Made by a program: the position numbers and the translations under genes | Shown: in pieces, positions 1 to 27,388 of the stretch | Layout of the letters: every line of letters begins with the position of its first letter | Position numbering within the stretch: position 1 is the first letter of the stretch | Origin: an uncultured Conexibacter sp. | GTDB taxonomy: Bacteria > Actinomycetota > Thermoleophilia > Solirubrobacterales > 70-9 | Direction: 5' to 3' | Length of the DNA stretch: 27,388 bases | Assembly (NCBI GenBank): GCA_964613275.1 | Contig: CAZTGN010000005.1 | Span: 1 to 27,388, forward strand | The notes under the pieces: model-generated | What the model saw: only the letters and a program-made list of their open reading frames with translations | Database searches by the model: none | What the model was told of the DNA's origin: nothing

Positions 1-1716
1 GCGGTCGGAGGTGTCGTAGTCGGTCGAGACGGTCTCCGGGTTGCAGTTGACCATCACCGCGTCGCGACCCGACTCACGGACGGTCATCGCCGCGTGGACG
101 CAGCAGTAGTCGAACTCGATCCCCTGCCCGATGCGGTTCGGCCCGGATCCGAGGATGACGACGCTCGGGCGGTCGCCGCGGCGGACCTCGCCGCCCGCGG
201 CCGGCCCCCGGACCGCCCGCTCGTGAGCCGAGTAGAAGTACGGGGTCTCGGCCTCGAACTCGGCGGCGCAGGTGTCGACCGACTTGTACGTGCGGTCGAG
301 CCCGGCGGTACCGTCGCCGTCGAGCGCGAGCGCTCGCAGCTCGCGCCGGTACCAGTGGTCGATCGCGGTTCGGGCGTGAATGCGCTCGAGGTCGATGCCG
401 CGGCGGAAGCCCTCGAGGATCAGGTCGAAGCGGTCCGAGGACGGCGTCTCGAGCCGGTCGAGGAGCTCGCCGTCGCCGTCCGGCGCCTCCGCCGGGGCGT
501 CGAGCTCGCGGGAGCGCATCGCCTTGGCGAACGACTCGCGGAACGTGCGGCCGATCGCCATCGCCTCACCGACGGACTTCATGTGGGTCGTCAGCCGGCC
601 CTCGCTGCCGGGGAACTTCTCGAACGCGAACCGCGGGACCTTCGTGACGACGTAGTCGATCGTCGGCTCGAACGCCGCCGGGGTCGCCCGGGTGATGTCG
701 TTGGGGATCTCGTCGAGCGCGTAGCCGACGGCGAGCCGGGCCGCGATCTTCGCGATCGGGAAGCCGGTCGCCTTCGAGGCCAGCGCCGAGGAGCGCGAGA
801 CCCGCGGGTTCATCTCGATCACGACGATCTCGCCGCTCCCGGGATCGACCCCGAACTGGACGTTCGAGCCGCCGGTCTCGACCCCGACCGCCCGGATCAC
901 CCTGATCGCCTGGTCGCGGAGCTCCTGGTAGAGGGCGTCGCTGAGGCTCTGCGCGGGCGCGACCGTCACCGAGTCCCCGGTGTGGACGCCCATCGGGTCG
1001 ATGTTCTCGATCGAGCAGACGACGATCACGTTGTCGTTCCGGTCACGCATCAGCTCGAGCTCGAACTCGCCCCAGCCGAGGACCGACTCCTCGACCAGGA
1101 CCTGGTTGATCGGGCTCGCCGCGAGCCCCTCGGAGATGATCTGCCTGAGCTCGGTCCCGGTCCGCGCCGCGCCGCCGCCCTGCCCGCCCATCGTGAAGGC
1201 GGGACGGATGATCGCCGGCAGGGTCAGCCTGCCGTCGGCCAGGGCCGCCTCGGCATCCGCCACCGATTCGGCGATCAGCGACCACGGGACCCGCAGCCCC
1301 GCCGCCTCCATCGTCTCCCGAAACGCCTCGCGGTCCTCGGCGCGGTGGATCGCGTCGTAGTCGGCTCCGATCAGCTCGACCCCGAACCGCTCCAGGGTGC
1401 CGTCGTCGTGCAGCGCCTTCGCCAGGTTCAGCGCCGTCTGCCCACCCAGCGTCGGCAGCAACGCGTCCGGCCGCTCGCGCTCGATGATCCGTGCCACGAC
1501 ATCGGGCACGAGCGGCTCGACGTAGGTGCGGTCGGCGAACTCCGGGTCGGTCATGATCGTCGCCGGGTTCGAGTTGACGAGGACGATCTCGTAGCCCTCC
1601 TCGCGCAGCACCTTGCACGCCTGCGTCCCCGAGTAGTCGAACTCGGCCGCCTGGCCGATCACGATCGGCCCGGAGCCGATCAACAGGATCTTCGCGATGT
1701 CGTCGCGGCGGGGCAT
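1..1716 (-). CDS. carB: Carbamoyl-phosphate synthase large subunit (5' part; runs off left edge)
   Basis: Translated by hand because it is absent from the ORF track (no stop in the window). ATG at 1716 gives [37 protein letters not shown]..., then [11 protein letters not shown] and [23 protein letters not shown]...[16 protein letters not shown] at the edge. The start overlaps the carA stop (TGATG). Confidence 0.98.
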
Positions 1717-2828
1717 CAGGCGGCGAGCTCCAGCGCCCGGTCGAACATGTACCGGGCGTCGTGCGGCCCGGGACCCGCCTCGGGGTGGTACTGGACGGTG
1801 CCGCCGGGGACGTCGAGGAGGCGAAGGCCCTCGACGGTGCGGTCGTAGAGGTTGAGGTGGGACAGCTCGGCGGCGCCGAAGTCCGTCTCCCAGCGGATCG
1901 GCTCGTCGGTCTCCATGCGCGTCTCCCCGTTCGGGCCGGCGACGGCGAAGCCGTGGTTCTGGGAGGTGATCTCGATCCGGCCGGTGGCGAGGTCCTTGAC
2001 CGGGTGGTTGGAGCCGCGGTGGCCGAACCGCAGCTTGAAGGTCTCGAGGCCGACGGCTCGGCAGAGGAGCTGGTGGCCGAGGCAGATCCCGAAGAGCGGG
2101 CGCCTGCCGACGAGTGCGCGGACGGTGGCGACGACCCGGTCGAGCGCGCCCGGATCACCGGGGCCGTTGGCGAGGAAGATCAGGTCGGGATCGTGCGCGA
2201 GCACCTCCTCGGCGCTCGTCGCGCAGGGAAGCAGCGTCACCCTGCAGCCGCGCTCGCGGAGCTCACGGACGATCGAGAGCTTGATGCCGGTGTCGAGGCC
2301 GACGACGTGGGGGCCGTCACCGTCGAGGACGATCGGCCCCGGCGGCGTCACGGTGCTCGCCAGATCGGCCCCCTCCATCGCCGGCTCCGCCCCGATCCGC
2401 TCGCGCGCCTCGGGCTCGGGCGTGGCGGCGGCGAAGATGCCGCCCCGCATGGCCCCGGCCTCGCGGATGTGGCGGACGAGCGCCCGCGTGTCGACCCCCG
2501 AGATGGCCGGCACCCCGCGGGCGTCGAGCCAGTCGAGCCAGCCGCTCTCGGCGGTGGCGAAGTCGTCCCCGTCCTTGGCCTCGCGCATGATCACCGCCCG
2601 GGCGTGGACCCGATCGGACTCCATCGCCGCGGCGCTGACGCCGTAGTTGCCGACGAGCGGATAGGTGAAGGTGATGATCTGCCCGGCGTAGCTGGGGTCG
2701 GTGACGGCCTCCTGATAGCCGGTCATCGCGGTGTTGAAGACGACCTCCCCGAGCGCCTCGGCGCCGGTTGCCCCGCAGAGCTCGCCGTCGAGCCGGGAGC
2801 CGTCCTCGAGCAGGACGTAGCCGCTCAC
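1716..2828 (-). CDS. carA: Carbamoyl-phosphate synthase small subunit (glutamine amidotransferase)
   Basis: [39 protein letters not shown], catalytic [30 protein letters not shown]. Confidence 0.98.
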
Positions 2829-3376
2829 GGCGCGTACTCCAGGACCAGCTTCTGGACCGCCTTGAAGCGCTCGTCTCCGGCGCCGCCGAGCAGCTCGAAC
2901 AGGGCCGTCTCGACGCTCGTCAGCCAGGCGCCGGCGCGCTCGGCCTTCGCCAGCCCGAGGTCGCGGTCGGCGTCGCTGCGGGAGCCCACCGCGTCGGCGA
3001 CGACGTGGACCTCGACGCCGCGGTCGAGCAGGTCGAGGACGGTCTGGTTGACGCAGACGTGCGCCTCGACCCCGCAGACGATCGCCTGCTCGCGGCCACC
3101 GAGGCCGAAGCCGTCGGCCGCTGCGGCCGAGAAGACGGTCTTGGCGATCGGCGCGACTCCCTCCGGCAGCGCGGTCGCAACCGCCGGGACGGTCGCCCCG
3201 AGACCCTGCGGGTACTGCTCGGTGACGACGATCGGCAGGGCCATCGCTTCCGCCCCGCGCGCCAGCGTCGCCGTCGCCGCCGCGATCCGCTCGAAGCCGG
3301 GGATCGCCTTGCGGAAGCCCTCCTGGACGTCGATGATGACGAGTGCGGCCCGCTCGGGATCGAGCTTGGCGCTCAC
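2825..3376 (-). CDS. Isochorismatase-family cysteine hydrolase (YcaC/ISOC-like)
   Basis: ALVIIDVQE (Asp), VVTEQYPQGLGATV, KTVFSA (Lys), CGVEAHVCVNQT (Cys), VADAVGSR. GTGA overlaps at both ends. Confidence 0.9.
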   Translation of the reverse strand: MSAKLDPERAALVIIDVQEGFRKAIPGFERIAAATATLARGAEAMALPIVVTEQYPQGLGATVPAVATALPEGVAPIAKTVFSAAAADGFGLGGREQAIVCGVEAHVCVNQTVLDLLDRGVEVHVVADAVGSRSDADRDLGLAKAERAGAWLTSVETALFELLGGAGDERFKAVQKLVLEYAP

Positions 3377-3465
3377 CGCAACGCTCCGGGGGCCCGGCGG
3401 GCGGCCCGCCCGCTGCGCTCGCCTGCAGCGAGCGGCTTCGTGTCGATGGCCGCGCTCTGCCTCAC
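3373..3465 (-). CDS. Putative 30-aa small ORF bridging pyrC and the isochorismatase gene
   Basis: The GTG at 3465 overlaps the pyrC TGA, and its TGA (3373-3375) overlaps the next GTG. AAGGTGG lies just upstream. It translates as MRQSAAIDTKPLAAGERSGRAARRAPGALR, with no recognisable motif. Confidence 0.35.
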   Translation of the reverse strand: MRQSAAIDTKPLAAGERSGRAARRAPGALR

Positions 3466-4832
3466 CCGGCCACCTTCATCGCGAACTCCCGGCGCCGGTA
3501 GGCGACCGCGCCGGCGATCACGGTGATCACCGGCCGCGAGCGCAGCGTCCGGCCCGCGAAGCAGGAGTTGGCCGAGCGGCTCTCCCAGCCGTCGGAGCCG
3601 GCGACCCACTCGGCGTCGAGATCGACGAGGGCGATGTCGGCCTCGGCGCCGACGGCGATCCTGGCGGGCTCGAGGTCGAAGAGGCTCGCCCCCGCGCCCA
3701 GCCGCTCGACCAGCAGGCCGAGGTCGATCGCGCCGGGGAGGACGAGCTCGGTGTAGAGCGCGGCGAACGCCGTCTCGAGCCCGGTGACCCCCATGTTGGC
3801 GGCCTCGAACGGCACCTCCTTCTCATGCGCCGCGTGCGGTGCATGGTCGGTGCCGATGCAGGCGGCGACGCCGCTTCGCAGGGCCTCGATCAGCGCTTGA
3901 CGATCGTCCTCGGTCCGCAGCGGCGGGTTCATCTTGAAGCGGGCGTCGAGGCTCCGCACCTCCTCGTCGGTCAGCGTCAGGTGATGGGGCGTGAGCTCGG
4001 CGGTGAGCCGCGCCCCCGCATCCTGCGCTGCCGCGACCGCCTCGACCGACGCCCGCGCCGAGAGGTGCTGGACGTGGGCGCGCCCGTCCTCGTAGCGGCA
4101 GAGGGCGCCGACGCGGGCGATCATCGTCGCCTCCGAGACGTCGGGGACCCCGGCGAGCCCGAGCGCGGCCGAGACCGCTCCCTCGGCCATCACCCCGTCG
4201 CCGCTCAGCGACGGGTCCTCCTCGTGCAGCAGGATCGTGCCGCCGGCGAGCCGTTGGTACTGGAGGGCGCGGCGCATCACCCCGGCGTCGGCGATCGGCA
4301 GCCCGTCGTCGGAGAAGCCGAGCGCCCCGACCCCGCGCAGGGCCGCCATCTCGGTCAGCTCGCGACCCGCCATTCCCCGCGTCACGGTTGCGACGAACCC
4401 GGTCGGTACCACGGCCTCGGCGGCGGCGCGCTCGCGCAGCGCCGTCACGATCGCCGGATCGTCGACGACCGGATCGGTGTTGGCCATCGCGACGATCCCG
4501 CAGTACCCGCCGGCGGCGGCGGCGCGCGTCCCGGTCTCGATGTCCTCCCGGTACTCCTGGCCGGGGGTGCGGAGGTGGACGTGAGGATCGAAGAACGCCG
4601 GGAACGCGTGGAGGCCGGCGGCATCGATCTCCTCGCCGCCGTCGCGGAGCTCGGCGGCGCCCGCACCGGCGATCTCGGCGATCCGTCCATCGCGGACGAG
4701 CAGGTCGCACTCGCGATCGACGCCGGCGCCGGGATCGAGCGCGTGCGCGCCGCGGATCAACAGGTCCCCGCCGCCCGCACCGCTCGCGCCGCGCCAGTCG
4801 AGGGACCCGATCTCACCGGCCTCGGCGCTCAA
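3462..4832 (-). CDS. pyrC: Dihydroorotase (class I)
   Basis: DPHVHLRTPG, VAMANT, FSDDG, HVQHLS, TPHHL, KMNPPLR, GTDHAPH. The start is placed at TTG 4832, overlapping the pyrB stop (TTGA); the track ORF extends spuriously to 5459. Confidence 0.96.
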   Translation of the reverse strand: MSAEAGEIGSLDWRGASGAGGGDLLIRGAHALDPGAGVDRECDLLVRDGRIAEIAGAGAAELRDGGEEIDAAGLHAFPAFFDPHVHLRTPGQEYREDIETGTRAAAAGGYCGIVAMANTDPVVDDPAIVTALRERAAAEAVVPTGFVATVTRGMAGRELTEMAALRGVGALGFSDDGLPIADAGVMRRALQYQRLAGGTILLHEEDPSLSGDGVMAEGAVSAALGLAGVPDVSEATMIARVGALCRYEDGRAHVQHLSARASVEAVAAAQDAGARLTAELTPHHLTLTDEEVRSLDARFKMNPPLRTEDDRQALIEALRSGVAACIGTDHAPHAAHEKEVPFEAANMGVTGLETAFAALYTELVLPGAIDLGLLVERLGAGASLFDLEPARIAVGAEADIALVDLDAEWVAGSDGWESRSANSCFAGRTLRSRPVITVIAGAVAYRRREFAMKVAG

Positions 4833-5806
4833 GCGGGCTCCCCGATCGGCGTCCCCTCGCCGGAGGTGATCGACGTCCCCGCGCCGACCGGGCTCAGGGG
4901 GCGGGGGCGCTCGCCGCCGGCGAGGATCTCGAAGAGGATCGCCATCCGCACCAGGAGGCCGCTTGCGACCTGGGCGGTGATCAGGGACGCCGGCCCGTCG
5001 ATCACGTCTGCCGCGAGCTCGACGCCGCGATTGACCGGCCCCGGGTGCATGACGAGCTGCCGCGGCCCGAGCCGCCGCGAGTCGATCTGGTAGTTGACCG
5101 CATACTCGCGCAGGGACGGCACGAAGGCCTGCCGCATCCGCTCCCGCTGCATCCGCAGCGCATAGACGACGTCGGCCTCGCCGAGGCCGTCGAGGTCGTA
5201 GGCCACCGCACAGCCGAGCGCCTCGATCCCGCGCGGGATCAGCGTCGGCGGCCCGACGACGGTCACCTCGGCGCCCATCGTCAGGAAGGCGCGGATGCAG
5301 GAGCGGGCAACGCGACTGTGGGCGAGATCGCCGACGATCCAGATCCGCTTGCCGTCGAGCGTGCCGACGTGGTCGAGCAGCGTGTAGACGTCGAGCAACG
5401 CCTGGCTGGGGTGCTCGTGCTTGCCGTCGCCGGCGTTGACGACGGCGGCCTCGGTCCAACCGGCGACCAGCGTCGCCGCACCCGCCTCGGGGGCGCGGAT
5501 GATGATCGCCTCGGGCTCGTAGGCCGACAGCGTCGCGATCGTATCCCGCAGCGACTCGCCCTTGTCGACCGAGGAGCCGGTCGACTTCACCGAGACGACG
5601 TCGGCGGAGAGCCGCTTCGCCGCCAGCTCGAACGAGGAGCTCGTCCGGGTGCTCGCCTCGTAGAAGAGGCTGACGACGGTTCGTCCGCGCAGCGTCGGGA
5701 CCTTCTTGATGTCGCGGCGGCCGACCTCGGCGAAGCTCCGGGCCCGCTCGCAGATCCGCTCGATGTCGTCGCGGTCGAGGTCGTCGATCGACAGCAGGTG
5801 CCTCAT
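4829..5806 (-). CDS. pyrB: Aspartate carbamoyltransferase catalytic subunit
   Basis: RHLLSI, FYEASTRT, SSFELAAKRLSAD, NAGDGKHEHPSQALLD, GDLAHSRVARS, RMQRER, MHPGPVNRG. Confidence 0.98.
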   Translation of the reverse strand: MRHLLSIDDLDRDDIERICERARSFAEVGRRDIKKVPTLRGRTVVSLFYEASTRTSSSFELAAKRLSADVVSVKSTGSSVDKGESLRDTIATLSAYEPEAIIIRAPEAGAATLVAGWTEAAVVNAGDGKHEHPSQALLDVYTLLDHVGTLDGKRIWIVGDLAHSRVARSCIRAFLTMGAEVTVVGPPTLIPRGIEALGCAVAYDLDGLGEADVVYALRMQRERMRQAFVPSLREYAVNYQIDSRRLGPRQLVMHPGPVNRGVELAADVIDGPASLITAQVASGLLVRMAILFEILAGGERPRPLSPVGAGTSITSGEGTPIGEPA

Positions 5807-6426
5807 CGCTCCCCCTCCCCGTCCGCCGACGCTGCCGGCGTCGGTGCCGGCGCCGGGCCGATCGCGACCTCGTCGACCCCGTCGGTCTCCTCGAGGCGGA
5901 CGTAGACGCGCTCCTCGCGGGCGGTCGGCAGGTTCTTGCCCGCGTAGTCGGGGCGGATCGGCAGCTCGCGGTGGCCGCGGTCGGCGAGGACGGCGAGCTG
6001 GATCCGCTGCGGCCGGCCGTAGTCGAAGAGCGCGTCGATCGCCGCCCTCACCGTGCGGCCGGTGAAGAGGACGTCGTCGACGAGGATGATCGTGCGGCCC
6101 GCCAGGTCGAAGTCGAGATGGGAGGAGTGGACGACCGGCATCCCGCCCGGCTCGCGATCGCCGAGATCGTCCCGGTAGAAGGAGATGTCGATGTCGCCGA
6201 GCGGGACCGGGGCACCGGTCAGCTCTTCGAGCAGCGCGTGGAGGCGCCGGCCGAGGATCGCCCCGCGCGTGTGGATGCCGACCAGCGCCACCCCGGGACC
6301 GGGCTCCCCTCCCGCACCCTCGTCGCGGGCGGGTCCGGCGTTCTTCTCGATGACCTCGTGCGCCATGCGCACCAGCGTCCGGCTCAGGTCGTCGCCGTCG
6401 AGGACGACCCTCTCGCTCGTTCCCAT
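5803..6426 (-). CDS. pyrR: Bifunctional pyrimidine regulator PyrR / uracil phosphoribosyltransferase
   Basis: RTLVRMAHEVIEKN, VGIHTRG, DISFYRDD, LVDDVLFTGRT, LADRGHRELPIRPDYAGKN. The start is ATG 6426, directly after the PyrR-binding element; the track start at 6675 runs through the promoter. Confidence 0.97.
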   Translation of the reverse strand: MGTSERVVLDGDDLSRTLVRMAHEVIEKNAGPARDEGAGGEPGPGVALVGIHTRGAILGRRLHALLEELTGAPVPLGDIDISFYRDDLGDREPGGMPVVHSSHLDFDLAGRTIILVDDVLFTGRTVRAAIDALFDYGRPQRIQLAVLADRGHRELPIRPDYAGKNLPTAREERVYVRLEETDGVDEVAIGPAPAPTPAASADGEGER

Positions 6427-6435
6427 TGTCGGGCG

Positions 6436-6468
6436 CCCCTTCCTGGCCTCACTGGACCTGGTTAAAGG
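6436..6468 (-). promoter_or_regulatory. PyrR-binding RNA element
   Basis: The minus strand reads CCTTTAACCAGGTCCAGTGAGGCCAGGAAGGGG. This matches the PyrR binding-loop pattern (CUUUAA...GUCCAGUGAGGC...AAGG) and ends about 10 nt before the pyrR ATG. Confidence 0.9.
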
Positions 6469-6482
6469 AAACGTCGCGGCGG

Positions 6483-6491
6483 AACTTAGCA
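6483..6491 (-). promoter_or_regulatory. Putative extended -10 promoter of the pyr operon
   Basis: TGCTAAGTT on the minus strand (TGn + TAnnnT), about 15 nt upstream of the PyrR element. Confidence 0.6.
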
Positions 6492-6631
6492 GGGCCGAGC
6501 GGCGGCTCGACGATGCCCACCCGCGGCGGTGGGATCGGTTCGCGGAATATGCGGCGTCTTTGCCATCACGGGTCGTGCGCTGGCGGCCGCGGTCGATCCC
6601 GATGCGGAGCCCGGCGAGACCGGGGCCTCGC

Positions 6632-7630
6632 TCACGTGGCGGTACGTGGCTCATGCCCCGCGCCGCCGCCGGCACCGTTCGGCGGCTCGGCGCGGGCGCC
6701 GTTGGCGATCAGCTCCGGCTTGCCGCGCTCGGGCAGCGGGATCGCGACCAGGTCGAAGTCGCGCGGTGCCACGGTCGCCGCGAAGGCGGAGCGGGCCTCG
6801 GCGAGGATGTCGGGCACGAAGTGGCGCGAGGAGATGTGGACGAGGGCGAGCATCGCGACGTCCGCCGCAGCCGCGAGCTCGGCCGCGCCGAGCGCGGTCG
6901 AGTGGCCGGTCTCGGTGGCGCGGTCGGCCTCGGCGGCGGCGAAGCTGCCGTCGTGGACGAGCAGCTCGGCGCCCTCGGCGGCGTGCTCGGTCTCCTCGCA
7001 GGGCTCGGTGTCGCCGGTGATCACGATCGTCCGCCCCGGCCGGTCCTCACCCATCACCTGCCCGGGCTCGACCGGCCCGTCGCGACCCGGCACCGAACGC
7101 CCCTGCTGCAGCTCCCCGAACGCCGGGCCCGACTCGACGCCGAGCGCCATCGCCGCCTCGGGATCGAAGCGGCCGGGACGATCGTCCTCCCGCAGCGCGT
7201 AACCGTTGGCGACGATCCGGTGTGAGACGTCGTACGGCTCGACCTCGAAGTCGCCGAAGTCGACCGACTCGCCGCGGTTGAGCTCGATCAGCTCCAGTCC
7301 GTAGCCGGGCTTGCCGACGATCCGCCCCAGCGACGCGAACAGCGTCCGCAGCCCCGGCGGCCCGTAGATCGCCAGCCGATCCTCGCGGTCCTGCATCTCG
7401 TAGCTCTTGATCAACCCCGGCAGGCCCAGGTAGTGGTCGGCGTGCAGGTGGGTGATGAAGATCGCGTCGAGGTTGATCAGCCCGATCGAGCGCTGCATCT
7501 GCCGCTGGGTCCCCTCGCCGCAGTCGAAGAGGATCCGGTGGCCGCCGCGGCGGACGAGCACGGCGGCGGTGTTGCGCCGGGCCGACGGCACCGAGCCGCC
7601 GGTGCCGAGGAAGATCACGTCGAGGTCCAT
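6632..7630 (-). CDS. rnz: Ribonuclease Z (tRNA 3' endonuclease, ElaC/Rnz)
   Basis: MDLDVIFLGTGGSVPSARRN, LFDCGEGTQRQ, THLHADH, exosite GVESGPAFGELQQG, TGDT, LLVHDGSF, LVHISSRH. ATG at 7630; the track ORF extends spuriously to 8407. Confidence 0.93.
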   Translation of the reverse strand: MDLDVIFLGTGGSVPSARRNTAAVLVRRGGHRILFDCGEGTQRQMQRSIGLINLDAIFITHLHADHYLGLPGLIKSYEMQDREDRLAIYGPPGLRTLFASLGRIVGKPGYGLELIELNRGESVDFGDFEVEPYDVSHRIVANGYALREDDRPGRFDPEAAMALGVESGPAFGELQQGRSVPGRDGPVEPGQVMGEDRPGRTIVITGDTEPCEETEHAAEGAELLVHDGSFAAAEADRATETGHSTALGAAELAAAADVAMLALVHISSRHFVPDILAEARSAFAATVAPRDFDLVAIPLPERGKPELIANGARAEPPNGAGGGAGHEPRTAT

Positions 7631-7637
7631 CGCCGCA

Positions 7638-7643
7638 AGCGTA
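7638..7643 (-). promoter_or_regulatory. Putative -10 element for a leaderless rnz transcript
   Basis: TACGCT 7 nt upstream of the ATG, with no Shine-Dalgarno sequence. Confidence 0.45.
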
Positions 7644-7864
7644 TGGACGGCGCCGACGCCGCGCCGCGAGCCGATGCCCGGATGGCGCGGGATCCTGCGC
7701 GCGAGGTCCTGGCGACCTCGGTCCCGGGGCGGCCCCGGACCGAGCCTGCGCCGAGCCGGACGGCTCCGGCTGCCGCCGGGCGCAATGGGCGGGATTCTGG
7801 GCGGGATTCGGGTGCGGGGCGGGACCGGCCGTCCCGGCAGGGCACCTCTGTACCTTTGCCCGCC

Positions 7865-8445
7865 ATGTCGAGGCCGATCGTCACCATGCTGGCCGCCGCG
7901 GCCGCCGCGCTGCTCCTTGCCGCAGGCGCGTATGCGGGACTGCCGAAGCCGAAGCGCGGACACGAGATCGACGTGCCGCGTTCGATCGCCGGCGTCGAGC
8001 CCGGAATGCGGATCAACGAGGCCGACCGCGAATGGGGCCGGACCGGTGACTGCGGCCGGTTCCGCGAGCGAAGGCGGATCCGCGCCTGCGTCTACGTGGG
8101 GCGAAACCCGCGCGCCGGCATGGCGACGATCGAGGCCGCCCGCCGCCGCAAGGTCAGCTCGGTCGCGATCGCGGCGGGAATCCACCGGGGCGAGTACGTC
8201 TTCAAGGGGCGGCTGCTGCGGCTCGAGACCGATGAGGGCATCGGCCTCGGCAGTCCCCGGGCCGACGTCCGCAAGGCCTACCCGAAGGCGCTCCGAGCCG
8301 CTGACAAGACCGGCTTCATCGTCGCGGGCCCGGGCCGCTCCTACATGACCTTCCAGACCCTCGACCGCGAGCGCGTCACCGGGATCGCACTCGTCGACGG
8401 CAATCACCAGGGCCGGGTGGCGGCACTAGACTCCGCCCTCCCCAC

Positions 8446-8455
<10 letters not shown>
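7865..8455 (+). CDS. Secreted hypothetical protein (196 aa, basic)
   Basis: MSRPIVTMLAAAAAALLLAAGAYA is a Sec-type signal peptide, and codon choice looks coding-like. TACCTT lies 8 nt upstream of the ATG. The stop TAG (8453-8455) lies inside the tRNA. Confidence 0.75.
8427..8432 (+). promoter_or_regulatory. Putative -10 element of the tRNA
   Basis: TAGACT 13 nt upstream of the mature tRNA 5' end. Confidence 0.55.
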
Positions 8456-8519
<64 letters not shown>

Positions 8520-8520
8520 C

Positions 8521-8538
8521 TCGGCCCGTCCCGGCCGA
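8521..8538 (+). other. Short hairpin immediately 3' of the tRNA
   Basis: TCGGCC-CGTCCC-GGCCGA perfect 6-bp inverted repeat with no U tract. Confidence 0.4.
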
Positions 8539-8611
8539 CTCCGCCGCCGAGGCGCCGGGCGGACGCCCGCGGGCCGGGTTCGATCCCCTCGCGCTCGGCC
8601 TGGTTGCACTC

Positions 8612-8800
8612 ATGTTCGGGATCCTGGGATGGAGGAGAGCCAACAGGGACCCTGCCGCCGGTCGCAAGGGAATGGCGGTCGCGGGGACGATGCTCGGCGT
8701 CGTCGCCATCGCGCTCGGCATCGCGGGAATCGCGATCGTCAGCGACGCCGTGGACGATCTCGATCGTGACCTTAACCGGATCGAGAACCAGTATCCGTAG
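8612..8800 (+). pseudogene. Small membrane protein or 5'-truncated remnant, DUF4190-like
   Basis: (PLALGLVAL)MFGILGWRRANRDPAAGRKGMAVAGTMLGVVAIALGIAGIAIV... resembles a DUF4190 helix-loop-helix. The hydrophobic helix begins upstream of the only ATG, and there is no clear RBS. Confidence 0.5.
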
Positions 8801-8830
8801 GCAATCCGGTCCCGGCCGCGCCGGTCCCGG

Positions 8831-10468
8831 CTACGGCCCGATCCGCGTGCACTCCTTGCCGGCGCAGGTCGACAGCTCGGCTGTCTTGTCGGCGAGTCGG
8901 GCCTCGACGTCGGCGTGGGCCGGATCGCCGGCGAGGTTGTGGAGCTCGTGCGGATCGCTCTGGCGGTCGAAGAGCTGCCGGTCGCCGCTGCCGGTGTACT
9001 CGACGAACGTCCAACGGTCGGTCCGCACGCCCGCATAGGGCTGATCCCAGGCGTTGACGGGGATCGCTCCGGCGAAGAGCGGTGCCGGCGCCTCGATCCC
9101 GAGCGCCCGCTCCGGCGCCGCCGCGGGGTCGGCCATCGTCGGCAGCAGCGAGAGGCCGTCGACGGTCCGGCCGGCGCGCGCGTTCGCGAGGTCGAGCAGG
9201 GTCGGCGCGAAATCGACGTTCGAGACCTGACCGGTGACCTTCTCGCCGCGCGGGATCCCGGGGCCGCGGACGATCAGCGGCACCTTCAGCGACTCGTCGT
9301 AGGGCAGGAACTTGTCTCCGGGGATGCGATGCTCGCCCTGCAGCCAGCCGTTGTCGGAGAGGAACATGATCACGGTGTTCTCGAGCTGGTGGGTCTCGCG
9401 CAGCGTCTCGATCATCTCGCGGACCTGGTCGTCGACGGACATCAGCGACCCGCCCCGCCCCTGGTAGTCGAGCTCGAGCTGGTCGATGTCGGCCTGGTCG
9501 AGCGGCGTCGCCGCCTCCATGCTCTCGGGGATCGGGCCCGTGCCCTGGTCGTTGAAGCTCGGCCCCCGGGGAAGCGTCAGCTCAGCGCTCTCGTCGCGGT
9601 AGCGGAACGGCGCGCGGGGATCGGGCCCCGGGCGCCCCATCAGGGTCGTCGAGACGTCCTCGCGATGCGGTGCCGCCGGCGACCACCAGATGAAGAACGG
9701 CTTCCTCGACCGGCGCTCGGCACGGACGAGCCGGGTCGTGACCTTCCCGGTCACGTCGGGCGAGTAGTCGCGCGGGCGCTCCGCACCCCAGTACTCGTAC
9801 GGCGGCGGGCCGAACAGCCGTCCCAGCTCGGCGAAGATCGTCGCCAGCGTGTCGGGCTCGTCGTCGACCTCGACCTCGGCGAACTCGACGAGCTTGCGGG
9901 CGAACTCCTCGTCGCCCCAGCTCTTCAGCTCGCCGTCCTTGTTCATCACGAAGTTGAAGTAGTCGTAGGCGGAGACGTCGAGCAGGCCGCGCCAGGTGTC
10001 GAAGCCCTTCGGAACCTCGCCGTGGGCGTCGAGGGCGCCGTAGCCGTTCAGCCACTTTCCGATCGCGGCGGTCCGGTAGCCGGCGTCGTCGAGCCAGGCC
10101 GGCAACGTGTTGCCGCGGTTCCTCATCCCGTACCAGCCGTAGGGCGCGAAGTTCCCGATCACCCCGTGATTGTGCGAGTACTGGCCGGTGATGAACGTCG
10201 CCCGCGCCGGGCAGCAGAGCGGGAACGAGTCGATCGCGTTCGTGAACCTCGTTCCCTTCTGGGCGAGCTTGCGACGGACGGTGGGCATGAACTGAAGGTC
10301 GGTCTGGGCCATGTCGTCGGTCATCACGACGAGGATGTTCGGCTGCGAGCCCTTCCCGGCCCCGCTCGGGCGCGCGCTCGCCTCCGCCGCGAGGGCCAAC
10401 AGCGCCAGCAGCGCCAAGGCCAGCAGGGCGGCGGGGCTCGGTCGTCGATCGCGGGTCGCGGTCCTCAT
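8831..10468 (-). CDS. Secreted Cys-type (formylglycine-dependent, S1) sulfatase
   Basis: Signal peptide, PNILVVMTDD, signature PLCCPARATFITGQYSHNHG, IGKWLNGY, APH, SDNG, GDKFLPYDESLKVPL, NVDFAPT, FDRQSDPHELHN. GGAGGTGA RBS before ATG 10468. Confidence 0.93.
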   Translation of the reverse strand: MRTATRDRRPSPAALLALALLALLALAAEASARPSGAGKGSQPNILVVMTDDMAQTDLQFMPTVRRKLAQKGTRFTNAIDSFPLCCPARATFITGQYSHNHGVIGNFAPYGWYGMRNRGNTLPAWLDDAGYRTAAIGKWLNGYGALDAHGEVPKGFDTWRGLLDVSAYDYFNFVMNKDGELKSWGDEEFARKLVEFAEVEVDDEPDTLATIFAELGRLFGPPPYEYWGAERPRDYSPDVTGKVTTRLVRAERRSRKPFFIWWSPAAPHREDVSTTLMGRPGPDPRAPFRYRDESAELTLPRGPSFNDQGTGPIPESMEAATPLDQADIDQLELDYQGRGGSLMSVDDQVREMIETLRETHQLENTVIMFLSDNGWLQGEHRIPGDKFLPYDESLKVPLIVRGPGIPRGEKVTGQVSNVDFAPTLLDLANARAGRTVDGLSLLPTMADPAAAPERALGIEAPAPLFAGAIPVNAWDQPYAGVRTDRWTFVEYTGSGDRQLFDRQSDPHELHNLAGDPAHADVEARLADKTAELSTCAGKECTRIGP

Positions 10469-10472
10469 CGGG

Positions 10473-12176
10473 TCACCTCCGGATGGCTCGAGCCGGCTCG
10501 GTTCCGGCCTCATTCATCGCCTCGGCGAGCGCCTCGGCGAGCTCGTCACGGATCGCGGCGTCGGCGGGATCGATGACCGTCCCGCTCCGCACCCCGACCA
10601 GGTTGCGGACCTCGTCGGGATCGCGCTCGAGGTCGTACATCTCGTACTCGCTCGGACGCTCGCCGGCAGGGTCGAAGTAGAAGCCGTACTTGTGGCGCGG
10701 GGTGCGGACCGCCCGCAGGCGGCTCGGCTGCCCCGGGGCCTCGCGCTGGGCGGTCGCCGCCTGGTGGTCGTCGTAGGTGAAGTGGACGGACTCGCGAACG
10801 CCCTCCGTCGGCCGTCGATGCTCGAGCACCGGCCGCAGGTCGACGCCGGCACGGTCGACGGGCTCGCGCGCGGGCCCGGCGCGAGATGCCATCACCGGCA
10901 CGAGGCTGCGGCCCTTGAGGCCGAGCTCGACGCCGGCGGGGCGGCCGGAGAGCTCGAGCACGGTCGGCAGCACGTCGACGAGCGAGCCGAGCGCGTCGGT
11001 CTCGGCCGGCCGCGGGAACAGGACCGGGTTCGAGATCACGAGGGGGACGTTGATCGTCTCCTCGTAGGCGTTGAACGCCTTCTGCCGCAGGCCGCCGTGG
11101 GAGAGGCCCATCTCGCCGTGATCAGCGCAGCGGACGATCACGGTCCGCGAGCGGAGCGACGCCGGATCGTCGGCACCGCCGAGCGCGGCGAGGATGCGGC
11201 CGATCTTCGCGTCGACGAGCCGGTGCAGGTGGGCGTAGAAGTTGACGTAGTCGAGCCGGCGGCGGTGGCTGTCGAGCGGGCCCAGGTAGGCGGTCATGCC
11301 CATCCGCATCAGCGAGTGGACGGCCGGCTTGCCGGCCATGACCTCGTCGACGGTCGGCGGCAGCGGCACCCCGAGCTCGCGGAAGTCCCCGTCCGCGTAG
11401 CCCCCGGCAGCGTAGGAGGCGGGATAGCCGAGGACGTCGTGGGGGTTGACGAGGGAGGCGACCAGGCAGAACGGCTCCGGCAGGTCCTCGCGGCCGAGCC
11501 AGCGCTCGATCTGGGTCGTGTAGACCTCGTCCCACCCCTCCCCTTCCCCGGCGCTGCCGCCGCCGAAGTTCTCGGCCCGGGCGTTCTCGCCGGCGTCGGG
11601 CGCCTCCCAGTCGGCGAAGCCGTAGTCGCGCTCGATCCGGGCGGCGTCGCGCTCGCTCCAGCCGCCGAGCATCGATCCGGGCCCGCCGAGCGGATGGGTG
11701 AGGTGCCACTTGCCCTTGTAGGCGACCTCGTAGCCGCGCTCGCGCAGAAGTCGCGGCAGGCTCGGTATCGCGGCCGGCAGCTCGGTCTCGTGGCCGGTGC
11801 TCCGATCGAGCCCGGCCGCACCCTTGGCGAACTGGGTGAGGACCCGGCGCGGCGGCGCCTCGCGACGGCGCAGGATCTTCCCCATCTCCCTCATCACCGC
11901 CCGGGAGTTGGTCGGGTCGGGCCGCAGGTCGGCCGCGGTCAGCGTCAGCTCGACCCCGTGCTCGGCCGGGTAACGGCTCGTGAGCAGGCTGGCGCGACTC
12001 GGCGAGCACATCGACGAGCTGCAGAAGCCGCGCGTGAACGTGAGCCCGGTGCGCGCGAGCTCGGCGCAGCTCGGCATCAGCGCGTCGACCCAGCCCGGCT
12101 CGTCCGGCCAGTGGCGGACCTGCCGCTGCTGGTCGGTGATCAGCAGGAGCACGTTCGGAGGCTTCGACGCGGCTAT
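10473..12176 (-). CDS. Cys-type sulfatase, no signal peptide; start codon uncertain (ATA 12176 or GTG 12152)
   Basis: PNVLLLITDQQR, CSPSRASLLTSRYP, YKGKWHL, SLVNPHD, ADHGEMG, KAFNAYEETINVPL, YDLERDPDEVRN. This is the C-terminal part of track ORF 10473..14249. Confidence 0.88.
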   Translation of the reverse strand: MAASKPPNVLLLITDQQRQVRHWPDEPGWVDALMPSCAELARTGLTFTRGFCSSSMCSPSRASLLTSRYPAEHGVELTLTAADLRPDPTNSRAVMREMGKILRRREAPPRRVLTQFAKGAAGLDRSTGHETELPAAIPSLPRLLRERGYEVAYKGKWHLTHPLGGPGSMLGGWSERDAARIERDYGFADWEAPDAGENARAENFGGGSAGEGEGWDEVYTTQIERWLGREDLPEPFCLVASLVNPHDVLGYPASYAAGGYADGDFRELGVPLPPTVDEVMAGKPAVHSLMRMGMTAYLGPLDSHRRRLDYVNFYAHLHRLVDAKIGRILAALGGADDPASLRSRTVIVRCADHGEMGLSHGGLRQKAFNAYEETINVPLVISNPVLFPRPAETDALGSLVDVLPTVLELSGRPAGVELGLKGRSLVPVMASRAGPAREPVDRAGVDLRPVLEHRRPTEGVRESVHFTYDDHQAATAQREAPGQPSRLRAVRTPRHKYGFYFDPAGERPSEYEMYDLERDPDEVRNLVGVRSGTVIDPADAAIRDELAEALAEAMNEAGTEPARAIRR

Positions 12177-14779
12177 GGGAGCGTCCCGTCCCAGTTCGCC
12201 TCGTAGCAGGGGCTCGCGCCGCAGGGATCGGTGATCCTGCCGCCCGTGTCGAGGAACTCGGCGATCTGCCGGCGGATCGCCGGCGTGTTGCGGATCACGC
12301 GGTCGTGCGGGTCGAGCCCGAAGCTGTCGTCGGGGGAGGTGTTGGTCAGCGGCGGCGGGTCGGTGCCGAGGATGTCGTCGGGATCGGGCGTGGTCGGGTC
12401 GGGCCGCTTCGGCCCGACGTCCCAGATGAAGAAGCCGCTCCCCTCGGCCGCCGGGCCGGAGAGGTCGCCGAGCGTCTCGAGGCCGGCGAACGGGTTCGCG
12501 TACTCCGGCTGGAGGCGGTCGGCGTCGACCGCCGGCATCCGCAGCGGCGCCCCGATCGTCCGCGCCTCGACCTCGGTCTGGACGTTGGCCACCTGGTGGT
12601 CGCCGTAGGCCATCTCGATCAGCACCTCGTGCGGCGGCGTGCCCGGCAGCGGGTCGTCGGTCATGTGGTTGGCGTACCCGTTCGGCTCGCCACGGTCCCA
12701 CATCGACTGGATCAGGGTCAGAAGCAGCGGCCGCTCCGCCTCGACCGGGTAGCTCGGGTAGAGGACCAGCGCGTAGTCCTCGAAGTCGATGCTGCGCGTC
12801 AGCATCACCGAGTAGTTCATCGCGGGCACGTAGAGGACCGAGCGGGTGAAGTCGGTGGCGACCGCGGTCAGCGCGCCGCCGGCGATCCCGCCCTGGCTGT
12901 TGCCGTAGTAGAACAGCGGCTTCGTCGTGTCGATGACGCTCGCACCGTTGAACCGGAAGGCGGGATCGGCGGCGAACCCGTCCGGGTGGATCATCGCCCG
13001 CCCGAGATAGAGGAAGTCGAGGAAGCCCTGCTGGAGGCGGTCCGGAAGCGGCTTGAAGTCCGACAGGTCGAGCAGCGCCGGAACCGCGACCGGTCCGACG
13101 TCGTCCTCCGACATCCCGATCCAGTCGGTGGCGCAGGTCATCACCCCGTGGTCGGTGCCGAGCGTCCGGACGTCGCGGGTGTGGACCTCGCTGTAGTCGC
13201 CGAAGAGCCCGTGCCCGTACATCGAGGTGCGCACGGGCGCGATCACGTCGCCGCTCCCGTCGACGGCCGAGCGCGGGATGTTGCAGGTGAAGCGGGCGTC
13301 GTAGAAGCCGTTCTGCCGCGGGATCCCGTCTCCGTCGAGGTTGAGGACGGCGCCCGGGTCGCACGGCTTCGCCGGCCCGCCGCCGTCGGGGTCGGTCATG
13401 TAGCAAGGCACGCTCACCGTGCCGGTGACCTCGCGGATGTTCTCGGCCCCTCGTTCGTTCGGCGTCGCCGCGTCGGGGAAGTCGACGACGCCGTCGGGGC
13501 CGTTGCCCGGGTCGCCGTCGTTCGGGTTGATCGTGAACCCGGGCGAGGTACCGTCGACGCCGCCGTCGGTCAGGTCGGCGTCCCCGAGGTCGGCGAACGC
13601 CTGGTCGCGCATCGAGAGCATCCGGCCGGTCATGTTGGCGGTGCTGGCGACGGTGAAGTCCCAGGCGAGGTAGAGGCCGTGACGCCTGATGCCGGCGTCG
13701 CCGAGCGTGTCGAAGATCGATTCGAAGTGGTCCCGGCGCCGCTCGATCGCGCCGATCCCGGTCGGGATCCGGTCGCGGTAGAGCTGAAAGCCGGCCGGCG
13801 CATCGATCGGAGCGCCGGCTGCGTCCTCGATCCCCCGCAGGGCGACGACGTAGCGGTGGCCGTCCTCGAGGTTCTTGCCGAAGTGGACCAGCAGGTCGGT
13901 CTGATCGGGGCTCGAGGCGTTCGAGTCGAGCTCGGCCCAGATCAGCTGCCGCTCGCCGGAGTCGGCATCGATCACGACGATCGGCTGCTGCGGGTCGAAC
14001 GACTCGTCCATGTCGGTGATCGCGACCGGATCGGTCGCGGCGAACGCCGCCGGCGTGTCCATCCCGGGCACCCGGAGGACGATCGGGGCGCCGGGGCTGA
14101 AGCCGTCGCTGGTGTTGAGCTCGCCCGGGTCGACCGGGACGCCGCTGGCGTTCGTCGGCATCGACGCCGTCTTCAGGTCGAGGCGGAGCCCCGTCGGCGT
14201 CGAGTCGTCGGGGCGGGTGTAGAAGTCGTTGGGGTAGGGGAACAGGCACTGCTCGCCCGGCGCGGCGATCGGATCGCAGCGGTCGGCGGCGGCGACCTCC
14301 ACCCCGACCGGGTCGGCCCCGTCGCAGCGGGCCGGATCGCGCTTCATCTTCGCCGTCGCGACGACCTTGCGGGTCTCGCCCTTCGCGCTGTAGCGGCCGG
14401 TCAGCCGCAGCCTGGTCGCCATGCAGCTACGGACGAGGGGCTCGCCGGCGCGGTTGATCGTGAACGTCACGCGGCTCCTGCGGCCCCGGCGGACGCGAGC
14501 CTTCCGATTGGCGGCGATGTTCGTCCTCTCGCCGCCCTGGAGGACCGCCAGAGACAGCGTCATCCGCTTCGCCTTGCGGCCGCGGTGGGTAGCGGTGGCG
14601 AAGGCCTCGCCGCTGCTCACGAGCGCCGCCTGGGCGGACTTCTTCAGCTCCAGCTGCGGCTGCGGCGACTTCGCCGCGTCGGCGGCGGCGATCGGCCCGG
14701 CGATCGTGACGACGATCGCGACGGCGGCGATGACGACGGCTGCGATGTCGATCCGGCCGGTCCCGGCGGCTTTGGACAA
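12173..14779 (-). CDS. Large secreted protein with C-terminal alpha/beta-hydrolase (lipase/esterase-like) domain
   Basis: TTG start with GGAGAG RBS, long signal peptide ending AAADA, CLFPYPNDFY, DGFSPGAP, oxyanion-like YGHGLFG, nucleophile elbow YGNSQGG (12890-12904), GDHQV and a C-terminal DPH. Confidence 0.8.
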   Translation of the reverse strand: MSKAAGTGRIDIAAVVIAAVAIVVTIAGPIAAADAAKSPQPQLELKKSAQAALVSSGEAFATATHRGRKAKRMTLSLAVLQGGERTNIAANRKARVRRGRRSRVTFTINRAGEPLVRSCMATRLRLTGRYSAKGETRKVVATAKMKRDPARCDGADPVGVEVAAADRCDPIAAPGEQCLFPYPNDFYTRPDDSTPTGLRLDLKTASMPTNASGVPVDPGELNTSDGFSPGAPIVLRVPGMDTPAAFAATDPVAITDMDESFDPQQPIVVIDADSGERQLIWAELDSNASSPDQTDLLVHFGKNLEDGHRYVVALRGIEDAAGAPIDAPAGFQLYRDRIPTGIGAIERRRDHFESIFDTLGDAGIRRHGLYLAWDFTVASTANMTGRMLSMRDQAFADLGDADLTDGGVDGTSPGFTINPNDGDPGNGPDGVVDFPDAATPNERGAENIREVTGTVSVPCYMTDPDGGGPAKPCDPGAVLNLDGDGIPRQNGFYDARFTCNIPRSAVDGSGDVIAPVRTSMYGHGLFGDYSEVHTRDVRTLGTDHGVMTCATDWIGMSEDDVGPVAVPALLDLSDFKPLPDRLQQGFLDFLYLGRAMIHPDGFAADPAFRFNGASVIDTTKPLFYYGNSQGGIAGGALTAVATDFTRSVLYVPAMNYSVMLTRSIDFEDYALVLYPSYPVEAERPLLLTLIQSMWDRGEPNGYANHMTDDPLPGTPPHEVLIEMAYGDHQVANVQTEVEARTIGAPLRMPAVDADRLQPEYANPFAGLETLGDLSGPAAEGSGFFIWDVGPKRPDPTTPDPDDILGTDPPPLTNTSPDDSFGLDPHDRVIRNTPAIRRQIAEFLDTGGRITDPCGASPCYEANWDGTLP

Positions 14780-14833
14780 GTGCTCTCTCCTCTGGTCGGC
14801 TCCCCGCTCCGACCGGACCGGGGCCGAGCGGCG

Positions 14834-14863
14834 ATCCTAGCCGCTTAACTGAGGCTGCGTCAA
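14834..14863 (-). promoter_or_regulatory. Sigma70/SigA-type promoter of the hydrolase-sulfatase operon
   Basis: TTGACG-N18-TAGGAT on the minus strand, about 55 nt upstream of the TTG. Confidence 0.75.
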
Positions 14864-14942
14864 TAGCGAACCGCCCGACTCGTCGCCTCGCGGTCCCGAT
14901 CGATCCCCCGGAGGCGTCGGGAGAGCTCGGAGTCAGCTCGGC

Positions 14943-15593
14943 CTAGGCCGCAACATCCCGATCGGCGGCGATGCGGACCCGGCGGCCGACCCAGGGCAGC
15001 GAGAGGAGCGCCAGCCAGCTGAGCTGCGCCACGATCGGCGAGAGCAGCGCGATCGGTATCGAAGCGAGGAAGATCAGCGACCGGAGCCGGCCGGTGACGA
15101 GCTGCTCGCGTCGCTGACCGGGGCTGACCGGCACCGTCAGCCCGGCCCCGAAGGCGATCTTGTCGAGGCGTGAGTCGGCGAGCGCCGCCAGCCCGACGTT
15201 GGCGGCGTACACGACGACCGAGATCGACTGGTCGCCGTAGGTCCCCATCAGGTCCGTCGTGAACGGCATCAGCGCGATCAGCGAGAGCAGCAGCAGGTTC
15301 GCCCAGACGAGTTGCGGCGACGTCGCCCGCAGGCTCGACCACATCTTGTGGTGGCCGTACCAGAAGAGCCCGATCACCGCGAAGGCGATGAAGTACGCCC
15401 ACACGTCCGGGACGAGGTCGTCGAGGGCCGTGGCGAGTCGCTCGTCGCCGGCGAGCTCGGGGACCTCGATGTTGAGGACCAGCAGGGTGATCGCGACCGC
15501 GAAGACCCCGTCGCTGAAACCGCTGACGCGGTCGAGCTCGCGCTGCGTGGAGTCGGCCTCCTCCCGGCTGTCGGTGGCGGCGTCCATCGACAC
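14943..15593 (-). CDS. TMEM175-family potassium channel (DUF1211)
   Basis: RVSGFSDGVFAVAITLLVL signature, FWYGHH, LIALMPF, about six hydrophobic segments. Confidence 0.92.
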   Translation of the reverse strand: MSMDAATDSREEADSTQRELDRVSGFSDGVFAVAITLLVLNIEVPELAGDERLATALDDLVPDVWAYFIAFAVIGLFWYGHHKMWSSLRATSPQLVWANLLLLSLIALMPFTTDLMGTYGDQSISVVVYAANVGLAALADSRLDKIAFGAGLTVPVSPGQRREQLVTGRLRSLIFLASIPIALLSPIVAQLSWLALLSLPWVGRRVRIAADRDVAA

Positions 15594-15637
15594 CGAGCTT
15601 CGCAGGCGATCCGGTCGCCCCGGAGAGGGCCGGACCG

Positions 15638-16201
15638 CTAGCGCGTTCGCCGGAAGCGGACGGCATCGGCCTCGATCTGCCGCTGGCCGTAGGAGCCCTC
15701 GTAGACCGGACCGGACGCGGCGAGCAGGTCACCCGGCCGCGGCAGCGGGTCCGGCCTGAGCTCGGCCTCGACGTCGATGACGGAGATGCCGGATGCGGTG
15801 ATGCCGTCGTCGCCGGCGAGGACGAAGTGGGCGTCGCCGTCGCCGTCGGGATCGACCCGCTCGACGTAGATGATCCGCCCCGACGCGCGCTCGCAGTTGA
15901 CGGCATCGTCGGGACACGGCGGCGCCCGAAGCGGCTTCGGGGATGGAGAGGAGGCGACGGCGCCCGTCGCCTCCTCCGTGATCCCGGCTTCCGTCACGGT
16001 CGCCTCTCCCCCGCCCCCGCACCCGCCGAGGAGCGGGACGACCGCCAACGCCCCCGCGGCGATCCACCCACGACGCCGCCGCGCGGCCAGCGGCCCGCCG
16101 CCCCTCCCGGCCGGCGGGCCGTCAACCCTGCCCGGCGAGCGAACCGCCCTTTCCGGCGAGCGACGATCCGTGCCCGCCGTCGGCGGCCGGTCGTCGCTCA
16201 C
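15638..16201 (-). CDS. Putative lipoprotein
   Basis: Basic RRRR, hydrophobic stretch and lipobox-like LLGG-C, then a low-complexity linker and a beta-rich C-terminal domain containing DPDGDGD. The start is uncertain. Confidence 0.7.
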   Translation of the reverse strand: MSDDRPPTAGTDRRSPERAVRSPGRVDGPPAGRGGGPLAARRRRGWIAAGALAVVPLLGGCGGGGEATVTEAGITEEATGAVASSPSPKPLRAPPCPDDAVNCERASGRIIYVERVDPDGDGDAHFVLAGDDGITASGISVIDVEAELRPDPLPRPGDLLAASGPVYEGSYGQRQIEADAVRFRRTR

Positions 16202-16214
16202 CGGTGGGGGTCGG

Positions 16215-18906
<2,692 letters not shown>

Positions 18907-18924
18907 GGCCGTGGAGTATGACGG

Positions 18925-18945
18925 TCTCTGGAACCGATCAAGTCT
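18925..18945 (-). promoter_or_regulatory. Putative FurA operator overlapping the furA -35 region
   Basis: The minus strand reads AGACTTGATCGGTTCCAGAGA (imperfect palindrome CTTGATCGGTTCCAG), followed by CATACT (-10-like, 18915-18920). It resembles the mycobacterial furA autoregulatory site as I recall it. Confidence 0.6.
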
Positions 18946-19029
18946 CGCCTCCCGGAACCGAGCGGGCGAGGCCTCGGAGGGAAGTCGTGCCGTCGCGGGT
19001 CCTGCTTCGGGCGCTCTAACCTCCTCCCC

Positions 19030-19419
19030 ATGCGCAACCTGCGGCCACTGTTCGACCAGGTCGTGATCAAGGAGCTCGAGCCCGATCGCGTCCGGCAATC
19101 GGGGCTGGTCGTGCCGCCGGGCTCACGGGAGCCGCCGCCCCAGCACGGGATCGTGATCGCGGTCGGGCCCGGGCTCGATTGGTGGGCGCAGGCCGGGGTG
19201 AAGATGCCCGTCGCGCCCGGGGACCACGTCGTCTTTCCCGCCAGCGCCGGCGTCTGGGTCGAGATCGAGGAGGAGCGACTGCTCGTCTGCACGGTCAACG
19301 AGATCCTCGGCGTGCTCGAGGAGATCGGCGTCTGCCCCTTCTGCGAGGGCAAGGGCGTCCCCGGCGGTGACTCATGTCCCGTCTGTGGTCGCGCGGCCGA
19401 GCCGACCGGCCCGGAATGA
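19030..19419 (+). CDS. GroES/Cpn10-like protein with C-terminal CxxC zinc-knuckle extension
   Basis: LRPLFDQVVIK, SGLVVP, GIVIAVGPG, PVAPGDHVVF and EILGVL match the Cpn10 pattern. The tail reads CPFCEGKGVPGGDSCPVCG. TAACCT lies 7 nt upstream of the ATG. Confidence 0.85.
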   Translation: MRNLRPLFDQVVIKELEPDRVRQSGLVVPPGSREPPPQHGIVIAVGPGLDWWAQAGVKMPVAPGDHVVFPASAGVWVEIEEERLLVCTVNEILGVLEEIGVCPFCEGKGVPGGDSCPVCGRAAEPTGPE

Positions 19420-20618
19420 GCCGCATCAGGCTGCCGCCGCCTCCGGCGGCATTGAGGTCCAGGCTGCTCACGGTCGGCCCGGTCCCGCCGGAATGGGGCG
19501 GCAAGCTCCGCGGCGGCGTCACCCGCTTCAACGTCACCCTCCTCGACGAGCTGCGGACCCGTCCCTGGCGGCACCGGATCGAGCCGATCGGCGTCCTGAT
19601 CCCGCCGCCGCAGCGGATCCACCGCCGGATCGCCGAGCGTCTCGCTCCGCTGCCGATCTTCATGCAGCCCAGGGGCGGACGGCCGCGGCGGTTCACGCGG
19701 ATGCTGCTCGACGAGCAGCGCCCGGACGTCGTCCTCGTCAACAACATCGCCGCCTTCAACGGCGCCCGCTACGTCCGCGTCCAGGCGGCGGTGGCGCCGG
19801 AGCTGCCGACGATCGCGATCGTCCACGAGTGGCGGGCGATCAGGGCCAAGGCGGGCGATCAGGAGCGCTCCCGCCGCTACCACGAGGCGGCGCAGGCGGC
19901 GCTCGACAGCATCGACGCGGTCGTCTTCCCCTCCCGTCACACCCGCGGGGTCGGCAGTGAGCAGCTCGGGTTGAGCTACCCCGAGCGCGCCGTCGTCATC
20001 CACAACCCGATCCAGCCCGCCTTCGTCGAGCCCGGCCTCGATGTTGTCGGCCCACGGGCCGGGGTCGCCTTCGTCGGCTCCTACAACGACCGCAAGAACC
20101 CGCAGTCGCTGCTGCGTGCGCTCCGCGCGATGCCCGGCCTCGAGCTGACGCTGCAGGGGCGCGGCCCGATCGAGGACGACCTGCGGGCGCTCGCCGCCGA
20201 GCTCGGAATCACCGACCGCGTCCGGTTCGCCCCGTTCCTCGGCCACCGCAAGCACGTCGATGCCGTGATCGACGTGATGCGATCGGCGGAGCTCCTCTGC
20301 CTACCCTCCCGCAGCGAGGCGTTCGCGCTCGTGATGGTCGAGGCGCTCGCCGCCGGCACGCCGGTCGCCGGCTACGGGCCGACCCTGGTCGAGATCCGCG
20401 ACCGGCTCGGGATCGATGTCGGCGAGCCGATCTTCGATCCCACCCCCGACAACGTCGCGGCGGCGATCGAGTCGGTCCGCTCGCGCGGCTGGGATCGGGG
20501 GGCGCTCCGCCGTGGGGCGCTTGCCAGCTTCGCGCCGCCGGTGATCGCGAGCGAGTACGCCCGCCTGATCCGCGCGGTCGCCCGACCGCGCCGGAGCGGG
20601 GACACGGCACGCGGTTGA
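19416..20618 (+). CDS. GT4-family (GT-B) glycosyltransferase
   Basis: VVFPSRHT, VIHNPI, FVGSYNDRKNP, QGRGP, PSRSEAFALVMVEALAAGTPV (EX7E). ATG 19416 overlaps the upstream TGA (ATGA). Confidence 0.9.
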   Translation: MSRIRLPPPPAALRSRLLTVGPVPPEWGGKLRGGVTRFNVTLLDELRTRPWRHRIEPIGVLIPPPQRIHRRIAERLAPLPIFMQPRGGRPRRFTRMLLDEQRPDVVLVNNIAAFNGARYVRVQAAVAPELPTIAIVHEWRAIRAKAGDQERSRRYHEAAQAALDSIDAVVFPSRHTRGVGSEQLGLSYPERAVVIHNPIQPAFVEPGLDVVGPRAGVAFVGSYNDRKNPQSLLRALRAMPGLELTLQGRGPIEDDLRALAAELGITDRVRFAPFLGHRKHVDAVIDVMRSAELLCLPSRSEAFALVMVEALAAGTPVAGYGPTLVEIRDRLGIDVGEPIFDPTPDNVAAAIESVRSRGWDRGALRRGALASFAPPVIASEYARLIRAVARPRRSGDTARG

Positions 20619-20674
20619 TGGCCGGCGGCCGGGCCGGGGGCCGCGAGCGAAGGCGGCGGCCCCGCGCTCCCGGG

Positions 20675-21655
20675 CTATCGCACCCCTGAAGAGCTCGCGT
20701 CGGGATGGGCCCGGTACCACTCGAGCGTGCGCGTCAGACCCTCATCGAGGCCGACCCGGGGCGCCCAGCCGCAGCGCTCGCGGAGCTTCGAGGCATCGAC
20801 GTACTGGCGATCGATCTCGCCGGCCGGGTTGCCGGCGCCGCGGACCTCGGGCTCGACGCCGGTGCCGGCGAGGCGGGCGATCGTCGCGACGATCTCGAGC
20901 ACGCTGCGGGGGCGCTCGCCACCCGCGTTGAAGGCCTCGCCGCGGACCCCGTCGCGGTCGAGATGATCGGCGATCGCGAGGTAGGCGGCGACGGCGTCCT
21001 CGACGTACAGCAGGTCGCGGATCGGGGAGCCGTCGGAGCGCAGCACCGGCGCCCGGCCCTCGATCGCCGCAACCGCCGCCTCCGGCACGAGCCGGGAGAA
21101 GTTGAGGTCGCCGCCGCCGTAGATGTTGGCGAAGCGGGTAACCGCGACCGGCAAGCCGTAGCTGGGCCAGTAGCAGCGGGCGATCAGGTCCGCCGCCGCC
21201 TTCGAGGCCTCGTAGGGGGCGGTCGGGCGCAGCGACATCTCCTCCCGGTAGGGGAGCCGCTCGTGGGCTCCGTAGGCCTTGTCGGAGGAGGCGACGACGA
21301 CGCGCCCCAGGCCGCGGCGGCGGCACGCCTCGAGCACCGTCCAGGTGCCGCGCACGTTCGTCTCGAACGCGCCCGCCGGATCCTCGCGCGCCGTGCCCAC
21401 GATCGTCTCCGCCGCGAGATGGAAGACGCTGTCGATCCCGTGCTCGGCGAGGACGCGGTCCAGGAGCCCACGGTCGAGCAGCGACCCCTGCTCCTCGGCG
21501 ATGTGGTCGCCGATCCCGAGCAGCTCCAGCGTCGAGGGCGGCTCGCGCGCACCCCGTCGGTCCAGCGAGACCACCGCGACGCCGCGGTCGAGCAGCGCGC
21601 GGCAGAGCCAGGCGCCGACGAACCCGCGCCCGCCGGTCACCAGCGCCGCCCTCAT
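20675..21655 (-). CDS. NAD-dependent epimerase/dehydratase, CDP-glucose 4,6-dehydratase (RfbG)-like
   Basis: LVTGGRGFVG, FHLAAETIV, SSDKAYG, YEASK (YxxxK), RFANIYGGGD, RDLLYVED. ATG 21655 overlaps the upstream TGA. Confidence 0.88.
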   Translation of the reverse strand: MRAALVTGGRGFVGAWLCRALLDRGVAVVSLDRRGAREPPSTLELLGIGDHIAEEQGSLLDRGLLDRVLAEHGIDSVFHLAAETIVGTAREDPAGAFETNVRGTWTVLEACRRRGLGRVVVASSDKAYGAHERLPYREEMSLRPTAPYEASKAAADLIARCYWPSYGLPVAVTRFANIYGGGDLNFSRLVPEAAVAAIEGRAPVLRSDGSPIRDLLYVEDAVAAYLAIADHLDRDGVRGEAFNAGGERPRSVLEIVATIARLAGTGVEPEVRGAGNPAGEIDRQYVDASKLRERCGWAPRVGLDEGLTRTLEWYRAHPDASSSGVR

Positions 21656-22389
21656 CCGACCGCCGCCGTCTCCCAGATCCGCCACGGGGCCGCGCCCGAC
21701 TGCCAGAGATCGTTCAGCATCACGGCGTCCTTGTAGGTGTCCATGCAGTCCCAGAATCCCTCGTGCCGGAAGCCGCGCAGCTCCCCGTCGGCGGCGAGGC
21801 GCTCGAGCGGCTCGCGTTCGAGGACCGAATCGTGCCCGAGGCAGCCGAGCGCGACGGGCTCGAGGAACATGAACCCGGCGTTCACCCACTGCTGCATCCG
21901 TGGCTTCTCGACGAAGCCGCGCACGCGGTCGTCGTCGTCGACCGTCGCCACGCCCCACTGCGATCGCGGCTGGACCAGCGTCATCGTCGCCGCCGCGCCA
22001 TGAGCGCGATGCAGCTCGAGGGCGGCGCCGAGGTCGACGTCGGCGACCCCGTCGCTGTAGGTGACCGCGAAGGTGCCGCCGCCGAGCCGGTCCGCCGCCA
22101 GCGCCAGGCGGCCGCCGGTCGGGGTCTCCTCGCCGGTCGGCAGGCAGTCGACCGCGACGCCCTGTGGCCACGGCTCGGCGGCGGCGAAGTCGGCGATCAT
22201 CTCGCCCCGGTAGCCGGTCAGCAGCAGGAAGCGGCGGAACCCGTGGGCCGCGTAGATCCTGATCACGTGCCAGAGGATCGGCCGGCCGCCGATCTCGACG
22301 AGCGCCTTCGGGATCGCGTGCGTCCGCTCCCGCAGGCGGGTCCCGCGCCCGCCGCAGAGGATGGCGACGGTCTCGCCCCGCTCCGACAC
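21652..22389 (-). CDS. Sugar-1-phosphate nucleotidyltransferase, glucose-1-phosphate cytidylyltransferase (RfbF)-like
   Basis: ILCGGRGTRLRE, PKALVEIGGRPILWH, TGGRL, TYSDGVAD, FVEKP, VNAGF, GFWDCMDTYKD. Confidence 0.88.
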   Translation of the reverse strand: MSERGETVAILCGGRGTRLRERTHAIPKALVEIGGRPILWHVIRIYAAHGFRRFLLLTGYRGEMIADFAAAEPWPQGVAVDCLPTGEETPTGGRLALAADRLGGGTFAVTYSDGVADVDLGAALELHRAHGAAATMTLVQPRSQWGVATVDDDDRVRGFVEKPRMQQWVNAGFMFLEPVALGCLGHDSVLEREPLERLAADGELRGFRHEGFWDCMDTYKDAVMLNDLWQSGAAPWRIWETAAVG

Positions 22390-22397
22390 CGCCGGCG

Positions 22398-22670
22398 TCA
22401 GCCGCCGGCCACCGCGGGCAGGATCGTCACCTCGGCGCCGTCGTCGACGGCGGTCTCGAGGCCGTCCTGGAAGCGAATGTCCTCGCCGGAGACGTAGACG
22501 TTGACGAAGCGGCGCAGGTCGCCGCCCTCGGTGATCCGCTCGCGCAGCCCGTCGTGCTTGGCGAAGACCGCGTCGAGCGCGTCGCCCACCGTCCCCGCCT
22601 CGACCTCGATCTCGGCCGCGCCGCCGGTGGCGGGCCGTAGCTGGGCCGGGATCTTGACCTTGACTGCCAT
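22398..22670 (-). CDS. Ubiquitin-like sulfur carrier protein (MoaD/ThiS/CysO family)
   Basis: VKIPAQLR, RRFVNVYVSGEDIRF, C-terminal ILPAVAGG. Confidence 0.95.
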   Translation of the reverse strand: MAVKVKIPAQLRPATGGAAEIEVEAGTVGDALDAVFAKHDGLRERITEGGDLRRFVNVYVSGEDIRFQDGLETAVDDGAEVTILPAVAGG

Positions 22671-22694
22671 CCTGCGCTCGCTCCGGGCGGAAAC

Positions 22695-23951
22695 CTAGAT
22701 CATCTGGCTGAGCGCCGGAGCGGCCACGGCGCCGCGCTCGGGCACGTGCGCCGCAAACGACTCGAGCGTCGGCTCGATCTCGTGCATCGCGAACCCCTCG
22801 CGGACGGCGTCGAGCGTCTTCAGCCCCTCGCCGGTGATGTAGACGACGACGCGATCGCCCGTGCCGATCTCGCCGCGGTCGGCGAGCTTGGCGAGCGTCG
22901 CCGTCGTGACGCCGCCGGCGGTCTCGGTGAAGATCCCGGTCGTCTCCGCGAGCAACCGGATCCCGGCCCTGATCTCGTCATCGCTGACGGCGTCGATCGA
23001 GCCGCCGCTCGAGCGGGCGAGATCGAGCGCGTAGGGCCCGTCGGCGGGATCGCCGATCGCGAGGCTCTTGGCGATCGTGTCGGGGCGGACCGGACGGCAG
23101 ACGTCGTCGCCGTCCGCGAATGCGGCCGCGACCGGGCCGCACCCGGCCGCCTGGGCGCCGTGGAAGGTGGGCAGCTCGCCGGCGACGAGTCCGAGCGCGC
23201 GCCACTCCTCGAACCCGCGACCGATCTTCGTGAACAGCGAGCCGGAGGCGATCGGGCAGACGACCCGGTCGGGCAGCCTCCAGCCGAGCTGCTCGACGGT
23301 CTCGTAGGCGAGCGTCTTCGACCCCTCGGCGTAGTAGGGGCGCACGTTGACGTTGACGAAGGCCCAACCCCGCTCCGCGGCGAGCTCGGTGCAGAGGCGG
23401 TTGACGTCGTCGTAGTTGCCCTCGACGCCGACCAGGGTCGTCCCGTAGACGCCGGTGGCGAGCAGCTTCTGCTCCTCGAGGTCGGCCGGCACGAAGACGT
23501 AGGAGTCGACGCCGGCGGCGGCCGCGTGGGCGGCGACCGCGTTGGCGAGGTTGCCGGTCGAGGCGCAGGCGACCGTGTCGAAGCCGAGCTCGAGCGCCTT
23601 CGCGAGGGCGACGGCGACGACCCGGTCCTTGAAGCTGTGGGTCGGGTTGGCGGCGTCGTTCTTGATCCAGACCTCGCCGATGCCGAGCTGCTCGGCGAGC
23701 CGGTCGGCCCGCACGAGCGGGGTCAGGCCGGGCTCGATCGCGCTGGCGGGCGGCGATGCGAACGGCAGGAAGTCGGCGTAGCGCCAGATGCCGCTGCTGC
23801 CGGCCTGGATCCGGCGCCGGGCCGAATCGGCGTCGATCCCGGCGTAGTCGTAGCCCACCTCGAGCGGGCCGAAGCACTGCTCGCACACGTAGAGGGCCTC
23901 GAGCGGGTACTCGGTCCCGCACTCCTTGCACCTGAGGCTCGTCACTGTCAC
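22695..23951 (-). CDS. Threonine-synthase-like PLP enzyme with N-terminal zinc ribbon (candidate sulfur-carrier-dependent homocysteine synthase)
   Basis: CKEC...CEQC ribbon, GLTPL, NPTHSFKDR (PLP Lys), ASTGNLANAVAA, NVNVRPYYAEGSKT, PIASGSL, ETAGG, TGEGLK. Confidence 0.9.
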   Translation of the reverse strand: MTVTSLRCKECGTEYPLEALYVCEQCFGPLEVGYDYAGIDADSARRRIQAGSSGIWRYADFLPFASPPASAIEPGLTPLVRADRLAEQLGIGEVWIKNDAANPTHSFKDRVVAVALAKALELGFDTVACASTGNLANAVAAHAAAAGVDSYVFVPADLEEQKLLATGVYGTTLVGVEGNYDDVNRLCTELAAERGWAFVNVNVRPYYAEGSKTLAYETVEQLGWRLPDRVVCPIASGSLFTKIGRGFEEWRALGLVAGELPTFHGAQAAGCGPVAAAFADGDDVCRPVRPDTIAKSLAIGDPADGPYALDLARSSGGSIDAVSDDEIRAGIRLLAETTGIFTETAGGVTTATLAKLADRGEIGTGDRVVVYITGEGLKTLDAVREGFAMHEIEPTLESFAAHVPERGAVAAPALSQMI

Positions 23952-23971
23952 CTGATCGCTCCTTGTCCCAT
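23948..23971 (-). CDS. Putative 7-aa upstream ORF (MGQGAIR)
   Basis: AGGAG RBS 7 nt before ATG 23971. The TGA overlaps the GTG of the thrC-like gene (GTGA). Confidence 0.35.
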   Translation of the reverse strand: MGQGAIR

Positions 23972-23983
23972 CTCGTCGCTCCT

Positions 23984-24017
23984 ACTAAGAAGACCTCTGC
24001 CGGTGTGAGCAGAGGTC
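23984..24017 (-). terminator. Riboswitch expression-platform terminator
   Basis: GACCTCTGC-TCACACCG-GCAGAGGTC 9-bp hairpin followed by TTCTTAGT. The CTCACAC segment can alternatively pair with the P1 3' strand GATGTGAG. Confidence 0.75.
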
Positions 24018-24034
24018 CGAGTGGGACTTCCACT

Positions 24035-24147
24035 CACATCTCCCAGGCTCGTCGCCTGTTGGACTTGGCACCTTTCCCCGTCGGACGTCGTCCTTGGGGG
24101 GTTGCCGGGGTTTCATCGGGCCAGTTCCCTCCACCCCTCTAGATGTG
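24035..24147 (-). ncRNA. SAM-I (S-box) riboswitch aptamer
   Basis: Minus strand: CACATC-TAGAG-GGGTGGAGGGAACTGGCCC-GATGAAAC-CCGGCAACC...AAGGTGCCAAGTCC...GAGATGTG. P1 is CACATC/GATGTG, and the conserved AUC..AGAG, GAGGGA..UGGCCC, GCAACC and GGUGCC motifs are all present. Confidence 0.95.
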
Positions 24148-24165
24148 GCGGTCTATGTGGCTCGC

Positions 24166-24174
24166 AATATACCA
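24166..24174 (-). promoter_or_regulatory. Putative extended -10 promoter for the riboswitch transcript
   Basis: TGGTATATT on the minus strand, about 20 nt upstream of P1. Confidence 0.6.
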
Positions 24175-24260
24175 GCCGCACCGCCCGCCGCGGGTGGAGC
24201 GGCGTCCCCGTCCCGTAGTCTTGGCCCCGATGGACGCCAGCGACGGCAGCGAAGAAAGCG

Positions 24261-25268
24261 ATGCCGAGCCTTCCGAAGCCGAGGCTGCGGCGCACCCTGC
24301 GTGTCACCGAGCCGGTCGTCGCCGCGCCCGCGGCGGCGACTGAGCCCAACGTCGAGATCGCCGAAGGCGCCGGCCTCCGCTGGGTCCACATCGAGCGGCC
24401 GACGGCGGTCGAATGGAGCTGGCTGCTCGAGCACTTCGACTTCCACGCGCTCGATCTCGAGGATGTCGCCTCGCGCAACCAGCGGCCGAAGATCGACGAG
24501 TACCCCGACTACCTGTTCATCGTCCTGCACCTGCCGGTGTTCGACTCGGCGGTCGGACGGCTCAACACCGGCGAGCTCGACATGTTCGTCGGCCCCGACT
24601 TCGTGATCACGATCCCGAACCAGGAGCTGCAGCCGGTCGAGTACCTGTTCGAGCGCGTCCGCGCCGACGAGGACTTCCGGGGCAAGCTGTTCGCGCGCGG
24701 CTCCGGCTACCTGCTCTACCGGATCGTCGACGACAGCTTCGACTACTGCTTCCCGATGCTGCGCAAGATCGGCAACAAGCTCGACGCGATCGAGGACGAC
24801 ATCTTCGCCGAGGAGCGCTCCGAGGAGGTCGTCCGCGACATCTCGAAGGCGAAGCAGGAGATCATCAACTTCCGCAAGGTGATCCGCCCCCAGCGCCCGG
24901 TCCTCCGCGACCTCGAGAACTACAAGCAGCGCTTCCTCGCCCCCAACCTCGACATCGAGATCTACTTCGACGACATCGTCGACGCCCACGAGCGGATCTG
25001 GGACATGCTCGAGAACTACAAGGAGGTCATCGAGGGGCTCGAGGACACGAACGAGTCGGTCCTCAACCACCGCGTGAACGAGATCCTGCGCGTGCTCACC
25101 GCGATCAGCGTGATCGTCCTGCCGCTGACCCTGATCGCGAGCATCTGGGGGATGAACGTGGGCGTCCCCGGCGAGGGCGACTCGCTCGACTTCTACCTCG
25201 TGCTCGCGGCGATGGCGGCGATCCTCGTCGCGATGCTGACCTACTTCCGCCGCCGCGGCTGGCTGTGA
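24261..25268 (+). CDS. corA: CorA-family Mg2+/Co2+ transporter
   Basis: FDFHALDLED, QRPKIDEY, YLLYRIVD, LTAISVIVLPLTLIASIWGMN (GMN motif), second TM ending FRRRGWL. Confidence 0.95.
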   Translation: MPSLPKPRLRRTLRVTEPVVAAPAAATEPNVEIAEGAGLRWVHIERPTAVEWSWLLEHFDFHALDLEDVASRNQRPKIDEYPDYLFIVLHLPVFDSAVGRLNTGELDMFVGPDFVITIPNQELQPVEYLFERVRADEDFRGKLFARGSGYLLYRIVDDSFDYCFPMLRKIGNKLDAIEDDIFAEERSEEVVRDISKAKQEIINFRKVIRPQRPVLRDLENYKQRFLAPNLDIEIYFDDIVDAHERIWDMLENYKEVIEGLEDTNESVLNHRVNEILRVLTAISVIVLPLTLIASIWGMNVGVPGEGDSLDFYLVLAAMAAILVAMLTYFRRRGWL

Positions 25269-25933
25269 GCGGGCCCCCGCGGGTCGAGTCGATCAACGTC
25301 GGCCACCCGCGGCTCGTCCTCGTCAACGGACGACCCCGCAGGAGCGGGATCGACAAGCGCCCGGTGGGCGGGGCGGTGGCGCTCCGCGACGACGGGGTCG
25401 AAGGCGATGCGGTCGTGGACCGGGCCGTCCACGGCGGCTACGACAAGGCGGTCTACGCCTACGCGCTCGAGGACTACCGGTGGTGGAGCGGCGAGCTCGG
25501 CCGCCAGCTGGCGCCGGGCGCGTTCGGCGAGAACCTGACCACGAGCGGCGTCGATCTGCGCGCGGTGCTGGTCGGCGAGCGCTGGCGGGTCGGGAGCGCC
25601 CTGCTCGAGGCCTCCGAGCCGCGGCAGCCGTGCAGCACGCTCGGCGCGAAGATGGGCGACCAGCGCTTCGTCAAGCGGTTCGCGCGCTCGCTCCGACTCG
25701 GCACGTACCTGCGGATCATCGAGCCGGGCGAGGTCGAGCCCGCAAGCCCGATCGAGGTCCTCGAGCGGCCCGACCACGGGGTCACGATCGGGCTCCTCGG
25801 CCGGGTCGTCTTCGAGGACCGCTCGCTCGGGCCCGGGATCCTCGCCGCCGGGGACGCGCTGACCGACGGCTGGCGGCGGACCGGCGAGCGGCTCGCGGCG
25901 AAGCAGCCGCGACCGGCGACGCCGCCGCAATAG
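25265..25933 (+). CDS. MOSC-domain protein (YiiM-like)
   Basis: SINVG, SGIDKRPV, HGGYDKAVYAY, FGENLT, PRQPC, GTYLRIIEPG. GTG 25265 overlaps the corA TGA. Confidence 0.92.
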   Translation: MSGPPRVESINVGHPRLVLVNGRPRRSGIDKRPVGGAVALRDDGVEGDAVVDRAVHGGYDKAVYAYALEDYRWWSGELGRQLAPGAFGENLTTSGVDLRAVLVGERWRVGSALLEASEPRQPCSTLGAKMGDQRFVKRFARSLRLGTYLRIIEPGEVEPASPIEVLERPDHGVTIGLLGRVVFEDRSLGPGILAAGDALTDGWRRTGERLAAKQPRPATPPQ

Positions 25934-25944
25934 GATCAGCGCGG

Positions 25945-26412
25945 ATGTCCCCCGACAGGATCTGGGCGCCCTGGCGCCTGAGCTACGTGACCGACGCGAC
26001 CAAGTCCGATCAATGCGTGTTCTGCGCGAAGCCGGCGACCGGCGACGACCATCGGGGCGACCTGTGCTTCGTGATCCTGAACCTCTTCCCGTACACGAAC
26101 GGGCATCTGATGGTGGCGCCCTTCGAGCACGTCGGCCGGCTTCAGGACCTCGATCCCGGGGCGACGGCCGAGATGATGGATCTCGCCCAGCAGGCGATGC
26201 GTCGGATCGAGGAGGTCTACGGCCCCGAGGGATTCAACGTCGGCGTCAACCAGGGCCGCGTCGCCGGCGCCGGGGTCGAGGGGCACATCCACCTCCACGT
26301 CGTGCCCCGCTGGGCGGGCGACACCAACTACATGCCGGTTCTCGCGGACACGCGGGTGATGCCGCAGTCGCTCGAGGACAGCTACGACGCCCTCGAAGGA
26401 GGCTTCGGTTGA
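25945..26412 (+). CDS. HIT-family protein (Ap4A phosphorylase/hydrolase-like)
   Basis: RIWAPWR, CVFC, LNLFPYTNGHLMVAP, GFNVGVNQGRVAGAG, HIHLHVVPRWAGD. TAGGAT lies 8 nt upstream of the ATG. Confidence 0.93.
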   Translation: MSPDRIWAPWRLSYVTDATKSDQCVFCAKPATGDDHRGDLCFVILNLFPYTNGHLMVAPFEHVGRLQDLDPGATAEMMDLAQQAMRRIEEVYGPEGFNVGVNQGRVAGAGVEGHIHLHVVPRWAGDTNYMPVLADTRVMPQSLEDSYDALEGGFG

Positions 26413-27388
26413 GCGAGACGACCACGACCGCCGGCGGGCCCGGCTCGGTTCCCCCTTCGATCTTCAAGGCCTACGACGTCCGCGGCGTCTACGGCACCGA
26501 GATGGACGGCGATACCGCCTACCTGATCGGCCGCGCCTTCGCGCGGGTGCTGGCCGACCTGCGCGGAAAGCAGCCGGGGGAGCTGCGGGTCGGGGTCGGG
26601 CGGGACATGCGCCTGCAGGCTCCCGAGATGGCCGAGAGGCTTCGCGCCGGGCTCGTCGCCGAGGGTGTCGAGGTTCTCGACGCGGGGATGGTCGGGACCG
26701 AGATGCTCTACTTCCTCGTCGGCGCCCGCGAGCTCGACGGCGGCGCGATGGTGACCGCCTCGCACAACCCGAAGGCCTACACCGGCGTCAAGCTCGTCCG
26801 CGAGGGCGCGCTGGCGCTCTCGGGCGACACCGGGATCACGGCGATCCGCGACCTGATCCTGGCCGGTCTCGGCGACGAGCCGGGCGGCGGGAGCGTGACC
26901 GAGGTCGACATCGCGCCCGAGTTCCGCGACCGGGCGCTCTCGTTCATCGACGTCGACGCGGTGCGGCCGCTCGCTGTCGTCGCCGACGGCGGCAACGGCA
27001 TGGCGGGTGAGATGGTCGGACCGCTGCTCGATCGGCTCCCGATCGAGCTCGTGACGATGTACTGGGCCCCCGACGGCGAGTTCCCCGACCACGAGCCGAA
27101 CCCGCTCCTGCCCGAGAACCGCGAGCTGATCGTCGAGCGGGTGCTGTCGGAGGGCGCCGAGCTGGGGATCGCCTGGGACGGCGACGCCGACCGCTGCTTC
27201 TTCATCGACGACCGCGGCGAGTTCGTCGACGGCGACTTCCTGACGGCGCTGCTCGCCGAGCTCGTGCTCGAGAAGGCGCCCGGGGCCGACATCCTCTACG
27301 ACGTCCGGGCGAGCCGCGCCGTCCCCGACACGGTCGCCGCCCGCGGCGGCACCGCCCACGTCAACCGCGTCGGCCACGCGTTCTTGAA
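26409..27388 (+). CDS. Phosphomannomutase/phosphoglucomutase (runs off right edge)
   Basis: Translated by hand from TTG 26409 (TTGA overlap): IFKAYDVRG, VGRDMR, MVTASHNP (phospho-Ser), DGGNGMAG, DGEFPDHEPNP, AWDGDADR, RVGH. Confidence 0.95.
   Translation, partial: MSETTTTAGGPGSVPPSIFKAYDVRGVYGTEMDGDTAYLIGRAFARVLADLRGKQPGELRVGVGRDMRLQAPEMAERLRAGLVAEGVEVLDAGMVGTEMLYFLVGARELDGGAMVTASHNPKAYTGVKLVREGALALSGDTGITAIRDLILAGLGDEPGGGSVTEVDIAPEFRDRALSFIDVDAVRPLAVVADGGNGMAGEMVGPLLDRLPIELVTMYWAPDGEFPDHEPNPLLPENRELIVERVLSEGAELGIAWDGDADRCFFIDDRGEFVDGDFLTALLAELVLEKAPGADILYDVRASRAVPDTVAARGGTAHVNRVGHAFL

Follow-up and report, generated by a model that had tools for sequence, protein, structure and literature searches.

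By analogy, the closest precedent for the protein described here is HspA of Helicobacter pylori, a functional GroES heptamer with metal-binding C-terminal tails. HspA is a GroES extended by a metal-binding C-terminal "domain B" of about 27–30 residues with four cysteines, and SAXS shows a heptamer from which the seven tails project radially (PMC5116745). Domain B is rich in histidine (8 His), takes up 2 Ni per chain and holds its cysteines as two vicinal disulfides, CC...CC (PMC5116745). HspA is also an essential housekeeping GroES that adjoins groEL. Phage co-chaperonins such as T4 Gp31 and phrog_3188 are encoded by stand-alone genes for a Cpn10 fold that are unlinked to groEL. The gene that we analyzed shares this arrangement, but unlike the phage genes it is chromosomal (flanked by pyrimidine, katG and sugar-nucleotide genes), is conserved class-wide and has no phage genes around it.

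The gene lies in a window of 27,388 nucleotides, by which we mean the whole stretch of DNA that was analyzed. Judged by its homologues, it is a real and strongly conserved gene of the Thermoleophilia for what looks like a divergent, extra GroES. The reading we prefer, with a probability of roughly 55%, is that its product is a Thermoleophilia-specific, divergent GroES (Cpn10) paralogue that has acquired a C-terminal Cys4 zinc knuckle and would act as an alternative lid for GroEL. The features of the locus, each with the evidence behind it, are as follows.

16215..18906, minus strand: divergent katG (16215–18446) and a gene for a fur-family regulator (18439 to about 18906); Pfam
19017..19022, plus strand: TAACCT, a −10-like hexamer (TANNNT) that ends 7 nt before the ATG; cross-species position
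19030..19419, plus strand: complete gene for Cpn10 plus Cys4 knuckle; open reading frame, coding-frame signature, homologues
19036..19314, plus strand: Cpn10 (GroES-fold) domain, residues 3–95; Pfam, profile against PDB, Foldseek
19078..19140, plus strand: mobile-loop equivalent EPDRVRQSGLVVPPGSREPPP, including S24-G25-L-V-V-P29; alignment, conservation, low pLDDT
19165..19203, plus strand: roof region GPGLDWWAQAGVK; alignment, invariant Trp, model
19333..19392, plus strand: putative Cys4 zinc knuckle C102-P-F-C105-x10-C116-P-V-C119-G-R; conserved spacing, invariant columns, synonymous codons
19416..20618, plus strand: gene for a family-4 glycosyltransferase (GT4), the ATG of which overlaps the cpn10 stop (ATGA, 19416–19419); Pfam Glycos_transf_1 and Glyco_transf_4

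The open reading frame at 19030–19419 runs from an ATG to a TGA and encodes 129 amino acids, and the GC1/GC2/GC3 pattern is consistent with this frame on the plus strand. Pfam places Cpn10 (PF00166) on residues 3–95 (E 1.2e-18; 67.4 bits against a cut-off of 21.1), and all 92 aligned family members match the same model. When the family profile is compared with the PDB, it finds GroES chains (E 2.4e-18), limited to residues 5–98. An AlphaFold2 model with a pLDDT of 74 has the GroES beta-barrel, and its top 35 Foldseek matches are all Cpn10, GroES or Gp31 (probability 1.00; best 1p3h and 1wnr); the model shows a predicted Cpn10 fold. The initial annotation had described this reading frame with a complete Cpn10 domain, and both are present as described, with C102, C105, C116 and C119 at nucleotides 19333–19386. 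The fold and the domain length are those of canonical GroES (M. tuberculosis 1p3h, T. thermophilus 1wnr, E. coli 1aon), with which the protein also has in common the (K/R)-P-L-x-D N-terminal strand, the C-terminal strand and a loop with S/G-G plus a hydrophobic tripeptide. Identity to these solved proteins is only 30–43%. Since the protein has kept the P-L-x-D signature and both terminal strands, we would expect it to assemble into a GroES-like ring.

The part of GroES that touches GroEL is retained as well. S24-G25-L-V-V-P29 aligns with the GroEL-binding tripeptide, ASG-LVI/IVL, of canonical GroES from Thermoleophilaceae, M. tuberculosis and E. coli. In the 92-sequence alignment S24, G25 and P29 are invariant and L26 and V28 nearly so. 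Residues 19–23 have a pLDDT of less than 50 in the model, as expected of a flexible loop, so that alignment and model together point to the flexible loop with a hydrophobic tripeptide that is typical of GroES. Because the S-G-L-V-V-P stretch is invariant, the protein would probably still dock on GroEL as an alternative lid.

The roof differs from that of canonical GroES. It is one residue shorter, and the acidic tip of the hairpin is replaced by two tryptophans, W51 and W52, both invariant in the 92-sequence alignment. In the model, residues 49–54 are predicted to form a short helix, not a hairpin tip. Such a Trp-Trp roof would alter the dome. The strongly altered roof (WW, predicted helix), or the proline-rich flanks of the mobile loop, could even abolish normal lid function.

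One could also argue that the protein is simply the housekeeping GroES of its host with a lineage-specific decoration. It is called "co-chaperone GroES" in the sources, the label "co-chaperone GroES (family protein)" already stands on more than 1,600 database sequences, and across the class the gene occurs very widely and is strongly conserved: relatives are encoded in at least 505 species genomes, each of them labelled Thermoleophilia, and homologues of 127–134 amino acids with 70–94% identity in 80 species genomes. We consider this explanation very improbable, for the following reasons. First, the class has a canonical groES-groEL operon with CIRCE elements. In Thermoleophilaceae contigs a canonical groES (96–97 amino acids) lies 15–30 nt upstream of a groEL of 543 amino acids, and two CIRCE elements stand upstream of the operon at locus L084, which was reached from a GroEL fragment of T. 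album (paper supplement) and whose GroES then found the Thermoleophilaceae homologues. The canonical Thermoleophilaceae GroES P0338 is 64% identical to GroES of M. tuberculosis and 31% identical to our protein. Both the canonical groES and the window-type gene are named from "Thermoleophilaceae bacterium" MAGs, a co-occurrence shown at family level only, as no contig of one gene set agreed in name and length with a contig of the other. Second, the protein misses the cut-offs of all 15 NCBIfam GroES models (96–215) by a wide margin, the best score being 61.2 bits against a cut-off of 120, and so falls outside the NCBIfam PRK00364 equivalogs that define housekeeping GroES. Third, linkage to groEL or CIRCE is lacking at 81 loci. 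There is no groEL/Cpn60 within 10 kb on either side of the gene at any of them, and the window-type gene is the sole Cpn10 match per locus. CIRCE is absent from the 250 nt upstream of the gene at 79 loci (up to 5 mismatches) and from the whole window (up to 4 mismatches), and a search for a HAIR (HspR) operator of the window-type gene found none. The gene thus stands outside the groES-groEL operon and has no CIRCE, unlike canonical groES of the Thermoleophilaceae, which has both groEL beside it and CIRCE upstream.

These results agree with the initial annotation, which had noted a missing groEL neighbor and a missing upstream CIRCE, had taken the protein for a specialized, divergent Cpn10 and not a housekeeping GroES, and had proposed a phylogeny against housekeeping GroES as a check. 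In our neighbor-joining tree the canonical GroES of this class stands apart from the window family, which is a long-branch clade. The protein is very likely a paralogue, then, as far as sequence comparisons can tell.

TANNNT is the actinobacterial −10 consensus. At 70 of 81 loci a hexamer of this form ends 6–18 nt upstream of the start codon, where random positions would give 0.9%, and a Shine-Dalgarno-like core is found upstream of the start at only 9 of the 81. With the hexamer ending 7 nt before the ATG, this cross-species position, on which our promoter claim is based, implies that the gene has a promoter of its own and that its mRNA starts with no leader or almost none. A strict scan for sigma-70-type promoters and terminators around the gene, which used an E. 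coli-type consensus, returned nothing. Under our preferred reading the lid would be expressed constitutively, outside heat-shock control.

The tail is an extra 30 residues that canonical GroES does not have, and it contains no histidine. The initial annotation had named homologues without the cysteine tail as a sign that the tail is a chance read-through extension. Such homologues do exist, interspersed among the tailed ones in the tree, and several sublineages have lost the tail, which is nevertheless clearly no accident of read-through. Of 197 unique family sequences, 195 have a tail made up of C-x2-C, a spacer and C-x2-C. In 190 of these 195 the spacer measures exactly 10 residues, and 189 have CPVC. 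C102, C105, C116, P117, C119 and G120 are invariant columns of the 92-sequence alignment, and G-R follows directly after CPVC at all 79 species loci that we aligned codon by codon. Across these 79 species the codons vary (TGC/TGT, CCC/CCG, GTC/GTG, GGG/GGC, CGC/CGG/AGG) and the residues are kept. This codon usage shows that the knuckle C-P-x-C-x10-C-P-V-C-G-R is under purifying selection. A functionless tail, produced by chance read-through or as an artefact of annotation, would be hard to reconcile with four invariant cysteines, a fixed 10-residue spacer and exclusively synonymous changes at the key codons in 79 species; we regard this explanation, which the tail-less homologues could have favored, as already refuted by the conservation data. 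A match on an Indioceanicola megaplasmid that seemed to span the tail turned out to be an ordinary groES of 104 amino acids followed by groEL, joined by in-frame read-through of tblastn.

Because tail-less relatives are interspersed in the tree, the knuckle is, judged from the phylogeny, dispensable for whatever the core does. The tail would accordingly be an accessory module, since close relatives do without it.

What kind of knuckle is it? Two conserved CPxC-type knuckles across the homologues make a generic Cys4 ribbon, and in anti-TRAP, DnaJ and MetRS knuckles of the CPxC...CPxCG type with such spacing hold Zn in a structural role. The initial annotation had called the tail a DnaJ-type knuckle whose first motif is an exact CxxCxGxG. 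The motif is indeed there in the window, but the full CxxCxGxG is kept in just 63 of 195 family members (32%) and CxxCxG in 128 of 195, while the second knuckle reads CPVCGR. The geometry is a fair match, since C-x2-C-x10-C-x2-C aligns without gaps with DnaJ motifs 3–4 (1exk) as well as with anti-TRAP; conservation does not extend to GxG. In DnaJ four CxxCxGxG motifs form two Zn centres, and the adjacent motifs 3 and 4 share no Zn. Our protein has one pair of CxxC motifs only and lacks both the conserved glycines and a significant match to the DnaJ profile: the Pfam model DnaJ_CXXCXGXG (PF00684) picks up only 4 of 92 members, none of which reaches the threshold (best E 0.01). The sole non-Cpn10 protein among the best 150 representatives, P0245, matches the tail through six Pfam-significant DnaJ_CXXCXGXG repeats.

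Other knuckles come about as close as DnaJ. The spacing of anti-TRAP (RtpA) is identical to that of the tail, although the match is statistically weak: the tail aligns without gaps with positions 12–30 of the NCBIfam RtpA profile at E 0.033 (14 bits against a cut-off of 65) and with the anti-TRAP structure 2bx9 at an insignificant E of 2. The best tail-only match in the PDB is the MetRS knuckle (1rqg, 1mea), also insignificant (E 0.2–0.5). The pattern I-G-x-C-P-Y-C-x8-10-G-D-x-C-x-V-C-G-R can be superimposed almost exactly on residues 140–165 of Pyrococcus MetRS, and an NCBIfam MetRS model weakly matches residues 100–126 of our protein. The MetRS knuckle is an insertion in a catalytic domain, however, whereas ours is a C-terminal appendage. 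Rubredoxin and the MetRS knuckle score as well as DnaJ against the tail, and there are further weak matches to DUF7575 (81 of 92 members, best E 0.0014), TackOD1, DZR and rubredoxin-like domains. All single-unit matches are insignificant (E 0.03–2), and the knuckle is not statistically assignable to one type. Whatever its type, each knuckle would bind one structural Zn, as in anti-TRAP, the cysteine-rich domain of DnaJ or the MetRS knuckle.

The comparison with HspA can now be made more precise. Where domain B is rich in histidine, binds nickel and pairs its cysteines vicinally, the window tail is free of histidine, and its two CPxC knuckles stand at a constant distance of 10 residues, as is typical of a single tetrahedral Zn site. 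HspA serves as a housekeeping GroES, our protein is a probable paralogue, and the tails are not homologous. We found no relevant paper that joins Cpn10/GroES with a zinc ribbon or finger, or with the Thermoleophilia. The initial annotation knew of no described protein with this architecture, a statement that the existing database labels and HspA (PMC5116745) qualify. The variant appears unstudied, yet proteins of its kind are known.

In the window the gene is divergent from fur (PF01475, E 1.5e-18) and katG (PF00141, E 3.8e-73), as initially annotated, and 123 nt separate it from them. The initial annotation leaned on this neighborhood when it suggested a redox-sensing co-chaperonin. Peroxide or hypochlorite would then oxidize the Zn-thiolate, Zn would be released and lid activity would change as part of a furA-katG stress response. 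The shared intergenic region fits such a switch, the Cys4-Zn centres of Hsp33 and RsrA do function as redox switches, and at 15 loci of another clade an OsmC/Ohr-like gene follows about 3.6 kb downstream. We nevertheless think a redox switch quite unlikely. katG adjoins the gene at only 5 of 81 loci and fur at 2 (tblastn); because the neighborhood is clade-limited, it lends the idea little support and is, on this evidence, context only and no part of a conserved unit. Moreover, knuckles of such spacing are structural where they are known, the tail is lost in several sublineages, and we identified no regulatory element.

A second alternative does away with GroEL. A Cpn10 ring, or a non-ring form, may have been repurposed as a GroEL-independent scaffold or adaptor, whose knuckles and Trp-rich roof would bind a J-like/TPR protein, DnaK or an envelope enzyme such as the GT4. 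The gene is never linked to groEL and its roof is strongly divergent. At 35–43 of the 81 loci a gene for a J-like/TPR protein lies convergently downstream; this protein has a J-like N-terminus with HPD (Pfam DnaJ E 1.4e-4, below cut-off) followed by TPR, and no zinc finger of its own. The GT4 gene is directly downstream on the same strand at 21 of 81 loci (also at L095) and is probably co-transcribed with cpn10 in the clade of the window, where the ATGA overlap is found. Basal relatives are on a putative phage contig, and a tail-less relative with 56% identity, on a 141-kb IMG/VR contig, matches phrog_3188. Against this stands the invariant S-G-L-V-V-P stretch, for which no role other than GroEL binding is known. 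As the J/TPR gene is convergent, it is not co-transcribed. Each of these neighbors is confined to a clade, and NucS, the upstream neighbor, is as well conserved as the others, which fits inherited synteny and not functional coupling. A GroEL-independent role is possible in our view, if on the unlikely side. The attempt to read a function from the neighbors was dropped, because each neighborhood is clade-specific and gives no consistent functional hint.

We return to the alternative GroEL lid. That the protein forms a ring and binds GroEL and Zn is what we infer from the features above. Around the outer rim of such a ring, seven knuckles would stand out as modules for binding proteins, and their partner could be a GroEL paralogue, a substrate or some other protein. 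More speculatively, and we consider this very doubtful, the lid could itself be a chaperone that binds clients or partners. The knuckles on the rim would capture unfolded proteins or recruit Hsp70, and hand-over would be coupled to encapsulation by GroEL; alternatively, the ring would work without GroEL. Recruitment of Hsp70 could run via the J-like/TPR protein that is encoded beside the gene in about half of the genomes.

The Thermoleophilia are among the most abundant actinobacteria in soil and have hardly been studied. The family is readily testable: its protein is small and soluble, and some of the hosts, among them Conexibacter woesei and Thermoleophilum album, are in culture. To our knowledge, functional co-chaperonin tails are so far known only from H. 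pylori HspA, where they serve nickel. A class-wide second GroES, with an inferred expression outside heat-shock control, an aromatic roof and a zinc knuckle on each subunit, would be a new way to diversify the chaperonin system. The chaperonin lid is normally regarded as a passive cap. If the knuckles bind substrates or partners, a recognition function would have been added to the lid.

The initial annotation had placed in the window an open reading frame for a GroES-like protein with a zinc knuckle. This reading frame, which we call cpn10-Zn, is exactly as described there. The features of the gene, which lies in chromosomal DNA with a G+C content of 72%, are:

19030-19419, plus strand: cpn10-Zn open reading frame, ATG to TGA, 129 aa
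19017-19022, plus strand: −10-like hexamer TAACCT, 7 nt before the ATG of cpn10-Zn
19333-19392, plus strand: tail, IGV-C102-P-F-C105-EGKGVPGGDS-C116-P-V-C119-GR, after the last Cpn10 strand ILGVLEE
19416-19419, plus strand: stop/start overlap ATGA, in which the cpn10-Zn stop overlaps the ATG of a family-4 glycosyltransferase gene

Codon-position G+C follows the order GC3 > GC1 > GC2, the pattern of a real plus-strand gene, with a GC3 (0.83) below that of the adjoining genes. A Cpn10 domain covers residues 3–95 (Pfam, E 1.2e-18, 67 bits against a cut-off of 21). The AlphaFold2 model, computed from a 92-sequence alignment, has a pLDDT of 74 (about 70–75 across the knuckle) with residues 19–23 disordered, and its only PDB matches are GroES, Cpn10 and Gp31 structures. 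A family profile matched 18 PDB sequences, all chains of Cpn10/GroES-family co-chaperonins and over residues 2–98 only; no solved structure found with it spans the tail.

Our searches show that the tail is a conserved feature of a family and not a product of read-through. Among 5.8 billion proteins there were 1,678 matches to the window protein. The best 120 of them share 70–91% identity with it, are mostly 126–139 aa long, and such organism names as they carry all belong to Thermoleophilia (Solirubrobacterales, Thermoleophilaceae, Thermoleophilum album). When one genome per GTDB species was scanned, at least 505 species proved to have relatives, and the 80 loci kept for analysis all come from Thermoleophilia MAGs and all encode the tail. 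Two C-x2-C knuckles separated by a spacer occur in 195 of 197 unique family sequences, the other two being tail-less fusions of two Cpn10 copies in tandem. In 190 of the 195 the spacer measures exactly 10 residues, the first knuckle reads CP-x-C and the second is CPVC in 189. The 92-sequence alignment shows no variation at C102, C105, C116, P117, C119 and G120, and a codon-by-codon alignment places G-R directly after the second knuckle in 79/79 species loci. Across these 79 species the knuckle residues just named stay constant and their codons show synonymous variation (TGC/TGT, CCC/CCG, GTC/GTG, GGG/GGC, CGC/CGG/AGG), which is direct evidence for purifying selection on the tail. Outside the tail, H39 (nt 19144-19146, in PPQHG), H66 (nt 19225-19227, in GDHVVFP) and C87 (nt 19288-19290, in LLVC) are invariant or nearly so in the family; canonical GroES differs from the family at all three.

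The initial annotation also held that homologues lacking the Cys tail would speak for a chance extension. An exhaustive search of representatives did find full-length relatives of this kind, but the selection on the tail itself argues against read-through. Among them are a 117-aa form (a 90% cluster of 55 members, named 'co-chaperone GroES family protein [Solirubrobacterales bacterium]'), a 118–126-aa form (101 members) and a more distant group that also lacks the WW roof. In a rough tree some tail-less forms are interspersed with tailed ones and others branch at the base, a pattern suggesting that the tail was gained once and later lost several times. Alternatively, some of these forms may be second copies, as in P0001 (199 aa) and P0011 (209 aa), which consist of two head-to-tail copies of the tailed family's Cpn10 type without a Cys tail. 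The two proteins reflect either genuine tandem duplications that are read as a single gene, or errors of assembly or reading frame on short contigs. Since tail-less relatives exist, the knuckle is an accessory module. A basal tail-less relative with 56% identity, the WW roof and GDHVVFP is encoded on a 141-kb contig classed as viral (L081:4992-5342, IMG/VR UViG_3300044692_000034), where neighbouring reading frames have a few weak PHROG matches, including endonuclease VII. It could be a phage-borne co-chaperonin related or ancestral to the chromosomal family.

What does the knuckle resemble? The tail has no significant match in Pfam. Weak generic zinc-ribbon matches among the 92 members include DUF7575 in 81 (best E 0.0014), TackOD1, Rad50 hook and DZR; DnaJ_CXXCXGXG touches only 4 of 92 (best E 0.01). 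Searched alone against the PDB, the tail gave ungapped and equally weak matches to the Pyrococcus MetRS zinc knuckle (E 0.2), DnaJ motifs 3–4 (CPHCQGRGTLIKDPCNKCH, E 0.24), rubredoxins (E 0.3–1.4, chiefly over the second CPxCG knuckle) and anti-TRAP (E 2). Residues 102–120 of the window protein align without gaps to the NCBIfam profile for anti-TRAP (E 0.033). Of the best 150 cluster representatives only one is not a Cpn10 protein, the metagenomic P0245 (496 aa). In it an HNH nuclease domain precedes six CPLCxGRG-x6-CPECG units (CPLCxGRGSYEGDDCPECG), which Pfam matches to DnaJ_CXXCXGXG (E 2e-24) and Anti-TRAP (E 3.5e-13). As read from sequence, the geometry C-x2-C-x10-C-x2-C is that of single Cys4 zinc sites such as those of the DnaJ/anti-TRAP and MetRS class; homology cannot be established from one unit of 20 residues. 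The DnaJ-type reading of the initial annotation holds for the geometry; the GxG signature, present in the first knuckle of the window protein, is kept by only 32% of members.

One could also argue that cpn10-Zn is simply the housekeeping groES. It has a Cpn10 domain, but its best NCBIfam GroES score is 61 bits where the model cut-offs are 96–215, and the class has a canonical gene of its own. Using a T. album GroEL segment (supplement of PMC6544083) as query, we reached a GroEL fragment and from it a Thermoleophilaceae-like long-read contig, L084. Here a 96-aa Cpn10 gene (groES, 3339-3629) lies directly upstream of a groEL split by a frameshift, and 30–85 nt upstream of groES is a pair of operators, with 2 and 3 mismatches and a chance expectation of none:

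L084:3253-3307: two tandem CIRCE, TTGGCACTC-N9-GAGTGCCAA and CTGGCACTC-N9-GAGTGCCAA

This GroES retrieves 96–97-aa proteins of 91–98% identity, named only 'Thermoleophilaceae bacterium' or 'Actinomycetota bacterium'. In ten further contigs the gene for one of them, P0338, lies 15 nt upstream of a Cpn60 gene (543 aa); the identity of P0338 is 64% with M. tuberculosis GroES and 31% with the window protein. In a neighbour-joining tree, a comparison the initial annotation had proposed, the whole family forms a clade on a long branch, distinct from every canonical GroES. Tailed members are likewise named from Thermoleophilaceae MAGs (P0059, P0115, L040, L046, L051, L052), so that both gene types are present in one family-level taxon; comparing the contigs of the two gene sets, we found no contig or assembly with both. 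That the window gene is the housekeeping GroES is thus highly improbable, and very likely it is a paralogue of that gene within a single genome, given co-occurrence at the level of the family-level taxon.

The surroundings of the gene are also unlike those of a groES operon. A second Cpn10 or groEL gene is found within 10 kb in 0/81 loci, and neither CIRCE (≤5 mismatches) nor HAIR (≤3 mismatches) within 250 nt upstream in 79 loci, as the initial annotation had noted of groEL and CIRCE in the window. A TANNNT hexamer ends 6–18 nt before the start codon in 70/81 loci (0.9% at random positions), and a Shine-Dalgarno-like core occurs in only 9/81. TANNNT is the actinobacterial −10 consensus, so the mRNA is most likely leaderless or nearly so and made from its own promoter, as far as sequence can tell. 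A strict E. coli-type scan around cpn10-Zn found nothing.

A redox switch was suggested by the divergent furA-katG genes in the window. That link is confined to one clade, with katG upstream in only 5/81 loci, and we consider this role rather improbable. The family-4 glycosyltransferase gene follows on the same strand in 21/81 loci (the window's clade); in the window itself the ATGA overlap suggests translational coupling. Upstream in the largest clade, and divergent from the cpn10-Zn gene, lies nucS, which encodes an endonuclease (34–41/81 loci), and a convergent gene just downstream (35–43/81 loci, e.g., L074:12533-13795, minus strand) encodes a 421-aa protein with an N-terminal J-like segment with HPD (Pfam DnaJ E 1.4e-4, below the cut-off), C-terminal TPR repeats and no zinc finger. 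The remaining clades have other neighbours again. Since no neighbour is common to the whole family, genomic context is no reliable clue to function.

Other genes of the window deserve mention. Pfam gave no match for an 868-aa reading frame (12173-14779, minus strand) whose coding signature is very strong (GC3 0.96); 13 loci of the same clade carry homologues of it close to cpn10-Zn. At 22398-23951 (minus strand) a ThiS/MoaD-like sulfur-carrier gene (98 aa) directly follows a gene for a PLP-dependent enzyme (PALP), an arrangement resembling CysO-CysM-type thiocarboxylate-dependent biosynthesis; residues 7–31 of the PALP protein match the short NinF family (Pfam). A pyrimidine biosynthesis cluster (1-6675, all minus strand: carA, a pyrC-like amidohydrolase, pyrB and a pyrR-like PRTase) and a TMEM175-type potassium channel homologue adjoining the katG region (14943-15593, minus strand) confirm an ordinary chromosomal context.

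Compared with canonical GroES, the Cpn10 core keeps the N-terminal strand with its P-L-x-D signature (LRPLFDQVVIK) and the C-terminal strand. The roof hairpin is one residue shorter and its acidic tip is replaced by L-D-W-W, both Trp being invariant in the family and a short helix being predicted there by AlphaFold2. The divergence previously seen in roof and mobile loop is real for the roof and for the proline-rich loop flanks, but not for the loop centre. S24-G25-L-V-V-P29 aligns with ASG-LVI-P of M. tuberculosis and AGG-IVL of E. coli, and S24, G25 and P29 do not vary among the 92 aligned sequences. In canonical GroES the aligned tripeptide inserts into GroEL. A scaffold that works independently of GroEL, a reading to be set against this conserved tripeptide, seems to us possible but unlikely.

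Neither the Cpn10 fold nor the idea of extra chaperonin genes is new, and for a metal-binding tail on GroES there is one known precedent. In H. pylori HspA the nickel-binding domain B, 27 residues with Cys and His, points radially outward from the heptamer in SAXS models (PMC5116745), so a GroES ring can tolerate and display such tails. In the literature we found neither a Cpn10 with a Cys4 zinc knuckle nor the Thermoleophilia paralogue described. To this extent the initial claim of an undescribed architecture stands, with the reservations that databases already hold the family under a generic GroES name and that HspA is a precedent for the tail.

The most economical reading is that the window family is a class-specific second co-chaperonin. 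Its members would be expressed constitutively, outside HrcA/CIRCE control, and would form a GroES-like ring that still docks on GroEL through the conserved loop tripeptide. The ring would bear an aromatic roof, and seven knuckles, presumably binding zinc, would project from its rim towards a GroEL paralogue, clients or another partner. The family is easy to test.

Follow-up and report, generated by a model that had tools for sequence, protein, structure and literature searches.

The synthesis of cysteine by CysM, CysO, Mec and MoeZ of Mycobacterium tuberculosis is a known case in which a protein thiocarboxylate feeds a PLP enzyme of fold type II, the substrate of which is an O-phospho amino acid. 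A thiocarboxylate route to methionine, involving HcyS, HcyF, HcyD and MetY, with a MetY-type enzyme acting on O-acetylhomoserine, was reportedly found in Wolinella succinogenes by Krishnamoorthy and Begley. The system closest to the locus described here is that of Streptomyces albulus, in which MetM converts O-phosphohomoserine to homocysteine with the thiocarboxylate of MetO, and with the participation of Mec and MoeZ (Hasebe et al. 2024, Appl Environ Microbiol 90:e01247-24, as cited in PMC13759103 and PMC12172450). A SAM riboswitch is located upstream of S. albulus metM, according to PMC12172450, which cites Hasebe et al. 2024 for it, and the route has been included in GapMind 2026 (PMC13759103). 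The initial annotation of our locus had pointed to such a Streptomyces route, and the route indeed exists in print, as far as these two citing papers describe it.

Here, we analysed a DNA stretch of 27,388 nucleotides (hereafter the window) from the 2.7 Mb metagenome-assembled genome (MAG; 375 contigs, 90% complete) of an uncultured soil actinobacterium of the Solirubrobacterales, Thermoleophilia. As in Streptomyces, a SAM-I riboswitch is followed by a gene of a ThrC-like zinc-ribbon enzyme and by a gene of a GG-ended carrier of the ThiS/MoaD type, a separate canonical ThrC is encoded in the same genome, and the genes of an E1 enzyme and a JAMM peptidase are situated elsewhere. Unlike the S. 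albulus system, the window locus comes from Thermoleophilia, is known here from its genes, encodes a MetO that ends exactly at GG, and has two NDP-sugar genes packed behind metO. The MetM/MetO system is already known, and the window locus is a mis-annotated addition to it.

The leader RNA

The features of the locus are collected in Table 1.

Table 1. Positions of the RNA elements and genes of the metM-metO locus in the window
Feature	Position	Strand	Basis
Possible -10 box, TATATT	24166..24171	-	Direct reading of the sequence; inference only
SAM-I (S-box) riboswitch aptamer, complete P1-P4	24033..24149	-	RF00162 match and MFE fold
Predicted antiterminator hairpin	24004..24038	-	MFE of the transcript ending just 5' of the terminator 3' arm
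Terminator hairpin, 10 bp, 6-nt loop, with UUCUU tail	23987..24017	-	Folding only
metM-like gene, 418-aa ThrC-family PLP enzyme	22695..23951	-	PALP, TIGR00260, tree
metO-like gene, 90-aa ThiS/MoaD/SAMP1-type sulfur carrier	22398..22670	-	Profile matches, GG end
Glucose-1-phosphate cytidylyltransferase-like gene	21652..22389	-	TIGR02623 229 bits, below cut-off
NDP-hexose 4,6-dehydratase-like gene	20675..21655	-	TIGR01181 196 bits, TIGR02622 162 bits, both below cut-off

The match of the aptamer to RF00162 in the Rfam scan is full-length (model positions 1-108 of 108), and its 82.1 bits (E 3.4e-18) exceed the gathering score, which is 44.4. The aptamer was reproduced by the MFE fold with z = -4.4, and the P1 stem is formed in this fold by the pairing of 24151-24141 with 24041-24030. 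In the antiterminator, 24038-24024 pairs with 24018-24004, which means that, by the predicted pairings, this hairpin has bases in common with both P1 (3' strand) and the terminator (5' arm). Formation of the antiterminator and of the terminator is predicted to be mutually exclusive, and P1, antiterminator and terminator would make up the alternatives of the expression platform. The initial annotation, which had read a full SAM-I aptamer and a terminator in front of a ThrC-like enzyme and a GG-ended carrier, was right about this arrangement, and the span that it gave, 22398-24147, was correct to within 2 nt.

The terminator hairpin is GC-rich: 24017-24008 pairs with 24001-23992, and UUCUU follows. 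A generic strict T-run terminator scan of positions 20500-24400 gave no matches and missed this hairpin, probably because its U-tract is short. No matches were found in the same region by a consensus promoter scan either. The possible -10 box precedes the aptamer by about 15 nt and lies inside the 110-nt divergent spacer that the locus shares with corA. SAM-I riboswitches were present upstream of the metM-like gene in all 13 actinobacterial and all 5 Streptomyces loci tested, and in none of the 7 Nitrospirota or cyanobacterial loci tested.

The MetM-like enzyme and the MetO-like carrier

Translation of the metM-like gene would start from GTG, with AAGGAG 7 nt upstream. Its product matches PALP (251 bits) and the thrC model TIGR00260 (281 bits, above cut-off) in profile searches. 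It has an N-terminal zinc ribbon, CxxC...CxxCFGPLE, formed by Cys8, 11, 23 and 26, as well as the Schiff-base motif SFKDR with Lys108, which is invariant in the alignment. The metO-like gene begins after a gap of 24 nt from the metM stop, and its product, which scores 56 bits with the ThiS family (PF02597) and 73 bits with the SAMP1/MoaD-type model, terminates in AVAGG directly before the stop codon. As it ends exactly at GG, it would not need C-terminal trimming. Among the 95 loci with a recovered metO-like gene, a set to which some genomes contribute two loci that overlap, GG is the C-terminal end in 71, and most others have 1-5 residues beyond it. The carrier gene is directly downstream of the enzyme gene in each of 80 related loci of Actinomycetota, Cyanobacteriota and Nitrospirota (80/80).

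A maximum-likelihood tree was used to place the window enzyme, as had been suggested in the initial annotation. The enzyme groups with carrier-linked homologues in a long-branched clade of 29 rows (SH-aLRT 100), in which five Streptomyces orthologues are nested, and apart from the clade of hom-linked ThrCs (11 rows, support 99). The alignment contains 43 clade-specific positions that separate the carrier-linked clade from ThrC, with the added zinc ribbon among them, and 70 positions that are invariant across both clades. The window enzyme is 54-57% identical to the Streptomyces orthologues, and the window carrier is 48-51% identical to the Streptomyces carriers. The Streptomyces anchor of the tree consists of other Streptomyces species rather than S. 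albulus MetM (UniProt A0A059WBP2); the assignment of the five loci to Streptomyces follows from how their nearest proteins are named, and neither A0A059WBP2 nor any S. albulus entry was among the ten Streptomyces protein clusters listed. Thus, it is indirectly, through these other species, that the window enzyme appears to be an ortholog of Streptomyces MetM and not a canonical ThrC.

The canonical ThrC (EC 4.2.3.1) shares with the window enzyme the PLP fold and the SFKDR lysine motif, and probably also the substrate. In contrast to it, the window enzyme belongs to a separate clade, has the added zinc ribbon, and is encoded next to metO in place of hom or thrB; it neither groups with characterised ThrCs nor occurs in a hom/thrB context. 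A PDB search for a solved MetM structure found none: the five best matches were canonical ThrCs and the remainder were threonine/serine dehydratases. The solved ThrCs of M. tuberculosis, Aquifex, B. subtilis and T. thermophilus match the window enzyme at E 1e-50 to 1e-57, and match the genome's own canonical ThrC at E 1e-114 to 1e-124. The window enzyme has L, N, Y and S, respectively, in place of four residues of the latter protein, T85, S152, R157 and N185, which correspond to Thr88, Ser155, Arg160 and Asn188 of T. thermophilus ThrC in the alignment to 1uim and which we take to be phosphate-site residues.

Other genes of the proposed pathway in the genome

The possibility that the window gene is the only thrC of the genome was ruled out by the presence of a gene for a canonical ThrC of 344 aa, 38% identical to the window enzyme, in a lysA-hom-thrC operon on another contig (C179). 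A comparable set is found in the five Streptomyces genomes, all of them large, each of which has exactly one locus of the metM-metO type and a ThrC encoded in hom-thrC-thrB. Genes thrB and metH are present in the MAG, the latter preceded by a weak SAM-I match. The search of the MAG, in which absences were judged at 90% completeness and over 375 contigs, revealed no metA or metX, no Cys_Met_Meta_PP enzymes (MetB/C/Y/Z-type) and no HcyBio route. The window system would resemble that of W. succinogenes in the supply of homocysteine synthesis by a sulfur-carrier thiocarboxylate, but the W. succinogenes route uses a MetY-type (Cys_Met_Meta_PP) enzyme, and neither this nor MetX was found in the MAG. 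Nine of 12 congeneric genomes likewise lack any Cys_Met_Meta_PP enzyme, and three of these nine are assembled into 3-5 contigs at 92-97% completeness. As the other 3 of the 12 have a MetY/MetB-type enzyme and the MAG is 90% complete, a second homocysteine route could hide in the missing 10%. In this genus, metM-metO looks like the sole route to homocysteine.

The genes of the activating enzyme and of the peptidase, which the initial annotation had noted to be missing from the window, are indeed not there but were found elsewhere in the MAG. A single E1 with Rhodanese and ThiF domains is encoded at C14:3410-4618. Its rhodanese domain is N-terminal to ThiF (best model PRK08762), unlike that of MoeZ (PRK07878), which is C-terminal. 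A second carrier gene adjoins it, and the MAG has three ThiS-family carriers in total. A single JAMM peptidase (Prok-JAB, motif HxHx7Sx2D) is encoded at C358:1275-1673, beside cysM. The putative thiocarboxylate donor, the fold-type II PLP enzyme with its probable O-phospho amino acid substrate, the rhodanese E1 and the JAMM hydrolase are all features in common with the CysM/CysO/Mec/MoeZ system of M. tuberculosis. In contrast to that system, the window enzyme is ThrC-like, its substrate would be O-phosphohomoserine and its product homocysteine. No CysK/CysM-type PLP enzyme is encoded beside the window carrier; the CysM-type gene of the MAG is that on C358.

Proposed function and its alternatives

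The locus is very probably a SAM-repressed metM-metO operon, the products of which would make homocysteine from O-phospho-L-homoserine. The tree, the second thrC and the set of pathway genes in the MAG all favour this route over threonine synthesis, as the initial annotation had proposed, and the activity itself is deduced from the genes. Points that count against it are the domain order of the E1, the short U-tract of the terminator, the incompleteness of the MAG together with the MetY/MetB-type enzymes of 3 of 12 congeners, and the activities of the Microcystis protein described below. When SAM is plentiful, the aptamer would be bound and P1 locked, the terminator would form, and transcription would stop short of metM. 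At low SAM, the terminator's 5' arm would instead pair with the P1 3' strand, forming the antiterminator and allowing for the transcription of the operon. Hom and ThrB would provide O-phospho-L-homoserine as the substrate of MetM, and the single rhodanese-ThiF E1 would adenylate and thiocarboxylate the C-terminal Gly-Gly of MetO. MetM, as a ThrC-derived enzyme, would eliminate phosphate and add the sulfur of the MetO thiocarboxylate at C-gamma, yielding homocysteine, the release of which may be aided by the JAMM peptidase. Finally, homocysteine would be methylated to methionine by MetH.

It is very unlikely that the pair sends sulfur elsewhere, to cysteine from O-phosphoserine in the manner of CysM/CysO, or to a thio-sugar by way of the NDP-sugar genes. 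S-boxes control cysteine genes too in other bacteria, but a cysM-JAMM pair and, beside the E1, a second carrier are encoded elsewhere in the MAG, and the window enzyme is ThrC-like and not CysM-like. A thio-sugar would fit the packing of the sugar genes behind metO, with a gap of up to about 45 nt or an overlap, which is seen in the window as well as in 13 of the 14 relatives from Thermoleophilia that have them. However, sugar genes do not accompany the conserved metM-metO pair in Streptomyces, Acidimicrobiia, Nitrospirota and cyanobacteria, and no thiosugar synthase of the ThiG/BexX type adjoins the pair. If MetM were absent, nothing known in the MAG would supply homocysteine to its MetH.

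A bifunctional or moonlighting threonine synthase/threonine deaminase, to which the carrier is only loosely connected, is a very unlikely identity of the window enzyme. It is suggested by a Microcystis member of the clade that is encoded beside a metO-like gene and shares 51.6% identity with S. albulus MetM; this protein reportedly had ThrC and deaminase activity in vitro, did not raise methionine in vivo, and was not clearly a MetM (PMC12172450). The score of the window enzyme above the TIGR00260 cut-off would also fit a threonine synthase. However, the Microcystis assays ran without a thiocarboxylated carrier (PMC12172450), and the window pair lies behind a SAM riboswitch, a feature present in none of the cyanobacterial loci tested. 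The presence of a canonical ThrC, the lack of an alternative homocysteine route among the genes found in the MAG, and the adjoining carrier gene in all 80 loci likewise argue against a threonine synthase/threonine deaminase. An ordinary second threonine synthase isozyme, with the riboswitch and the carrier as accidental neighbours, is extremely unlikely: the database names and the 281 bits with TIGR00260 would agree with it, but the separate long-branched clade, the constant carrier in three phyla, the riboswitch kept across Actinomycetota, the 43 clade-specific positions with the zinc ribbon, and the published activity of the S. albulus ortholog all speak against it.

Distribution and annotation

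Of the 251 Actinomycetota genomes sampled, 105 have a MetM-like gene, a count that takes in nine unpublished genomes (96 of 242 without them). Members of the gene pair are named in databases as "threonine synthase" or "MoaD/ThiS family protein", including over 100 Streptomyces entries, and no model for MetM ranks above TIGR00260 for the window enzyme in NCBIfam. Metabolic reconstructions would therefore score the genus as a methionine auxotroph. The warning of the initial annotation that the name thrC would be wrong appears justified, as "threonine synthase" is every name found for the clade of the enzyme, and yet the enzyme falls outside the ThrC clade. In practical terms, the locus calls for a correction of annotation and belongs to a route that is widespread; it leaves the known picture of the MetM/MetO pathway unchanged.

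The sugar genes of Thermoleophilia

We know of no description of either a SAM-gated deoxy-sugar or a donation of sulfur to a sugar for the MetM/MetO system. It is quite unlikely, though suggested by the gene order, that in Solirubrobacterales and other Thermoleophilia the transcript runs past metO into the sugar genes in such a way that SAM gates an envelope deoxy-sugar, or that the MetO thiocarboxylate donates sulfur to a sugar. The cytidylyltransferase-like gene begins 8 nt past the metO stop and is probably co-transcribed with metO. The dehydratase-like gene overlaps it and closes the co-directional run, and the next gene is convergent.

A probable MetM/MetO system annotated as threonine synthase

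The metM-metO pair in the window is a new, mis-annotated case of an already known system. In the S. albulus route reported in 2024, MetM and the thiocarboxylate of MetO convert O-phosphohomoserine to homocysteine, with MoeZ (a rhodanese-bearing E1) and Mec (a JAMM hydrolase), and MetM "is often misannotated" as threonine synthase, as stated by GapMind in 2026 (PMC13759103). Orthologues from Streptomyces other than S. albulus, together with the shared operon design, suggest that the window pair belongs to this system. The reading put forward in the initial annotation, methionine and not threonine synthesis, was supported by the presence of a separate ThrC, by the failure to find another homocysteine route in the genome, and by membership in a carrier-linked clade, and we consider it very probable that the pair serves to make homocysteine. 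Compared with S. albulus, the host lineage is different (Solirubrobacterales), the E1 domain order is reversed, MetO would need no C-terminal trimming, and other genes follow metO. A cyanobacterial member of the clade is reported to act as a threonine synthase and deaminase in vitro, in an experiment run without thiocarboxylated carrier (PMC12172450), a warning that the members of the clade may not all share a single function.

The window is the entire contig C5 of a metagenome-assembled genome of 2.70 Mb and 72.5% GC (375 contigs, N50 9.6 kb, completeness 90.4%, contamination 2.5%), whose closest relatives are Solirubrobacterales (Thermoleophilia, Actinomycetota).

The riboswitch leader

The SAM-I aptamer and terminator seen in the initial annotation 5' of a ThrC-like enzyme and a GG-ended carrier were borne out by Rfam, folding and family matches. 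The two genes are separated by 24 nt, and residues 1-54 of the enzyme have no counterpart in solved ThrCs.

Features of the metM-metO pair, its leader and the genes behind it in the window
Feature	Position	Strand	Basis or detail
TATATT	24171-24166		Sequence; divergent spacer common to metM operon and corA-like gene
SAM-I aptamer, complete	24033-24149	minus	Rfam, 82.1 bits (gathering score 44.4)
Predicted antiterminator hairpin	24038-24024 with 24018-24004	minus	Folding of shortened transcript
Terminator hairpin, 10 bp, GC-rich, then UUCUU	24017-24008 with 24001-23992	minus	Folding
metM-like gene, 418 aa	22695-23951	minus	PALP 251 bits, TIGR00260 thrC 281 bits; GTG start 7 nt past AAGGAG
metO-like gene, 90 aa, ThiS/MoaD/SAMP1-type	22398-22670	minus	Family matches; end AVAGG-stop
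Glucose-1-phosphate cytidylyltransferase-like gene	21652-22389	minus	Start 8 nt past metO stop
NDP-hexose 4,6-dehydratase-like gene	20675-21655	minus	Overlaps cytidylyltransferase-like gene

As modelled by folding, the metM leader has the classical P1/antiterminator/terminator layout of an OFF switch: when the transcript ended just 5' of the terminator 3' arm, P1 was lost from the best fold, and an antiterminator hairpin, built in the predicted pairings from the P1 3' strand and the terminator 5' arm, formed instead. The terminator was not flagged by a strict consensus terminator scan, so the support for it comes from folding.

The genome holds three SAM-I matches: the metM leader, a weak element (C28:6185-6287, 39.5 bits, below the gathering score) immediately 5' of a full-length metH, and a third aptamer (C3:15664-15763, minus strand, 56.8 bits) with no met gene behind it. 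Directly 3' of the latter (downstream to 14761) lies a possible small ORF of 48 codons, very basic and Pro/Arg-rich, and about 390 nt past it a SnoaL-like gene (169 aa).

Separation from threonine synthase

The window protein as the cell's threonine synthase is ruled out by a second thrC, found in lysA-hom-thrC on C179. Its 344-aa product, 38% identical to the window protein, matched the solved ThrCs of M. tuberculosis, Aquifex, B. subtilis and T. thermophilus with E values of 1e-114 to 1e-124, as against only 1e-50 to 1e-57 for the window protein. A thrB gene is located on C37, so O-phosphohomoserine should be available to the cell. A separate ThrC was also present in each of 10 genomes checked, in most of them beside hom or thrB.

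A quick maximum-likelihood search under LG+C20+F+G4 was run on 43 rows, each labelled from its gene context rather than its sequence, with SH-aLRT support values and with CysM of this genome as the root. In the resulting tree, the 29 carrier-linked proteins formed a single clade (support 100, stem 1.67), and a second clade (support 99, stem 1.71) held the 11 that carry the hom-linked ThrC label, including one from a cyanobacterial locus, L119, with no hom or thrB match within it. The carrier-linked clade holds both the window protein, which grouped there with proteins of other Thermoleophilia, and the nested Streptomyces group, apart from the ThrC clade; the outgroup and two divergent paralogues of one genome had long branches and uncertain placement.

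In the alignment, a CxxC...CxxCFGPLE zinc ribbon was invariant in the carrier-linked clade and missing from the ThrC clade; 70 positions, SFKDR included, were invariant in both, and 43 differed consistently. Residues T85, S152, R157 and N185 of the genome's own ThrC, replaced in the carrier-linked clade by L135, N202, Y207 and S236 (and N154 by R204), align to Thr88, Ser155, Arg160 and Asn188 of T. thermophilus, which we take to line the phosphate site for product-assisted water addition. If these roles are right, the swaps would fit an enzyme in which elimination is retained but water is no longer directed to C-beta.

Other homocysteine routes and partner enzymes

Six-frame family searches of the 90%-complete genome found none of the metX/metY/metB-type alternatives: no Cys_Met_Meta_PP enzyme (MetB/C/Y/Z) scored above the cut-off, MetA and HcyBio were not found, and for MetX there were only weak hydrolase matches (E about 5e-4). 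Because of this completeness, the same question was put to 12 congeners. The Cys_Met_Meta_PP enzyme was present in three and missing from nine, three of which are 92-97% complete in 3-5 contigs, so its absence here is probably real, though unproven.

Counterparts of MoeZ and Mec, both outside the window, were found elsewhere in the genome. The only ThiF-type E1 carries an N-terminal rhodanese domain (C14:3410-4618), and the only JAMM peptidase (motif HxHx7Sx2D) is encoded directly 3' of a cysM-type gene on C358; we infer that these two may be MetO's partners. The E1 lies in a minus-strand cluster (C14:1821-4618) with a PhyH-type dioxygenase gene (351 aa) and, past it, a second MoaD/SAMP1-like carrier ending in GG-EPTA, which would thus need JAMM trimming; this cluster may have a CysO-like role or belong to another pathway, for sulfur or for tagging. 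The cysM-type cysteine synthase and desampylase-like JAMM genes (C358:299-1673, 8 nt gap) resemble mec-cysO-cysM of M. tuberculosis, with no carrier gene visible beside them on the 1.8-kb contig. C274 holds a third match to the ThiS family.

Distribution among relatives

The best 80 of 570 relatives confirmed in the genome collection (56-93% identity) came from Solirubrobacterales, other Thermoleophilia, Acidimicrobiia, other Actinomycetota, Nitrospirota and cyanobacteria, and in all 80 loci a metO-like gene lay directly downstream on the same strand. Tests for SAM-I upstream of the metM-like gene were positive at 13/13 actinobacterial loci and negative at all four Nitrospirota and all three cyanobacterial loci. 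The latter agrees with a remark in PMC12172450 that the riboswitch, present at S. albulus metM, is missing from the Microcystis homologue. One actinobacterial MAG has a group II intron (L072:6435-6741; D1-D4 models, 107 and 59 bits) some 2 kb downstream of its metM-metO pair.

A MetM-like match (E 1e-80 or better; 52-80% identity, the window's own protein apart) occurred in 105 of 251 sampled Actinomycetota genomes, or 96 of 242 without nine unpublished ones (G217, G048, G146, G018, G228, G001, G120, G171, G068), which enter this tally only. Five genomes of one genus (7.5-9.2 Mb) each have one locus with riboswitch, enzyme and carrier; the nearest database proteins to one of them, all named "threonine synthase", are from Streptomyces and Kitasatospora (82-93% identical), which identifies the genus as Streptomyces.

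Sugar-nucleotide genes behind metO

The metO-cytidylyltransferase junction is too tight for a terminator, and the gene after the 4,6-dehydratase-like gene is convergent. Tight packing behind metO, with the genes overlapping or at most about 45 nt apart, is kept in 13 of the 14 Thermoleophilia relatives having both sugar genes, down to 65% transferase identity, so the SAM riboswitch may control these genes too; the packing may reflect either real SAM-dependent co-expression or inherited adjacency with an internal promoter. It was missing from the non-Thermoleophilia lineages among the relatives compared. For a thiosugar product, no dedicated enzyme was seen next to the pair.

Elsewhere in the window (16215-19098, minus strand), a KatG catalase-peroxidase gene (1266 bits) and an adjacent regulator gene of the Fur/PerR family make up an oxidative-stress pair of the usual kind.
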